Both the position numbers and the translations under genes were made by a program. Below the pieces are notes generated by a model. The model was not told the DNA's origin, made no database searches, and was given only the letters and a program-made list of their open reading frames with translations. A stretch of 64,000 nt of DNA, from positions 124,001-188,000 of IMG/VR virus record IMGVR_UViG_3300024239_000013; one strand, given 5' to 3'. The stretch's first letter is position 1; every line of letters begins with the position of its first letter. This document shows positions 1 to 64,000 of this stretch, one piece after another.

Positions 1-1217
1 TTTCTTATTGCTCTAAGTTTTAATATATTTGCAATCTTCTGGAATTCGATTTCACTGTCTTCGTGAAGTATTTTAATGGTTTCTTCTTTATGCTCATCAG
101 AATCGTCTAAATATTCAACAACAGTTTTATAATACTTCAATTCAATCTCTAACGGTTCTGCGTCTGGATGGTCGTCAATGACAAATCTTCTGGATTCGGT
201 TTTTGTTTCATATTTAATCACCGAGAATTCATCGTTTGTGTTGAATACGATCTCCCTTTCTTCAATAATCGGATTATTAGCTATTAGTTTTTCCCCCTTT
301 AATATCTTAGATTTCTCTGACAATTCACCATATATAGCTTTTCTGATTATTCCATTCATTGTTGACACTGTCTTATTCCTCCAAGCTATCACCTTAGAAT
401 ATTCAGAATCATTCGCAAATTTATCAGTTACGAAATACTCTTTTAACTTTTCAGAAAATCCCCTTCTTACCTCCGGAGAATTGAGATTTAAAAACTCAAC
501 ACCCTCCCCATTTGAATTTACCTTAGAAATATTATCTATACTAAGTTTATTTGAATGTAATTCTTTTCTTATTATTACAGACGAATCTATTATTGCATTA
601 CCTTCTTTCTGTCTCATTATCTGATTAAGCTGAAGGGTCTTGATTCTATAGTGGTCCGCTAATTCTTCTCTGAAAGGTATACAGTCCGGCTTACCTACTG
701 GTGGTATCTGAGCAGGATCTCCCATGCATATAATTTTAATCTTATCCCTGTATTTTAATATCTCGTGAAATAAATCGTCATTTAGCATAGAAACCTCGTC
801 GATGATAAGTAGTCTAACTGTTTTTATCTGAGGCTTAAAGTCCCCTTGATTTACGAATTCTTGTTTGCCATCATTTGTTATTTTTTCAGTCAACCCAAGC
901 AACTTATGTATTGTTTGAAATGTTACTCTACTATTTCTTAATCCGCTAGTTTTCTTAATAACTCTAACAGATTTATTTGTAGGTCCAGTAACTGCTATTT
1001 TAAACCAATTATGTTTAGGATGTATCACTTCAAGAGCATATCTAACCAGTAAACTCACACAGTAAGTTTTACCGGTTCCTGCCCAACCTTTAAGAACATA
1101 AACACTATCGTCGGATTTATCATATATGAAATCCCTTAATTCTTCAAAAGCTTTCTTTTGATCTGAATTAAGGGTTTCTAGATTTATTATTGGTTTTTTG
1201 CTTTTAAATTTAGACAT
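1..1217 (-). CDS. Dda/RecD-like superfamily 1B DNA helicase (3' end runs off window)
   Basis: Not in the ORF track. Manual translation from ATG at 1217 gives Walker A GWAGTGKT, Walker B LLIIDEVSML and motif III MGDPAQIPPV. Confidence 0.88.
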   Translation of the reverse strand, partial: MSKFKSKKPIINLETLNSDQKKAFEELRDFIYDKSDDSVYVLKGWAGTGKTYCVSLLVRYALEVIHPKHNWFKIAVTGPTNKSVRVIKKTSGLRNSRVTFQTIHKLLGLTEKITNDGKQEFVNQGDFKPQIKTVRLLIIDEVSMLNDDLFHEILKYRDKIKIICMGDPAQIPPVGKPDCIPFREELADHYRIKTLQLNQIMRQKEGNAIIDSSVIIRKELHSNKLSIDNISKVNSNGEGVEFLNLNSPEVRRGFSEKLKEYFVTDKFANDSEYSKVIAWRNKTVSTMNGIIRKAIYGELSEKSKILKGEKLIANNPIIEEREIVFNTNDEFSVIKYETKTESRRFVIDDHPDAEPLEIELKYYKTVVEYLDDSDEHKEETIKILHEDSEIEFQKIANILKLRAIR

Positions 1218-1267
1218 CGCCTTTTATTTTTTTAAGTTATTTAGATGGACTGGATAACTTTTATTCA

Positions 1268-1876
1268 CTAGGGGCAGTATAATATAACCATATTATCTTT
1301 ATGTACATCTATATTTGGGTAAACCTCTCTAAATTTTTTAAGGTTGAAAGGTCTACATATCACATGAATCCCATTTTTTGTAGGGATCGTATGAACACTA
1401 TCATCTCTTCCTGTTTCGAAAATTAATTTCTGAACAAATTCAATAATTTCATTAATTCTCATATCATGGTCGCCTTCCAGATCCTTATAGTCTATATCTA
1501 CTATCCACTTTTTATCTGGATCTGAATGATGCTCCCCTGTAGAGGATGCATACGCGTTTTTTACGGCTTTGTAATTTCCTGAAGTGATATGATCCACAAT
1601 TTTCTTTAAAGTCTGCATAGCCACCTTATTTGCGTCTCTAACATTAAGTCTGAAGTATGCCCTAGCATTATGTTGGTTACATGTGGCTATGATATCAGAT
1701 TTCATACCATCAAATTGTTCCAGACTATAGATATAGTGATCTGATATATGGACCATATCCTTATTTAGATCCGGATTGTCTTTTCTTCTTTTAAGTATCT
1801 GAAGGAAGTAGAATGAATTCTCATTATCAAATTTTAAAAGATTTCTTATTGTATCAAAGTTGTTTACGATTTTCAT
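1268..1876 (-). CDS. Hypothetical protein, possible AEP/primase-like fold
   Basis: 202 aa ORF; WIVDID followed by TKNGIHV resembles AEP motifs I and II. Confidence 0.45.
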   Translation of the reverse strand: MKIVNNFDTIRNLLKFDNENSFYFLQILKRRKDNPDLNKDMVHISDHYIYSLEQFDGMKSDIIATCNQHNARAYFRLNVRDANKVAMQTLKKIVDHITSGNYKAVKNAYASSTGEHHSDPDKKWIVDIDYKDLEGDHDMRINEIIEFVQKLIFETGRDDSVHTIPTKNGIHVICRPFNLKKFREVYPNIDVHKDNMVILYCP

Positions 1877-1917
1877 GATTTTAACATATCTAATTTTTTA
1901 TTCCATTTTTATCTAAA

Positions 1918-2748
1918 TTATTCAAGAACCTCTGTTTCTATCACATCCCATCTTTCAAAAGTTCCAAATTCATATGGCGGATCTTGATCGATATACTGAT
2001 ACGTTTCATAGAATTCCTTTCTTTTCTCTTCCTTGTGTAATTGCATTGCAGTTTCTGCACCTTTTCTGGTTCTATGTAGACTGATCGTTACATATGGGCT
2101 TTCCTGGATGCAATCACTAAATACAAATTCGTATAATACATTTCCTAAATCGGGTTTAGATTCTCTGGTATTTCCAGATTCCCCCAGATTATTATATTTT
2201 TTTTCTGCTAAAAGATTATCAAGATCATTAAACATTTCTTGATATTCAATTGACCAAAGTTGTTTTTTAAAGTGCTCGTTTTCTTTTCTATAAGATTCGA
2301 ACATTCTGCTTCCCGATTGCTTTGAATATGATACATTTGCAAGTCTATCGCAAATTTTTACATAGGTAGCAAATGGAGTGTTTCTTATACCTTCATAATA
2401 TTTTGAATTTGCTCTTTCCCTTCTATTTTTCCCCTTCTCATTACTTAATGCATAGACAATATCAGCAACTTTTTCACCTAAAACTTTTTTTACGTCATTG
2501 TAAGTTTCTCTACAATCTTCAATTACATCATGCGTCCAACATGAAGCTAGCACTTCTTCTATGGTTTCATTATTGGGTAATATGTGAATATATTTACAGC
2601 CAAAATCATAAACCATTTTTAAATGAACATCATAAGGCTTACCGTCATATTTATGATTGGTTTCTGAATGTTTAAGAATAGCATATTCTCTTGCTTTGTT
2701 AATAAATTCGGACGAAAATGTTTGTTCTAAAATTCTATTGGTTGACAT
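1918..2748 (-). CDS. HD-domain (p)ppGpp hydrolase-like protein (RelA/SpoT hydrolase, Mesh1-like) with C-terminal extension
   Basis: Motifs H..YDGKPY..H, HDVIED and VKICDRLAN. Confidence 0.8.
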   Translation of the reverse strand: MSTNRILEQTFSSEFINKAREYAILKHSETNHKYDGKPYDVHLKMVYDFGCKYIHILPNNETIEEVLASCWTHDVIEDCRETYNDVKKVLGEKVADIVYALSNEKGKNRRERANSKYYEGIRNTPFATYVKICDRLANVSYSKQSGSRMFESYRKENEHFKKQLWSIEYQEMFNDLDNLLAEKKYNNLGESGNTRESKPDLGNVLYEFVFSDCIQESPYVTISLHRTRKGAETAMQLHKEEKRKEFYETYQYIDQDPPYEFGTFERWDVIETEVLE

Positions 2749-2817
2749 TTTATTATTTTTTTAATTTTATAGATCCGTAAATATAATTAAAAAATCCGGA
2801 TTAAAAAAATAAATTAA

Positions 2818-3612
2818 TTATAAAAATCTAGAAGCATATTTTTCAAAGGATTCTTTATGGAAAGTATTTGCATTTTCTCTTATGAATTCGTAATATTTGA
2901 AATAAACTTTTTCTAAATCAAAATCATTTCTTAGAGGTCTTTTTACAAAATCTAAAGAAGCTATTTTGTGATTTTTGAAATTATCGGGATTGTTTATGTC
3001 CCCTGACTGTTTATGTCCTGATATTTCATGAGGATCGCTCCAATTAAAGCAATATGACGGAACGTAATTCCAGAAGTTTTCGTCCAGATTACCCTCGTCT
3101 CTTAATTTGGTGTACCAACTTAGTCCCTCGTACCCAGTTAAATCTGATCTGAATCCTATTTCTCTAATTCTTTCCATTTTAACTATAACTGAAGCCTCCA
3201 AAGTATTCTGACACATTTCTATTCTTTCCGGAGATGCAAACATACTGGCTGCAGGTTTCCAAGCATCATTTCCATTAATCTTTATCCCATCCACTGCTTG
3301 CTCAATATGCCAGGGAAGATATATGTCATCGTCATCAGCCAGCATGAAATACTCTCCTGTTGCATGTCGGACTGCATCTCTACAAATTTGTCCTCTATTT
3401 TCGTAAGGTCTCCCAGTTTCATAATCAATGTTATTGTTGATAATTATAATATCAGGATCAGAAAATCCAAGTTCATATGGATATTCTTCGTCGGTGTTAA
3501 ATATAATCAGTTCCTTATTAGAGTATGTCTGTGCATAATACTGGGCAACGATTCTTTCAACACAAGTAAATCTTCTATATGTCGTGCAAACGAAACTAAC
3601 TTTATCCCTCAT
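2818..3612 (-). CDS. Glycosyltransferase, GT2-like
   Basis: VSFVCTTYRR, QTYSNKELII and YFMLADDDD (DxD). Confidence 0.8.
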   Translation of the reverse strand: MRDKVSFVCTTYRRFTCVERIVAQYYAQTYSNKELIIFNTDEEYPYELGFSDPDIIIINNNIDYETGRPYENRGQICRDAVRHATGEYFMLADDDDIYLPWHIEQAVDGIKINGNDAWKPAASMFASPERIEMCQNTLEASVIVKMERIREIGFRSDLTGYEGLSWYTKLRDEGNLDENFWNYVPSYCFNWSDPHEISGHKQSGDINNPDNFKNHKIASLDFVKRPLRNDFDLEKVYFKYYEFIRENANTFHKESFEKYASRFL

Positions 3613-4261
3613 AATACCCCAAATAATTTATATTACCCTCTTCAAAATTCCTCTTGTTTTCTGGACTCCATGAATAAAGAGCTCTATGTGTGCAATAATT
3701 ATTTTCCAATTCCTGAAACATCATATATTTTATATTTCTATTTTCCATCTCTTTCCCTACGATACTGTGATCCGTCTCATAACTAAATCCTAAATATCTT
3801 TTGACAACTTCACCCATCCAACTTGGACCATACCATCCACCAAAATCAGGAGATATATCATTTAGCAAATATTCAGATATCTCACTCCCTTTGGAAGATC
3901 CAAAGCATCCATTTGGAATGGTATAATCATTACCTCCGTGATAGAAAAAAACAGAATCATGTTTACCAAGATCAGATTTACTTAGAGGTCCTATAGGCTG
4001 AAAATCTACGTCAAGATAAAGCCCGCCGAATTTATTAACTATAAAAACTCTTAGAACATCAGCAACATGAGCATAATCTTTTTGTGAAAGAAACATATCA
4101 CATCTTTTTCTGATGTTCTTGGGTAGTTCCGGCAAATTAGAATCTGTCCATAAAATATGTTCCCAGTCTGGATTCATATTCTTCATTCTTTGGACAAATA
4201 TTTTCTCTCGATCTGGCATTTGATATGGACCAATCCAGATTTGATGTATTATTTTTTCCAT
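3602..4261 (-). CDS. Glycosyltransferase, GT32/OCH1-like (DxD)
   Basis: KIIHQIW, ADVLR and GGLYLDVD. Confidence 0.85.
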   Translation of the reverse strand: MEKIIHQIWIGPYQMPDREKIFVQRMKNMNPDWEHILWTDSNLPELPKNIRKRCDMFLSQKDYAHVADVLRVFIVNKFGGLYLDVDFQPIGPLSKSDLGKHDSVFFYHGGNDYTIPNGCFGSSKGSEISEYLLNDISPDFGGWYGPSWMGEVVKRYLGFSYETDHSIVGKEMENRNIKYMMFQELENNYCTHRALYSWSPENKRNFEEGNINYLGYYEG

Positions 4262-4283
4262 ATTTTATTATACCTATCTAAAT

Positions 4284-4312
4284 AAAAAAATTCCAATCTA
4301 AAGATTGGAATT
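4284..4312 (-). terminator. Intrinsic terminator-like hairpin
   Basis: aattccaatct-aa-agattggaatt inverted repeat with an adjacent A/T run. Confidence 0.6.
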
Positions 4313-4340
4313 CGGTAATATTCTAAATTGTATGTTTTAT

Positions 4341-4598
4341 TTAATGACGAAAATCATCAAAATGAATTAGGTTTTCTAATCCATTTTCTAATCCATTTTC
4401 TGATAATTTTTGATTTGGCTGCATCGCAGGAGCATCTTGAACCCATTTAGCTACACCTAGTGCTTTAACTGCTGCTCTTTCGTGGTATGCTTTATGAGGA
4501 AATGTTCCACAGTATGGACATTCTTTTTCAGGATCTAATATTGATTTACCACACCCTGAACATGTATCCTGTCTTTTTCTCTCAAGTAGATTTTTCAT
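4341..4598 (-). CDS. Small zinc-ribbon protein
   Basis: CSGC...CPYC. Confidence 0.6.
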   Translation of the reverse strand: MKNLLERKRQDTCSGCGKSILDPEKECPYCGTFPHKAYHERAAVKALGVAKWVQDAPAMQPNQKLSENGLENGLENLIHFDDFRH

Positions 4599-4613
4599 CT
4601 TCTTTATTTATTT

Positions 4614-5870
4614 TTAGATGAATCTAAGTGCTCTTGAAACCTTAATTAATTTCTTAGTTAACTCGTCAATATCTTCTCCTCTGGTTGTAATGTTAACAAG
4701 TTCTTGTAGATCCTCATTTTCTCCGATTATTCCCTTTAATCTAACAGAACCATTTTTTAAAAGATATTTTATTAATAGTGCTTTAGCATTTTTATGAATA
4801 GCTGATCCTTCCTGACCTGGATCTATGAAAACGCTTGCAGATAAGGTCTCTGCAGCTTCGGTGAAATAATCACTCAGTAATCTGTTCAATTCATTAATGG
4901 TTTCGATTTTTTCCTGTGCATTACTTCTGATGCTATATGTAGGCGTTATTAAATGTTCCTTTTCATATCTGCCTTTAGCTCTCTTGAAAGTTCTTTTAAA
5001 TATTGCGATAAAAACTGAACCAAATATTTCGTTATCTTGAATATTACATTTAACCGAATTGTCACCCGTTCTAAAATTAACACTATTTAAAGGCATCCTA
5101 TTAGAATTATTAACCCTCCATACCTCATAGCTTGAGCCATACATCGTTCCAGCTAAAGAACTTTGGCTAACTCCTACTATCCGTGCTACTAATTCCCCGT
5201 ATAATTCCCCAACTCTCTTCGTTGCTCTTGAATAGAACCTATATTTTGGAGATATCTGATCAACTTTATTTATTATAGTTCTATCGTTTTTATCACCCTT
5301 ACCAACAATTCCCATGTCATCCAGATTTTGTATAGTCGGTAATGCTACAACTGCATTAACATCTAAATCTGATAGCTCATGTCCTCCTATAACTTCTTTC
5401 ATTCTAGAAAGAATCTCTGGCATATCCATTTTGGATCCAATAGGAACAAGCTCTTCGAAATTTAATTTAGGTATATCTTTCTTTGGTATGATAGCTGCTG
5501 GTATATTATTTCTTATAATTCTTAATAGAAGAGCTCTTAAACATTCCTCTGGTGTATTGAACTTAGAAAGGTTATATCTTTCAACCCCCAATTTAGACGA
5601 AAGGTACTCATAGCAATATTCACCCTCTTCGTTTTTAAATATAGCAACCTTTGCCATAGGACCGGTTCTTCTTTCTAGAACTACCTCTCTATATCTTATT
5701 TCATAAACATCAACTCCGATGGATTTTAAGTCTCCTCCTTCTATGCTATTTCTGAATGAGTCATACATTTCCTTAGTACTATCATTAAGAGAATACCATT
5801 TTCTACCTTCGTCGAGTTCAAATTCAGAAGAATTAGATTCGAATGTTTTATAACCAAGTATTTTTTCCAT
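4614..5870 (-). CDS. Hypothetical protein, probable late/virion-internal
   Basis: 418 aa; N-terminal KILGYKTFES; TATATA motif upstream. Confidence 0.55.
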   Translation of the reverse strand: MEKILGYKTFESNSSEFELDEGRKWYSLNDSTKEMYDSFRNSIEGGDLKSIGVDVYEIRYREVVLERRTGPMAKVAIFKNEEGEYCYEYLSSKLGVERYNLSKFNTPEECLRALLLRIIRNNIPAAIIPKKDIPKLNFEELVPIGSKMDMPEILSRMKEVIGGHELSDLDVNAVVALPTIQNLDDMGIVGKGDKNDRTIINKVDQISPKYRFYSRATKRVGELYGELVARIVGVSQSSLAGTMYGSSYEVWRVNNSNRMPLNSVNFRTGDNSVKCNIQDNEIFGSVFIAIFKRTFKRAKGRYEKEHLITPTYSIRSNAQEKIETINELNRLLSDYFTEAAETLSASVFIDPGQEGSAIHKNAKALLIKYLLKNGSVRLKGIIGENEDLQELVNITTRGEDIDELTKKLIKVSRALRFI

Positions 5871-5882
5871 ATAACTATATAT

Positions 5883-7439
5883 TTAAATTCTTTTATCAAA
5901 CTGTTCAATTATCCAGTCTCTATTAGCTACTATATTTTCCATATCGATAATGTCCCTTTCCTTAACCCCAAGTGAATCTAGATCATCCAAATTTAGTATA
6001 TCCTCCATAGCTTGAATCCCGTCTAGTGAGGTTTCTTTAATTTTTTCCATCTCCTCTTTTGTATACTCCTTTCCTACAAGAGCATCAAAAACATTAAATG
6101 TTGCTTCTGTATAAATTCCAAATTCTGTGAACATTTTCATAAAAGTTGATTTAGATAAACCTTTATCCTTAGCTATAATTTCGGCTACAATACCAGAAAC
6201 TTGTTTCCAATCTTCCTCTGACATTACTCCAGATAGGAAACCTTTGTTCATCGAAATTAATGAATGTATAATTTTTGACGGTGTAAGACTTTCCCCTTCT
6301 CTGTAATAATATTCCAATGCTAATTTAATGTCACACTCCTTTTCAAATTTATTTTGTACCTCAGATATCAAATCTTCAGGATATCCAAGTCCTCTTAGAG
6401 CATCTATATAATTTCTGAAATAGTTACCATTTTTATCCCTAAGTCTATTGTTTGGTCTATTTGCATCGGTATGTATAGTTCCGTCTGGGTTTACTGTCAT
6501 TCCAATTAAGCTTAAATCGTTCGTTATTGGTAATTTTTTGTTAAGAATGTTAATCTGTACTCTTCCTTTACCGTAAGACCAAAATGTTGAATCTGTTCTA
6601 ATACACCAGTTTGTATCTGCACATACTGCTCTCTGAGCCTCTGGTGTTCTAGCTGACATCGCAATATATCCACCTTTTGAATATAATATCCCTGCTTTTG
6701 GACCAAGTTCTTTTAGACTTTTAAGTAAACCATTTTCATCTTGACCCCAAGTTTTTATGTGATCTAAAGCATCTTGGATAAGGTCTTTTAATGCAACTTT
6801 CTCGTCGCTATATTGAGGATATAATTCGACATGATCGTACTTCTTCATAGTTTTGGAGAAAGTCTTCCATGCGTTTTTAACAGTACCCTCGTCGTCTACT
6901 ACATCTTTCAATCCTTTTAACTGATTTGAAATGGTAGTTAATTCATCAAGTTCTTCTTTGGATGCTCTATTAAATGCTTTTTTCATTCTAGGAGTTAGCT
7001 CATTGTAAAACTCCTTAAGTTTTCTTCTTCTTTCTATATTTCTTAATTCGTCACCCAAACGTTCATATCCTGGTCTATGATCTTCATCATCAGGAACTAC
7101 CTTGGTAAAATCTCCTACTGGCATACTAAGCTCTGAAAGCTGTCCTTTGAATCTAGTAAGGTATGTTAATATTTCTTCTAGTTCCTCCATATGAGCTTTT
7201 TGTTCTATGTAAAATACTAAGAAAGGGAAGACATACCCAGGTTGTTTACTAAGAAGATTCTTAATTTCAATAAATTTACGATCCATTAAAATTTCTTTCT
7301 TTTCTTCATCACTCAATTCTGATGGTTTAACTTTCTTCTTCTCTGCATATTTTTTAATTAAATAATCTTTTGCAGCTTGAATATTCTCCATCAAAGGGGC
7401 AACTTCAAAAAACCCATGGAAACTTTTAATTTTATTCAT
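5883..7439 (-). CDS. Hypothetical protein, probable late/virion-internal
   Basis: 518 aa; N-terminal KIKSFHGFFE; internal TNWCI motif. Confidence 0.55.
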   Translation of the reverse strand: MNKIKSFHGFFEVAPLMENIQAAKDYLIKKYAEKKKVKPSELSDEEKKEILMDRKFIEIKNLLSKQPGYVFPFLVFYIEQKAHMEELEEILTYLTRFKGQLSELSMPVGDFTKVVPDDEDHRPGYERLGDELRNIERRRKLKEFYNELTPRMKKAFNRASKEELDELTTISNQLKGLKDVVDDEGTVKNAWKTFSKTMKKYDHVELYPQYSDEKVALKDLIQDALDHIKTWGQDENGLLKSLKELGPKAGILYSKGGYIAMSARTPEAQRAVCADTNWCIRTDSTFWSYGKGRVQINILNKKLPITNDLSLIGMTVNPDGTIHTDANRPNNRLRDKNGNYFRNYIDALRGLGYPEDLISEVQNKFEKECDIKLALEYYYREGESLTPSKIIHSLISMNKGFLSGVMSEEDWKQVSGIVAEIIAKDKGLSKSTFMKMFTEFGIYTEATFNVFDALVGKEYTKEEMEKIKETSLDGIQAMEDILNLDDLDSLGVKERDIIDMENIVANRDWIIEQFDKRI

Positions 7440-7459
7440 ATCTATAATATTTTAATTTA

Positions 7460-7469
7460 GATATATATC
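7460..7469. promoter_or_regulatory. Palindromic GATATATATC, candidate bidirectional late promoter
   Basis: Lies in the 50-bp gap between divergent genes; the RRTATATA motif recurs before many genes. Confidence 0.55.
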
Positions 7470-7489
7470 AAAAATCAAAATCAAATAAT

Positions 7490-7774
7490 ATGAAAATTAT
7501 CACTAAAATTGATGAGTTTTTGGCTACTAAAACAGCTAATCAGCCTTCAACTAAGCCTGCAGAGCCTATTACTATACCAAAAACCAGACCGGGGACTACA
7601 CCAACCCCGACCCCATCTAGGCCAAGTCCAATCAGAAGAGATAAACCTTCAGTTGAACCTGCTCCGAAGGCTAAGGTTAATGACGTTATGAAAAGATTCA
7701 TGGAGGAACTTAGAAAAACTAAAGCACCAATAAATTTCAATTTAAGCAAACTAAAAGAAAAGTATGAAGATTAA
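7490..7774 (+). CDS. Pro/Thr-rich hypothetical protein
   Basis: 94 aa; PT-rich linker; overlaps the start of the next gene. Confidence 0.7.
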   Translation: MKIITKIDEFLATKTANQPSTKPAEPITIPKTRPGTTPTPTPSRPSPIRRDKPSVEPAPKAKVNDVMKRFMEELRKTKAPINFNLSKLKEKYED

Positions 7775-9164
7775 TAAAATTAACCAAAGAATAGAGGAAG
7801 CATCTCTTAAAGGAAATCCTGCTATACCAGGAGAAGGTGGTAAAGAAGGGGGATATCTTTCTGATGTTGAAAGAAGAGCAGAAGAAAGAAATGCAGAGCT
7901 TGCTAGAAGACACGGAGGAGATATCCCTCGTTTTATGAGTTTCGTTTCACAAGCTAGACAAATACAATCTGGAAAGGAAAAAGAACTAGAAAAACTTGCA
8001 GAAAAAGCAATAAGAGCAATGTATGGAAGTATATTGGATGAGGTTGAACTTAAAATTAGATTTCCCAAACCTGGAGCAATTAAGGACATGATGGAGAAAG
8101 TCCAACCAGAGCCTATGGAAATGCCTCAATTGAAACAACTTGAAGATGCTGGCATTATTTCGGAAATACATAAGAGAAAGATTGCAAACAATATAACTCA
8201 AGGAGAAGCAAAGAACACGAAACTTATGCTAAATTTACCTGAAGTTGTTGATGGATTGGAGGAAATAATGGGGGGAGAAAATGGCAGAAAATACGTCGAT
8301 TTGCTTAATAAGATAACAGAAATTGCTGGGTTTTTTGATTGGAACATACCAATGGAGGTTCAAAAAGAAATGTGGGCTAGAGATAAATCAGGATTCTCCG
8401 GATCTGTTAAAGTGGAATGGGAAACTCCGGAAGACTCTAAAGAGAACGAAGAGAATGCACAAGACATCCTAGATAAGTTAATGAATAGCTCAGATTTACC
8501 AGAAGACGACGTGGAAGATCTTTTTGATGAGACTAAACCAACTATTCATGCATTGGGTACAGATTTTGCTATGCTGCTTCATGAAACGGTTAAAGGTATC
8601 TACGAACTAATCGCAGCTAATGCGATACCGGACGATGAGGAAGATGCAGAGATTATAATTTCAAATACGGATTCATTAGCAGATGAAATCGAGGATCTTA
8701 GATACGGTCCTGAAATTGCTGCAGATCTTAGAGATTTTATAAATGGATTTCCCGAATCTAACAAGGTTGAGAATTTAAGAGAACACGTTTTTGGTAAACT
8801 TATGTTATTACCAGCAAAACAATTCTTAGATACCATATTCTATATTCTTAGCGACGATCCTAGAGGTAAACATGCTATTCAAAAACTAATCAATGAGGTT
8901 GTAGAAGAGATTAATGATTATAAGGATGCTATAAAAAATGGGGATTTCGAATCTCCATCTGATAATGAGCCGGAAGAAGAAGGAGAAGTAGATTACGAAA
9001 ATATGTCAAAAAGAGATCTAATGGCTCTAATTGATCAGGCTTTAGATGCTGAAGATTATGATAGAGTAAGAGATCTTTCTCAATATTTAAAAGAATCGAA
9101 GCAGAGGGATCTTTTCGAAAGAGTCCATCAAAAATTAGGATATCCAGGTAAAAGAGATATTTAA
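7764..9164 (+). CDS. Hypothetical acidic protein with C-terminal UVR-like motif
   Basis: 466 aa; LLHETVKG; LIDQALDAEDYDRVRDL. Confidence 0.6.
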   Translation: MKINKINQRIEEASLKGNPAIPGEGGKEGGYLSDVERRAEERNAELARRHGGDIPRFMSFVSQARQIQSGKEKELEKLAEKAIRAMYGSILDEVELKIRFPKPGAIKDMMEKVQPEPMEMPQLKQLEDAGIISEIHKRKIANNITQGEAKNTKLMLNLPEVVDGLEEIMGGENGRKYVDLLNKITEIAGFFDWNIPMEVQKEMWARDKSGFSGSVKVEWETPEDSKENEENAQDILDKLMNSSDLPEDDVEDLFDETKPTIHALGTDFAMLLHETVKGIYELIAANAIPDDEEDAEIIISNTDSLADEIEDLRYGPEIAADLRDFINGFPESNKVENLREHVFGKLMLLPAKQFLDTIFYILSDDPRGKHAIQKLINEVVEEINDYKDAIKNGDFESPSDNEPEEEGEVDYENMSKRDLMALIDQALDAEDYDRVRDLSQYLKESKQRDLFERVHQKLGYPGKRDI

Positions 9165-9191
9165 TAAAATAAGGACAAAATAAAAAAAAAT

Positions 9192-9226
9192 AAAAAACCT
9201 AGAACTTTAAAATTCTAGGTTTTTTT
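9192..9226. terminator. Bidirectional intrinsic terminator
   Basis: aaaaaacctagaa...ttctaggtttttt between convergent genes. Confidence 0.8.
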
Positions 9227-9246
9227 ATTTTATATTCTAAATTTAT

Positions 9247-10803
9247 CTATGAATTCTTTAAACTTTCTTTTAGACGATTTCTAACATCCTCTAGAGTTGT
9301 TCTATTTTTAAATTCACCATTTAGATATATTGTTTTTAGTTCACCTTGATTTTCTCTTTCCCAATCACAGTGATCGTATAATTCATATTTACCATCAACG
9401 TCATTTTTAAATACTGATAATAAACCGGTTGCAGATTTTTTAATACCATCATCTGTAATAGGATCTTTGAAGATTTCTCTTGCTTCTCCATTTACTTCTA
9501 CGTAGGTTGCTTTCATTGCGAAACCGAAAGTATCACGTGTATTGTACTGATATGTAAATGAACCAATTCCTAAAACAACGTTGGTTGATGCGAATCCTTT
9601 TTCTGCTAATCTTCTACAAATTTCTTCTGCTCTTTCTAATGTAATAGAATCTCCATAAATTGCACCGATATGAGGATCTAAAACCTTATATCCCTGCTCG
9701 TTCACCTCCCCGCCGAAAACATCCCATAAAAGTTCAATAACACCCTTAAATTCAGGTCTATCCCATTCGTCAACATCATCGTAATACTTAAATGCTTCTA
9801 GCGCTTTTGGATTGGTATTAAGTCCGCATAAGATATCTACTGGATCCCCACTATCAGGTCTAATTACCAATTTACCATCTCTGGATAGAATTTCATCCTT
9901 TAATTCTTTGACATGACTAGTACAAACTTTCCACAAATCCCATGTATCCGATACCACAGATAGAATCCCAGTAGGATATGTCTTAATGAGTCTTCTAAAA
10001 GTTTCTAGTTCGTCTTCCTTTCCTCCTGCGCACATTACAGAATGTTCAGTTGCATTTACACTTCCACAAACCATTCCTTCTGCATGATAGTATTTACGAG
10101 CTCCGTAAATAGTTGGTAAGCTATCAGATCCCAAGAAAGAAGTAAGGTGAGAAACACCGGAAGAGATTACAGCCTCTACCGAGTCCATCCCTCTCATAGA
10201 GAAATCGTGACCTTGCCAATCAACGAACCAAGATTTTTCGGCATCTGTTTTTTCTTGCCATTTTGTAAGAATCTTTCTGTATTGGTGTGCGATGGTTGCT
10301 GAAGTCATCGGTTTCCATAAAAGATTTGATAATATAGTTTCTAGATAATTGGTAACCCAATAGAACTTAGGGTGTGTGTTGTATATGGTTAAAACCGGAA
10401 CCCTAATAGGAACTAAGCTACCTTCATCTATAGCTTTAACGTGGATTGGAAGATATCCAAGATCCCATAATTCCTGGAAGTGCGTTACATCGTAATCAGA
10501 TCCCAGATACATTGAAAGTTCTTTTTTCATTTCTTCAACAACTGGAACTAGATAAGTTGGATCGTTTTTTCTTTTAACTAACATAAGATCTCTTTCTAGA
10601 CCGTGTTGGAAAAATTCTTTTTCAAAAGCTTCGTGTATTTGCATCATCGTCATCTGCTCTCCAAAGCTAACGACTGCGTCACAACCAGAAGGTGCATATT
10701 TATTACTTCTTGGAGTGAAATTAGAGTAAACTAGTTCTGTTCCTTCTGGGTATTGTTGATGGTGTCCTGTTTTATAACCATCTGTTAAAAGTAGTGGATT
10801 CAT
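9247..10803 (-). CDS. Nicotinamide phosphoribosyltransferase-like protein (Nampt/NadV; probable Namat)
   Basis: LTDGYK.GH..QYP, HDFSMRG, ATEHSVM, VIRPDSGDP and IYGDSIT. Confidence 0.92.
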   Translation of the reverse strand: MNPLLLTDGYKTGHHQQYPEGTELVYSNFTPRSNKYAPSGCDAVVSFGEQMTMMQIHEAFEKEFFQHGLERDLMLVKRKNDPTYLVPVVEEMKKELSMYLGSDYDVTHFQELWDLGYLPIHVKAIDEGSLVPIRVPVLTIYNTHPKFYWVTNYLETILSNLLWKPMTSATIAHQYRKILTKWQEKTDAEKSWFVDWQGHDFSMRGMDSVEAVISSGVSHLTSFLGSDSLPTIYGARKYYHAEGMVCGSVNATEHSVMCAGGKEDELETFRRLIKTYPTGILSVVSDTWDLWKVCTSHVKELKDEILSRDGKLVIRPDSGDPVDILCGLNTNPKALEAFKYYDDVDEWDRPEFKGVIELLWDVFGGEVNEQGYKVLDPHIGAIYGDSITLERAEEICRRLAEKGFASTNVVLGIGSFTYQYNTRDTFGFAMKATYVEVNGEAREIFKDPITDDGIKKSATGLLSVFKNDVDGKYELYDHCDWERENQGELKTIYLNGEFKNRTTLEDVRNRLKESLKNS

Positions 10804-10821
10804 TATATTATTATTGTTTAA

Positions 10822-11700
10822 TTAAAATATGTTCATTTGTGTTACTTTACTTGTATCTCCTTTTAAATCTTCTAAGTCTGAATAAGAATTAGTTGTAAAA
10901 ATTCCTTCGAAATTTTTATTTAGCTCATCGAACCCGGCTGAAAATATACCGTGCGTTACAACTAGATATATTTTAGCATCCTGATCTTTCTCTTTAATCG
11001 CTTTAGAAAGCTCGTTGAACGTTCTTCCCCCGTCACATATGTCATCTACGATAATGTAATTTAAACCCTTTTTAATAAGCTCTGGGATTTCTGTTTTAAT
11101 AATCTTACCAATAGAAAGGTCTCTTATCTTATTAGCAGTAATTATATTTTCTATTTGGAAATTCTGGGCTACGTCAAAAACTTTCTTATAAGCTCCAGAA
11201 TCTGGACTGACTAGACATACTCTATCACGTGCACCGTTTCTATTGTCAATTTTTGTTAGTGCAAATTTAACTAGTTCGTAATTATTAATCTTAGTGTAGT
11301 TTTCTAAGCATGCTTCTAAAACATCAGAATGAGGATCCGTTACTGTAACTCTATTAAATCCTTGAGCATTGATAATTGGTGAAATAACTTTTTTAAGGTA
11401 ATTTACACTTCCCATTTCAAATTTTCTATCACTTCTAGATCCAATAAAATACGGAACATAAAGATCCACTGATTTAAACCCAATTTCTTTTAAAGCTTGG
11501 TTTGCACATATGATAATCTCTAAATCTCTAAAGTTATTCAATCTTGATTTTATCGTAACCGATTCCTCTCCGGCTATTTTCGGAAAAAGCATATTGGTAA
11601 ATTTCACATTCTGTTGACCGTCCGGGAATTTAATTATTTCATATTTTAAACTCCAAATGTCTTTTGGGTTTACTAAATTTAATATTGTTCGTGAAGACAT
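10822..11700 (-). CDS. Ribose-phosphate pyrophosphokinase-like protein (probable Adps)
   Basis: KFPDG, PYF..RSDR, DPHS, SPDSGA, IVDDICDGGRTF and VTHGIFS. Confidence 0.9.
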   Translation of the reverse strand: MSSRTILNLVNPKDIWSLKYEIIKFPDGQQNVKFTNMLFPKIAGEESVTIKSRLNNFRDLEIIICANQALKEIGFKSVDLYVPYFIGSRSDRKFEMGSVNYLKKVISPIINAQGFNRVTVTDPHSDVLEACLENYTKINNYELVKFALTKIDNRNGARDRVCLVSPDSGAYKKVFDVAQNFQIENIITANKIRDLSIGKIIKTEIPELIKKGLNYIIVDDICDGGRTFNELSKAIKEKDQDAKIYLVVTHGIFSAGFDELNKNFEGIFTTNSYSDLEDLKGDTSKVTQMNIF

Positions 11701-11712
11701 AATCTATTTTTT

Positions 11713-12381
11713 TTAATATTGTTTTCTTAATAATTCTATAACATCCCATGCATCCTCAAGTGCATTATGTGTTACCTTTCCTTTCAATCCTGCTCTTTCC
11801 TTACATAAATCTAGAGAAGGAACAGAATCGTCATCTTTCCAATCTATAAAATATACGCCAGGATCTATAATTCTCTGTCTAATTCTTATTGCTTGCTTCC
11901 ATCTAGGCAATCTTTCCAGGAAAAGCTTATCAAAAGTTCCGAAATTCTTACCTGCGACATTAATCTGTGCAGGAGTCATTCTAGAAGTTAAGATTGGGTA
12001 TGATTTTCCATTAATCACTTTCATAGGAGTATCTAGAGAAGAGACTGATACTAATCCATTTTCATATAGAAAATCATGGAATGCTTCTACGACATCTTCT
12101 TCTTTTAAAAATTGCATACCTGTCATATGAACAATATCATTCTTTTCATCCTGTGATTTTGCAGTTTGGTATTCAACCAAAGTCTCTATGAGATCCCGAT
12201 TCATATTAATGGCAAATAGAGATCCAGATATATCCTGTCTTAATATACCCACATGAAATTTAGGTAATTCGTCAAAGGGTAATTTTTTTTCAGTGTCTTC
12301 GATTATTGCTCCAATCGAAAGTATCTGATTTTTTTCGATATCGAGACCACTGGTCTCGATATCAATGCTTATGTATTTCAT
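11713..12381 (-). CDS. DEDDh 3'-5' exonuclease
   Basis: [14 protein letters not shown] and HNALEDA. Confidence 0.85.
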   Translation of the reverse strand: MKYISIDIETSGLDIEKNQILSIGAIIEDTEKKLPFDELPKFHVGILRQDISGSLFAINMNRDLIETLVEYQTAKSQDEKNDIVHMTGMQFLKEEDVVEAFHDFLYENGLVSVSSLDTPMKVINGKSYPILTSRMTPAQINVAGKNFGTFDKLFLERLPRWKQAIRIRQRIIDPGVYFIDWKDDDSVPSLDLCKERAGLKGKVTHNALEDAWDVIELLRKQY

Positions 12382-12577
12382 TTTTTTCTATTTTAGATTC
12401 ATATTTTTTACATGACTTGATCCAAATTGGATCGTAGTTATATGGGAATAGAAATGACCATTGATTAACATGGATCTTTACGTCACCATCTTTAATCTCA
12501 GCATCACATTTAGAGTGTGCATCACCAATTAAATTTTTTCTATATTTACAAGTGTAACATTTAGGCTTTTCGCTCAT
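12362..12577 (-). CDS. Small Cys-rich hypothetical protein
   Basis: CYTC, AHSKC and [10 protein letters not shown]. Confidence 0.6.
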
Positions 12578-12915
12578 CGCTTAATCTTTTGAAGTGTTCT
12601 AATGTCTTTTTTTAAACCTTCTGCTCTTTTAATCACTGGTTCCCATCCAAGTATATTTTTTGCCTTCGTTATGTCAGGATTTCTCTTTTTAGGATCGTCC
12701 TGCGGAAGAGATTTGTATTGAATCTTATTATAAGATCCTGTTAATTCTATGATCTCTTCAGCAAATTGTTTTATCGTTACTTCTTCCGGATTCCCTATAT
12801 TCATTGGATAACTATAATCACTCAGAAGGAGTCTATAAATTCCCTCTACTAGATCATCTACGTAGCAAAAACTCCTGGTTTGATTTCCGTCACCAATTCT
12901 AAAATTTACCGTCAC
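12574..12915 (-). pseudogene. C-terminal fragment of an NAD-dependent epimerase/UDP-glucuronate decarboxylase
   Basis: [16 protein letters not shown]...NIGNP...[14 protein letters not shown]. The Rossmann N-terminus is missing, and an extra A in an A7 run shifts the expected KKTLEHF tail out of frame. Confidence 0.75.
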
Positions 12916-13444
12916 TCTTATCTGATGGAATTTCTCCTATTATATCCTTATGCTTTTTTATAATAGCTTTTATCTTTATGCTGTATGAAGAGTTAGAAGA
13001 ATAGTTTCTATTTAATTTTTCTAAGTATTCTGTCCTAGTGATATTTCCTCTTTTTAGAATTCTTTCCTGATATAATTTATAATCATCCACGCTATCGTGC
13101 CATGTTTCATAAAAAGAAAATCCTCTTTTTTCTCCCTTTGCTGTTGTTGGCCTTTTTTTAGGCATTTTCATACCAAATATATTGGAATTTGATTTAGAGA
13201 TCTTACTCTTAAAATATCCAGACTCGAGAATAGCTTGAGCAAAAGCAATATCGGGAAACTCTATTCCGGATTTTAAAATCCTTTTGTATAGATTTTCCAG
13301 CGTCAGAATCAAATCATCTGGATCCTCATCTTTTTGATTGTAGTAATATGAATTTGGATAGTATTCATATACTTGATTTGCTTTTATACTCAGACTAAAA
13401 AAGACCGATAGAATTGTAATAAATAAACTTAATTTCATTTTCAT
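12899..13444 (-). CDS. GH73 glucosaminidase/muramidase with N-terminal signal peptide
   Basis: [14 protein letters not shown] and F..Y..W.DSV.DY; hydrophobic N-terminus. Confidence 0.8.
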
Positions 13445-13469
13445 ATTTTATTCTTTTTCTATTATAGTG

Positions 13470-13500
13470 CAAATTTATATAAAGAATCCGGGATAAAAAA
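13470..13500 (-). promoter_or_regulatory. Bacteroidota-type promoter (TAAATTTG -7 element)
   Basis: T-run..CG-N11-TAAATTTG; the same architecture occurs at about 2778, 20136, 41186 and 57137. Confidence 0.7.
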
Positions 13501-13538
13501 ATAATAGGTTAAGAATTATCTATTATTAGAATATATAA

Positions 13539-14366
13539 ATGAAAAAAACTATTATGTTATTAAAAAAAGGATCTAAAGGAGAAGAAGTTAAAAAACTTCA
13601 GACTAAACTAGGGATAGTTCCAGACGGAGACTTCGGATCTGGAACAGAGGCTAAAGTGAAAGAGTGGCAAAAATTAAATGGGCTTGCTGATGATGGTGTA
13701 GTTGGAGATGAAACATGGAAAAAATTATTTCCGTCCGAATCGGATAAAAATAAGGTAGTCTCTACTAAATTTAAATTAGAAGCACTTAAAGGACATGTTC
13801 CTGATTATATAATATCACAAATACCGGAAACTGCCGAGAAATTTGGCATCAATACAGTTCTTAGACTGTCACATTTTTTAGCACAATGTGCACATGAATC
13901 AGGAGGATTTAAAGTGTTCGAAGAGAATTTAAATTATTCTTCTGCTAGACTAAAGGCCGTTTTTCCTAAATACTTCCCGGGAAACCTTAACGAATCATAT
14001 AACAGAAATCCACAGAAAATAGCGAATAGGGTTTATTCTTCTAGAATGGGGAATGGCAACGAGTCATCCGGTGATGGGTGGAAATATAGAGGTAGAGGAG
14101 CAATCCAATTAACTGGGAAATCTCATTACTTGGAATTTGATAAATTTGTAGATGATAATATATTAGATAATCCTGAATTAGTAGCAACAAAATATCAACT
14201 AATGTCAGCTGCATGGTTTTTCTGGAAAAATAAAATATTTGATATATGCGATCTGGGTTCTGATACTAAAACAGTAGCCAAAGTTTCGACTAGAGTTAAT
14301 GGAGGTAGCATAGGTCTAGACGACAGGATAATGAAATTTCAGAAATTCTACAATCTATTAAAATAA
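13539..14366 (+). CDS. Endolysin: peptidoglycan-binding domain plus GH19 lysozyme/chitinase
   Basis: GSKG.EVKKLQ..DG.FG..T; FLAQCAHESGGF; YRGRGAIQLTG; VNGG..G..DR. Confidence 0.92.
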   Translation: MKKTIMLLKKGSKGEEVKKLQTKLGIVPDGDFGSGTEAKVKEWQKLNGLADDGVVGDETWKKLFPSESDKNKVVSTKFKLEALKGHVPDYIISQIPETAEKFGINTVLRLSHFLAQCAHESGGFKVFEENLNYSSARLKAVFPKYFPGNLNESYNRNPQKIANRVYSSRMGNGNESSGDGWKYRGRGAIQLTGKSHYLEFDKFVDDNILDNPELVATKYQLMSAAWFFWKNKIFDICDLGSDTKTVAKVSTRVNGGSIGLDDRIMKFQKFYNLLK

Positions 14367-14371
14367 TTAAT

Positions 14372-14407
14372 AAAAAAATCTCATAAAATTTATTTTATGA
14401 GATTTTT
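14372..14407. terminator. Bidirectional intrinsic terminator
   Basis: aaaaatctcataaaat/attttatgagattttt between convergent genes. Confidence 0.75.
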
Positions 14408-14418
14408 AATTTTCTTAT

Positions 14419-14706
14419 CTAGTCTTTTAGTAATTCTTCTATTTTATTTACAAGTTCTTCTTTTCTCTGTGTTCCAGAAATCCTGTAAACTTCTGATCCA
14501 TCTTTAAGAAAAACTAGAGTTGGTATGGATCTTATTCCATACTCCGCTGCTAAATCCGTTTCTTCATCAACATCAGATTTCTTTATTTCAACATCAGAAC
14601 CATCTTTATTATATTCTTCCATAAGAGAATTTATAATAGGATTCATCACTTTGCATGGGCCACACCATTCTGCGTGGAAATCAATTAGCTCTATTCTTTT
14701 TGCCAT
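14419..14706 (-). CDS. trxA: Thioredoxin
   Basis: WCGPC active site and IPT cis-Pro motif. Confidence 0.95.
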   Translation of the reverse strand: MAKRIELIDFHAEWCGPCKVMNPIINSLMEEYNKDGSDVEIKKSDVDEETDLAAEYGIRSIPTLVFLKDGSEVYRISGTQRKEELVNKIEELLKD

Positions 14707-14734
14707 TTTATATAATTTTATATATTATAGTCCC

Positions 14735-15550
14735 TTATGCAGATTTTGTTCTCTTTGGAGCGTTTTTAGTTCTAGCAGTTGGGTTCTCGTTATCTAGCGT
14801 ATCTATTGAAACCTGATATGTTGGTTTGAAGTCCCTTCCTGTTATCTCGTACCATCTGGTATGATTGTCTCTCTTAGCTAGCCAGTGATCATTTTCAACT
14901 TTATACTTATAAGGGTCGCCAGGTCTAACTATGATATTGGATTGTATTGACTCATCCTCTTTTGACTGTACTTTTTTAACAATTGGATCCTCCTTTTTTG
15001 ATGTGTTAGCTAAATCTTCAAGTCCTCCAGTTAAAGTTTTATCTATAGCTGAACCAATTTGAGAATATATTGGAAGATTAATATGTGGATCTGCTACATC
15101 TCCTATTGGTGGTTCTAGCACATTAACACCCTCAGCTCTAAATATATCATAATATTTCTTAACAGTTATCGGAGTTACTTTTTTATTTCCTCCCCATCCC
15201 CAAGATCCTTGTACAGCAAAAAGATTAGCTTTAGGAAAGGCCCTTTTTATTTCCTTAACCAAACCTTTTATATCGTCCTTAAAATTAAACCCCCCATTAG
15301 TTCCAATATTAATAACAACATTTCTAACATTTTCATTAACCTGATATTTAGCAACAGCTTCTTTTAAATGTTTAACATTCATTCCACTTTTCCATAAAGA
15401 TCTCTCGGATGAAGCGTTACCTATTACATCTAATGATTTTGAATTTTTTAGAATTATTGGGGTTGTTGAATCCCCGATAATAATATTAATGTCTGCATCA
15501 CTTTCATATAATTTTATAAAAGTTGAAAAGTTATGTATCTTATTTTCCAT
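14735..15550 (-). CDS. SGNH/GDSL-like hydrolase-fold protein, probable late/virion
   Basis: IIGDS, NIGTNG and DPH(I); CTS-like N-terminus. Confidence 0.5.
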   Translation of the reverse strand: MENKIHNFSTFIKLYESDADINIIIGDSTTPIILKNSKSLDVIGNASSERSLWKSGMNVKHLKEAVAKYQVNENVRNVVINIGTNGGFNFKDDIKGLVKEIKRAFPKANLFAVQGSWGWGGNKKVTPITVKKYYDIFRAEGVNVLEPPIGDVADPHINLPIYSQIGSAIDKTLTGGLEDLANTSKKEDPIVKKVQSKEDESIQSNIIVRPGDPYKYKVENDHWLAKRDNHTRWYEITGRDFKPTYQVSIDTLDNENPTARTKNAPKRTKSA

Positions 15551-15680
15551 GTTATATATACCTCAGATTAAACGTTTAATTGTAAACTATTGGCCAATGT
15601 TTCAGTCTTCCGTATCTTGGTTTTGTTGCATTATATATCATGGTTATCTCAGACTTGGTAATGTTCACATATATGACTTT

Positions 15681-16463
15681 CTATAATTCGCTCAGAAGAA
15701 TCATCTCCTTATCCCAAGCTCCTAATATCTGCCAATAGAAACCGAACGGACTTTGGACCAATAAAATCGGGTCCCTCTTTTCGTAAGCTTTTCTAAATTT
15801 ATCAGGTTCTGCTATCACATAAAATACAGGCTTCTTTTTACATATAGACATTACTTCATCAGTGTAACTCTTCATGATTGAAATAGCAATATCAGGAAAT
15901 TCAGGTACGAAAAGATCAGAGGTTTTCATAACAAGATCATATTTGTTTAATAACTTTTCTATTTTTTCATCTGTTGTATTTTGAAACCCTTCGAAGAAAA
16001 TTCTATGTTTGTCCCATTTTTTTCTATTATGTAATCTTTCTATCATAGCTTCGACCTCTCTCCTTGAATATTTCTGAGTTATTAAATCTCTTTTATACTC
16101 AAGAACTTCTATCTTGTCATCTAAATTGGAGAGGGTCCATGGGGTTGGTATAGTCTCAAGTTCATTCAAAACATCTATCGGTTTAACCCCAATTTTTTTT
16201 ATAACGTTACCAGAACTTTTAGAATCGTTATCAGATTCTGACGAATCTGATCCATTTATAAAAAATGTTGAAATTGAAGTGTTATTAATATTAGAATATC
16301 CTGATTGGTAGTTTTTGAAATCAAATAGAAATGATTCATCAAGACCTCTTGGGTAGTCATCAAGACTGCTTGAAACCTCATTACGTGTACCCTGCAAATA
16401 ATAATCCTTTTTGATGAATTTTTTATATTTATAAATTAAATCAAGTAACTTTTTTTTAATCAT
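15681..16463 (-). CDS. Hypothetical protein
   Basis: 260 aa; C-terminal DPIL..QSPFG.YW.ILGAWD. Confidence 0.7.
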   Translation of the reverse strand: MIKKKLLDLIYKYKKFIKKDYYLQGTRNEVSSSLDDYPRGLDESFLFDFKNYQSGYSNINNTSISTFFINGSDSSESDNDSKSSGNVIKKIGVKPIDVLNELETIPTPWTLSNLDDKIEVLEYKRDLITQKYSRREVEAMIERLHNRKKWDKHRIFFEGFQNTTDEKIEKLLNKYDLVMKTSDLFVPEFPDIAISIMKSYTDEVMSICKKKPVFYVIAEPDKFRKAYEKRDPILLVQSPFGFYWQILGAWDKEMILLSEL

Positions 16464-16470
16464 ATCTTAT

Positions 16471-17031
16471 CTATTTAAAAAAATTAATTATCTTCTCTTT
16501 TATTCCCATTTGTTTTATACCTTCGCTAGATCTTGAGACAAGTACAAAATTATCAAGACCATAACCTCCATTATATTCATTGCTCATATCCAGATCATCG
16601 ACAGCAACCCATTTATCCACATTAGGGTTTAACCTTAGATATTCCTTAATTTCAAGGATTCTTTTTCTTTCTGACCATCCCTTTCCGCTAAAAAGTTCAT
16701 AAGTGAGCCAATCAAAAACATCGAGATCTGGAGTTGTTGCGATTGGTTTCTTTATTATTCCCTGTGAAATGTAATAATTTCCAAGATCCTCTAGTGTCGC
16801 ATGCTTTTTCCAATCAGAAGAAACCACGATTTCTGCTTCGGTTTCCTCTAGAATTTTATTAAGGACCAAGATGGCTTTTTTATCAAAATTATCAAATCTT
16901 ACCTCTACTGGTCTTTCTGTGAATTCGACTTCGGGATTCAGCTTGAAGTATTTTGTGGCTTTCTTATGTCTACTTCCCCAATTATTACTTAGACATATAA
17001 CTCCATCATTATCTAAAAATATAACTTTCAT
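16471..17031 (-). CDS. HAD-family phosphatase (Swiss-army-knife RNA-repair type)
   Basis: VIFLDNDGV, IVVSSDW and WVAVDD. Confidence 0.8.
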   Translation of the reverse strand: MKVIFLDNDGVICLSNNWGSRHKKATKYFKLNPEVEFTERPVEVRFDNFDKKAILVLNKILEETEAEIVVSSDWKKHATLEDLGNYYISQGIIKKPIATTPDLDVFDWLTYELFSGKGWSERKRILEIKEYLRLNPNVDKWVAVDDLDMSNEYNGGYGLDNFVLVSRSSEGIKQMGIKEKIINFFK

Positions 17032-17036
17032 TTCTT

Positions 17037-17213
17037 TTATAATATTATCTTGATAACTATAGTTTCCTTTCCGTCTTGGTACTTGGTTCTTTCTTTGATC
17101 TCCGTAGTGATCTTGTCTATATTTTCATTAATAAGTCTCTGAATCTCACTTTTATTAACAACCGTTCCGTTGTAATATTTCTCTCTATAAACTATTTTGG
17201 GTTTATTTGCCAT
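17037..17213 (-). CDS. Small hypothetical protein (about 58 aa, below the ORF track cutoff)
   Basis: Manual translation MANKPKIVYREKYYNG...IVIKIIL; fills the gap in a co-oriented gene run. Confidence 0.55.
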   Translation of the reverse strand: MANKPKIVYREKYYNGTVVNKSEIQRLINENIDKITTEIKERTKYQDGKETIVIKIIL

Positions 17214-17222
17214 TTTTTATTA

Positions 17223-17498
17223 TTATTCTGTGTAAGTTAAATCGTTCCAAACCTCTTGAACTGGTTTATCCTCAAATTCATCGGATAAAATAACTGACCT
17301 TCTAGCCATATTAGATGTCCATTTTCCACCTCCGTTTAATCTAGCGTAAGTTGCAAATGCATTTAAATTCCAATGTGATTTTTTATCTGAATTTGGATTA
17401 TCTGCACAGTCTCCAAACCAGATATCTATAAATCCGTCCTTGAAATAATATCTTCTAAATTTAAACCATTTTTCAGATAACGTTTCATTTTTTATCAT
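17223..17498 (-). CDS. Hypothetical protein
   Basis: 91 aa ORF in a tightly packed co-oriented run. Confidence 0.6.
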   Translation of the reverse strand: MIKNETLSEKWFKFRRYYFKDGFIDIWFGDCADNPNSDKKSHWNLNAFATYARLNGGGKWTSNMARRSVILSDEFEDKPVQEVWNDLTYTE

Positions 17499-17520
17499 TT
17501 TTATTTCTCTTTAATATTTT

Positions 17521-17880
17521 TTAATATAAATCTTCAGAATATAAAAATCCTTCCATTCCACTTTCTTTGTTTATTATCTGATTGGATTTCTCTGCAATCA
17601 TCCATCCCTCTTTTCTATCAACAAACCTATTTTTATTGGTTAAAAATCCTTGAATATATTCTCCAATTTCACTATAAACTGATCTTAGTCCAGTTATTGA
17701 AACAATTTGATGTATGCAATTTGAATGTCTCCACCCGCAAACAACAACACCAGATTTAATATTATATGGTCTAGATCCACGAACTTCTAAAATCTCCGGT
17801 TTTTTTAACGGAATTTCTTTATACCATATAGCAGAGCATATGATATATTCAGTTTCAAAATCTACATTTAATTTTGGCAT
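17521..17880 (-). CDS. Hypothetical phage protein
   Basis: IICSAIW, G.RH..C, QGFLT...RFVDR.E and LYSEDLY. Confidence 0.7.
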   Translation of the reverse strand: MPKLNVDFETEYIICSAIWYKEIPLKKPEILEVRGSRPYNIKSGVVVCGWRHSNCIHQIVSITGLRSVYSEIGEYIQGFLTNKNRFVDRKEGWMIAEKSNQIINKESGMEGFLYSEDLY

Positions 17881-17893
17881 AATTAACTACTTT

Positions 17894-18343
17894 TTATATC
17901 TTATTAAAGGAATAACCTAAAAAAACCTCTAGATACATTCTATCGGGTTTATCCTGGGTCATTCTAAAAATAGATCCTACTCTATTTGAAAAATTATCAC
18001 ACTTGCTATAGACATTTTCGAAATAGTAAATAATAGGCTTAAGTTCATCCTCACTATATTCATCCTTTATCGGGATCATTAACCGATGAACTGGAAGATA
18101 TGTTTCTGCAGAATCCGATGTTCTATCAGAAACTTTTGAGTAAACCTCTTTATAAAATTCAGATTCTGTTTTTGGGTAAATCAATCTTGGGTTTCCGTCA
18201 GAACGATAAAATAAATCATCAAATTTATATTTTTTAATTTGACTCATATTGGATTCCTTAGATTCGGAAGAAAGTAGGGGAGTAGCAATAAATATTCCCG
18301 CACCTATTTGAACCAATCTTTTTAAAAAATGAGAACGTTTCAT
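17894..18343 (-). CDS. Hypothetical protein with Tat-like signal peptide
   Basis: MKRSHFLK followed by a hydrophobic segment. Confidence 0.55.
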   Translation of the reverse strand: MKRSHFLKRLVQIGAGIFIATPLLSSESKESNMSQIKKYKFDDLFYRSDGNPRLIYPKTESEFYKEVYSKVSDRTSDSAETYLPVHRLMIPIKDEYSEDELKPIIYYFENVYSKCDNFSNRVGSIFRMTQDKPDRMYLEVFLGYSFNKI

Positions 18344-18370
18344 AGTATATTAATTTATATCAGTATTTGG

Positions 18371-18697
18371 TTATTCTTCACAATCAAACTCTTTTTTTAG
18401 TCTTAGATAGGTTTCATATCTCCTTTCCTTTGCTAATTTTTGAGACCTCTCGATTGTTTCGACTCTTTTTTCGAATTCCTCGTCAGTTTCCTCACTCATT
18501 CTGATGATGTGTGCATTATAATGACCATCCCAAGATTCATTTTCGGAATAATATGGTTCAACCCATCCAATTGTAAATATATCATCATCTTCCAAATCTA
18601 GGTGTTTTATATCACACCATTTAAAGGGAGTATTTTTTCGATCGTAAAAAATTCGTTTCTCGACTTTTATCTTTTCGTATTTTTTATCATTTTCCAT
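18371..18697 (-). CDS. Hypothetical protein
   Basis: 108 aa; ETDEEFEKR...YLRLKKEF. Confidence 0.65.
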   Translation of the reverse strand: MENDKKYEKIKVEKRIFYDRKNTPFKWCDIKHLDLEDDDIFTIGWVEPYYSENESWDGHYNAHIIRMSEETDEEFEKRVETIERSQKLAKERRYETYLRLKKEFDCEE

Positions 18698-18966
18698 TAG
18701 ATGAAATTTTTTATATTATACGCTTCATAATCATAGAGATTAACAGAATAATGTGGGTATTCTGGATCCACAAGATAGTTTATAATACTACCGCTGACTA
18801 AGTTTCTGCTTTCCCATTCATATTGACCATCCTCATTTAATTCCGGCAAAGTGATAACCTCACATTTGATGGCCACTCCATACTCGTACTCGTAATGTAC
18901 GTCTCCGATTTTAATATCTTCAACTATCACATTACCTCTTGTTCTAGTTTTATTCTGTGCTTTCAT
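18697..18966 (-). CDS. Hypothetical protein
   Basis: Likely start MKAQNKTR, overlapping the upstream gene. Confidence 0.6.
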   Translation of the reverse strand: MKAQNKTRTRGNVIVEDIKIGDVHYEYEYGVAIKCEVITLPELNEDGQYEWESRNLVSGSIINYLVDPEYPHYSVNLYDYEAYNIKNFI

Positions 18967-19219
18967 TTTCTTTAGAGAGTTCAGCATTTTCATCTTCTCT
19001 ATTTAATTTCTCAAATTCCTTAATTTTTGAATTCATATTAAGGTATAGTACAGTAAAAATAGCTCCGCCGAAAGTTATAACTATCCAAGAATAGTCTTCA
19101 TTTTCTTTGTTATTTGGGGCAAAGATAAAAACTAGTGTGAAAATCCAACAGATAATGGACATCCATTTCAATTGTTTTCTGAAATTCTTGGCATCCCCAA
19201 TAAATTCTTTTGTTAACAT
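18950..19219 (-). CDS. Small two-TM membrane protein
   Basis: Two hydrophobic segments. Confidence 0.6.
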   Translation of the reverse strand: MLTKEFIGDAKNFRKQLKWMSIICWIFTLVFIFAPNNKENEDYSWIVITFGGAIFTVLYLNMNSKIKEFEKLNREDENAELSKENESTE

Positions 19220-19223
19220 ATAT

Positions 19224-19676
19224 TTATTTTTTTAAAATTTTTATAGCTTTATCGGTACAGATTTTGGTTAAACCGTATCCTATATCTACACAATCCATAT
19301 GATCGAAATTCTCCGATGTTTTTACAAAGTTTGGTATTTGTGAATCCAGCATATCGTTATCGTCATCCAATATAACATAATTTTCAACATCCGGATTTCT
19401 GTCCAACCACATTTGTATTTCATGACCTCTTGTAAAATTAGTATCCGGTGTTGTTCCTATGATTTCCCCGGGATAGTTTCTAAACTTCCACATATCTCTC
19501 AAAAATGAAATTCCGCTAAGCCTCCAAGTAGAGCTGACTACAATTTTAGCTCCAGTTTGATCTATTATGGATTTTAGATTCTCAACAAATTCATCATGAA
19601 AGGTTCCACCAAATTGATCATAACTTTTTGGTATTATGTTAAGAACCCCATCAAAATCTAAAAATATAACTTTCAT
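19224..19676 (-). CDS. HAD-family phosphatase (Swiss-army-knife type), second paralogue
   Basis: VIFLDFDGV, IVVSSTWR, RG.EI..WL and YVILDD. Confidence 0.82.
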   Translation of the reverse strand: MKVIFLDFDGVLNIIPKSYDQFGGTFHDEFVENLKSIIDQTGAKIVVSSTWRLSGISFLRDMWKFRNYPGEIIGTTPDTNFTRGHEIQMWLDRNPDVENYVILDDDNDMLDSQIPNFVKTSENFDHMDCVDIGYGLTKICTDKAIKILKK

Positions 19677-19679
19677 GAA

Positions 19680-20102
19680 TTACTTCTTTTTCTTTTTAAA
19701 TGAATTTTCAATTTTTTTCCAGGGATCCTTTGGTATTCTATTGTGATATTTCTCAAGATATTCCCAAGTAGATTCTATTGAATAACATATTGGATTTCCT
19801 TCCTCGTCATGGGCTCCGAATCTGTCTTTTTTTACCTCCTCGACTTTAACAATTTCGTCATTTATCTTCTTATATAAAGGTAATCCGCTCCAATCCTTCT
19901 CGCCGAAATCATTCTCATAACAAAACCACGTAAACCATTCATAACCTTCATCCCCATAAACTTCTTTGATTAAAATATCTATGACCCGATTTAATTCATC
20001 ATTAAAATCAATTAGGTCTATTTTTAGATTGTATGCAGCATTAACTTTGTCTGATTGGCTCTTTAATAAGCTTATAATTTCGGAAAATTTAACATACTCC
20101 AT
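19680..20102 (-). CDS. Hypothetical protein
   Basis: 140 aa; W..WF.YE.DFG; first gene after a TAAATTTG promoter. Confidence 0.65.
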   Translation of the reverse strand: MEYVKFSEIISLLKSQSDKVNAAYNLKIDLIDFNDELNRVIDILIKEVYGDEGYEWFTWFCYENDFGEKDWSGLPLYKKINDEIVKVEEVKKDRFGAHDEEGNPICYSIESTWEYLEKYHNRIPKDPWKKIENSFKKKKK

Positions 20103-20135
20103 TATTCTAAATAACTTTTTTAATTAATAACGTTG

Positions 20136-20167
20136 CAAATTTAATAATATGTTACGTGTTAAAAAAA
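20136..20167 (-). promoter_or_regulatory. Bacteroidota-type promoter (TAAATTTG)
   Basis: T-run-AACACG-N11-TAAATTTG upstream of the long small-ORF operon. Confidence 0.7.
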
Positions 20168-20185
20168 TATTTAGGTATATAGTTT

Positions 20186-20404
20186 ATGAAACCATGTAAA
20201 GAATATTTAGATTACATAGCAAAAAAGTTAGATTCTATGAATGCTTTATCTCCTATTAGGAATGCTAAAGATTCTGATGATAAATTAACCGGATATAAAA
20301 TACTGGAACTTATGGATCAAATGGGATCTACTGCTTTAGAATATTTAAAAAATAAAAAGGACCAGGTAATTAAACCAGATCCTTTATTTCCAGATAGGAA
20401 TTAG
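20186..20404 (+). CDS. Hypothetical protein
   Basis: 72 aa ORF preceded by GGTATATA. Confidence 0.6.
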   Translation: MKPCKEYLDYIAKKLDSMNALSPIRNAKDSDDKLTGYKILELMDQMGSTALEYLKNKKDQVIKPDPLFPDRN

Positions 20405-20407
20405 TCG

Positions 20408-20794
20408 TTATTTTTTTAAAGCAGAACCAATTGTCTCATATTCAATTTTATTTGGCTCCGAAACTTTTTTTCTATTTCGACCTAGATTTAGATTAATTCT
20501 GGATTTACCGGAAATTAAATCTGTTATTTTGCTAATTAACCTATAATAAGATTTCCAGACAAAATTAATATGATCCATTAAGATCTTATTGATGTCAAAT
20601 TCCAATTTCGGCTCATAACTACTCTTCTTTGAATTGTTACTCGATTTTTTATTTGTGATTAAATTTGAATATTGATTCATAATTTTTTCAGTAGTTTTAG
20701 ACGTTCCGATATCTTTTTTTAAAGATTTGGAGATCTTATATCCTATATTGGGGTACTTACTATAATTATTAACTCTTCCCATCTTCTGTATCAT
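20408..20794 (-). CDS. Basic hypothetical protein
   Basis: 128 aa ORF. Confidence 0.5.
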   Translation of the reverse strand: MIQKMGRVNNYSKYPNIGYKISKSLKKDIGTSKTTEKIMNQYSNLITNKKSSNNSKKSSYEPKLEFDINKILMDHINFVWKSYYRLISKITDLISGKSRINLNLGRNRKKVSEPNKIEYETIGSALKK

Positions 20795-20797
20795 TTT

Positions 20798-21883
20798 TTA
20801 ATATTTAAAAGATATTTTTGGATTTTTTACATCATCAATCCATTCAGGTGTTATTTTTTCTAAAGACTTTGTGAAAATCTCTATAGCGTTTTTTACATCT
20901 TTTTTATGAACCATTTCCACAGTTGTATGCATATACTTTAAAGGCGATGCTAAAATTGCTGTTGGAATGTTTTCTAGAAAAAATGAAACAGTATCATTTC
21001 CGTAAGAACCTATCGTATCCTGTAACTTAATATCATTTTCTTCAGCAACCGATTTAAAAAGGTTAATGATCTTCCTATGATTCTGTGCAGTGTATTCTAC
21101 ACAAGGACCTTCACCTCCTTTAACATCACAGTCTTTAGCCTTTATAGTGTTTGGATGGTTTGTATTATGACAAACATCATGAACAAGAGCAACATCAGGT
21201 TTAATTGTCTGTGCGATCAATCTAGCTCCAAATAAGCCGACTTCTTCCTGAACCGAGTTAACCACATATAAATCGTACGGAAGATCCTTATTCTTAAGGT
21301 TTTTAAGAGTCTCGGCAATGATATAGCCACCTATCTTGTTATCTAAAGATCTACCGACATAATAGTCACCAATTTCACTAAACTCAGTGTCAAAGGTAAC
21401 TATATTACCAACACCAATCCCGAGTTTTTTAACCTTTTCAGCAGAGTCTACTCCAAGGTCCACCCAAAGCTCGTGAACTTCGCTTCCCATATCGGTTCTT
21501 TTTTCTCTCATGTGAATTGCAGGGGAACCGAAAACCCCAGGAATTTTCTTGCCATCGTGTGTATGCACAAGAACGGTTTTTGATGGAGCTATCATGTTAT
21601 CCGATCCTCCGTGTGTTTTTACTCTTAAAAACCCATCACTCTCAATATAAGTAACTATCCAGGCAATTTCGTCACAGTGTGCTTCTATAACTACTTTGTA
21701 TGGAATTGATTTATCCCTATTATTTCTCTTTTTGATTGCGTATGCAGTTCCATATGCATCTAATTTAACCACATCAGCAAAATCTTTTACATAGTTAATC
21801 CATATATTTTGACCCTCAGTTTCCTGAGCAACCGGAGAATATGCATTTAAATAATTCTCTAAAAACTTTTTACTTTTTCCCAT
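20798..21883 (-). CDS. M42 family aminopeptidase
   Basis: EAHCDEI, SLDNK, VQEEVG and YMHT.VE. Confidence 0.9.
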   Translation of the reverse strand: MGKSKKFLENYLNAYSPVAQETEGQNIWINYVKDFADVVKLDAYGTAYAIKKRNNRDKSIPYKVVIEAHCDEIAWIVTYIESDGFLRVKTHGGSDNMIAPSKTVLVHTHDGKKIPGVFGSPAIHMREKRTDMGSEVHELWVDLGVDSAEKVKKLGIGVGNIVTFDTEFSEIGDYYVGRSLDNKIGGYIIAETLKNLKNKDLPYDLYVVNSVQEEVGLFGARLIAQTIKPDVALVHDVCHNTNHPNTIKAKDCDVKGGEGPCVEYTAQNHRKIINLFKSVAEENDIKLQDTIGSYGNDTVSFFLENIPTAILASPLKYMHTTVEMVHKKDVKNAIEIFTKSLEKITPEWIDDVKNPKISFKY

Positions 21884-21906
21884 TATTTATTATTTCAAAT
21901 CTATTA

Positions 21907-22125
21907 TTAAAAACCCAGTTCTTTTTTAAATTGAACTCTAAGCTCCTCTATGTTATCAATTTTTGAAACAATGCCCTCACACTTATATGGACATTTACCA
22001 TCATCAACGTCTTTTCTTTTCTGAAAAACTCCATGAACAGAACAGTCATAAGTCTCGTAATTTTCTCCGCCTGTTGCAATTATCGTTTTCTCGATTTTTA
22101 AATATTTTCTTTTTTTATTTTTCAT
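21907..22125 (-). CDS. Small zinc-binding hypothetical protein
   Basis: CSVHG...CPYKC. Confidence 0.55.
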   Translation of the reverse strand: MKNKKRKYLKIEKTIIATGGENYETYDCSVHGVFQKRKDVDDGKCPYKCEGIVSKIDNIEELRVQFKKELGF

Positions 22126-22128
22126 TTT

Positions 22129-22317
22129 TTATTTTTCTTTTTTTTCATCAATTCCTAAAAATAGGAAGAGTAAAGATAACGGAAACCCTATCAATAGGAA
22201 AACCAATAAGCTTTCATATATGGTATCATCTTGCTTTCTTAATAAAGATCCCATTAATGTTATTAAGAAAACTATTGAAAATCCAGTCCAGTTTAGTTTT
22301 TTTATAAATTTCATCAT
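22129..22317 (-). CDS. Small two-TM membrane protein
   Basis: Two hydrophobic helices. Confidence 0.6.
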   Translation of the reverse strand: MMKFIKKLNWTGFSIVFLITLMGSLLRKQDDTIYESLLVFLLIGFPLSLLFLFLGIDEKKEK

Positions 22318-22541
22318 AATATTTAAGTTTAAATTAGGTTAAAAGTTTCATATTGTCTTTTTATTAATATTATTTGTGAATTCAGGAGGACCCGCATCAT
22401 CTTTGATATTTAAAGTTTTCGTACTTTTAATTAGTTAAAGGTGCTTTAATTGCTGGAAGTGAATCATATCTCCATAGTTGAATCATAATAAAACTGTGTT
22501 TAGTATTTATTAATCCATTTATCCATCTAAGGTATTATAAT

Positions 22542-22958
22542 TTATATAGGTTTTATTGATTCAAGTTCTTCTGATAAGGTTTTAGAATTTATATTTTTTA
22601 TCATTGGGAATATTAACTCATCACATTTAATATTATTATCATTTATTTTTTGAATTTCGTCTATAATGAATTCACCATTATCGTAATGAAAACATTTGTT
22701 ACCAATGATCCATTCACCGGATGAATACTCTGTTGCTCGTAATCCACTCTTTGTTATGTATTCATAGTAATACCCCTTACCGAAAGAATGCCCATAACCA
22801 CCAGTTTTATATAAGATTTCACCATTAAAAATATATTCACTAATTTTTTCTTCACTTATCTCATTAACAAGATTTCTGACCTCATTTTCAATATCGGATT
22901 CTGTAATTGTCACAAAGTGAAATCCAAACTTTTTATTCTTATTCATTCGTTTTATCAA
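22542..22958 (-). CDS. Hypothetical protein
   Basis: 138 aa ORF between thyA-end repeats. Confidence 0.6.
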   Translation of the reverse strand: MIKRMNKNKKFGFHFVTITESDIENEVRNLVNEISEEKISEYIFNGEILYKTGGYGHSFGKGYYYEYITKSGLRATEYSSGEWIIGNKCFHYDNGEFIIDEIQKINDNNIKCDELIFPMIKNINSKTLSEELESIKPI

Positions 22959-23191
22959 TTTGATAGAGGCGATTTAATTGCTGGGTGTGATTGTAGCTTG
23001 CTTATTACTTCAACCCATTGATTACTTTCGATATTCATAGCTTCTTCAGTTTGTCCTTTATCTGCAAAATCTTTAAATAATTTAGCTAACTCTATTGCAG
23101 CTAATACATTTTCTTTTTTAGATAATTTACCTGAATATGGATTATGATCAGAAGAGCGTAAGAGAAGATTTCTCAGTTTTAATGTTGTCAT
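22955..23191 (-). CDS. Hypothetical protein fused to a copy of the ThyA C-terminal peptide
   Basis: Ends QSHPAIKSPLSN. Confidence 0.65.
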   Translation of the reverse strand: MTTLKLRNLLLRSSDHNPYSGKLSKKENVLAAIELAKLFKDFADKGQTEEAMNIESNQWVEVISKLQSHPAIKSPLSN

Positions 23192-23203
23192 AGTTTTTGT
23201 TTT

Positions 23204-24430
23204 TTAATTACTTAAAGGTGCTTTAATTGCTGGGTGTGATTGATAATTTTCTAAAATTATATCGTCACTTCCAAATGATTCAATTCCATCTCTAACAAAT
23301 ACTCTTGGAAGAGGAAATGGTTCTCTTTTGATCTGTTCTTTTGCCTGTTCAATGTGGTTTGAATATAGATGAACATCTCCTAAATTACCAATTAATTCAT
23401 CAGGAACCATATTTACTTCGTCTGCAATCATTAATAGTAGTAATCCGTATGAAGCAATGTTAAATGGTAAACCTAAAAATGTATCCACCGAACGCTGATT
23501 CCACATTAAAGAGATTGCTCTTTTAGGTATATTCATTCTATCGTAATGTTCAGTTGTTTTTACATCATCGGTATCAACATATCCTTCCATTTTTTTAGAA
23601 TATAAAATACTTCTTTCACCTTCACTCAACTCTCTCGTATAAACTTGAAATCCATAGTGACAAGGGGGAAGTACCATTCGATTTAGTTCTGATGCATTCC
23701 ACGCATTAACCATTAATCGTCTTGAGTCTGGGTTTGTTTTAAGGTCGTTGATTAGATTTGCAATTTGGTCTATATAATCAAATGTAACTTCCTTATTACC
23801 CGGAAAAATATTTGAAGGTTCATTGAATATCTTAGCTGTATTGACAATTTCCCACCTTCTCCATTGCTTACCATAAATTGGGCCTAATTCACCCCACTTC
23901 TTAGCAAACTCATCATCTGTTTTGATTTTGTTGATGAATTCTTCTTGTGTATATGGAGTTAAACCCCCACCACAATCTTCTTTTATTGGCTTCCAATTAC
24001 CACAATACCGCTTATATGCGTCTCCGTTCCATATGTTACATCCATTATCAACCAAATACTTAATATTCGTGTCTCCTCTTAAAAACCAAAGTAACTCTGT
24101 TACAATTGATTTCCAGTGCATCTTTTTAGTTGTCAATAAAGGAAACCCCTCTGACATTCCATGTCTGATTTGTCTTCCGAATACTGATAGTGTTCCTGTT
24201 CCTGTTCTGTCTTCTTTTTTTACACCATTCTCCAAAATATCCTTTAATAAATCTTGGTATTTTTGATCGATACTTACTCGAGATTCATTCTTAATATTAG
24301 ACCTCAGTCTATTAATCTCACTAATCACATCATCTCCAAGTTCAATTTTTGACATAATTGAGAGTTGTGCCACCTGATCCTCAAGTAACTTAATTAATTC
24401 ATCTTTATAATCCGTCCCTAAATTTTTCAT
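23204..24430 (-). CDS. thyA: Thymidylate synthase with N-terminal extension and internal insertions
   Basis: DRTGTGT, ELLWFL.G, LPPCH and QRSVD..LGLPFN. Confidence 0.95.
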   Translation of the reverse strand: MKNLGTDYKDELIKLLEDQVAQLSIMSKIELGDDVISEINRLRSNIKNESRVSIDQKYQDLLKDILENGVKKEDRTGTGTLSVFGRQIRHGMSEGFPLLTTKKMHWKSIVTELLWFLRGDTNIKYLVDNGCNIWNGDAYKRYCGNWKPIKEDCGGGLTPYTQEEFINKIKTDDEFAKKWGELGPIYGKQWRRWEIVNTAKIFNEPSNIFPGNKEVTFDYIDQIANLINDLKTNPDSRRLMVNAWNASELNRMVLPPCHYGFQVYTRELSEGERSILYSKKMEGYVDTDDVKTTEHYDRMNIPKRAISLMWNQRSVDTFLGLPFNIASYGLLLLMIADEVNMVPDELIGNLGDVHLYSNHIEQAKEQIKREPFPLPRVFVRDGIESFGSDDIILENYQSHPAIKAPLSN

Positions 24431-24431
24431 G

Positions 24432-25148
24432 TTAATTTTTATCTTTGTTTATTTTATTAGTAAATTCTGTTGAGGTTTTTATATTCTCGATCATTAACTT
24501 ATGCTTATCCTCATGCATCTTCGAAATCTCATCTCTTCTACCATTTTCAATAAATGTATTATAAACAAGATTTGAGAGTTTATGGTATAATTTATCCCTA
24601 ATTGCAGTAGGTGCTGATTCGATGGGAATATGAAAGACCCTTTCAATTTCATAACAATCAAACATCACCTTAAATTTAGCAGATCTGCTATATTTCTCAA
24701 GAACTTCCAATTTCACATCAATAGTAACAATTGGTCCTAATTTTACCCAAAATGTCTTACCGTCTTCCATCGGCCTTGGTATACTGACTTTAATGGATTT
24801 TGAGATCACATTATCCAGAACAAAATCCAAATATTTCTCGCTCAATGTAACCTTTAATTTTCTTTTTGGAGTTGGTTCGTAATTAGGATCTTCAAAATTT
24901 GGAATGATATTAGGATTATACTCCATCCCGGTCTCATAATTTCTAGTAAACCATATACTATATCTTTCCTCTTCCGTTAGTTCCTCTGCACAGCAATCTC
25001 CCCATTTTTCATAGAATACATCATCTAGCTTTAACTTCTCTATGAAATCACCAACATTAAGAGGGGTTTCCGAGCCATTTTCATCTAATGAAAAAGACTC
25101 TAAATAGTTATTGTATGCTCTTCTTGCAAGTGATGTTAAAATTTCCAT
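24432..25148 (-). CDS. Hypothetical protein
   Basis: 238 aa ORF. Confidence 0.65.
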   Translation of the reverse strand: MEILTSLARRAYNNYLESFSLDENGSETPLNVGDFIEKLKLDDVFYEKWGDCCAEELTEEERYSIWFTRNYETGMEYNPNIIPNFEDPNYEPTPKRKLKVTLSEKYLDFVLDNVISKSIKVSIPRPMEDGKTFWVKLGPIVTIDVKLEVLEKYSRSAKFKVMFDCYEIERVFHIPIESAPTAIRDKLYHKLSNLVYNTFIENGRRDEISKMHEDKHKLMIENIKTSTEFTNKINKDKN

Positions 25149-25297
25149 ATTTTTATTTTTTTATAGATTCATTAAATTTACATGGGTATTGTTTCCTATC
25201 TGGCGTAGTTGTTTTTATTTTAAAGGTATTCTGATAGGTTTATTGCTGCTTTTGACATACTCCCACGGTTGAAACACGTGGGATTCTACTTTCAAAC

Positions 25298-26398
25298 CTA
25301 AACCGCCAACTGTATGTTGGTCTCACATTTAGTACGGTATAAGCGAATGCCCTCGCTTAGTATATTATTTGATGCTAATAAATCTCTTGAGTGTATTTCT
25401 CCACAACTCGAACAAGCCCACTCTCTATCAGAGAGCTTTAACTCTTTATTTACAACTCCACAAGTACAAGTTTTTGATGAAGCAAACCACCTATCAACTT
25501 TTTGAACTACTGTGTTGTACTTATTGGCTACCTGTTCTAATTTCAGAACAAAACTTGAAAAACTTAAATCGGAAACTTTTCTTCCCCAAATCTTCTTCAT
25601 ACCTTCTATGTTTAAATCTTCTAAAGCTATGAAAGAGTGGTTTTTACAAAGTTCATGAGCTAACTTCCACTCAAAATCATTCCTTTTATTTGATATATCA
25701 ATATGAGTTCTTTGAAGATTCTTTAAAGATTTCCTTCTATTTTTAGATCCCTTTTTCTTTTTCGAAAGTTGTCTGTTTAGAGATTTTATAGCTTTTAAAT
25801 TACTTTTGAAAAACTCTGGGGATTGTATTTCTTGCCCATTAGATATTGTTAGATATGTTTTTAAACCAAAATCTATTCCGATGGTAGTATCACCTACTCT
25901 TTCGTATTTTATTGGTTTTAAATCACAACAAAGTACAAAGAAAATCTCTCCAAGTTTGTTTCTCTTTACTACTATTCTTTTTATTTTTTCATATTCTCTT
26001 GATTTGCTAAATTTATATCTTCTTTTATTTATTGTTAAAATATTATCTTCTATTTTCCAACCGCTTTGTTTTAGTACAAAAGAATTGAAGTGTTTAGCTT
26101 TTTTAAACTTAGGAGGTCGTTTAGCTAAACCTTTAAAAAATCTTTTATAAGCTTCATCAACTCTTTGACATATCTCTTGTACAGACTGTGAATTAAGTTC
26201 TTTCCATTTTGGATTTTTATTTCTAAGTTTAGCAATATGTTTTTGGAGTCTGTTTACATTTATATAACCTCCATATAAACTATAATATCTTTTTTGAAGC
26301 GAAATACAATAATTCCAAATCCACGCAGAAGTAGATACACTCCTATGTAGGTGCTTTAGTTTCTTTGTTTTATATGCCTTGTATGAGAGGTTATACAT
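25298..26398 (-). CDS. tnpB: TnpB RNA-guided endonuclease
   Basis: RuvC GIDFG, ALEDL and RD..AS.NI; zinc finger SSKTC.C...C..C. Confidence 0.93.
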   Translation of the reverse strand: MYNLSYKAYKTKKLKHLHRSVSTSAWIWNYCISLQKRYYSLYGGYINVNRLQKHIAKLRNKNPKWKELNSQSVQEICQRVDEAYKRFFKGLAKRPPKFKKAKHFNSFVLKQSGWKIEDNILTINKRRYKFSKSREYEKIKRIVVKRNKLGEIFFVLCCDLKPIKYERVGDTTIGIDFGLKTYLTISNGQEIQSPEFFKSNLKAIKSLNRQLSKKKKGSKNRRKSLKNLQRTHIDISNKRNDFEWKLAHELCKNHSFIALEDLNIEGMKKIWGRKVSDLSFSSFVLKLEQVANKYNTVVQKVDRWFASSKTCTCGVVNKELKLSDREWACSSCGEIHSRDLLASNNILSEGIRLYRTKCETNIQLAV

Positions 26399-26801
26399 TC
26401 TTTTGGCCTTTTATATATTTTTTAACCGCTTCTTCTGAAATATGTCCAATACTTTCACAATAGTAGGAACGTGTCCATAGTGTAGGTATTCTACTTTTTA
26501 GTTTAGAAAATTCCTTTCTTAGAATCTTACTTGTATAACCCTTCAATTGTTGTACAATATAGTGGGGTGCTAACATTAGTTTAGCTTTGATAAATATATG
26601 TACGTGGTCTGGCATTACTTCTTGTATTGATATTTCACAACCTATTTCTTCTGCTTTCTCAACTAATAACGTCTTCAATCTATCTTCCCCTTCATTCACT
26701 AAAACTTTACGTCTGTATTTAGGACACCAAATAATATGGTATGCTATATTAAAAATAGTTGCATTACTATGTGTCCATCTTTCTGCATTATTCATTTTCA
26801 A
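26391..26801 (-). CDS. tnpA: Y1 HUH transposase
   Basis: YHIIWCPKYRR, PDHVH, LKG.TS, LW.RSYY and KKYI..Q. Confidence 0.93.
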   Translation of the reverse strand: MKMNNAERWTHSNATIFNIAYHIIWCPKYRRKVLVNEGEDRLKTLLVEKAEEIGCEISIQEVMPDHVHIFIKAKLMLAPHYIVQQLKGYTSKILRKEFSKLKSRIPTLWTRSYYCESIGHISEEAVKKYIKGQKNV

Positions 26802-26858
26802 ACTTAACTTTAATTTTTCCTTTATATGGAGTCGTGTTTTTTATTAGAATGTTCCAGA

Positions 26859-27494
26859 TCATTTGGCTCGTTTAGATTTTTTAGATTCGTTTATATTATT
26901 ATTTTCCTTATATTCATTAATTTTCTTTTCAAGAATAAGATTAGCAGATCTTGCATTTTTCCAATAATAGTAAAATTTATCACAAAGAGGTTTTATTAAA
27001 TCTAATTTTTCCTTATGTATAAATTTTGCTTCTTTTACTGTCTTAACTTTATCCCCGATTACGTACATAAGTCCGGCATATTCAGGAACCTCTTCAATTT
27101 TTATTAGGTTTTCTGGTACACAATAATAAAATCGATTTGGTCTGAATTTCCACTCTTTCGTCACATAGTAATGATTAGTTACGGTTTTTTTAGTTTCTGG
27201 ATCAAATTTATATCTGTACTTTTTTACCTGATGAGTTCCTTCTCTAAGTATGGTATGCTTTTCAACTTTCTTAAAATCATTAAAAAAATCTGATCTTGAT
27301 GTCTTTATCTCAATCTCATAGCAATAACCAGATGTTTTCTGAACTAATAAAAAATCAGTTTCCCAATTATTCTTGAAAAGATATAAATTACTGACAGTGT
27401 ACTTTATTCCACCTCGATCATAATGCTTTTCTAAGACATCCTGGATCTGTTTTTCCGTGTATTTAATTTTATTATTTTCCATTAGTCCCACCAA
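26859..27494 (-). CDS. PD-(D/E)xK nuclease, MmcB-like
   Basis: ETD, YEIEIKTSRSDF, NRFYY..P and VPEYAGL. Confidence 0.7.
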   Translation of the reverse strand: MVGLMENNKIKYTEKQIQDVLEKHYDRGGIKYTVSNLYLFKNNWETDFLLVQKTSGYCYEIEIKTSRSDFFNDFKKVEKHTILREGTHQVKKYRYKFDPETKKTVTNHYYVTKEWKFRPNRFYYCVPENLIKIEEVPEYAGLMYVIGDKVKTVKEAKFIHKEKLDLIKPLCDKFYYYWKNARSANLILEKKINEYKENNNINESKKSKRAK

Positions 27495-28114
27495 CCATTT
27501 AATCCAGAACCATCAAACCAATTAGAGTAATGTGAATAATCACCTCTTTCTTTCTCTGGAATAGAATCTAGTAGCTTTCTAAATTCTTTAATGTCCTGAC
27601 CTCTGAATATATCCCAGAGCTCGTTCCATTCATTCTCCTCTATTTCTCTGGATCTATCATAGACTTTCGAATTATGCTCTTTAGCAAACTCGTCACCATC
27701 GTCAACAAGTTTATATGTTTTTCTTTCTTCGTCAGCAATCTCGAAAGACCAATTTCTAAACATAATCTTCCCGAGCTCCTTTTCGGCAATTTCTATATAT
27801 AGATCTTTTTCTATATTATTTAAAATCTGAATTGCTCTTTGCATCTTAGCAATTTTCTTGTTTCTGGTCTCCTCTACCTCTAGGCCATTGTGCATTCCCT
27901 TCTCCATTATTTCCAAGGAGGTTTTCATAATCGATATGGTGTATTTATAATCATACCATCTATGATTCCATAAATCTTTTCTAAATAAATAAACGTTTTT
28001 GAAAAATCTAGGAATCCCGTACCTTAAAGCTCGATATATTCTATTCCACCATTTTGTTCTTCTAATAAGAGTTTTTAGAGAATCTGTAAATGTTTTTGTT
28101 ATATGTACATCCAT
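27482..28114 (-). CDS. Hypothetical protein
   Basis: 210 aa, ending GWWD. Confidence 0.7.
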   Translation of the reverse strand: MDVHITKTFTDSLKTLIRRTKWWNRIYRALRYGIPRFFKNVYLFRKDLWNHRWYDYKYTISIMKTSLEIMEKGMHNGLEVEETRNKKIAKMQRAIQILNNIEKDLYIEIAEKELGKIMFRNWSFEIADEERKTYKLVDDGDEFAKEHNSKVYDRSREIEENEWNELWDIFRGQDIKEFRKLLDSIPEKERGDYSHYSNWFDGSGLNGWWD

Positions 28115-28160
28115 AAGATCATTTTCATATCATATACATGTATAAAGATTTAGTTTCAAT

Positions 28161-28199
28161 AAAAAAGGCAGATTAATTCGAATTAATCTGCCTTTTTTT
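28161..28199. terminator. Intrinsic terminator
   Basis: aaaaaaggcagattaattcgaattaatctgccttttttt, a perfect palindrome flanked by A and T runs. Confidence 0.85.
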
Positions 28200-28214
28200 G
28201 TATTATTCATATTT

Positions 28215-28685
28215 TTATTCGTCTTCTTCGCCTTTCTCACCCTCTTCTTCACCTTCTTCATCATCCACTTCTTCATCTTCTTCATCATCCACTTCTTCAT
28301 CTTCATCTTCGTCTTCTATCTCAACTTGGATATTTTCTGGACCCTCGATAAATTCAGGCGAATCTATTTCTACTTTTTCTATATCATCAGATTCTTCTGG
28401 TTCTAATTCATTCATTAACCAATCTGAAACTTCCTGAACATCATCTTTAGATGTTGCTAAGTGATCTAATGCCCACCCATGCCCATCTTTAATCAACTCA
28501 TCAACTTTAGATGGGTCTAATTTAAGAATATTTTCTATGCTACGTTTAATTGAAGCTAGATTTTGGAAAAGCATATAATTCTCCTTTTTCTTTCCACCTT
28601 CAGGGGCTAGAACTTCTTCTGCTTCCTCGTTAAAACCAGAAGCCATTTTTTTAAACTCCTCAAAAGAAGCTATCTTGTTATCCAT
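28215..28685 (-). CDS. Acidic-tailed late protein (possible scaffold/internal protein)
   Basis: KIASFEEF N-terminus; repeated EEVDDEE in a D/E-rich tail; two GATATATA motifs upstream. Confidence 0.65.
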   Translation of the reverse strand: MDNKIASFEEFKKMASGFNEEAEEVLAPEGGKKKENYMLFQNLASIKRSIENILKLDPSKVDELIKDGHGWALDHLATSKDDVQEVSDWLMNELEPEESDDIEKVEIDSPEFIEGPENIQVEIEDEDEDEEVDDEEDEEVDDEEGEEEGEKGEEDE

Positions 28686-28726
28686 ATTATATTTTTTTTA
28701 AGTTATATATCTATTTATATATCAGA

Positions 28727-31048
28727 TTAAATTAATTTCTCTTTTTTGATCCTGTCAATTACCTGTTTAGCTGATATTTTCTTGGTGCATTCAAATTCTC
28801 TTGCCGTCCCTTTATATAAAGGACACCACATCCAATCGCCTTTATCGAACGTATATTTGTTGGGTTGATTGAAACAAGAATTACAAACATCCTCCCGATG
28901 AATCCTAATGCAATTATGTGTAAATTCATTATCTTTAGAAGTAACCCCCGATATCATAACAACCTTCTTACCTAACCCGTGGGCAAGCCAAGAAAGTCCA
29001 CTGGATAGCCCTATAAAGAATTCGCAATTTTCAATAATAGCTATCATTTCATCTAGATCTCCTCCTGTCATATCCACACAGTTTCTAGGTATCGGGTTCC
29101 AATTTTCAGGAGTACCAAAGGAGCTGTACCTATCAATGCAAACTGGTATAAGTTTATTCTTTCTTAATTCTTCACAAAGTTTAAACCAAGCTTCGTTATT
29201 ATTCCAATGTTTAGCCTGTGCAGTACTGTGCATAGAGAAACAAATGTATTTACCTTTAATTTTTCTTTCTTTTACATAAGATTTCTTTATAATTGGAGAT
29301 ATCTCACTGTATTCTAAGAGAAGTTGATCAGAAAACCCTTTCTGTAAAGGAACATCAAATAGATATTCTAGACTTATGTAATTAGTGTACTTTGCCGATT
29401 CTGTGTTATCTACAAAATTTATGTTGGAATAAATACCATCAAAAAGATAGCTGAACTCACAAAAAACATCAACAATAATATTATGTTTTAACCCATATTC
29501 GTTAGCATAAGGAACAAATGCAATATTATCACCTAGAGACCTTGAAGTTAATTTAATCAATGTTCTTTCTGGTATTCTTATTTTTTCCTCATAATAGTCT
29601 TCAATCTGACCAATATTAAATTGACAATAGAAAAAATCTTCTGATTTATCTCCTAAATAGAAAAATCCAGAAATACAAGTATCTAGAGTAATTATAGACC
29701 CGGTTTCCTTTGAGAATATTTCCAGAAGATTCTTATGTGATGAATTAGCTCCCTTAATAATTATATGTCGATTTCTTATGTCCATAGATTCCCTATAGAT
29801 AATTTTAGCCCCCTCCTTAACAACTATTTCCCAATCGACATATCTATTTGGATCTGTTTTTGAATATATCCAGGATCTAGAGTCAGTAGGCATTTCTGAT
29901 TTTGTTATGATTTCTCCCGTTAATTTATCTATAAAGGAAACTGATGTGCCTGGTTTAGTTATTCTTGATTTATGTAAGAAAGGTACAGATTTAAACCAGG
30001 AATAAATGCCGGAATTCCCACTTTTATTATTCTCAATTTTCTTAGTAGATGTATAACTATCCATAAGAATTTTACCTTGATCTATTCCCAGGTAACTGGT
30101 ATATTCCATTAACATTCTAGAAACAATTACTTCCCATGAAATTAGATTTCTATATTCTTGACACTCCATTACATATGAGGGATATCTTTTAATAACATCG
30201 GATATACCATCGGCTAGCTCAGTATGATCAACCATAAGAGATTCAGAGAGACTAATCTTTTTAGTTCCTGGTAATTCTTCCTCGCACGTACCAACAACAG
30301 GGACTCCTTTTGCTATAGATTCTGTTACTGTTAGGTTTGGATGACCTGCCTCTAACATAGACGGATTTAAAAATATTTCATGTTTATTCATTTCCTCCAG
30401 TACATCTTCATACGGTAGATCGTAAATAATTTTTAATTTATCGTATGGTTCTATAGAAGAAAGGAGTTCTTTATTTCCCTTACTTGGACAGATTATAGTT
30501 ATCGGTAAATCTAAAGATCTAGCTGCATCAATACCAGGTAAAAATCCTTTCCTATCATACATAGGATTTCCACCAAGTCCATTGTTTGCCATCATTAAAA
30601 GTCTAAAATCTCCATTATTTACTTTTTCTGATCTATCTAAAAATGAATAGTCCTTTATATTTACTCCATGCTCCAGATATCTAAGATTTTTTGGTGATCC
30701 GAAATAATCAACAAGATATTTAGCATGAACGAATGAAAGCTGTGATCCCTCTATTGCCTCCATATTTTGCTTATAAACGTCCGAATTCTTTCCGAAATGG
30801 TATGCATGGTGATCGTGGTGAGAGAAGACGTATGGTATTCCTCTTTCTTTTAAAATGAGAGCAAGATTAGCCATATGAACATGCACCACATCCCATTCTC
30901 CTTTTACTACTTCATCTGTATATAGAATCTCGACATCATGGCCAAGGTCTCTCAAAACCTTTGTGTATTCCCATATTACTTTTTCCACCGCACCCCATCC
31001 ATCAGTGGGGATTGGTATATTACCTGGTGTTATTTGGGCTATTCTCAT
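28727..31048 (-). CDS. GT4 glycosyltransferase fused to a TibC/AAH-like protein O-heptosyltransferase domain
   Basis: N-terminal GWGAVEK/PS..E..(GT4); C-terminal SLGD, IGLSSGLSWLA, VVMISG and the Cys cluster CNSC..WCP..EC. Confidence 0.75.
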   Translation of the reverse strand: MRIAQITPGNIPIPTDGWGAVEKVIWEYTKVLRDLGHDVEILYTDEVVKGEWDVVHVHMANLALILKERGIPYVFSHHDHHAYHFGKNSDVYKQNMEAIEGSQLSFVHAKYLVDYFGSPKNLRYLEHGVNIKDYSFLDRSEKVNNGDFRLLMMANNGLGGNPMYDRKGFLPGIDAARSLDLPITIICPSKGNKELLSSIEPYDKLKIIYDLPYEDVLEEMNKHEIFLNPSMLEAGHPNLTVTESIAKGVPVVGTCEEELPGTKKISLSESLMVDHTELADGISDVIKRYPSYVMECQEYRNLISWEVIVSRMLMEYTSYLGIDQGKILMDSYTSTKKIENNKSGNSGIYSWFKSVPFLHKSRITKPGTSVSFIDKLTGEIITKSEMPTDSRSWIYSKTDPNRYVDWEIVVKEGAKIIYRESMDIRNRHIIIKGANSSHKNLLEIFSKETGSIITLDTCISGFFYLGDKSEDFFYCQFNIGQIEDYYEEKIRIPERTLIKLTSRSLGDNIAFVPYANEYGLKHNIIVDVFCEFSYLFDGIYSNINFVDNTESAKYTNYISLEYLFDVPLQKGFSDQLLLEYSEISPIIKKSYVKERKIKGKYICFSMHSTAQAKHWNNNEAWFKLCEELRKNKLIPVCIDRYSSFGTPENWNPIPRNCVDMTGGDLDEMIAIIENCEFFIGLSSGLSWLAHGLGKKVVMISGVTSKDNEFTHNCIRIHREDVCNSCFNQPNKYTFDKGDWMWCPLYKGTAREFECTKKISAKQVIDRIKKEKLI

Positions 31049-31052
31049 TTTT

Positions 31053-33002
31053 TTAGTCTATTCTGGTTGCAAAAATTGTACCTCTATCATTATTCTCATT
31101 GGCTGTGTATCTAGTATCATCGTCTCTAATATCGACAGTGAATCCTGCTTCTACGATTTTTCTAATAAGCTGAGTCGCTCTACCTTCATTATTATGAAAT
31201 TCAATTAGTAGATTTTTGAACCTTCTTAGATCTTCAGTTGTGACCGTGCTAAACATTTGGTATTCAGCTCCCTCTATGTCAACTTTTAGGAGATCAGCCC
31301 CTTGTATATTATATTTTTCCAGCAGATCCATGAGAGTTATGGTTTCTACCATCTGTCTTTCGCTATAACCTTCTCCGGTTCCCTCTATACTAGAGATTAA
31401 ACTGTTTTCTGGATTCACAAGCATCTCTATAAATTCCCCTGATTTATCAGAAAGTGCATATTTTGCTAATTTAACATTAGTATTATTTCTATGAATAGCA
31501 TGGAATGCCTTTGCTGCAGTTTCGTTAGGTTCAACTGCGATCACCTCAGTATCTCTACCAAATCTATCAAGAACCCATTCAGTAAAAAGACCAACATTAG
31601 CACCAATATCGATAGCTGTTTTTATTCTCTGTCCGGCAAAGAATAAATTATAAACACCGTCTACAAAGAACTGCGTATAATTCACAAAAACTGGATCGAA
31701 GTTCATATAAGGGTTGCTTGGTAATTTTTTCTTATTAATCCTTTTTTTAATAACATATTCCTCAAATATTAGAGGAATTTCATCACCTCTATTACTATAA
31801 ATTTCAATCCCAAATCCACTAAAGTTTTTATCTCCGTAAAAATCATAGAATTCTTTTGGGATCGGAACGCACCAAAAACTTTGTCCTGGTTCAATTTCTT
31901 GCATTTTAAATCCGTATATACATGCGTTAGAATCTATATCTTTAATAGAAACCCAAAAATTTCCTTTAATGCTATATAAAGGTCTAATGTCGATTTGATT
32001 ATTTTCTGGATTAAAGTTTATTTCTAATTCCTTTGATTTATTTCCCGTAGAATTCATTTTTATAGTATTTCTTATTAAACTTATATTTTCTTCTCTTGTC
32101 GGTTTCATAAATATTACGCTATCTGATTCCTGATACATACCAACATAAACCGGAAGATCCCTCATTATCAAAGGGGTCCCGATATTTATGGTTTCTCTTA
32201 TTACAAGTGGACTTGTTTCTTTATCGTTAAATAGTGCTATTGACGGAAATATAACAGCATCGCATGCTTTATAGAACAAATCAACTTCATCTCTTTCCCC
32301 CCAAATCCTACAGTTATTTGGTTTATTGTTAATTATGGGTTCCCAGTACCATTTATAATTTTCTGCTAATGTCCCGACGAAATGAAAATCAACATCCGGT
32401 AAATCCCTTGCTAAATCAAAAGTTTCTATCTGATTTTTTCTCGGGGTAAATATACCAACTTGAACTATATGCTTTCTTTTTGGATCTAATCCAAGAATTC
32501 TAATACATTCTTCTTTTGAAGGAATCTCTTTTTTATCGATTTGATTCTCGATAACCTCCATAGGAACACCAAGATCGCTAAATAAATTTACTTGCCATGG
32601 ACTAACCACAAGAAATTTATCAGGGAGGTATCTTTTTTCTTTTGGATTGATGGAAGAATCATGAAACGTTTCAAATATTTTATAATCCCTATCTTTGGAG
32701 TATATTTTATCTAGTAAAAAATCATCTACAAATTGTTCACAGGGTTCTTCGAAGTGTATTATATCGGGATTAATTCCAAAAAGCCTATCTAACAAAAGTT
32801 CGGTTTTTTTATCACCCCAAGTTATTATACGTTCTTCACCTATTTGCTTCTCTATTCTGAGTCTTACTGTATTATAAACACTCTCTTTGGATTTTTCGAA
32901 AATCCAAATATCAGCAACATTCTTTAGTTTTTCTATTTTATTTCTTAAATATTCTGGCATTCCACCAGTGGAAAGATGTGGTACTATATAAGCTATTCTC
33001 AC
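31053..33002 (-). CDS. GT4 glycosyltransferase fused to a FkbM-family methyltransferase
   Basis: PHLSTGGMP, VG.F.PRKNQ; DIGANVG, EPN, KVDIEGAE and EFH. Confidence 0.85.
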   Translation of the reverse strand: MRIAYIVPHLSTGGMPEYLRNKIEKLKNVADIWIFEKSKESVYNTVRLRIEKQIGEERIITWGDKKTELLLDRLFGINPDIIHFEEPCEQFVDDFLLDKIYSKDRDYKIFETFHDSSINPKEKRYLPDKFLVVSPWQVNLFSDLGVPMEVIENQIDKKEIPSKEECIRILGLDPKRKHIVQVGIFTPRKNQIETFDLARDLPDVDFHFVGTLAENYKWYWEPIINNKPNNCRIWGERDEVDLFYKACDAVIFPSIALFNDKETSPLVIRETINIGTPLIMRDLPVYVGMYQESDSVIFMKPTREENISLIRNTIKMNSTGNKSKELEINFNPENNQIDIRPLYSIKGNFWVSIKDIDSNACIYGFKMQEIEPGQSFWCVPIPKEFYDFYGDKNFSGFGIEIYSNRGDEIPLIFEEYVIKKRINKKKLPSNPYMNFDPVFVNYTQFFVDGVYNLFFAGQRIKTAIDIGANVGLFTEWVLDRFGRDTEVIAVEPNETAAKAFHAIHRNNTNVKLAKYALSDKSGEFIEMLVNPENSLISSIEGTGEGYSERQMVETITLMDLLEKYNIQGADLLKVDIEGAEYQMFSTVTTEDLRRFKNLLIEFHNNEGRATQLIRKIVEAGFTVDIRDDDTRYTANENNDRGTIFATRID

Positions 33003-33058
33003 TTCAGTTACTTTTAATGTGGATTATAGTAGATAAAATAGATTTAATTTCGTAAATT

Positions 33059-34044
33059 GTATTGAAAAGGTGCCTTTTATACAAAATTAAATTATACTAT
33101 AGACTGTCCACAATTAGGACAGAATTTCCAACTTTTCTTTTTCATTCTGGTTCCACATTTTGTGCAGTATGATCTGATTTCGGAAACTTCCATAGGTTTA
33201 GCTGATTTTGGCAGAATCTTATATTCTGATGAATATGCCCAAATTGTTGAATATGTTCCATGATCCCTTCCGAAAGATTGTTCGGATTTTTCACCTTTCT
33301 CTATCCTACCGGTTTCAATTAAATCCGGATTGACTAAATTATTGGTAGTTGAATATGTAAAATCAGATAAATTTGAGCTTATTGAGTTCGTTGACGAATA
33401 ATAAGAAATGTTTGTTGTTTTAGTGGAATCACCTAGATTGGTTTTTCCGATTACACTACCGGAAGAGTCTGAAGTCACCAGATTTACAAGATTTCCGATG
33501 TATGTACCGTTCCAACTATTATGTGGTACGTATGTTGGAAACGGAAGTGAGAAATGGTTCATAAAGACCTCCGGATAAAACTCAACTTTAATATTGCCAT
33601 TATTTTCAATGGCTTTCTTAACTTCTTCGGAGGAATCCACATCATATGTAGAAAAAAGAAGTTTTTTGTTCTCGTCTATGTGTCTATCTAAGAAATATCT
33701 CTGTCCTGGTTTAATAACTAAACCCGACTTACTGATCAAATTTCCATTCAAATAAATTTTTGCTAAATATGAAATTTGTGTTGGGTTGAAGAGCTCTATT
33801 TGAAACTCCTGTCCATCTTCAAGATAAACTACATCATCGTCTGATCCGTAGATCTTTTGTCTGTTGTTGGATATTGCTACCCAAGCTTCTGGATTTTGCT
33901 GCAGAATATTACTACACAGCACTTTGTTTTTGTTTTTCATTTTATTTACCTTTTTTTTAAAATCTCTTCGTTACTCATTTAAATGAATAACTCAAAGGCC
34001 TTTATTGGCCCGAGACAATAAGTATGAAAGGCACCTTTCAATAC
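33059..34044. repeat. Pair of about 24-bp palindromic inverted repeats (33059-33082 and 34022-34044) enclosing one gene
   Basis: GTATTGAAAAGGTGCCTTTTATAC versus reverse complement GTATTGAAAGGTGCCTTTCATAC. Confidence 0.8.
33092..33940 (-). CDS. Hypothetical phage protein with C-terminal double zinc ribbon
   Basis: IELFNPT, ETGRIEKG and CTKCG...FCPNCG. Confidence 0.75.
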   Translation of the reverse strand: MKNKNKVLCSNILQQNPEAWVAISNNRQKIYGSDDDVVYLEDGQEFQIELFNPTQISYLAKIYLNGNLISKSGLVIKPGQRYFLDRHIDENKKLLFSTYDVDSSEEVKKAIENNGNIKVEFYPEVFMNHFSLPFPTYVPHNSWNGTYIGNLVNLVTSDSSGSVIGKTNLGDSTKTTNISYYSSTNSISSNLSDFTYSTTNNLVNPDLIETGRIEKGEKSEQSFGRDHGTYSTIWAYSSEYKILPKSAKPMEVSEIRSYCTKCGTRMKKKSWKFCPNCGQSIV

Positions 34045-34069
34045 GAATTTTAATATATATATTTATAGT

Positions 34070-34513
34070 CTAATAATCTTCTCTAAAATCTCTATCATCA
34101 TAAGAAGGATAGTCATCATCGTCCCACTCATCCTCATCTAAGAATCCTCTTTCATGATAGTTTATAAGCGATTCCCAAGAATCCCCATCTTTAAACCAAA
34201 CATAAGCCGCGCTAGGAGGTAATTCTGTAACCCATTCAATTTTAGAATCATTTTCCCAACCTTCAGGAATAAGTTCATCTAAGATTTCTATAAAGTTCTT
34301 AACGTCAGATAAAACGTCAGATTCAAATGGGTAATCCTCTATATAAATTTCAAGATGACCTGAAAAATTTATTTCAGCATACTTTGAAAATAATTCACAA
34401 AAAATAAGAAAGTCGTCATTTAGCTCTACTGAATTTTTGAATTCTTCTAGATCACTTTTATCGAACTTTTTATTTGATGTTAATTCTACATTTAAAAAAT
34501 AATCCGTTTTCAT
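34070..34513 (-). CDS. Acidic hypothetical protein
   Basis: 147 aa ORF; GGTATATA upstream. Confidence 0.6.
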   Translation of the reverse strand: MKTDYFLNVELTSNKKFDKSDLEEFKNSVELNDDFLIFCELFSKYAEINFSGHLEIYIEDYPFESDVLSDVKNFIEILDELIPEGWENDSKIEWVTELPPSAAYVWFKDGDSWESLINYHERGFLDEDEWDDDDYPSYDDRDFREDY

Positions 34514-34557
34514 TTACTATTTTTATTTTACCTATATACCCAAAAATAAAAATGATT

Positions 34558-35016
34558 TTATTGACCTTTTTTGAACATTTTCTTAAAATATCTAATCTGA
34601 AAGTCTATTAAATCCATTGGTGATTTAAAATTCTCAGGATTTTCTACTTTACAGTTGAATAAATCTAAATTATAATCGTCGAAGATATACTTTATTATAT
34701 TAGATTTACCTAATAAATCGCTTGTTACTAATGTAAAATTCTGTGAAATATTATTTTCTTTTAATATCAGATTTATATAGGATCTTAAATTGTCAATATA
34801 ACAAGAATTTCTTCCTTCCGATGCTATTTTTTCCAATGAATATAAAGATTTTTTAACATTCTCATGTTTAATTATATACTCTTCTCTTAGAATATTAATT
34901 TCTATGTAGTTAACTGTATCATCTTTGTCACTAAACACTGATATGTAAATAGAAGCAAGATCTTCTATACTGTCTATACCATTGAAAGTTGAAACGTTGA
35001 AAGAAAGAAATTCCAT
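34558..35016 (-). CDS. Hypothetical protein
   Basis: 152 aa ORF. Confidence 0.55.
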   Translation of the reverse strand: MEFLSFNVSTFNGIDSIEDLASIYISVFSDKDDTVNYIEINILREEYIIKHENVKKSLYSLEKIASEGRNSCYIDNLRSYINLILKENNISQNFTLVTSDLLGKSNIIKYIFDDYNLDLFNCKVENPENFKSPMDLIDFQIRYFKKMFKKGQ

Positions 35017-35034
35017 AAAGTATTGTTTTTCTTG

Positions 35035-35328
35035 CTATTTGGTTCTTTTTTTCCTAGTTTCTTCTGACATTTTTCTACAAAAAAGTCTCATTGTTTTTTT
35101 ACCGTCGGGAGATTGAAAAATAATGCTACTCTCGGAATCAGCAAATAAAACAAAATTGAGCTGACCAGGTTCAGATTCGGTACTACTCCATGCCATCACT
35201 ACAGGCTCGTCATCATCAAACTGAAAAACCCATTCAGCTTGTTCGAATTGTTCGATTCCTAGTATTTCCTTAATTTCACCTTCTGTAGGTAAATTTCCTT
35301 CTATGATAAAGTCTTTTGATTTTTCCAT
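35035..35328 (-). CDS. Hypothetical protein
   Basis: 97 aa ORF. Confidence 0.6.
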   Translation of the reverse strand: MEKSKDFIIEGNLPTEGEIKEILGIEQFEQAEWVFQFDDDEPVVMAWSSTESEPGQLNFVLFADSESSIIFQSPDGKKTMRLFCRKMSEETRKKRTK

Positions 35329-35329
35329 G

Positions 35330-35933
35330 TTATATAAAATTTTGACAAAATGATTTTCTGTGATATTTAGTAATTCCTATTTCTTTTATAGCTTTAATGT
35401 GATCTGCAGTACCATATCCAACATTTCTAATCCATAAATAATTTGGAAATTCCGAATCTAGATTTTGCATTAACTGATCCCTATGGACCTTAGCAAGAAT
35501 AGAAGCTGCAGAGATTTGTAATATTTTGGAATCACCCTTTACTACACATTCATATGGAATGTTATTGTGGCCTATAAATCTGTCACCATCAACATAAAGG
35601 AAATCTGGGGTTTTTGAACATGCATCTATAGCTCTTTTCATAGCTAAGTAAGTTGCTTGTAAAATGTTAATCTGATCTATCTCCAGAGGAGAACTAGCTC
35701 CAATTCCCCAAGATATTGCATTTTCTTTAATGACATTAGCTATCTCTTCCCTTTTTTTTGCGCTTTTGATAGATTTACTATCTTTTATTCTAGGATCTGA
35801 AAATCCCTCAGGTAATATCACAGCTGCTGCAACAACCGGTCCTGCTAGACATCCTCTGCCTTCAGCCCACCTCGTCCACGCCAGCAATAAATTTCAGCTC
35901 GCGAAGAAGAGGTGGATTATTTTTTTCTATCAT
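35330..35933 (-). CDS. rnhB: Ribonuclease HII interrupted by a 7-nt insertion (recoded gene or pseudogene)
   Basis: ATG 35933 gives MIEKNNPPLLRELKFIAGVDEVG*; GRGCLAGPVV, DSK, VDG, KGD, SAASILAKV.RD and HRKSF follow in another frame. Removing 7 nt gives a 198-aa intact protein. Confidence 0.88.
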
Positions 35934-36006
35934 TATTTATATTTTTAATTGATTTCCTTATTCTATCTATGGTTTCTTCTGAATGTTTCGTTCCATAGAA
36001 TGGATT
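35917..36006 (-). pseudogene. Homing endonuclease remnant (NUMOD3 motif)
   Basis: Translates NPFYGTKHSEETIDRIRKS...*; an in-frame stop lies just upstream and there is no start codon. Confidence 0.65.
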
Positions 36007-36060
36007 TTTTATCCTTCATCTTTTTCTTTATATTCAAAACTAGGATTCCTATCTGGACCC

Positions 36061-37638
36061 TTATTTGAGTTTTATTGTGGTGTATTCACCTTTAATAAAG
36101 TTTATATGTTGAGCCTTACCGTCATGATGTATTATAACATGAGACTGCAACCACCCGCTAGGGCCTAGGTTATAGTTAACCCTCAATTTAGTGGATGTTC
36201 CTACAGCTAAAGCTCCATCTTTTCTTCCTGGGCAGTGATAATGACCAACTACTATCTTGGTATTTAGTTTTCTGAATTGTAATAACGAACCTCTCGATCC
36301 ATTTGATCCAATATCTCCATGTTGACCTAATTCCCATCCATTAACAACAAAACTATCACTCCTACCTAAGGTTCTGAATTCTGGATATCTTTGATTGATT
36401 AGATATGGAATAACCCCATTTGGCGCTTCTCCTTTCAGTATCAAAGAACTATATTCCATGTATTCTATAGAATTTTTTAGTGTTGGCGCTTTTCTCCAAT
36501 CGGTTCCCTTTAACCATCGGTCTAGAAAATCGTCATGATTACTTCTAACTATGGTAACATTATACTCAGAAAATTTACCCAATCCATCTAGCATAGAATC
36601 TATTTCACCTTTTAGTGAATTAGTTCCATCCATTTCCCTTTGAAATTGTACAAACGGGTCTTTTATCTCGTGATGATTTATAGAAAGACCGTCAAAAACA
36701 TCATGGAGGACTATATTATCTGGTTTTATTATCTTGAACATGTCAAGAGTTTTTTGAATGACCCTATCGTCATGTTGTCCGTAGTGGAGATCTCCTAATA
36801 TAGCTGCTGATATGCTTTCGTTTTGACTTATAACATTTTTTCCCAAATCGGGATCATATTTTACATTATAATATAAATCATTAAAATCCCCATCGTCAGT
36901 TGCTGTTACCTGTCTAGCAAAAAATGTCGAAGAATCTTTTATTTCTACAATCACAAATCCTAGAGTATGATGAAATTCTCCTTTTTTTCCAGATTTAGAA
37001 TCCGTATAATTTTTAACCGTACATGCTCCAGTTGTCATCATCATCTTGGGTAGATTTCCCTCCAATACTGGTATAGTTTCTAAATGTACCTTAGGAGATC
37101 CAAAAACACAAGAATTAATTCCGCTCATACCTTGAAGTCCTGTCATTGGATCTACTGCTGTAGGCTGTATCTTAACATCCGACATGATCCACATATGTTT
37201 ATGTACTTCATGTCTATTAGCATCCAGATATTCTTCTATTCTAGGAGACCAGGTATCATAGTTCTTGTCAGTAAAAACTGATGTTGGATTCTTATATCTA
37301 CCAGCTATAATATGGATATCTGCATTTATAAAATTAGCATAAGCTTCTATATTAGAAATGAAGGTCTCGTGTACAGGTGTATCATTTTGTGCCCAAGTGA
37401 TTATAAATTTCTTCTTCTTCTTATTGAATTTTCTTTCTCTGGCTTTTATTAATTGTGGGGATTCTTGGATGGCTTTTTCAGTTATGCCTAGTTTAGAGAT
37501 CCAGCTTTGGACAGTTCTTTCGGATTTACCTAGATATTGGCTTAGCTGTTTCATTCTCTCGTCCCAGCTTAGTTTTCTATTCCAATAAATCCCAGAAAGG
37601 TCCGAAATATTTTCTGGAGTTAAGTCTGAAAACTTCAT
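36061..37638 (-). CDS. HTH plus metallophosphoesterase-fold protein (T5 A1-like)
   Basis: N-terminal HTH (SERTVQSW); IITWAQN; GDLH, SNHD, HGD.GSNGSRG and GHYH. Confidence 0.6.
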   Translation of the reverse strand: MKFSDLTPENISDLSGIYWNRKLSWDERMKQLSQYLGKSERTVQSWISKLGITEKAIQESPQLIKARERKFNKKKKKFIITWAQNDTPVHETFISNIEAYANFINADIHIIAGRYKNPTSVFTDKNYDTWSPRIEEYLDANRHEVHKHMWIMSDVKIQPTAVDPMTGLQGMSGINSCVFGSPKVHLETIPVLEGNLPKMMMTTGACTVKNYTDSKSGKKGEFHHTLGFVIVEIKDSSTFFARQVTATDDGDFNDLYYNVKYDPDLGKNVISQNESISAAILGDLHYGQHDDRVIQKTLDMFKIIKPDNIVLHDVFDGLSINHHEIKDPFVQFQREMDGTNSLKGEIDSMLDGLGKFSEYNVTIVRSNHDDFLDRWLKGTDWRKAPTLKNSIEYMEYSSLILKGEAPNGVIPYLINQRYPEFRTLGRSDSFVVNGWELGQHGDIGSNGSRGSLLQFRKLNTKIVVGHYHCPGRKDGALAVGTSTKLRVNYNLGPSGWLQSHVIIHHDGKAQHINFIKGEYTTIKLK

Positions 37639-37680
37639 TTATTGTCGTTTAAGGTTATAGTATTTTATATCTATCTAATG

Positions 37681-37715
37681 AATAAAGGTTTCAGAAAAAA
37701 TCGGAAACCTTTATT
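37681..37715. terminator. Inverted repeat (terminator overlapping a GAAAC promoter element)
   Basis: aataaaggtttc...gaaacctttatt. Confidence 0.5.
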
Positions 37716-37737
37716 ATATATTAAAAAATATTAATTT

Positions 37738-38037
37738 TTATTTAGTTTTTACATCACTAGATTCTAAAATATTTATTGTTGATATTATATCGGAACAAAC
37801 TTCATATTTTTCATCCACCTCGCACTTTTTCAAATATGAAGTTAGAAATGAACTGAACTGTGGTTTTTCCAACTTAAAAATAACCCCTTGTATAGAAGGA
37901 TCTTTGTCTGTTGGAAAGGTTACAAAAATAGAAGCACTTTCCCAATTGTTTAGAATAGCGTTTTTTATTTTTTTATAAAACATATCACCTATAAATTCTG
38001 ATAGGTTATTTAAGTCCATAAATTCGTCCGGTTTCAT
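37738..38037 (-). CDS. Hypothetical protein (E.YE.C motif)
   Basis: 99 aa; shares EKYE.C with 55600..55959. Confidence 0.6.
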   Translation of the reverse strand: MKPDEFMDLNNLSEFIGDMFYKKIKNAILNNWESASIFVTFPTDKDPSIQGVIFKLEKPQFSSFLTSYLKKCEVDEKYEVCSDIISTINILESSDVKTK

Positions 38038-38054
38038 GTCTTTTTTAATCAGAT

Positions 38055-38438
38055 TTAACCAACACCAAATATTACTTTAAGTCCAATAGCTATTATTGCA
38101 CCGAATAATATCCAAAGAGCTTTATTTACTCCATTTTGCCAAGATTGTAACTCTTTCAATGAGCTATTAAGCTCTAGATAATCTTCATATCTATCCTCCT
38201 CTTGAAGCCTAAATTTAGTATTTTCGTTAACTTTTACTATTACTCCATCTTCTGGATCCAGTAATTTTTTCTTAATGTCAGATATATCATCTTTTAAAGA
38301 CTTCTGATCTAATCTCAATCCTTCTATACCGTTTTGTAGGTGTTTTATATCACCATTTGGCATATTGGATTTAAGTCTAGACAACTCATCCAGTATTTGT
38401 TTCATTAGTAAAGTCTGCGTTACTTCTTTTTCGTCCAT
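38055..38438 (-). CDS. Coiled-coil protein with C-terminal TM helix (XhlA/holin-like architecture)
   Basis: Coiled coil followed by ALWILFGAIIAIGLKVIFG; GATATATA upstream. Confidence 0.55.
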   Translation of the reverse strand: MDEKEVTQTLLMKQILDELSRLKSNMPNGDIKHLQNGIEGLRLDQKSLKDDISDIKKKLLDPEDGVIVKVNENTKFRLQEEDRYEDYLELNSSLKELQSWQNGVNKALWILFGAIIAIGLKVIFGVG

Positions 38439-38543
38439 TTGTTACTATTCTTTTGGATTTATTGCCCAATTTCCAAAAGTGTGTTACGTTATTATATATC
38501 AAAAAAAATCCCCTAAAGGGGATTAAAAAAAGTCTTTATTTAA

Positions 38544-38765
38544 TTATCTTATCATTTTATTTGGAGGTATTTCCAATGTTATCTCCGGAAAATCACCAAA
38601 CACTTCAAAACATTCCTCTGATGCATTTACGTGAAAGAATCCGTAGTATGAATCATCTTCATTACCAAATTCGTCTTCTAATATTTCCGCACCCATTAGA
38701 GATATTATCTCACATGCTTGTATGTGGGATTTTGGATCTGCTGTTTTGATATAAAATTCTAACAA
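38544..38765 (-). CDS. Hypothetical protein
   Basis: 73 aa ORF. Confidence 0.5.
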   Translation of the reverse strand: MLEFYIKTADPKSHIQACEIISLMGAEILEDEFGNEDDSYYGFFHVNASEECFEVFGDFPEITLEIPPNKMIR

Positions 38766-38768
38766 AGC

Positions 38769-39059
38769 TTATTTATTATTTAAAATCCGATTAGTTGGTA
38801 TATCTGAATGAACCTTGTAATATTTATTATCATTAACGTCCATAATTACCATTAGAATAGAATCCATAGACCCTATAATTTTATAAGTGTTCCCATCATA
38901 TTCAAATTCTGAACCAAGATGTTCCAATTCCAATTTAGATCTTCTTATAAATTTTGTTTGATTCCTTCTGTAGAGTTTAGCATAATGCTCTTTTAAGGAT
39001 TCTGAAGGTGTTCCAATACTGCTAAATTCCAAATCAAGTTTAAATGTTTTTGATTCCAT
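38769..39059 (-). CDS. Hypothetical protein
   Basis: 96 aa ORF. Confidence 0.6.
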   Translation of the reverse strand: MESKTFKLDLEFSSIGTPSESLKEHYAKLYRRNQTKFIRRSKLELEHLGSEFEYDGNTYKIIGSMDSILMVIMDVNDNKYYKVHSDIPTNRILNNK

Positions 39060-39109
39060 TTATCTATTTTTTTAATTATTTATTTATGCTCTCCTAAGAA
39101 GAAATTAAG

Positions 39110-39904
39110 CTAGACATTTGATTGTTTTAATATTTCTTTTTCTTTATTAAAACAGTGCAAAGAAGTTATATGCATTGCAAAATACCCTGGCTTAACTTTA
39201 TTCCATCTTATAGGGTCTCTTTTCTTTAAAATGTCCAATACCCACATTAACTTTCTACAAGCCATATAAATATCATCCCTAAAATGTCTAATATAGTCAC
39301 AAGATCTAATATAATAAACCATATGTAAATTATCTCCTCTTCTCATGAAGTGGTATCCGATTGTGCAAGGAACTCTTTCTCCGTGGACCGTTCCTGTATC
39401 TTCAGGAAACCATATGGGTAAAAATGCCTGTCTAGTAAAAGGCTCTCTTTCTAAAAGATTTACAACATCACCAAAGTCCCCATATTCGTATCTAATACCT
39501 TTTAAGTTATTTCTTTGTAATCTATTAGTTTCTTCGTCCATCGGAGCTCTTTTAGGCCAAATCCTTTCTGGGTATGTGTGGGAGAACTTATCATTCCCCC
39601 CAAACTTCTCATTATTTTTTACTGCAAATGGCCAATAACTATGAGAAGGTGGTGGATTTACTGGTAATTTTCCTACTCTTTCCTCAAAGTGATCGTCTGC
39701 CCATGGAAGATTAGGTTTTACTTCTTTTACAAGATCGTCTATAGTATGGGGAATAAAGAATTGGAAAGAGTGATTCATAGTTTCCCACATGTCATCAGGT
39801 GATTCTATACCTTGCCATTTCTCAGTTTTTACGACATATCCATAATTACGAAGTCTTTCTTTAGTCCATTTAATTGCATCAGAGGGTTTATAAAATGTCT
39901 TCAT
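39110..39904 (-). CDS. Thymidylate-synthase-fold pyrimidine (hydroxy)methyltransferase, probably dCMP-specific
   Basis: TRQA, VPCT, RSCD...FRDD (Asp where ThyA has Asn) and SLH. Confidence 0.75.
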   Translation of the reverse strand: MKTFYKPSDAIKWTKERLRNYGYVVKTEKWQGIESPDDMWETMNHSFQFFIPHTIDDLVKEVKPNLPWADDHFEERVGKLPVNPPPSHSYWPFAVKNNEKFGGNDKFSHTYPERIWPKRAPMDEETNRLQRNNLKGIRYEYGDFGDVVNLLEREPFTRQAFLPIWFPEDTGTVHGERVPCTIGYHFMRRGDNLHMVYYIRSCDYIRHFRDDIYMACRKLMWVLDILKKRDPIRWNKVKPGYFAMHITSLHCFNKEKEILKQSNV

Positions 39905-39969
39905 TTATCTTTTCTTTTATACATTTTAGTAGATTCTGATGATATTATTTCACATTACTAGGAAAAAAA

Positions 39970-40653
39970 TTAAATGGTCAATATTATAGGAGGATTCACT
40001 GGCTCGTATTTAAAATTCAGATGGCTTGCATTTATGAAATTAACTATTCTTTCACCATCATTTCCATAGTTTATTCTACGTAATCCATATCCCTCGTGAA
40101 TGTGGCCAAAAACATGAACATTTAATCCATGAATATCATACAATTTATCTCTAAGATATTTGCATCCTACACTTTCCTGAGTTCTAATTGTTGAATCAAG
40201 AATACCATAAGGTGGTCCATGTGTAATTAGAACATTAGTATCCACTGGGATTAAATCCCAGTGATTTTGAATATCTTCATCTCTATTAAAAGCCCAATCA
40301 AAAAATCTCGGTGTAACTGGGCTTCCCCAAAATTTTATACCATCAATCTCAATACCACTATCGTTTAGGTACGTCACGCTTTTATATTTTTCTTTTAATA
40401 AAGATTCAACGATCTCAGGATTTTCCTCGAATATGAAATCATGGTTCCCTGGAATGAAAATTTTCTTTCTGAATCCAATACTATCGAACCAATTTAGAAA
40501 ATTCTCAACTTCGAAAAGTTCACCTCTATAAGAAATGTCCCCCGAATGAATTAATATGGCATCGGGATAATCTTCTAAAATTTGTTTCAGTTTTTCATTA
40601 AGGTACTTATTACCATGTTTAGTGTGGGTGTCTGATATAAATACTAATTCCAT
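39970..40653 (-). CDS. Calcineurin-like metallophosphoesterase
   Basis: SDTH, HSGD, GNHD, THGPP and GHIHE. Confidence 0.9.
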   Translation of the reverse strand: MELVFISDTHTKHGNKYLNEKLKQILEDYPDAILIHSGDISYRGELFEVENFLNWFDSIGFRKKIFIPGNHDFIFEENPEIVESLLKEKYKSVTYLNDSGIEIDGIKFWGSPVTPRFFDWAFNRDEDIQNHWDLIPVDTNVLITHGPPYGILDSTIRTQESVGCKYLRDKLYDIHGLNVHVFGHIHEGYGLRRINYGNDGERIVNFINASHLNFKYEPVNPPIILTI

Positions 40654-40654
40654 A

Positions 40655-41161
40655 TTATTGTGCTAGTCTTTCTTTTATTTTTTCTATAATTAGATCTTTG
40701 GAAGATATATTTTCCAATATACTTTGTGTTTTATTTTTTATTTTTCTTAGATCCAAATAAGCTTCTTCTAATTTTTTGTCCTCGTTAGCTTCCATTTCTT
40801 CATTAATTTTTAGAAGATCGTCATTATATCTTTTTTTTGCCATAGATATCATTTCATCATAAACGGATTTGTTAATGTCCTCATTAAAGAAAAGCTTATG
40901 GTTACTGATTTTTATTTTTCTATCTGTAACACGAACTAAGTATTTCCTATCTTTGGGAACTATGTAAAACGTAGATCTATCTGGAGATAAAGTAAAATAA
41001 ACTCTATTCTCTTTATTACTAACCAGAGTCCTAAATATTCCCAAAATTCTTTTCTGTCTTTCCGTTCTTTGCTCTTTATTCCATGGTTTACCTGTGACTA
41101 ATCTTAGACTTTTAAATAGGAAAATAGAAATCTTTTTTCGGAATCTTCTTAATATTCTCAT
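40655..41161 (-). CDS. Basic hypothetical protein
   Basis: Start moved to ATG 41161 because a TAATTTTG promoter at 41186-41193 overlaps the track's TTG start. Confidence 0.6.
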   Translation of the reverse strand: MRILRRFRKKISIFLFKSLRLVTGKPWNKEQRTERQKRILGIFRTLVSNKENRVYFTLSPDRSTFYIVPKDRKYLVRVTDRKIKISNHKLFFNEDINKSVYDEMISMAKKRYNDDLLKINEEMEANEDKKLEEAYLDLRKIKNKTQSILENISSKDLIIEKIKERLAQ

Positions 41162-41227
41162 CTTTAAGTTTATTATATTATTGAGCAAAATTAAATTAAA
41201 AACTCGGTTAAAAAAAAATTATTGCGG

Positions 41228-41262
41228 AAAAAAAAATCTTATTCTGATAGGAATAAGATTTT
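41228..41262 (-). terminator. Intrinsic terminator
   Basis: aaaatcttatt...aataagatttt with an A/T run. Confidence 0.6.
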
Positions 41263-41285
41263 AAAATAATATTTTTAAATTATTA

Positions 41286-41723
41286 TTAGCTCAATAACAA
41301 TTCATCAGGACCGTTTCCTTTCTTGGGGTTTTTCTTAGCAGTTTTTTTAACTGGTTTCTTAGATCCTTTTTTATTTGGATATTTTTTTGTAGCTTTTTTA
41401 ACTTCTCCAGCAGGGATAACATTTTCTTCAGGTTTCTCTAATTCTTCTTCCTTGAATTCTTTTATTACATCAGGTTCAGCTTCTTCTATTAACTCCGGAT
41501 CTGGAGCTTCTACAATACCTAGAGGCCTTGCTATACCAGATCCTGAAGTCGTTGCATAACCACTTCCACCGCTGTATACATAACTAGACCCTCCTCCGTT
41601 AAAAGGTTTTACCTGGGGGTTGTCTTTTTTCGAATTTTTCGTCGATACCTGGATATAGAAATAAAGCAATCCAATAAGGGTGACCATAATTAAACATGCA
41701 ATAATTGTTTCGGTAGTAATCAT
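41286..41723 (-). CDS. Membrane-anchored protein with acidic then Lys-rich tail
   Basis: N-terminal TM segment; G/S linker; KKxKK tail. Confidence 0.65.
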   Translation of the reverse strand: MITTETIIACLIMVTLIGLLYFYIQVSTKNSKKDNPQVKPFNGGGSSYVYSGGSGYATTSGSGIARPLGIVEAPDPELIEEAEPDVIKEFKEEELEKPEENVIPAGEVKKATKKYPNKKGSKKPVKKTAKKNPKKGNGPDELLLS

Positions 41724-41788
41724 AATTTATATTTTTTAAATTATATATCGCTAAAAAATAAAGTTTCGGTAAAATATCATATTATGTT

Positions 41789-42631
41789 CTAATCTGACTT
41801 GTTTAAAATGACATGTGTCCAAGCATCACCCCGACCTATTTTTCTGATACTTGTTATAGAGGTTTGAAAAATTTTAGCTATTTCGGTCACTTTAACATTT
41901 TCAAATAACATAGTTTTTATTTCAACGATTTGTGATTCAGTCAGTTTAACAGAAGATCCTCCTGAATCTGGAAATCTTCCACCTTCCCAACCTAAGCTTA
42001 CATACTTTTCATACTCGGAGGAGTTTATTTTTATACATTCTCCCGTTTCTAGATTTCTTATCCATTTCTTTCCGAACTGTGAGTTTTTATTCCCCTTACC
42101 ATGGGATTTTTTTGATTCCTTCATCTTTAAAATCGCTTCCGGTGTATGCTTTCGGTCTTTAAACATGTCCAGTCTATATGCACCCTTTTCATAGAGTTCT
42201 TTGGCTTTATTAACAGCCCTTTCTCTTCCTCCCCTTGTGCTCTCGATAAATCTATTTCTATAGTCATCGTCTTTTAATTTCTCGACTAATGCTTTATTTC
42301 CGGCCCGACAAAAATCTCTCAGATGAGTCTCGTTTATTATCCCACCGCCACCTCCCGGTTGTAAATTCATACACATCGGATCATTCAATAGATCCTCGTT
42401 AACTAATAAAATCTCTCTGTTTCTTAATGATTCTCTGTCGTCGAAATATTCCAAAATCTCCTTGGTGTGTGCTTCCTTACCATGCCTTCTTATCGAATTT
42501 CTTATTCTTTTTCCCCCACCCATATAACCATCATTTAGTTTATCTGTTGAGTGCATTCCAATATAATATCTTTTGGTTTTGGTGCAAGTTATTTTGTAGA
42601 TGTAGTGGTATTTATGTTCTTTTCTTGCCAT
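41789..42631 (-). CDS. Free-standing GIY-YIG homing endonuclease (Seg-like)
   Basis: YIYKIT...YYIGMH, Y.GGG, NUMOD3-like KHTPE...KNSQFG and C-terminal HTH; GGATATATA upstream. Confidence 0.88.
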   Translation of the reverse strand: MARKEHKYHYIYKITCTKTKRYYIGMHSTDKLNDGYMGGGKRIRNSIRRHGKEAHTKEILEYFDDRESLRNREILLVNEDLLNDPMCMNLQPGGGGGIINETHLRDFCRAGNKALVEKLKDDDYRNRFIESTRGGRERAVNKAKELYEKGAYRLDMFKDRKHTPEAILKMKESKKSHGKGNKNSQFGKKWIRNLETGECIKINSSEYEKYVSLGWEGGRFPDSGGSSVKLTESQIVEIKTMLFENVKVTEIAKIFQTSITSIRKIGRGDAWTHVILNKSD

Positions 42632-42685
42632 TTCTATACTTTAGTTTAGATTATATATCCAAACTAAAGTACGAAATCGCGTCAG

Positions 42686-43158
42686 TGGAGACGGAGGGAA
42701 TCGAACCCTCGTCTTGATCAAATGTCCAATGGAATCATTCACAGGCTTAGATAATTTTTCTAAATTAACAAAATATGAAGTTTGATGTACGTGGGAAACA
42801 AAACTTCCAAAAAACCTGGTCGGCAACTAGTTATTTTATACAGGTCTGCCCCTGCCACCCGCACTCTTTCGCCCCCTGTATAGATCGACTACGATCAGAT
42901 GCTCAAGGTCAGCCTTGACTATTAAGGGAGCCATCTGGATTTTATTTTTCGTTTTTCTGTTTCTAGGTAAACGAATAACCACATGCTTAAGCAGCTACTG
43001 TGTAACTTACTTTAGAACTAGGAGTACCAAACGAGTTGATTACATCCCAAACATTTTTTTCGCCATTTAAAGCTTGTATAGGTTATTATAGAGTTTCCGA
43101 TACTAACTCTGCCTGCATCTCAAAGAACTGAATCTGTCAATCGAAACCGATCGTCCCC
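42686..43158 (-). ncRNA. ssrA: tmRNA, about 473 nt; tag GEKNVWDVINSFGTPSSKVSYTVAA at 42987-43064
   Basis: 5' GGGGACG pairs with 3' CGTCTCC-A including G3:U70; T-arm GAGGGTTCGATTCCCTC; tag ends AA-stop; CCA is not encoded. Confidence 0.93.
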
Positions 43159-43205
43159 TTTAAATATTAAACTATCAAATATGGATTTTGTTTCAATCCT
43201 TATCC

Positions 43206-44132
43206 TTATTTATCTGAATAAAGGTTGAAATTTTTAGATACTGAATTTACTATATCGTCTCTTAATATTAGTCTAGAAGACATTAACGATCCAAAGAATT
43301 CGTCCTCTGTCTCTTTATTTCTTGACATTTCATTCTTAAATCCCCAAACGTGTAAAAATCCTTTCTCAGCTATTTCTTCTAAATTGGATTCTATAAAAGG
43401 AGATATCCCATTTTTAGCCCCAGTCGGTATATATTTTCCCTCAATTAAAAATTTAGCTTTTAGTTCTTTACTCTTAGCATATTCGTACAAAAATCTTTGC
43501 TCAGCTAAAAGTATATAGGCAACACCTTCGAATGACGGATTTATATCATTTATATTTCTGATGTATTCTAAAGCTGAAGCTGAATATTCCTTAGCATCGT
43601 TTATGTCTCTAAAGTAAACTATAGATGTGTTATACGCAAGATCTCCCCAATTAATATGATATTTATTAGAAAGGTATTTTTTAGTGTCCAAATATTCAGG
43701 ATTAGGATAGAACCAAAGGTCTCCTTCAGAAACTTCTTCTTTATGAGCGCAGAAAACATCACAGTCACTCAAATCTAATTTAAATCTAATTTCAGCATCT
43801 AAATCAATCATAATGAAATTTTCTTGACAGTGCTGCATAGCAAAGAATTTTCCAGCAGCCCAAAATATAGATGGATTAAATTCATTAAAAGATATTTCGT
43901 TTGGTAATATTGGGTAAACTTCATCAAAATGTTTCAGTAGATCTATAGATTCATAGTAGTCATATGTGTCTTTATCACAATATAAAACTGGAGATAGTTT
44001 ATTTATTTCTCTTGAAAAAAATGTTGTTCTTATTGTCATTGCAATTTCCCATGGTCTTTTTGATGGTCTATTTCTGCCCTGGAACTTTCTTGGTAAATGC
44101 CAATCAACATAAAGAGCTTTAGATGGATTCAT
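43206..44132 (-). CDS. Nucleotide-diphospho-sugar transferase-like protein
   Basis: FWAAGK, FIMIDLD (DxD), N.SI, AEQ and HVWG. Confidence 0.6.
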   Translation of the reverse strand: MNPSKALYVDWHLPRKFQGRNRPSKRPWEIAMTIRTTFFSREINKLSPVLYCDKDTYDYYESIDLLKHFDEVYPILPNEISFNEFNPSIFWAAGKFFAMQHCQENFIMIDLDAEIRFKLDLSDCDVFCAHKEEVSEGDLWFYPNPEYLDTKKYLSNKYHINWGDLAYNTSIVYFRDINDAKEYSASALEYIRNINDINPSFEGVAYILLAEQRFLYEYAKSKELKAKFLIEGKYIPTGAKNGISPFIESNLEEIAEKGFLHVWGFKNEMSRNKETEDEFFGSLMSSRLILRDDIVNSVSKNFNLYSDK

Positions 44133-44213
44133 TCTTATTATTTTTTAGATAATTTCTACATATTTATAGTACATTTTTTTAAAAAAAATTCATCATTACA
44201 TATAAAAATTAAT

Positions 44214-44249
44214 AAAAAAACCCTCTACTAAAATATAGTAGAGGGTTTT
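44214..44249 (-). terminator. Intrinsic terminator
   Basis: aaaaccctctacta/tagtagagggtttt followed by a T run on the minus strand. Confidence 0.85.
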
Positions 44250-44256
44250 ATTTTAC

Positions 44257-44404
44257 AGGATTGTTTTTGTGTGATATGTATAATATTTCTTAATTTGCTG
44301 TAACAATCCTTTAATTTACGGAATCCTTTTTTTATATTTGATCAATTTAAGAAATTGAACCTATGTCAGTATTAATTACTAATTTATTTTGCGGTAAAGA
44401 TTCC
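44257..44404 (-). ncRNA. Candidate tandem small structured RNAs (units 44320-44404 and 44257-44310)
   Basis: Each unit has a terminal stem (GGAATCTT/AGGATTCC; AGGATTGTT/AACAATCCT), the shared motif TTAC(C/A)GCAAA and a 3' GTAAA. The pair is bounded by TATATA and a terminator. Confidence 0.6.
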
Positions 44405-44427
44405 TTTATTTATATATTATATGTTTT

Positions 44428-44688
44428 TTATTCAGAAATGTTTCGATAATATTCGACATATTTATTTCTTATTTCTAAAGCTTTTCTAAAATAGCTAAAG
44501 TTTACTTTAGATGTAGAGAATATAGCATTGTGAAAATACTCTATTTCTTTATCTGTTGCTTTATTGCAGATAGTATCATATTCATTCAAAGTTACGTTAT
44601 AATAATGCAATATAGCATTATCTATAGCAGCATCTATATAGTCTTCCTTTCTTAGTGATTCTTTAACCTCAGGCCTTAATTTCTTCAT
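44428..44688 (-). CDS. Hypothetical protein
   Basis: 86 aa ORF overlapping the end of the upstream gene. Confidence 0.6.
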   Translation of the reverse strand: MKKLRPEVKESLRKEDYIDAAIDNAILHYYNVTLNEYDTICNKATDKEIEYFHNAIFSTSKVNFSYFRKALEIRNKYVEYYRNISE

Positions 44689-46090
44689 ATCTTGGAGAGT
44701 TTATTATTTCATACATAATACTCAAAGGTGTTATTTCTTTACCTCCTAATACAGATTTCATAATAGATGGGGAAAAACCAGATATTAAAGCGGTTCCAAG
44801 TTCATTAAATCTAACAGGAACGTTTCCTTCCCTACTTCTAACATTCCAAAATATGATGGAAGGAAGCTTATATCCGCTTTCCTCGTATTTAGACCTAATC
44901 ATCTCCATAGCAGAAAGACTTTTACCTTTAGATATTGCAATGTCAAATTCCATATCCGAAACGATAAGAATTTTAGAAGGCATAGCTTCATCAGGAACTT
45001 CATTTTTATTAGCTTGATCTAATATAACTGTAAAAACTTTCTCTAAGTTAGTATTCATACCCCACTCAGAATAGATCATCTGTTCATACCTTTCTTTTAA
45101 AGAACCTGAAACTTTTTCCAATTTAGGACTTTCAGAAAAAGTGATAAAACAATCTTTGAATGGTCCATTATTTCTTTCAGAGATATAAAGACCTAAAGAA
45201 ACCGCAACGTCCATGCACGTTAAATTACCACTTCCATTAATCTTAGCTTCCATTGAACCCGAAACATCTACTAAAGGAAGTATCATATCATTAGATCCCT
45301 CTAAATAATTAGGAAGTGATTTCCATTGTTCATTAGCTACCTCGAATACACCTTTACTTAATGATTTTATAACATCATATGGGTACACTGCACCAGCATT
45401 AATCTTAACAGTTCTTTCCTCTGGTGATTTTGTTAACTCAGCAATATATTCATCATACCTTTCACTATCATTTTTCTTAAAAGAAGCTTGATATCTAGCA
45501 GCTGCGACTGAAGGTATCTTAGAATATTCTATTTCGTTGAATTTTTTAGAACACATTTTTTGTTCAACAACTTCGGTATTTTCTACTAGAAGTTTTCTAT
45601 ATTCTTTTGGAGTTAATTTTAAATGTTTTCTTAATGAATTTGCAACCTTTCCTTTTCTTGGCATCCATTTAGCACAAAGTTTATTTCCCGAATAAAGAGC
45701 ATCTTTAATTAAGTCGAATGCCTTAACTTCAACTTTTGTTCCTTCGAAATTAAGTAAATCGTCCCATCTACCATATTCAGGAATGAATTTTAGATTCTTA
45801 GATATTGTAACCGGATGATTATCTGCAAGATAAGAAGTGCATAATCTAAAAACTCTTCTTTCTCCAGCACCTTCTCTTATATCTCTAGCCCAGAACAATA
45901 TCTTAAGTGCCTCTTCCGGAGATTCATTGAATGCTAAAGAGAATTCTCTAACTACTGAACTCTCGTCACTAGATCTCATAGAACCGATAGAGAAGAAAAG
46001 ATCTACTACTCTCTTAAGCGATGATGAGTTTGTCACCATACCATTTAAAGTTAAAGAGTTTTTTTGCTGTAAAGAAGAAATTAAATCCAT
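44669..46090 (-). CDS. DUF2828-type TROVE/Ro60-like protein with C-terminal vWA domain
   Basis: RDIREGAGER, YGRWDDL, AKWMPR; MIDAS DVSGSM, TN, SDMEFD and FWN. Confidence 0.8.
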   Translation of the reverse strand: MDLISSLQQKNSLTLNGMVTNSSSLKRVVDLFFSIGSMRSSDESSVVREFSLAFNESPEEALKILFWARDIREGAGERRVFRLCTSYLADNHPVTISKNLKFIPEYGRWDDLLNFEGTKVEVKAFDLIKDALYSGNKLCAKWMPRKGKVANSLRKHLKLTPKEYRKLLVENTEVVEQKMCSKKFNEIEYSKIPSVAAARYQASFKKNDSERYDEYIAELTKSPEERTVKINAGAVYPYDVIKSLSKGVFEVANEQWKSLPNYLEGSNDMILPLVDVSGSMEAKINGSGNLTCMDVAVSLGLYISERNNGPFKDCFITFSESPKLEKVSGSLKERYEQMIYSEWGMNTNLEKVFTVILDQANKNEVPDEAMPSKILIVSDMEFDIAISKGKSLSAMEMIRSKYEESGYKLPSIIFWNVRSREGNVPVRFNELGTALISGFSPSIMKSVLGGKEITPLSIMYEIINSPRYEEIKA

Positions 46091-46159
46091 AAAATAATTA
46101 GAAATTTAATATTTATAGAAAAAATTGAAAAAAAGTTCCAAAAAAAATATTAAAAAAAA

Positions 46160-46474
46160 CTAATACTGGAATCTTTGGACTTGGTCTATACCATTTTGGA
46201 CTATTTCTGGTCCAGGTGCCATTATAACTGAAAGTCCATCAGAAAGCTCATATAGATCTTTTAAATATTCCTCTATTGAACTAATTTTATTCTTATCGAT
46301 ATTAAGTTTAATCAAAATATCATTCACAATATTTTTCAATTCAGTATTGAAGTTTTCGGTATCGTGAAAATTAAAATACTTTTCATATTTTTTAACTAAA
46401 TCAATAATCTCTGATTTTTCAACATCAGTTAAATTATCTGCGGAATATGATTCAAATTCTAATATTTTTTTCAT
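46160..46474 (-). CDS. Hypothetical late protein
   Basis: MKKILEFESY N-terminus. Confidence 0.6.
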   Translation of the reverse strand: MKKILEFESYSADNLTDVEKSEIIDLVKKYEKYFNFHDTENFNTELKNIVNDILIKLNIDKNKISSIEEYLKDLYELSDGLSVIMAPGPEIVQNGIDQVQRFQY

Positions 46475-46513
46475 AAGATATATATTTCAATAACTTTTAA
46501 ATTTTTTTAATGT

Positions 46514-46858
46514 ATGAAAAACATTTACGAGAATGATGAATTAGGACATTCTGAAAATCAATTAATTGACGACGGTGCTAGAGAAGAAGGTTCTGCATCT
46601 TGGGACGGAGAAGAAGAATCTATAGAGGATTTTAGCTCCGAAGAAGGTATTGATAATAATCAATTAGAAGAAACCCCAGATTCCGATAATCTTCCAGATC
46701 AAGAAGAAGAAAATGCTGATGTTTCCTTTGTAGAAGATGAGGATGTGGATGAGGATGATTACGAGGACTCAGACGAAGAAGAAAGTAAAAATACCCTACC
46801 GGATAATTCCAGAAGGGTACTTAGCTATTCAGATTATATTTCTTCTCTTAATCAGTAG
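46514..46858 (+). CDS. Highly acidic late protein
   Basis: D/E-rich; C-terminal RVLSYSDY; GATATATA upstream. Confidence 0.65.
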   Translation: MKNIYENDELGHSENQLIDDGAREEGSASWDGEEESIEDFSSEEGIDNNQLEETPDSDNLPDQEEENADVSFVEDEDVDEDDYEDSDEEESKNTLPDNSRRVLSYSDYISSLNQ

Positions 46859-47120
46859 TAGTTTTACCTAGATTTTTTCTAATCAATTTTCTTACATAGT
46901 GAGAAACAGAAACTGGTGCTTCACCTTTAGCAAGAGCCTCTTTAGAGATTTTTCTACCTAAGTCGGTTAAATCTTCCTTAGATAGAAGCACCTGTATTTT
47001 TTCAGTTTTTTCAGATTGTTCAGACTCTGATATAGGATTCTCTTGATCTTCAAAAGAATCAGATCCTATAACTTGGTTGAATGTTTTTAAGTTGTCCATA
47101 TTTTTTATATTATTTTTCAA
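46848..47120 (-). CDS. Ribbon-helix-helix-like protein
   Basis: KIQVLLS...SVSHYVRKLI. Confidence 0.5.
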   Translation of the reverse strand: MKNNIKNMDNLKTFNQVIGSDSFEDQENPISESEQSEKTEKIQVLLSKEDLTDLGRKISKEALAKGEAPVSVSHYVRKLIRKNLGKTTTD

Positions 47121-48567
47121 ATTCTATTCCTGCATGAGGTTCACCTTTAGCTTTAGCTACCTGGTATTTATTTGTTGGCTCCTCACTTATAACAAAAGCT
47201 TTATGTGGATTAACTATTAAACCTGCTTTTCTCATAAAAGCTCTGTTTGCTAAGAATGGTGTACTTTTATCTGTTCTGTCATTCGGAGAAACCCTAACTT
47301 TGGGTATGGTTACACCATCTATAGTAACATTCAATTCTATCATTGGCCTTGTGTGAATGTGTTTACCTACTTCTGCATCAGAATAACCAACTATATCATT
47401 TACAAATTTTTTATCCCCAACCCTCCATATCAGTTTATTTCCTTTTTCTTCTACCTCGTCTGCATGAATAGTGCAAGATTTTGCACCATTACCAGTATCA
47501 AATTTAGCTACCATCTTACCAATTCCAGGAAGACTTATACTTTCTAGGTATCCTATTTCTAGAGATGAATAAGCCCAATTTTCTTTGTCTAAGATATAAT
47601 CTAATACATCATCAACTATCGGTTTACCTATTGCTTTAGATATACCTTCAGTTCCTGGAGAAGAGTTGACTTCTAGAATATATGGTTTTTTGGTTTTTTC
47701 GTCAATCATTATATCAACCCCACACCAGTGACATCCAACTGCGTTAGCTGCTTTACAAGCTATATCAACTAGTTCTTCTGGAATTTCAAAATTAGAAACC
47801 TTTCCACCTAAAGAATAGTTTGTTCTGAAGTCTTTTTCCACCGCTTCTCTTTTCATAGAACCTAGTATTATGCAATTGTCATCAGATTGTTTAAGCGGGT
47901 CAAATTTCTTAACTATAACTTGTATTCTAAGATCAGATTTTGAATTGATTTTTTCTTGTATTAATATCTCGTTAGTTTCGTCCAGTTTTCTGATTGTTTG
48001 ATAAACTGATTTTAGAGATGCGTAAGAATCAACTATAGAAACTCCAATTCCTTGTGTTCCTGAAAGAAGTTTCATAATGATAGGGAATTTTCCTCCTACT
48101 GCTTCTAGTGCCTTATCTAGATAATCCTCATTAGGGACTAATGAATATTTAGGAACAGGTAGACCATTTTCTTCCATTATCTGAGAAGTTATAAATTTAT
48201 TTTCACAAACTTCCATGGATTCTAACGTATTTACAGTGAAGTATCTAGCTTCTTCTAGAGAAAGCAAGATCTGTTTAGTGTGAGAATTTTCTAAAACTCC
48301 TCTTCTTGGAACTATTACTGTTGAATTAGGTTCTATTAGAATCTGCTCTTCTTCAGTTTTTATGAGGTGTCCATTATAAACCTTTTCTAATGTTGCATCA
48401 TTAACATCTACAATGTGACATTCTACTCCTCTTTTTTTACACTCTTCCATAAAAGAGGCAGACGTTTTACTCCCCTTAACATTTCCTGTTAATACTATAA
48501 CCTTGGTAGTTTCAGATTTAGCTTCGTTTAAAAAGGAGAAAAAATTAAGTATCTTCTTATTTGACAT
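47110..48567 (-). CDS. RimK-like ATP-grasp ligase fused to a retropepsin-like (RimK-associated) protease domain
   Basis: G.QG.GV, FRTN.SLGG, GVD, LEVNSSPG; AKFDTG. Confidence 0.88.
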   Translation of the reverse strand: MSNKKILNFFSFLNEAKSETTKVIVLTGNVKGSKTSASFMEECKKRGVECHIVDVNDATLEKVYNGHLIKTEEEQILIEPNSTVIVPRRGVLENSHTKQILLSLEEARYFTVNTLESMEVCENKFITSQIMEENGLPVPKYSLVPNEDYLDKALEAVGGKFPIIMKLLSGTQGIGVSIVDSYASLKSVYQTIRKLDETNEILIQEKINSKSDLRIQVIVKKFDPLKQSDDNCIILGSMKREAVEKDFRTNYSLGGKVSNFEIPEELVDIACKAANAVGCHWCGVDIMIDEKTKKPYILEVNSSPGTEGISKAIGKPIVDDVLDYILDKENWAYSSLEIGYLESISLPGIGKMVAKFDTGNGAKSCTIHADEVEEKGNKLIWRVGDKKFVNDIVGYSDAEVGKHIHTRPMIELNVTIDGVTIPKVRVSPNDRTDKSTPFLANRAFMRKAGLIVNPHKAFVISEEPTNKYQVAKAKGEPHAGIEFEK

Positions 48568-48633
48568 CAAATTTCTTATTATTTTATCAGTGTATATATC
48601 AATATCGCTTTAAGTGTTTGTGTGAAATTAATA

Positions 48634-48942
48634 TTAAATATACCCAATAATAGAACCACCAGATAGTATTCTTTTAAGAATTAAAGCATTCTTTATTGAC
48701 ACCAAATCGTATACAATAGCATCTTCTTCCTCTAATATAAAGAAATCTATTAGATCGTCTAATTTCATCGACTTAATGTCATACGGTAAATCTGATTTTA
48801 TATAACTGCATCGATCATTCAGGATGTAATCTGCTTCCTCTATCATTAATAGAGAATATTCCCTATATTCATCAAAAGAGTTTAAAGCAAAATTTATAAT
48901 AGGGCTAATAGTCACTGGATTATTTTCTATTAATAACTTCAT
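48634..48942 (-). CDS. Hypothetical protein
   Basis: 102 aa ORF. Confidence 0.55.
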   Translation of the reverse strand: MKLLIENNPVTISPIINFALNSFDEYREYSLLMIEEADYILNDRCSYIKSDLPYDIKSMKLDDLIDFFILEEEDAIVYDLVSIKNALILKRILSGGSIIGYI

Positions 48943-49120
48943 TTTTTATTTCTCTTATTTTTAAGTATAATGATGTTATGTATTCCACAGATTCATAGGA
49001 ACCTGATAGTGAATCTGACTTACCTATCACATCATTTAAAAATTCTTCGTCACTTTTGTATTTTTTTCTTCTCTCTAGAAGAACTTTCAATTCCGGTAAA
49101 TATCTATTATTAAATCCCAT
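48920..49120 (-). CDS. Hypothetical protein
   Basis: MGFNNRY; translationally coupled to the polymerase gene. Confidence 0.6.
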   Translation of the reverse strand: MGFNNRYLPELKVLLERRKKYKSDEEFLNDVIGKSDSLSGSYESVEYITSLYLKIREIKNEVINRK

Positions 49121-50268
49121 TAGAATAAAGCATTAATCATGAAAAGATTTGGACTTATTTTATTATATCCCATAACTTCAATAAATCTATTAATAGGATC
49201 CAAAATAGTCTTTGTGAATTGTTCATCATAATCTATAGGAGGAGCAAACTCATATGGGAATGTTCCTTGTGGATATGCAAATACATTATTATCAGTAGCT
49301 GATTTGACCTTAACAAAATAATAATTAACCTTCTCCCCGCTTCTAATTAAAGAATACTTACTCTTATATTTAGAAGAGTTCAATAGATAGTTGTGATACC
49401 CCGATGCTCTAACATGTATTGGGCAAGCTTTTGCAACCTCAAATCCTGTAGTATCATTTAATATGAATTTTTCGTAATTATTGATATTAACAGAAGCTGA
49501 TATATTTTTAGGTTCTTGTACCTTGAATTCTTTTTTAATTGTCTTTAGCTCTCTAACAAATTCCCTGATATCAAAATTTCTACCTTTTGAGAAGATAAAC
49601 TTTGTTAAATAAACTAGTTTTTCTCTAACAAAAGGTGGAGTACCTCCTTTTATCATTTCAACTCCAGTAAACTTTAACTGAGAAAGAGGTTCTGTATGTA
49701 TACCGGAATCGTAAGATAAATTGGCAACGTATTTCTTTTTACCCAGGAATATTGCATTAAATGACAAAGTCTCTAATTCGAAATCTTGGTAATTGTCAGT
49801 GTTCCATTTCTTGGAATATATTTCGAAGCATTTCTTTAGATATTCATTGAGTCTATATTTATTAATATCTAGGATTAAATCTTTTGCTTCCCCTGGATAG
49901 TCACAAGAATCTACAACTTCCTGGAATGTAACATAATTAGAATCCGTATCTCCATAGATAACTAAAGGATTATTAACCTTTTTGACTTTAGTGATACCTA
50001 GCTTTTCGTGTAATTCTGTATCAAGATGCCAATGGTCATGGAAATACTTATGTAATATTTTTTCTGAGTATTTTATAAGGTCTTGACCCTGGAGTGTAAC
50101 TGCTTCAGCAACGTCGGGATTGAAACATACAAACCAGTTATTACCAATCGCACCATAGATAGAGTTCATAGTTAATTTTATAGCTTGCTCCTCGTTTTTA
50201 AGCTCGTTTTTCAGTGAAGTAAGCTGCTCTATCTTATTCTCAATCTCTATTCTTTCTTCTTCTGTCAT
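49120..50268 (-). CDS. Family B DNA polymerase, C-terminal subunit (split gene)
   Basis: Starts in the fingers domain; KLTMNSIYG, YGDTDS, KKKY and G.E; no exonuclease domain or motif A. Confidence 0.9.
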   Translation of the reverse strand: MTEEERIEIENKIEQLTSLKNELKNEEQAIKLTMNSIYGAIGNNWFVCFNPDVAEAVTLQGQDLIKYSEKILHKYFHDHWHLDTELHEKLGITKVKKVNNPLVIYGDTDSNYVTFQEVVDSCDYPGEAKDLILDINKYRLNEYLKKCFEIYSKKWNTDNYQDFELETLSFNAIFLGKKKYVANLSYDSGIHTEPLSQLKFTGVEMIKGGTPPFVREKLVYLTKFIFSKGRNFDIREFVRELKTIKKEFKVQEPKNISASVNINNYEKFILNDTTGFEVAKACPIHVRASGYHNYLLNSSKYKSKYSLIRSGEKVNYYFVKVKSATDNNVFAYPQGTFPYEFAPPIDYDEQFTKTILDPINRFIEVMGYNKISPNLFMINALF

Positions 50269-50377
50269 GTTAATTAGAAATTATGTAATTTATATGAAGT
50301 AAAAAATATTTGTTCCGAAATTTTTATATATTTTCCAACTATATATATGGTGTTATTAACTACGAAAATATACTTAA

Positions 50378-51952
50378 ATGACAATAAATGATTTTATAAA
50401 TAGCTCCGGAAGAGTTTCTTCTACCAAAAGTAATGAAAAATGGGTATCTAAGAATTTTCCTGAAGATTTTGAAAAAATTAAGAACCATACGAAAAAAATA
50501 GGACTTATTCCAATTTCATTTTCAGAAGAAATATACCATTATATAAATAATTTAAAAAAACCATACGTTTGTAAAGAATGCGGAATAAATAAACCTAAAT
50601 TTAATGGTCTATTGAATGGTTATCAAGAATATTGCTCTTCTAAATGTTCCAATTCTTCAAAGGACGTTAAAAATAAAAAGAAGATCTCCTATGTAAAAAA
50701 ATATGGAGTTGATAATCCTTCGAAATCAAAAGTAGTCATAGAAAAAATTCAAGAAACTTTCAATTCAAAATATGGAGGTAATCCATTAAAATTAGAATCA
50801 TTTAGAAAAAAAATAGAAGAGACAAATATTGAAAGATATGGCGAAAAATCTCCAATGAAAAGGGGAAGCTTAATAAGAGAGAAAATAGAAGAAAGAAAAA
50901 TTTCTGATTTTTTGAAAAAATATGAGCATCTAGAAATAATAGATTTCGAAAACAATAAAAATGGGGAAGTTATAATAAAATGTCAAAAATGTCAAAATGA
51001 ATTCTCAATAAGTAAGTGGAATTTACATCAAAGAAATAAATTTAACGTAAAAGGTGATATATGTACAATCTGTAATCCTATAGGAAACATAACGGAATCC
51101 AAAATAGAATTATTCATAGAGGATTTTCTAATTGAATCTAATCTAAAATACGATAAGAATAACAGAAAGATAATCTCAGGAAAAGAAATAGACTTCTATG
51201 TGCCAGAAGCTAAAATTGGTATAGAGGTAAATGGATTATTTTGGCATTCTGATAAATTTAAGGAAAGCTATTATCATCTAAATAAAACCAAGGAAGCAGA
51301 AAGTAAGGGTATTCTATTAATTCACATTTTTGAAGACGAGATCTTATATAAACCAGAAACGGTTAAATCTAGACTCAGATCCATATTTGGATTAAATGAA
51401 AATAGAATATTTGCAAGAAATTGTAAAATAAAAGAAATATCAAAAAAGGAATCAGGTAAGTTCATGAAGGAGAATCATTTACAGGGGAACGCAGGATGCA
51501 ACGTTTCTTTTGGATTATATTATAATGAAAATCTAGTTTCAGTAATGACCTTCGGAGGTCTTAGAAAAAGTTTAGGATCTAATAATAAGAATGGACATTG
51601 GGAACTTATAAGATTTTGTAATAAGTCTAATACTAGTGTGATCGGAGGTGCGTCCAAGTTATTTAATAAATTCATAGAAAAATACAAACCAGAAAATGTA
51701 ATATCATACTGCGACAGAAGATGGTCAAATGGAGATTTTTATACAAAAATAGGATTTACGCTTGATTCTGAAACAAAACCCAACTATTACTACTTTAAAA
51801 ACGGTATAAGAGAATCCAGATTTAAATATAGAAAGGACGTTTTAGTTAAAATGGGATTTTCTCCAGATAAAAGTGAATCTGAAATTATGCTAGATAGAGG
51901 ATATATGAGAATATATGATTGTGGTAGTTATAAGTTCAAATGGATTTTTTAA
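50378..51952 (+). CDS. Free-standing homing endonuclease (Hef-like; zinc finger, KYG repeats, PD-(D/E)xK)
   Basis: C..C/CS..C, KYGVDNP repeats, EIDFY..IEVNG..WH, ELIRFC..GGASKL and SYCDRRW. Confidence 0.75.
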   Translation: MTINDFINSSGRVSSTKSNEKWVSKNFPEDFEKIKNHTKKIGLIPISFSEEIYHYINNLKKPYVCKECGINKPKFNGLLNGYQEYCSSKCSNSSKDVKNKKKISYVKKYGVDNPSKSKVVIEKIQETFNSKYGGNPLKLESFRKKIEETNIERYGEKSPMKRGSLIREKIEERKISDFLKKYEHLEIIDFENNKNGEVIIKCQKCQNEFSISKWNLHQRNKFNVKGDICTICNPIGNITESKIELFIEDFLIESNLKYDKNNRKIISGKEIDFYVPEAKIGIEVNGLFWHSDKFKESYYHLNKTKEAESKGILLIHIFEDEILYKPETVKSRLRSIFGLNENRIFARNCKIKEISKKESGKFMKENHLQGNAGCNVSFGLYYNENLVSVMTFGGLRKSLGSNNKNGHWELIRFCNKSNTSVIGGASKLFNKFIEKYKPENVISYCDRRWSNGDFYTKIGFTLDSETKPNYYYFKNGIRESRFKYRKDVLVKMGFSPDKSESEIMLDRGYMRIYDCGSYKFKWIF

Positions 51953-51965
51953 TATGAAATTTAAT

Positions 51966-52004
51966 AAAAAAACCCAATCTACTTTTTTAGATTGGGTTTT
52001 TTTT
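51966..52004. terminator. Bidirectional intrinsic terminator
   Basis: aaaaaaacccaatcta/tagattgggttttttt between convergent genes. Confidence 0.85.
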
Positions 52005-52020
52005 ATTTATATAGAGTTTT

Positions 52021-52791
52021 TTATTTTTCAACTAATCCTATAGCAATCGAAGTAGAAGACTGTTCAGAAACTAAAACTAGTCTGTTTTCGTGAACATAAA
52101 CCTGACATGTCTCTTGCTCCATATGTGATAATTGATTTTTGTAGATATTAGGTGAAGATGTAGAATTAGAATTCTCAAAAAGAATTTCAGAAGAACCTAT
52201 ATTCAATTTATAGTTGAAAGAATCACCAATGGCATGTACACTTTTGTCGTTTACCTCAAAACAAAGAATCTCTTCCGAATTTGTTTCAAGTCCACATAAA
52301 GAAGTAACTGTACTAAAATCCGATTGATAAATTCTGAAATTCACATCATAATCTTCCTTAGAGTGAACTATATTTAAGATGCTATCTTCTACATAAGAAA
52401 GTAAGGAAAGATCAGCACATCTTAATTTAATGCTAAGTGAAGCTGAAACCAATTTGAGTTCATTAGCAACGCAAGATCCGTCCGATTTCGTCAGTGAAAA
52501 TTCAATGAAAACCTCCTCTTCCGGTCTAAAGTGCTTAAATGCTTCTATTAGTCGGGTAACATCAACTATACCAATTTTTATACGATCGTCTTCTACTTCT
52601 TTCCAATCGATAACACCTTCTAATACATCATTTCTGACAACGCTTGAAAATTTCATTACTGATTTATCAGGGGTGTGTACTTTAGAGAATAGACTTTCTT
52701 CAGTTAATTCCAAGATGACACTTCGATCAACTGCCTTCAGTCTTTTTAGAAACGTGATCAAATTTGGAATGCTTGTAATTCTTAATTTCAT
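52021..52791 (-). CDS. Probable sliding clamp (gp45/PCNA-like)
   Basis: About 256 aa with a two-repeat beta-alpha-beta pattern; lies between the topoisomerase and polymerase genes. Confidence 0.5.
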   Translation of the reverse strand: MKLRITSIPNLITFLKRLKAVDRSVILELTEESLFSKVHTPDKSVMKFSSVVRNDVLEGVIDWKEVEDDRIKIGIVDVTRLIEAFKHFRPEEEVFIEFSLTKSDGSCVANELKLVSASLSIKLRCADLSLLSYVEDSILNIVHSKEDYDVNFRIYQSDFSTVTSLCGLETNSEEILCFEVNDKSVHAIGDSFNYKLNIGSSEILFENSNSTSSPNIYKNQLSHMEQETCQVYVHENRLVLVSEQSSTSIAIGLVEK

Positions 52792-52830
52792 TTTTTTTAA
52801 ATTGTTTAATATTCTAGTCAATTTTTCTTT

Positions 52831-54237
52831 TTAAATTTCATCTTCTTCTGAATTTTCCTCAACAATTTCATCTTCCTCAACAACTTGGAAAATCTCTATT
52901 CCATCGGATTGGGTCGGCTCAAATAATGCAGTGTTTGTAAATTTGGTATTTTTCCCCTTAGGCATTTTTTGGATTTCCTTCATTTTGCTCTTATAGAGTC
53001 TTTCTTGTTCTTTTATTTCCTTCTTAACTTTAGCAATTTTTTTCTTTAACTCTTGTATATCAATTTGAGTTTGCTTAATGTGCTCTATGCTAAGTTTTAC
53101 TGCTTCTATTCTTTGAAGTCTAGAGGATATCCACGATTCATATTCTCCTAAGAATTCTAAGATCTCGTCATTTTTCCTTTTCTTAGCAACCATAAAATTT
53201 AAAAATTTCAATTTAGCCTCTAAGAAAGCAAGTTCTCTCGAATAGTCTAATTCGTCTCTAATTAGTCTTTTTAGCTTGACATATTCTAAATGACCTCTAA
53301 AATGATCTAGATACTCCTTGACAGAACTGAATTCCATAACATTCCCATCCTTTACAAAAATAACGTCTTCCTTTACTATTATTTTTGATAATTTAGAAAT
53401 TATATTACACATATCTCTAAATGCATCAGGACTCGATATTCCTCTAAGAGAAACTAGCAAATCACACTTACTCTGTGATCTATTTTCTATTCTGTAATCA
53501 TGACCGCTTCTCTCTAGCTTATCTTCTAACTTATTAATAAAACTATCGTATCTCATAACAGGAGGAAGATCAAAAATTCGAATTATTTTTTTATTTTGAT
53601 CTATTTCCATACCACTTTCTATTAACCAGGTATTTTCCTCGTTCATGTATTTAGTGATTTTTCCTGAAAAGTCCTTAAAATATGGTTTTAATAACTTTGG
53701 AGTTCCTTTTAAATATTCCACTACATCTTCATATTTCCTAGGAAGTATATTACTTCTATATCCAACTGCTATACCAACAACATGTGTCAGAAGTCCAAGT
53801 GGAAATTCTACATGAATCCAATCGTGACCACCCTCACTATTTTTTTCATTAAGATCGTAATTTTTAGATATAATCTCTTTGATTTTTTGGTTAATCTTAA
53901 CAGACGTATATCTAGGTGCTGAAGGACTCGGATTAACCGGGGATCCAAAAAATCCATCACCTTCTAATATACCATACGAACACCCAAAAGGTCTGGCAAG
54001 TTTAGATATTGCTCCAGCTAGAGAGGAATCTCCATGGTGATATAACCCTGTTTTTATAACCTCACCAACCAAACCAACTGTTTTATTAAATTTACTTGGA
54101 GAATTTTCTAATATTAATCTTTGAACCGGGGTTAAAGCATCATAAAAATTTGGAATTCCCCTACTTTGTAAAACGTACAGAGCATATGTTCTGTATTGCG
54201 TGTTTATCTGATCTGATATGTTTAATTGATTATTCAT
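52831..54237 (-). CDS. Type IIA topoisomerase, DNA-breakage subunit (gp52-like)
   Basis: RGIP..D.L.PVQR, YHHGD.S, G.FG, APRYT and GIAVG. Confidence 0.9.
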   Translation of the reverse strand: MNNQLNISDQINTQYRTYALYVLQSRGIPNFYDALTPVQRLILENSPSKFNKTVGLVGEVIKTGLYHHGDSSLAGAISKLARPFGCSYGILEGDGFFGSPVNPSPSAPRYTSVKINQKIKEIISKNYDLNEKNSEGGHDWIHVEFPLGLLTHVVGIAVGYRSNILPRKYEDVVEYLKGTPKLLKPYFKDFSGKITKYMNEENTWLIESGMEIDQNKKIIRIFDLPPVMRYDSFINKLEDKLERSGHDYRIENRSQSKCDLLVSLRGISSPDAFRDMCNIISKLSKIIVKEDVIFVKDGNVMEFSSVKEYLDHFRGHLEYVKLKRLIRDELDYSRELAFLEAKLKFLNFMVAKKRKNDEILEFLGEYESWISSRLQRIEAVKLSIEHIKQTQIDIQELKKKIAKVKKEIKEQERLYKSKMKEIQKMPKGKNTKFTNTALFEPTQSDGIEIFQVVEEDEIVEENSEEDEI

Positions 54238-54252
54238 TATTTTATGTTACCT

Positions 54253-54573
54253 TTATTTTCTTAGAAAAATAATCACTGATTCTATAATTACCCCGACACT
54301 ACTTTGAAGAAATGGAAATATTAAATAATTAATAAAAGGATCAGATGTTACCCAAGGTAAGATAGATCCAAGAACACCATCATGTGTAAGGTATCCAAAA
54401 ATTAAAAATCCAGCCCAGAATCCTAGACATCTTATACAACTTAATAAATTCCCAAGAATCGGGAATTTTACCAATGTCCACCTTCTAGGTTTATCTAATA
54501 TAGACCCGTTCACAATACCGGAAGTTATTGTCCATCCGATAAATAATAAAAATAATATTTCCATATTAATCAA
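54253..54573 (-). CDS. Small membrane protein (DUF1360-like)
   Basis: TM segments; LLSC..C.GFW. Confidence 0.6.
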
Positions 54574-55603
54574 AATAATCTAATGCTTTAATTTGTTCTT
54601 CTGTTAAATTTTCTGGTATCATTATGTGGATTTTTACCAGGATGTCACCAGTACCAAATCCATTGAATTCCGGTAGACCCTTTGAATGAAGTCTTAATGT
54701 TTTACCTGGAGAAGTTCCAGGAGGTATTCTTATCCTCAATAGAGATCCCTTTAAATCTGGTAATTCTAGATCTGATCCAAGACAAGCTTCTTTAAATGTA
54801 AGAAATTTATTATGGATTAGATTTATTCCATCTCTAACATAAACGGGATGCACATATTCTTCTATAATTACAACTAAATCCCCAGGGTTGGATGGCATTT
54901 TTGCCCAATCTCCCTTACCTACAACTAGATACGAAACCCCACTAATGGATCCTTTAGGAATACTAACATCTATTTCCTCTTCTTTTTTAACCGTACCTGT
55001 CCCAGAACAATGTCTACAATGAACCTTTGGTATGCTTCCTGCTCCTTTACAAGTTCCACAAACTTCTTGCATTACAACCTCGCCAAAAGAATGATGTACT
55101 GTTTTATTAACTCTTCCAAGACCACCACAATTTGGACAATTGGAGATTTCTGCATTGTGAGCACCAGTACCTTTGCACGGATCGCATATAACTCTACGAT
55201 TAACCTTAATTCTCTTAACCGCCCCCTTCATCATCTCTTCCAGAGTTATGCTAACATAGGCATTTATATTTCTTCCTTTGTTTATCATCGGTTCGTATGC
55301 TTCTCTTTTTCCATTAAAGAAGGATGAAAAGTCCCCACTTTGAAAAGGATTGGCTCCTCTGAAAGCATCTCTGAATAGATCCTCAAAAGGATTAGATCCA
55401 CCAGAGAAAGTGTTTGGATTGTCATATTTAGATTTTTTTGCAGGATCTGATAGAATTTCATAAGCCTCAGCAATCTCTTTAAATTTATCCTCGCTTCCAC
55501 TTTTGTCCGGATGGTGTTTTACAGCTAATTTCCTGTATGCTTTTTTAATCTCCTCAGGAGAAGAGTTTCTAGAAACTCCTAATATTTTGTAGTAATCTTT
55601 CAT
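54566..55603 (-). CDS. dnaJ: DnaJ co-chaperone
   Basis: J domain with HPD; four CxxCxGxG repeats; C-terminal domain. Confidence 0.95.
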
Positions 55604-55959
55604 TGTTCAAAATTGATTCCAAATATATCCTTTATTCTTATTACACCCTCGGAAGGGTCAAGTTTATCTCTATCCCTCCATCTTTCCTTGAGCTTCTGAG
55701 ATAGATCCAATACTTCTTTACAGATTTCATATTTCTCTAAATCCTCCCAGTATGAAAGAGTTCTTTTAACAAAACTGTCGATTTGATTCTCACTATCGAA
55801 AATATAGAGGAAATCTATAGTTTGTTCTCTCAGAGAATCTAGGAAAATGTCCTGTATGGCTCTTTCTATATGTTTTTTTAGAATATTATACTGTGGATGC
55901 TTTTCTGGTTCTTCGTAACCCCCACTAAAAAAATACTCGCTGTTATTAAAGCTTTCCAT
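55600..55959 (-). CDS. Hypothetical protein (E.YE.C motif)
   Basis: 119 aa ORF. Confidence 0.6.
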
Positions 55960-55960
55960 A

Positions 55961-56188
55961 CTATTTTATTTCCTCTAGTTTAGATTTTATAGAATAAAAA
56001 TATTTTGTATCAAATAACTCCAAAAAATCACCTACAAGAGAATCTACAGTTTCCTTTCCATAATTCTCTACCAAATAGTCATATCTAACAGAAGCTTCTA
56101 TTCCTCTATCTATATTGTATTTAATCTGAGTATTTTCTGGACCATTTAACGATTTTTCAAAATCTTCTATTTCTTTACTATTTTCCAT
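55961..56188 (-). CDS. Hypothetical protein
   Basis: 75 aa ORF. Confidence 0.55.
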   Translation of the reverse strand: MENSKEIEDFEKSLNGPENTQIKYNIDRGIEASVRYDYLVENYGKETVDSLVGDFLELFDTKYFYSIKSKLEEIK

Positions 56189-56197
56189 ATTAAAAAA

Positions 56198-57112
56198 TTA
56201 TTTTTTTTCTAAAAATTTCAAAAGAGCTTTGTCTTTCATTTTTACTTCGAATTCTATATCGTGATTTAGTCCATAAGTTTCAACACTTTCCCATATCCAA
56301 TCAGTATGAGCAACCTCTTTTGCTGAACTGTCCTCGTAAATTTTTTTAGATTCTGAATAATGAGTTATAGCTGGTATGTCTTCTGGCCAAGTAGAAAGAC
56401 AAAGTTCTAGAGCTTGTCTTTCGTCAAGATGTGATGGGTTGCATTGATTATGTAAATAATCAAAAGTGACAGGGATTCCAATTTTATTATATATCAAATG
56501 GTATAAATCATAGGCTGTGTACTGGGACTTTTTATCATCAACTTCAACAACCAGTCTTTTTTTAGCTGATTCTGAAAGTCTTTCAAAATTCAAACAGAAT
56601 CTTTCCGCAGCTTCTTCTTTTGTTGGTTTGGTTGTATTTACGTGAATGTTTATTGGATAAAATGTGGTTTTGTCAAGATCCATTAAATCGAATATTTCTG
56701 CATGTTGATTTAATTCCTTTATGGCTTTTTCAACGACGTCTGGATTATTAGAAGCTAAAACGCTATATGGCGAAGGGTGAAATGTGATTCTTTGATTTGT
56801 TCTTTTTACAAAGTCTCCGCAAGATTTTAAAATTAAGGAAATCTGATTATAGTCGGGTAGATCACTTATCTCGTATTCTGAAGACCAAGGAAATATATCA
56901 CTTGACATTCTATACATTCTTATATTGTTATCATCATTCCACTCTAAAACTCTTCTGAGATCGGTAACATTCTTTAAAGCAAGTTCGGATGCATATTCCA
57001 GACCTCTTTCCAGAAATGTTTTTTTAACCATTCCTCTATTAGTAGTTACTTTATCTTTACCTTCCGAAAGAGTCAGATTTATACAGCAATAACCGTATCT
57101 TCTATCCATCAT
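56198..57112 (-). CDS. uvsE: UV damage endonuclease UvsE/UvdE
   Basis: GYCCIN, RMSSD.FP, FHP, FD.LH, HYSES, AH.D and EVK.K. Confidence 0.9.
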   Translation of the reverse strand: MMDRRYGYCCINLTLSEGKDKVTTNRGMVKKTFLERGLEYASELALKNVTDLRRVLEWNDDNNIRMYRMSSDIFPWSSEYEISDLPDYNQISLILKSCGDFVKRTNQRITFHPSPYSVLASNNPDVVEKAIKELNQHAEIFDLMDLDKTTFYPINIHVNTTKPTKEEAAERFCLNFERLSESAKKRLVVEVDDKKSQYTAYDLYHLIYNKIGIPVTFDYLHNQCNPSHLDERQALELCLSTWPEDIPAITHYSESKKIYEDSSAKEVAHTDWIWESVETYGLNHDIEFEVKMKDKALLKFLEKK

Positions 57113-57136
57113 TAATTTTTTAATTATTATATTCTA

Positions 57137-57170
57137 CAAATATAAATAAAAATTTCGATATTAAAAAAAA
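57137..57170 (-). promoter_or_regulatory. Bacteroidota-type promoter (TATATTTG)
   Basis: T-run-AATATCG-N11-TATATTTG. Confidence 0.65.
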
Positions 57171-57171
57171 A

Positions 57172-58959
57172 TTATTTCCCAGAACTTAACCATTTCTTTC
57201 TCTCATTAGCAGACTTACCAAAAGCCATCTCTAGATGTTTTTTAGTTTCATTGTCCTCCTTAAGAACTGTTATTTTTTTATTTTTCATAACATAATCCCA
57301 GTCCTCAAGAGAAAGAGAACCAAGTCCTTTAAGGTATCTAACGTTTGATTTTTCACCCTTCCCTGAATTCTTTTTAAAATCTTCTAATGAATAATAATAT
57401 TTTTTAACCCTGTCCCCTACTGTAACCAATGGGGTTTCTAGAAAATGGATTCTTCCTTGTTTAATCATCCAAGGAAACCACATATAAAAAAGATTTATTA
57501 ATAGCGATGTAATGTGTGCACCGTCTGGGTCTTGATCAGTTGCTATAACGACTCTCTCAAAAGGACAAGCTAGATTCTGCCCTTCAGGGTCTAGATTTAA
57601 AATCTGCATAAGCTCTAAGATCTCTCTGTTTTCCGATAGATCGGAAAGACTTCTTGCATTTTTAATTTTTCCCTTTAAAGCATATACACCATCTTTCTTG
57701 GGGTCTCTTTTTTGTAAAATAGATCCCATTGCACTTAGACCCTCTACTATAAATAGATTCTCAGCTTTTGTCGAAGTTGCAGGGAAGTATTTATTAGAAT
57801 GCTTGATTCTGATAGATTTCTTCTCCCTTCTAATTTTTTTAAGCTCCGTGTCCTTTCTCCTATCATCTACTGATTTTTTTATTCTTTTAAATACGTCGCT
57901 CTTGAAAAATTTATTTAATGCAGAATCAAAGTTCCTCACTATTGTAGGCTCTACTTCCTCCCTCTTAGAAACGAATTTAGTCTTATTTTGGTCACCAAAT
58001 CTAACTATCTTAGGTGAGAGATTCAGAATGATTAAAGTGTCGTAAAAGTGGTGTCCTAGCGTGTCATCTAGCTGAATGTTTATCCTGTCTTGAATTATTT
58101 TTTGGTGGATTCCTGTACAAAGAGCACTATTCACAAAAGAGAAAGTTCCAGAATCTGGTTTTTTTTCCCAGATGAGAATTTCACCTATTGATGTTTTACT
58201 AGACCAATCTGGCTTTAGTTCAGATGATATATTTTCAGTCTTTCCGTCCCAAGTAAATTCAATCTTTAAAGAAGCTGTTTTTTCCTCAGTTTCTAAAACT
58301 CTTTTTTTCAAACAGAGATATGATTTAATTGTTGAATAATCCCATTTGGTATTATCAAAAACACTTGAATTTGGTATGAATGTAACGGTAGTACCTGTTT
58401 GTTTTGATTTTGGTTTATTTGTAATAATCGGTTTTTCTGAAATGAATTTATTCCATGACTGTCTATAAATTTCTTTTGAATTAATGGTCTCGATTTGGAA
58501 GAATACTGAAAGTGCATTAACTAGGCTCACCCCCATTCCATTAGTACCTACTATAGATTCACTTATATTATCGTTATCGAAATTCGAACCAGCTCTTAGC
58601 ATAGATACTGCAGTTTCTATGTTACTCAATTTACTTTTTTTGTTTATGGCTGATCCATTAGTAAACCCATCTCCAGTATCAGTTATGCTTATTGAATTAT
58701 GTTTAGAGTCAACTATAACAGAGATCTTTTTCATCGGAGTGGACATTCTCTTTGCTTCATCAACTGAATTAGCAAATACCTCATCAAATAATTTATACAT
58801 TCCTATTGAATGTTCTCTTAAAACAGATTTAATAAAGCCGTCTCCGATTATAGGTAACGTTTCTTCTGATCTTTTTACTGAACCAACATACATGGTTGGT
58901 CTTTTTATAATGTGTTCAAAATCCGTAAGTACTTCAATGGTCTTATTAACTTTACTCAT
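57172..58959 (-). CDS. Type IIA topoisomerase, ATPase/TOPRIM subunit (fused gp39+gp60-like)
   Basis: RP.MY.GS, E...NS.DE, GTNG.G, EGLSA, LKGK, D.D.DG.HI and YLKGLG. Confidence 0.93.
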   Translation of the reverse strand: MSKVNKTIEVLTDFEHIIKRPTMYVGSVKRSEETLPIIGDGFIKSVLREHSIGMYKLFDEVFANSVDEAKRMSTPMKKISVIVDSKHNSISITDTGDGFTNGSAINKKSKLSNIETAVSMLRAGSNFDNDNISESIVGTNGMGVSLVNALSVFFQIETINSKEIYRQSWNKFISEKPIITNKPKSKQTGTTVTFIPNSSVFDNTKWDYSTIKSYLCLKKRVLETEEKTASLKIEFTWDGKTENISSELKPDWSSKTSIGEILIWEKKPDSGTFSFVNSALCTGIHQKIIQDRINIQLDDTLGHHFYDTLIILNLSPKIVRFGDQNKTKFVSKREEVEPTIVRNFDSALNKFFKSDVFKRIKKSVDDRRKDTELKKIRREKKSIRIKHSNKYFPATSTKAENLFIVEGLSAMGSILQKRDPKKDGVYALKGKIKNARSLSDLSENREILELMQILNLDPEGQNLACPFERVVIATDQDPDGAHITSLLINLFYMWFPWMIKQGRIHFLETPLVTVGDRVKKYYYSLEDFKKNSGKGEKSNVRYLKGLGSLSLEDWDYVMKNKKITVLKEDNETKKHLEMAFGKSANERKKWLSSGK

Positions 58960-59012
58960 TCTTTAATATTATGTTTATTATTATATACAGATATTTTTAA
59001 TTTGTTCTCAAT

Positions 59013-59039
59013 AAAAAACCTCCAATATAGGAGGTTTTT
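59013..59039. terminator. Intrinsic terminator
   Basis: aaaaaacctcc-aatata-ggaggttttt. Confidence 0.8.
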
Positions 59040-59062
59040 ATATATTTGGTATTTTTTTTTGG

Positions 59063-59278
59063 TTATTTATTAAAAACACTCGAAATAATTTCATCAACAA
59101 GATTAACATCATGTAATTCTTTCATCGTGTTATACAGGTCTAATCCAACTGTTTTATTTTCCACCTCAATATCATCTTTAATAATTGAGATCATAATCTT
59201 TGTATTACCATACAATTCTTTTAATTCTATTTCTCTAGACAACAGTTCCTGTTTCTTTTTTTCTAAATTATTTTCCAT
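59063..59278 (-). CDS. Hypothetical protein
   Basis: 71 aa ORF. Confidence 0.55.
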   Translation of the reverse strand: MENNLEKKKQELLSREIELKELYGNTKIMISIIKDDIEVENKTVGLDLYNTMKELHDVNLVDEIISSVFNK

Positions 59279-59306
59279 ATTTCCCTTAAATTTTATTATT
59301 TTTTAA

Positions 59307-59855
59307 TTAGTTTTTCGGGGTAAAATAGATCTCGAAAATTTGTTTAGGCTCAATGTAAGTCATATAATATTCTTCCATTTCTTTACTAGATTCAGCTTTT
59401 TTCTTATGAGAAACAGGTATACACATCACATAATCAACTCCGGTTTTATTGATTATTCCCTTAACTATAAATTCAGAATCTACGAAAATATTAATTTCGT
59501 CAGTGTATTCCTCGTCTTCTGGTCTGTCAGCTCTTTCTATTCTGCTTCCATAAATAGCATTTTTTCTAGCGGCCATTCTTTTTCTTTCCTTAGCAACTTC
59601 GTCTGCAACATAAGCTGGAGTTCTTTTTCCTTGAGAAGGTATATCAGCCATAACTGTAATGGTTTCGATTTTTCCATTTTCTTGGTCATCTATAAATTTA
59701 TCGATAACCGATATGATCTCAGGAACTTTTATCACCATAGCTGGTTTCATTCCAGGGTTTTTTACAAATTCAGGCTCATTATAAACTGGTATTCCCGCCT
59801 TTATTTCAAACTCATTAACCGGTGAATAGCTTTCAAATTCTAAAAGATGTTTCAT
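59307..59855 (-). CDS. Hypothetical late protein
   Basis: MKHLLEFESY; GGATATATA upstream. Confidence 0.65.
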   Translation of the reverse strand: MKHLLEFESYSPVNEFEIKAGIPVYNEPEFVKNPGMKPAMVIKVPEIISVIDKFIDDQENGKIETITVMADIPSQGKRTPAYVADEVAKERKRMAARKNAIYGSRIERADRPEDEEYTDEINIFVDSEFIVKGIINKTGVDYVMCIPVSHKKKAESSKEMEEYYMTYIEPKQIFEIYFTPKN

Positions 59856-59902
59856 TATTTAAAATATATTTTTTTTACTATATATCCAAATTAAGGATAT
59901 TT

Positions 59903-61147
59903 TTATTTAGATTGTAATGCTCTCATTCTACGTGCTTTTTCTTGAGCACCCTTTTGATAAAATGCGAGATTTGCTCTTAGTCTATTTTGTTCCTCTTTAG
60001 ATATATCTTTAAAAAAGGGAGCATTTATTATTGCATTAGTTTTTTCAACGGCTATTTCTGGATTTCCTATATAATATGCTGCTAAAGAGTATTCATCTAG
60101 TAATCTCCATTGCCATATCTCAGGTTCTATAAATAGAATATCTGATGTTCCTTTAGTTTTTATTGCTAAGTCACCATAGGCAAATGCAATTAAATATCTT
60201 TTTTGATCCCTTAGTTTTCTCATAACATGGAAAACAGATTCCAATCTAGTTGGTCTATATTCCCATGCTTTAGAATATAAATTAGTTACAGTTTCGTCAT
60301 CCACCCCCATTTTTTCACTAATCTTAGCTATCATGTAAAGAGAATAGTAAACTTCCTCTTCCCATTCGCCCATTTGGACTCTCTTTTTATAAGCTTCTAT
60401 TGATTTTTCTAACTGATTTGAATCTCTATAACTTTGAGCAAGATAGAACATATACCTAGAATTATCTGGCTCTTTAATTAATGCTTCTTCCAATATCTTT
60501 GCATCATTAGCATATTTTTCTTCTAATGAAGATGCTCTTTTTAGTGGTGATATATCAGCTAAAACATAGCAATTTTTTACTTGCCCTTGAAGTGGATTTG
60601 CAGATTCTTCATCTAAAAACAGATATTCGTGTAATACACCTTTATAAATCCAGTTCTGATCTGATTTAACTATTTGTGCTCTATAATATTGAAGTCCACT
60701 AAGTTTATATGAGATTTGATAACAGTCTGGTTTATTGTCCAATCCTGCAAAAGGATTTACCCCCGGTTCTGTATAAAATGTATCGTCGGCATCGATTATC
60801 CATCTATAATCACATTTACCTTTTGCTAAATTCAAGCTCTCTGTTCTATTAACTTCAAAATTAACCCAAGGTCTTTCATACAATTCCCCAGGTATATTGA
60901 GTTCTTTCATGGTCTCATTGATGACATCTATTGTCTTATCTGTAGATCCAGTATCTACTATTACCCAATACTTTATAAAGGGAGCTACTGCAGTCAAACA
61001 TCTTTTTATCGTGTCTTCTTCATCTTTAACGATCATAACCAAACATAAACTGATTGTTTGATCTTTGGAATTTGATAAAGGTTTAATGATTGGACTGGTC
61101 ATCTTAACTGAATTAAATCTCTTATTAGATTTTTTATTTTTGCTCAT
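59903..61147 (-). CDS. GT2 glycosyltransferase with TPR repeats
   Basis: LVMIVKDE, VDTGSTD, IDADD, GVLHE; TPR-like FYLAQSYRD. Confidence 0.88.
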   Translation of the reverse strand: MSKNKKSNKRFNSVKMTSPIIKPLSNSKDQTISLCLVMIVKDEEDTIKRCLTAVAPFIKYWVIVDTGSTDKTIDVINETMKELNIPGELYERPWVNFEVNRTESLNLAKGKCDYRWIIDADDTFYTEPGVNPFAGLDNKPDCYQISYKLSGLQYYRAQIVKSDQNWIYKGVLHEYLFLDEESANPLQGQVKNCYVLADISPLKRASSLEEKYANDAKILEEALIKEPDNSRYMFYLAQSYRDSNQLEKSIEAYKKRVQMGEWEEEVYYSLYMIAKISEKMGVDDETVTNLYSKAWEYRPTRLESVFHVMRKLRDQKRYLIAFAYGDLAIKTKGTSDILFIEPEIWQWRLLDEYSLAAYYIGNPEIAVEKTNAIINAPFFKDISKEEQNRLRANLAFYQKGAQEKARRMRALQSK

Positions 61148-61165
61148 TTTAATTTGATTTAGATA

Positions 61166-61819
61166 TTATAGCGTATCTTTTTGTTTTTTTCCTCTTTTTC
61201 TTGAAATATTTATTTTCTCAACCTCTCCTATTGGACCTAAATTTAGAGTAATGTTATATTTTTCATCAAGATCCTCCTTTATTTTTTGTTTATTTCTATT
61301 CAAGTTCTTTATAGGGAAATCGTGGACTGATATATTGAAATTGTCAAATAACCAAAATTTAAGATGATAATATTTTTTATCGAATATCGAATATTCCAAT
61401 TTTTTATTTTTAGCTCTCATTTTAGTCTCAAATAAATGCTTACTTTTAAAATAAAATTCTATAAAAAACCAGTTATTTGACTTACCAGAGATCTTTAAAT
61501 TTTTACCAAAATCTAATAGGTACAGAACTCTTTTATGATCAAGTTCCATTTTATAATATTTTAGACTGTTTATATTTAATATAGAATCTATCGAATCTGG
61601 TATATTTTCAGATTCACAATATAAGTTTAGAAAACAGGTTATTTCGTTAGTTTCGAAATTTTTAATAGATCTTACATCTATATCATTTGAACCTTTTAAT
61701 ATAGATATAAAATATTCCAGAGATTCATTTAATAGATTTCTCTGGAATATTTCTTTTTCTTTATTCTCACTAAGAGTTTCCTTTAAGGATTTAACGAAAT
61801 CCCTAGTGGCTTTTTTCAT
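61166..61819 (-). CDS. Hypothetical protein
   Basis: 217 aa ORF. Confidence 0.55.
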   Translation of the reverse strand: MKKATRDFVKSLKETLSENKEKEIFQRNLLNESLEYFISILKGSNDIDVRSIKNFETNEITCFLNLYCESENIPDSIDSILNINSLKYYKMELDHKRVLYLLDFGKNLKISGKSNNWFFIEFYFKSKHLFETKMRAKNKKLEYSIFDKKYYHLKFWLFDNFNISVHDFPIKNLNRNKQKIKEDLDEKYNITLNLGPIGEVEKINISRKRGKKQKDTL

Positions 61820-61831
61820 CCGTAAAGGTGT

Positions 61832-62452
61832 TTATTTATTAAAACCTAATTTTTTTGACACTGATTTTAAAACTCCTTCTCTTCCTGAAGTTGCATCTAT
61901 TTTTACTAGCTTTCTACTTCTTTCGTAAAAATCGATAAGAGGGAAGGTTTTTTCGTGATATTCGTCAAATCTTTTATCGATAATTTTATCGCTAGTATCA
62001 TCTTTCCTATTTTCTTTCTTAGCTCTTTCCTTGATTCTTTCTTTAGCTACATCCTCGGGTAGATCTAGAAATAGTGCATGATTTAATCCTAGACCCATTT
62101 TACCTAACATCGAATCAAGTCTCTTCGCTTGTTTAATTGTTCTTGGAAACCCATCAAATATAATACCCTTCTCGATATCAATATTTTTAAGCTCCTTTCT
62201 TAAAATTTTAATCATCATATCATCAGGTAAAAAATTACCTGCCTCAATTATCTTTTTAAGCTCAGGGTCATCAGATTTTCTTATCAGGTCTCCAGTTGAT
62301 ATGTGATTTATTCCATATTTGTCCATCAATTGTTTGGACAAAGTTCCCTTTCCTGATCCAGGAGCACCCAAGATAACAAGGATTTTTCCTTGTTTATCTG
62401 GGAGTTCCCTTTCATTTAAGAATCCACTAAAACTCTTAATTATATTTTCCAT
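61832..62452 (-). CDS. adk: Adenylate kinase with CTS-like N-terminal extension
   Basis: GAPGSGKGT, HISTGDLIR, DGFPRT..QA and R.DD. Confidence 0.92.
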   Translation of the reverse strand: MENIIKSFSGFLNERELPDKQGKILVILGAPGSGKGTLSKQLMDKYGINHISTGDLIRKSDDPELKKIIEAGNFLPDDMMIKILRKELKNIDIEKGIIFDGFPRTIKQAKRLDSMLGKMGLGLNHALFLDLPEDVAKERIKERAKKENRKDDTSDKIIDKRFDEYHEKTFPLIDFYERSRKLVKIDATSGREGVLKSVSKKLGFNK

Positions 62453-62471
62453 TTTTTATTTATATATATTC

Positions 62472-64000
62472 TTAAGATCCACAAGAGATACAATCTTCAG
62501 GATTATCTAAACTACAAGTTATTCCAGAAGCAACCTCATTAGCTGCTTTACTTAACTCCTCACTTGTCATTCCATCTAAATCAATTTTATTTTCAGATTT
62601 AATATTATCAGGTTCAGATTTGGTTGAGCTTTCTTCTGTTATTCTCTGAGCTTTTTTCAACTTCTCTGCGTCTATACCCAGACCTGCTAATGCATCCACT
62701 GCAGATTTAGTTCTTAGATAATACATTCCGGTTTTAAGACCTAGCTGCCAAGAATGGAAGTGTGCTGCTGTAAGTTTAGCCGAATTAACATTCTCTATAA
62801 ATAGATTTAGAGATTGAGATTGACAAATAAACTTACCTCTTTCTGCTGACATTTCAATAAGATCCTTTTGTTTAAGCTCCCAAACTGTTTTATAGATTTC
62901 TCTAATGTTTTCAGGAATCTGTTGAATATTTTGGATCGAACCTTTGTTGAATATGATTAAGTTTTTCATATCTTCATTCCAAAGATCTAATGCAATTAAA
63001 TCTCTAACTAGATGTTTATTAACCAAAATAAATTCTCCACTTAAAGTTCTTCTAGTGTAAATATTAGAAGTGAAAGGCTCAAAAGCTTCATTATTACCCA
63101 TGATCTGTGCAGTAGAAGCAGTTGGCATAGGTGCTAATAATAATGAATTTCTGGTTCCATGTTTCATCACGTCTTTTCTAAGTTTCTCCCAGTCCCATCT
63201 TCCTGAAAGATCGCTATCATTAAATCCCCATAAGTTGAATTGGAATTCTCCTCTGCTTAAAGGAGATCCATCAAAGGTTTCATATTTACCATCTTTTTTA
63301 GCAAGATCCATCGAAGCGGTCATTGCTGCAAAATAGATAGTTTCAAAAATTTCCTCGTTGGTCTTCCTAGCTTCTTGTGAAGTGAAAGGAAGTTTCATAA
63401 TAGCAAAAAGGTCTGCTAATCCCTGAATACCGATACCGATAGGTCTGTGTCTTAAATTAGATTTTCTAGTTTCTGGTGTTGGGTAATAATTAACGTCGAT
63501 AACTTTATTAAGGTTTAAAGTTATCTGATAAACAACATCATAAAGAGCATTATGGTCAACTTCACATTTACCCTTAGATATCTTTGTAGTTCTTGCGTCG
63601 GTTGATTTTAGGAACCTGTTAACCGGAATAGAAGCAAGATTACAAACAGCTTGCTCGTCCTTGTCCGTGTATTCTAAAATCTCAGTACAAAGATTTGAAC
63701 TCTTAATAGTACCCAGATTTTTTTGATTTGATTTTTTATTAGCAGCATCTTTATAAAGCATAAATGGATTACCTGTCTCAATTTGAGCTTCTATAATCTT
63801 TGACCAAAGATCTCTTGCTCTCATTACTTTTTTAGCTTTACCAGCTTTTTCTGCTTCTTCATAAGCTCTTTCAAATTCGTCCCCGTATTTTTCCCATAAT
63901 CCAGGAACCTCAGAAGGTGAGAACAAGCTCCATTCTTCGTCATTTTTTACTCTCTTCATGAAAAGATCTGGTGTCCATAAAGCAAGGAATAAATCTCTAG
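62472..64000 (-). CDS. nrdA: Class Ia ribonucleotide reductase alpha subunit (5' part outside window)
   Basis: SNLCTEI, VCNLAS, APMPTAST, LKTGMYY and C-terminal C..C; the frame stays open to the window edge. Confidence 0.95.
   Translation of the reverse strand, partial: RDLFLALWTPDLFMKRVKNDEEWSLFSPSEVPGLWEKYGDEFERAYEEAEKAGKAKKVMRARDLWSKIIEAQIETGNPFMLYKDAANKKSNQKNLGTIKSSNLCTEILEYTDKDEQAVCNLASIPVNRFLKSTDARTTKISKGKCEVDHNALYDVVYQITLNLNKVIDVNYYPTPETRKSNLRHRPIGIGIQGLADLFAIMKLPFTSQEARKTNEEIFETIYFAAMTASMDLAKKDGKYETFDGSPLSRGEFQFNLWGFNDSDLSGRWDWEKLRKDVMKHGTRNSLLLAPMPTASTAQIMGNNEAFEPFTSNIYTRRTLSGEFILVNKHLVRDLIALDLWNEDMKNLIIFNKGSIQNIQQIPENIREIYKTVWELKQKDLIEMSAERGKFICQSQSLNLFIENVNSAKLTAAHFHSWQLGLKTGMYYLRTKSAVDALAGLGIDAEKLKKAQRITEESSTKSEPDNIKSENKIDLDGMTSEELSKAANEVASGITCSLDNPEDCISCGS

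What the first reader, a model, noticed from the sequence alone, without database searches (positions are those of the whole stretch)
44214..46090. Tandem Y-RNA-like small RNAs near a TROVE/vWA (DUF2828-type) gene
Seen: a 290-bp gap without an ORF contains, on the minus strand, AATATATA, then unit 1 (85 nt), unit 2 (54 nt) and a strong terminator. Both units follow TAAAGGA-stem-TTAC(C/A)GCAAA-variable AT-rich loop-stem'-GTAAA. The stems differ in sequence but both keep their pairing, a covariation-like pattern, and unit 1 has an extra internal hairpin (TCAATTT/AAATTGA). Established: Ro60/TROVE-vWA proteins bind Y RNAs through a terminal stem and are often encoded beside them. Inference: this is a phage Ro-like ribonucleoprotein with its own processed small RNAs, lying about 1 kb from the tmRNA. 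The units do not match the canonical Y RNA sequence.
Basis: partly seen in the sequence, partly recalled or inferred. Interest (0 to 1): 0.82.

Follow-up and report, generated by a model that had tools for sequence, protein, structure and literature searches.

The report
Phage Ro-like protein with partner RNAs
Two small structured RNAs next to a phage gene for a Ro60-shaped protein belong to a large RNA family, absent from Rfam 15, that accompanies this gene in very diverse phages and closely resembles the unexplained "Class I" RNAs of social amoebae.

Summary
On the minus strand, downstream of a DUF2828/DUF7788 gene (46090..44669), lie two units and a strong terminator. Each unit is a 6-bp terminal stem, 3 nt, a CAGCAA box (CCGCAA in unit 1), a variable A-rich loop, the 3' stem arm and a (U)GU tail.

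This is a conserved RNA family. A covariance model found it on the gene's strand next to the gene in 72 of 79 related viral loci. There were no opposite-strand hits in 597 kb. It recurred in an independent set of MAG contigs. It also occurs in cultured phages of Listeria, Staphylococcus, Enterococcus, Bacillus, Mycobacterium, Campylobacter, Salmonella, Cronobacter, Sinorhizobium, Synechococcus and Fusobacterium. More than 20 different stem sequences all pair.

In many phages one unit carries a permuted tRNA-like module, as bacterial YrlA Y RNAs do. The predicted protein fold matches Ro60 over its full length. The "phage Ro-like RNP" reading is therefore well supported genetically, but binding and transcripts remain untested.

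The Ro-binding motif of known Y RNAs (GNCGAA/CGAA) is absent and CAGCAA takes its place. The only Rfam family that recognises the units is the Dictyostelium Class I RNA, with 9 sub-threshold hits, all exactly on units. This suggests an unexpected link.

The parts
44669..46090 (-). Gene for a 473-aa DUF2828 + DUF7788 protein. It has a Ro60-like fold (helical ring plus vWA domain) and an intact MIDAS motif (D275-x-S277-x-S279, T347, D379).
   Evidence: Pfam E 2e-33 and 1e-50. PHROG 850 'RNA-binding protein', E 3e-149. AF2 model pLDDT 79.9. The top three Foldseek PDB hits are Ro60/TROVE over the full length. Invariant residues come from alignment A1.
44416..44423 (-). CATATAAT, a -10-like box (TATAAT) about 12 nt before the stem of unit 1. 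It is a possible promoter for the two-unit transcript. No -35 element is present.
   Evidence: The block CATATAA / TATATAA is conserved at the same place in 5 of 6 relatives (alignment A7). The sigma-70 scan, which requires a -35, did not call it. The promoter role is an inference.
44320..44404 (-). Unit 1 (85 nt): a terminal stem of 7-9 bp, the box TTACCGCAA (44397..44389, deviant CCGCAA core), a loop with an internal hairpin (44358..44342), the 3' arm GGATTCC and the tail GT.
   Evidence: Sequence, fold, pattern search. Model R1 gives only 14.2 bits, E 0.15, with an alternative pairing, because of the long insert. Orthologous long units with a canonical CAGCAA and a covarying internal hairpin occur in relatives L008-L012.
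44255..44311 (-). Unit 2 (57 nt): AAG, 6-bp stem GGATTG/CAATCC, TTA, CAGCAA box (44300..44295), an unstructured A-rich loop and the tail TGT.
   Evidence: Fold z = -3.3. R1 48.6 bits and R2 56.2 bits; the unit is itself a seed sequence. Rfam RF01414 Dictyostelium Class I RNA 23.3 bits, aligned over the full model.
44210..44249 (-). Intrinsic terminator ending the two-unit transcript.
   Evidence: A 14-bp stem with 5 G-C pairs, then a T run. Relatives have a different terminator hairpin at the same place.

Best explanation
The locus encodes a phage ribonucleoprotein of the Ro60/Y-RNA kind, built from a divergent protein family and a previously undefined RNA family.

The protein belongs to DUF2828 + DUF7788. 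It is predicted to fold as a helical ring with a vWA/MIDAS domain, like Ro60.

The two units are its partner RNAs. The likely route is as follows. The units are transcribed together, either from a -10-like box just upstream or by read-through from the protein gene, and end at the strong terminator. The transcript is then cut into an about 85-nt RNA and an about 57-nt RNA. In each RNA the 5' and 3' ends pair into a 6-bp stem, and next to that stem lies the single-stranded box (U)UA-CAGCAA.

The stem plus box, together with the conserved first G-C pair and the 3' (U)G(U) tail, would be the protein's recognition module. This module would replace the GNCGAA/CGAA module of known bacterial and phage Y RNAs. 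The variable loop is the effector part. In many other phages it carries a tRNA-like T-arm / acceptor-like / D-arm module, as in YrlA. In this phage it is reduced to one hairpin (unit 1) or nothing (unit 2, YrlB-like).

By analogy with Rsr/Y RNA, the particle probably acts on host or phage RNA turnover or non-coding RNA quality control during infection. Examples would be tethering or blocking an exoribonuclease such as PNPase, or surveillance of tRNA or tmRNA.

Shown here: the RNA family, its covariation, its genetic linkage and strand bias, and the protein fold.

Inferred: binding, processing, the promoter and the cellular function.
For: Linkage:
- R1 gave 90 hits at E<=1 in 85 loci (597 kb, both strands searched). 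All were on the gene strand, and 80 had E<0.01.
- 72 of 79 IMG/VR loci have a unit about 14-680 nt after the gene.
- In an independent set of 18 MAG contigs, R2 gave 19 hits, all on the gene strand, in 11 loci.
- A whole-genome scan of Salmonella phage BPS15Q2 (89.8 kb) returned E<0.01 hits only 0.3-0.6 kb after its DUF2828 gene.
- The 64-kb window has no other credible hit.

Structure:
- All 6 stem pairs show compensatory changes, and more than 20 different stem sequences were seen.
- A test not biased by seed choice: 41% of gene-strand CAGCAA boxes have a 6-bp stem ending exactly 3 nt upstream. The figure is about 11% at displaced offsets and 12.5% on the other strand.
- In a natural variant strain, 14 of the 16 gap letters in 3.7 kb fall in the two loops, while the stems and boxes stay intact.

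Breadth: units were found beside the gene in phages of Campylobacter, Cronobacter, Salmonella, Listeria, Mycobacterium, Bacillus, Staphylococcus, Enterococcus, Fusobacterium, Sinorhizobium and Synechococcus.

Y-RNA character: long units hold T-arm, acceptor-like and D-arm hairpins inside the same stem-plus-box frame. This is the arrangement described for YrlA (PMC4201824).

Protein: Foldseek against the PDB gave 9kop at E 4.6e-10 and TM 0.61, then 9l5y, then 1yvr, and nothing else below E 1e-2.

Independent wet-lab hints (PMC12282133): the Listeria phage CKA15 homologue (CKA15_055) matches Rsr by HHpred and is found in virions. Abundant unannotated RNAs are transcribed within 2 kb upstream of it in the same direction. 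Three units lie in that phage's unannotated gap directly upstream of the gene.
Against: - No transcript evidence exists for the units of this phage. Metatranscriptome contigs cover the tmRNA and parts of the gene but not 44214..44410. Contigs are also poorly suited to 55-85-nt RNAs.
- There are no binding data.
- By sequence the protein does not hit Pfam TROVE, nor any PDB chain significantly. The Ro60 relationship rests on a predicted fold with TM about 0.6.
- The recognised Ro-binding motif of Y RNAs is absent.
- Unit 1 of this phage carries CCGCAA in an otherwise invariant box and scores poorly with the models.
- In a few phages the units lie 2-2.7 kb from the gene (Sinorhizobium phiM12) or within tRNA arrays. 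Linkage to the 'RNA gene module' rather than to the protein itself is therefore not excluded.
- Seven of 79 related loci gave no hit.
Confidence: 0.75

Rival explanations
1. The units are cis-acting elements of the DUF2828 operon mRNA, such as processing, stability or translational-operator sites. They would not be free-standing small RNAs, and the protein may bind them only to regulate its own expression.
For: In the window they sit in the 3' part of the operon and no full sigma-70 promoter is called. In Vibrio phage nt-1 a unit-like element holds the ribosome-binding site in its loop and the start codon in its 3' arm (L003:2453-2500, R2 E 0.008). Synechococcus phage B23 has two units immediately before the start codon.
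Against: Position is not fixed. The units lie upstream, downstream, 2-2.7 kb away, or interleaved with tRNA genes in one array. There are one to six copies per locus. Many copies carry a tRNA-like module typical of stable Y RNAs. A conserved -10-like box and a dedicated terminator flank the pair in this clade.
Confidence: 0.12
2. The units are stand-alone phage small RNAs that belong to the tRNA/tmRNA gene module. They could be tRNA-processing by-products, decoys for host nucleases or regulators acting through their loops. Their neighbourhood with DUF2828 would reflect co-location, not a physical partnership.
For: The gene and the units usually sit beside tRNA arrays, or here a tmRNA. In Salmonella phage BPS15Q2 the units are interspersed with tRNAs. 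The loops vary freely.
Against: All 80 loci fetched by protein similarity alone from IMG/VR were tested, and 72 of 79 carry a unit on the gene strand, whether or not tRNAs were seen nearby. The protein has the fold of the one protein family known to use end-paired, gene-adjacent small RNAs with tRNA-like modules.
Confidence: 0.1
3. The two units are a chance similarity in AT-rich intergenic DNA.
For: RNAfold for unit 1 alone is not better than shuffles (z = -0.9). TTACNGCAA occurs 4 times in the window against 1.3 expected, which is only marginal.
Against: All the comparative results.
Confidence: 0.01

Closest known systems
Bacterial and phage Ro60 (Rsr) with Y RNAs YrlA/YrlB (Chen et al. 2014, PMC4201824; Thermus phage phiLo Ro60 with Yrl1/Yrl2, PMC12135203)
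   Same: A ring-plus-vWA protein fold. Small RNAs encoded within a few hundred nt to a few kb of the gene on the same strand, often two or more per locus. The 5' and 3' ends pair into a stem. A short conserved single-stranded or bulged motif lies on the 5' side of that stem. In many loci one RNA carries a T-arm / acceptor-like / D-arm tRNA mimic, plus a shorter RNA without it.
   Different: The protein family is DUF2828/DUF7788, with no Pfam TROVE hit at E<0.1 in any of 9 homologues tested. The conserved RNA motif is (U)UA-CAGCAA placed 3 nt after a plain 6-bp stem, not GNCGAA(N)G / CGAA in a bulged helix. This window's RNAs lack the tRNA-like module. The family is far more widespread in phages: 711 phage records hold the gene, against the 22 phages reported in 2014. 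Giant viruses of protists carry homologues with the same predicted fold, judged by Foldseek; their sequences were not tested here.
Dictyostelid Class I RNAs (Rfam RF01414; Kjellin et al. 2021, PMC7919456)
   Same: About 60 nt. A 6-bp stem joins the 5' and 3' ends, with sequence free but pairing kept and the first G-C pair conserved. The conserved motif CCUUACAGCAA lies directly 3' of the 5' arm and is unpaired. Its dictyostelid-universal positions C6, C9, A10 and A11 all fall in the phage-invariant CAGCAA. The rest of the RNA is variable and unstructured. It starts with AAG and ends with C-UGU; window unit 2 reads AAG...C-UGU. RF01414 is the only Rfam family that hits the units. It gave 9 hits of 23.3-32.4 bits over the full model length, every one exactly on a unit and none elsewhere in about 118 kb.
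   Different: All hits are below Rfam's gathering score (41.5). The spacer between stem and CAGCAA is one nt shorter. The phage RNAs are clustered next to a protein gene, whereas Class I genes are dispersed, probably Pol III genes with a DUSE promoter. GC content is lower (25% against 32-41%). The known direct binder of Class I RNA is an RRM protein (Rnp1A). Whether dictyostelids encode a DUF2828 protein could not be checked here.
Putative Y RNAs of Listeria phage CKA15 (PMC12282133, 2025)
   Same: The same protein family: CKA15_055 is the counterpart of the LMTA-34 DUF2828 gene, and their flanking DNA is 97.7% identical. The authors noted the HHpred match to Rsr and guessed that abundant upstream RNAs might be Y RNAs.
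   Different: That paper defined no RNA motif, structure, boundaries or family. The region it highlights (26,236-26,727) maps to a ROOL-like RNA, not to the units. The units defined here lie at 25,287-25,554 of that genome.

Membership tests
Ro60/TROVE-Y RNA ribonucleoprotein | Protein with a HEAT-repeat ring (TROVE) followed by a vWA domain with a MIDAS motif | tested here: met
   By predicted fold only. Foldseek top hits are 9kop, 9l5y and 1yvr, aligned over the full length with TM 0.57-0.62 and E 5e-10 to 7e-7. The MIDAS residues are invariant in A1.
Ro60/TROVE-Y RNA ribonucleoprotein | Sequence membership in Pfam TROVE (PF05731) | tested here: not met
   No TROVE hit for the window protein or for 8 homologues. 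All are DUF2828 + DUF7788. A profile search against PDB sequences gave TROVE chains only at E 0.63.
Ro60/TROVE-Y RNA ribonucleoprotein | Small RNAs encoded near the gene on the same strand, with the 5' and 3' ends paired | tested here: met
Ro60/TROVE-Y RNA ribonucleoprotein | Conserved Ro-binding motif (metazoan GGUCCGA bulged helix; bacterial or phage GNCGAA(N)G / CGAA) | tested here: not met
   The units carry (U)UA-CAGCAA instead. There is no Rfam Y RNA hit even at E<=10.
Ro60/TROVE-Y RNA ribonucleoprotein | At least one RNA per locus with a tRNA-like (T / acceptor / D) domain (YrlA type) | tested here: inconclusive
   Met in Salmonella, Mycobacterium, Cronobacter, Sinorhizobium, Bacillus and Enterococcus phages. 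Not met in the window, where unit 1 has only one hairpin. In relatives that hairpin looks like a remnant T-arm, for example in L010.
Ro60/TROVE-Y RNA ribonucleoprotein | Physical binding of the RNA by the protein | not testable with these tools
   Needs RIP/CLIP, EMSA or a structure of the complex.
Dictyostelid Class I RNA (RF01414) | Score at or above the Rfam gathering threshold (41.5 bits) | tested here: not met
   Unit 2 scores 23.3 bits, and the best phage unit scores 32.4 bits.
Dictyostelid Class I RNA (RF01414) | 42-65 nt, a 6-bp terminal stem with a conserved 5' G, and an unpaired 11-nt motif next to the 5' arm | tested here: met
   Unit 2: 57 nt, stem GGAUUG/CAAUCC, and UUACAGCAA identical to 9 of the 11 motif positions. 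The features are as defined in PMC7919456. Unit 1 is longer (85 nt) and has CCGCAA.
Dictyostelid Class I RNA (RF01414) | Conserved ends AAG... and ...CUGU | tested here: met
   Unit 2 reads AAG-G...C-UGU. Across the phage family the tail is C-(U/A)G(N).
Dictyostelid Class I RNA (RF01414) | Dispersed eukaryotic genes with a DUSE promoter about 60 nt upstream, restricted to Dictyostelia | tested here: not met
   The units are phage-encoded, clustered beside a protein gene and followed by a bacterial-type terminator.

The most novel reading that the evidence does not exclude
The CAGCAA-box RNAs and the dictyostelid Class I RNAs may be one RNA family, or at least one recognition solution. If so, Class I RNAs would be the Y-RNA-like partners of a DUF2828/Ro-like protein in social amoebae, possibly acquired from a virus.

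Proteins with the same predicted fold, some named DUF2828 or DUF7788, occur in giant viruses of protists. Plants also have DUF2828 proteins. One of the four proteins pulled down with Class I RNA DdR-21, DDB_G0281243, has no known function and is conserved in all Dictyostelia. It is the obvious candidate.

This would give a biochemical handle on Class I RNAs, which are reported as unique to Dictyostelia and have no known mechanism. It would also define a second, virus-rich branch of Ro/Y-RNA biology.
Probability: 0.3. Interest if true: 0.92.

Novelty: new variant of a known kind. Interest (0 to 1): 0.85.

Why it matters
Ro60/Y-RNA particles are known from animals, about 5% of bacteria and a handful of phages. 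This locus points to a much larger, sequence-divergent branch.

- A DUF family annotated only as 'RNA-binding protein' in hundreds of phage genomes gains a defined RNA partner with a simple, mutable recognition module (a 6-bp stem plus CAGCAA). These genomes include biocontrol and therapy phages such as Felix O1-like, P100/A511-like, Staphylococcus and Campylobacter phages.
- That makes the function of the family directly testable in cultivable systems.
- It corrects annotations, for example tiny ORFs and 'tRNA-OTHER' calls placed over or next to these RNAs.
- It offers a concrete, cheaply testable hypothesis for the long-unexplained Class I RNAs of Dictyostelium.

Tried and rejected
- ARAGORN found no tRNA or tmRNA in the window. 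Rfam shows that it missed the tmRNA.
- Rfam at gathering thresholds gave nothing on the units.
- A profile of the protein family against PDB sequences gave no significant TROVE hit. Only the fold comparison shows the relationship.
- The sigma-70 promoter scan found fewer sites than in shuffles and none before unit 1.
- The third TTACAGCAA, inside the ORF start, was tested as a possible autoregulatory site and rejected: 0 of 75 homologues have it.
- The 86-aa ORF between the gene and the units was tested as a possible conserved partner and rejected. It has no homologue in any locus and no Pfam or PHROG hit.
- The R2 hit at 48566..48632 has no CAGCAA and is spurious.
- Neighbouring genes are replication-type genes. 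No RNA-repair genes lie nearby.
- Read laying used assembled contigs only and could neither show nor exclude the small RNAs.
- Attempts to learn whether Dictyostelium has a DUF2828 protein failed:
  - literature searches for DUF2828, PF11443 and DDB_G0281243 gave nothing useful;
  - Avesson 2011 and Aspegren 2004 are not held;
  - motif searches in the truncated proteome files supplied with Kjellin 2021 were inconclusive;
  - the protein atlas lists only viral clusters.
- A direct Rfam scan of the cka15 locus did not reproduce the ROOL hit seen in the 97.7% identical LMTA-34 locus. This is unresolved.
Full report
WHAT IS THERE. All features are on the minus strand. The window holds a 473-aa ORF (46090..44669) that matches Pfam DUF2828 and DUF7788 and PHROG 850 'RNA-binding protein'. 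An overlapping 86-aa ORF follows (44688..44428), then 295 nt without an ORF. That stretch contains two units and a strong terminator. Unit 1 (44404..44320, 85 nt) has the stem GGAATC/GATTCC, extendable to 8-9 bp, the box TTACCGCAA, an internal hairpin and the tail GT. Unit 2 (44311..44255) reads AAG-GATTG-TTA-CAGCAA, then an A-rich loop, then CAATC-C-TGT. The terminator has a 14-bp stem (44249..44217) followed by a T run. RNAfold recovers both terminal stems and leaves the box unpaired. A tmRNA lies 1.06 kb further on (43158..42683; Rfam 78.8 bits), although ARAGORN missed it.

IT IS A CONSERVED RNA FAMILY LINKED TO THE GENE. The window is part of IMG/VR contig UViG_3300024239_000013 (319 kb). 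The gene has homologues in 711 phage records from many host groups. The first distant locus inspected was Campylobacter phage NCTC12673. It showed two units of the same design between a tRNA array and the gene, with different stems (TGGTAC/GTACCA and GGGTAT/ATACCC) and the box ACAGCAAA.

A pattern scan followed, and then two covariance models generalised the result. R1 was built from 28 short units and R2 from 35 units of wider origin.
- R1 gave 90 hits at E<=1 in 597 kb searched on both strands. Every hit was on the gene's strand.
- 72 of 79 IMG/VR loci that had been fetched by protein similarity alone have a hit at E<0.01, about 14-680 nt after the gene.
- In an independent collection (18 MAG contigs, none used as a seed), R2 gave 19 hits, all on the gene strand.
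- A scan of a complete 89.8-kb Felix O1-like genome returned significant hits only 0.3-0.6 kb after its DUF2828 gene, one of them not a seed.
- The 64-kb window has no other credible hit.
- Cultured phages of Listeria, Staphylococcus, Enterococcus, Bacillus, Mycobacterium, Salmonella, Cronobacter, Sinorhizobium, Synechococcus and Fusobacterium carry one to six units each, upstream or downstream of the gene and often among tRNA genes.

STRUCTURE AND CONSTRAINT. The invariant core is CAGCAA. It is preceded by three nucleotides (mostly UUA, UAA or AUU) and then by the 5' arm. The 3' arm is followed by (U/A)G(N). All six stem pairs show compensatory changes, and more than 20 different stem sequences were seen.

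The seeds were chosen for pairing, so I ran an unbiased test. Among all CAGCAA occurrences on the gene strand, 41% have a 6-bp partner whose 5' arm ends exactly 3 nt upstream. The figure is about 11% for displaced registers and 12.5% on the other strand. The box itself is 2.8 times more frequent on the gene strand.

In the window's own clade (proteins 64-66% identical), the two-unit arrangement is conserved. This covers the two stems, the boxes, a TATAA(T/A) block about 12 nt before unit 1, and a terminator. The loops diverge freely, and the internal hairpin of unit 1 changes sequence but stays a hairpin. A near-identical strain seen in a wastewater run differs in this region only inside the loops, where 14 of the 16 gap letters in 3.7 kb are found. 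Unit 1 of this phage is unusual in having CCGCAA. Its orthologues have CAGCAA.

THE PROTEIN IS RO60-LIKE. An AlphaFold2 model from a 31-sequence alignment (pLDDT 79.9) has as its only strong PDB matches the Ro60 of Thermus phage phiLo (9kop and 9l5y; TM about 0.6) and Xenopus Ro (1yvr). All three align over the full length. The vWA MIDAS residues are invariant. By sequence the family is distinct. There is no Pfam TROVE hit in nine members and no significant hit to PDB sequences.

THE RNAS ARE Y-RNA-LIKE, WITH A DIFFERENT RECOGNITION MODULE. In Salmonella, Mycobacterium, Cronobacter, Sinorhizobium, Bacillus and Enterococcus phages, one unit per locus is 120-140 nt long. Inside the same stem-plus-box frame it holds a T-arm (GGUUCGAnUCC), a hairpin in the acceptor position and a D-arm-like hairpin. 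This is the permuted tRNA mimic that defines bacterial YrlA (PMC4201824). The short units correspond to YrlB-type RNAs. However, the motif held to bind Ro60 in bacteria and phages is absent: GNCGAA(N)G, or CGAA in phage phiLo. CAGCAA occupies the equivalent position. The phages in which Y RNAs were reported earlier carry TROVE-annotated Ro60, for example mycobacteriophage ET08. The DUF2828 branch has not been described. In the held library, DUF2828 appears in only five papers, four on plants and one on tardigrade genome contamination. The nearest prior statement is a 2025 multi-omics paper on Listeria phage CKA15. Its authors noted an HHpred match of CKA15_055 to Rsr, found the protein in virions, and guessed that abundant upstream RNAs might be Y RNAs, without defining them. 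I located three units in that genome at 25,287-25,554, in the unannotated gap directly before CKA15_055.

THE DICTYOSTELIUM RESEMBLANCE. At relaxed thresholds the only Rfam family that recognises the units is RF01414, the Class I RNA of Dictyostelium. It gave nine hits of 23.3-32.4 bits, each over the whole model and each exactly on a unit. There were no RF01414 hits anywhere else in about 118 kb. All are below the gathering score of 41.5, so the units are not members by Rfam's criterion.

The match of design is nevertheless detailed (PMC7919456):
- a length of about 60 nt;
- a 6-bp stem joining the ends, with free sequence, conserved pairing and a conserved 5' G;
- an unpaired 11-nt motif CCUUACAGCAA next to the 5' arm, whose universally conserved positions fall inside the phage-invariant CAGCAA;
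- a variable remainder;
- a start of AAG and an end of CUGU, which is how window unit 2 starts and ends.

Class I RNAs are reported as unique to Dictyostelia and have no known mechanism. Their pull-down partners were GuaB, NdkC, Rnp1A and DDB_G0281243, a protein of unknown function. I could not determine whether dictyostelids encode a DUF2828 protein. Proteins with the same predicted fold, some named DUF2828 or DUF7788, do occur in giant viruses of protists, and plants also have DUF2828 proteins. Homology and convergence both remain open.

EXPRESSION. Only assembled contigs of metatranscriptomes were available. They cover the tmRNA of a close relative (a 421-nt contig) and pieces of the DUF2828 gene, but not the units. 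This neither supports nor refutes small-RNA production. No sigma-70 promoter with a -35 element precedes unit 1. The conserved TATAAT-like box (44421..44416) is a candidate promoter by inference only.

MOST LIKELY MECHANISM. The Ro60-shaped protein binds the terminal stem plus the CAGCAA box of its own phage-encoded RNAs. The RNA loops act as adaptors or gates. They are tRNA-like in many phages and minimal here. By analogy with Rsr, Y RNA and PNPase, the particle would redirect or restrain host RNA decay, or supervise structured non-coding RNAs (tRNAs, tmRNA) during infection. The frequent placement beside tRNA or tmRNA genes and the virion association of the Listeria homologue fit an early, RNA-centred role. 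None of this was tested here.

VERDICT. The finding is a real, widespread RNA family that is absent from Rfam 15 and from the literature I could search, paired with a Ro60-fold DUF family. It is best filed as a new variant of the Ro60/Y-RNA kind. It carries an unexpected and testable link to dictyostelid Class I RNAs.

Noticed in passing
window 42683-43158 (minus strand): A tmRNA gene (Rfam 78.8 bits, full length, with large insertions) that ARAGORN did not report. Related phages have one in the same relative position (L010 5799-6291, L012 6749-7240). A 421-nt metatranscriptome contig of a close relative covers it.
   Followed up: partly
L005 964-1515 (Listeria phage LMTA-34); cka15 record OR088597.1 about 26,236-26,727: A ROOL RNA match (88.5 bits, just under the gathering score of 99.1). 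By 97.7% identity it maps onto the region that PMC12282133 reports as by far the most transcribed part of phage CKA15 (small ORFs CKA15_059-061, up to 67% of phage reads) and leaves unexplained. A direct Rfam scan of the cka15 locus did not list ROOL, so this is unresolved.
   Followed up: partly
L003 2453-2500 (Vibrio phage nt-1): A unit-like element in the leader of the DUF2828 mRNA. It has the stem GACATT/AATGTC and the box ACAGCAA, with the ribosome-binding site in the loop and the start codon inside the 3' arm (R2 E 0.008). It may be an autoregulatory operator.
   Followed up: no
L089 1267-1394 (Bacillus phage PBC2): One unit appears to enclose a complete tRNA-Ile-like sequence in its loop. 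The tRNA reads correctly on the gene strand, although the record lists this tRNA array on the opposite strand.
   Followed up: no
L090 4500-4712 (Staphylococcus phage S-CoN_Ph10); L113 2957-3224 (Listeria phage cka15): In the Staphylococcus phage, tiny annotated 'hypothetical protein' ORFs (CDS0142, CDS0141) lie over three CAGCAA-box units and are probably not genes. In cka15 the three units lie in an unannotated gap.
   Followed up: partly
L002 4357-4599 (Cronobacter phage S13); L087 4869-4978 (Synechococcus phage B23): Over-long 'tRNA-Ser', 'tRNA-OTHER' or 'tRNA-Undet' features of 110-121 nt lie next to the DUF2828 gene and its units. Rfam aligns the two Cronobacter features (121 nt and 113 nt) to the tRNA model end to end, which implies internal insertions. 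The Synechococcus feature was not scanned. They may be intron-containing tRNAs or tRNA-like RNAs.
   Followed up: no
homologues of window 44669-46090: The protein seems to be a virion component in some phages. CKA15_055 was found in purified particles (20 peptides, 57% coverage; PMC12282133). The homologues in Salmonella phage 7t3 and Pectobacterium phage CBB are annotated 'structural protein'.
   Followed up: no
window 44285-44366, seen in run X3: A closely related strain from wastewater differs here by one substitution and four indels, including a 10-nt insertion after 44289. All changes are in the loops of the two units.
   Followed up: yes
window 49120-51952: A DNA polymerase B fragment ORF (49120-50268, minus strand) lies next to an opposite-strand ORF with Vsr-endonuclease and Mom-like domains (50378-51952). 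This suggests a split polymerase gene interrupted by a mobile or modification-related gene.
   Followed up: no
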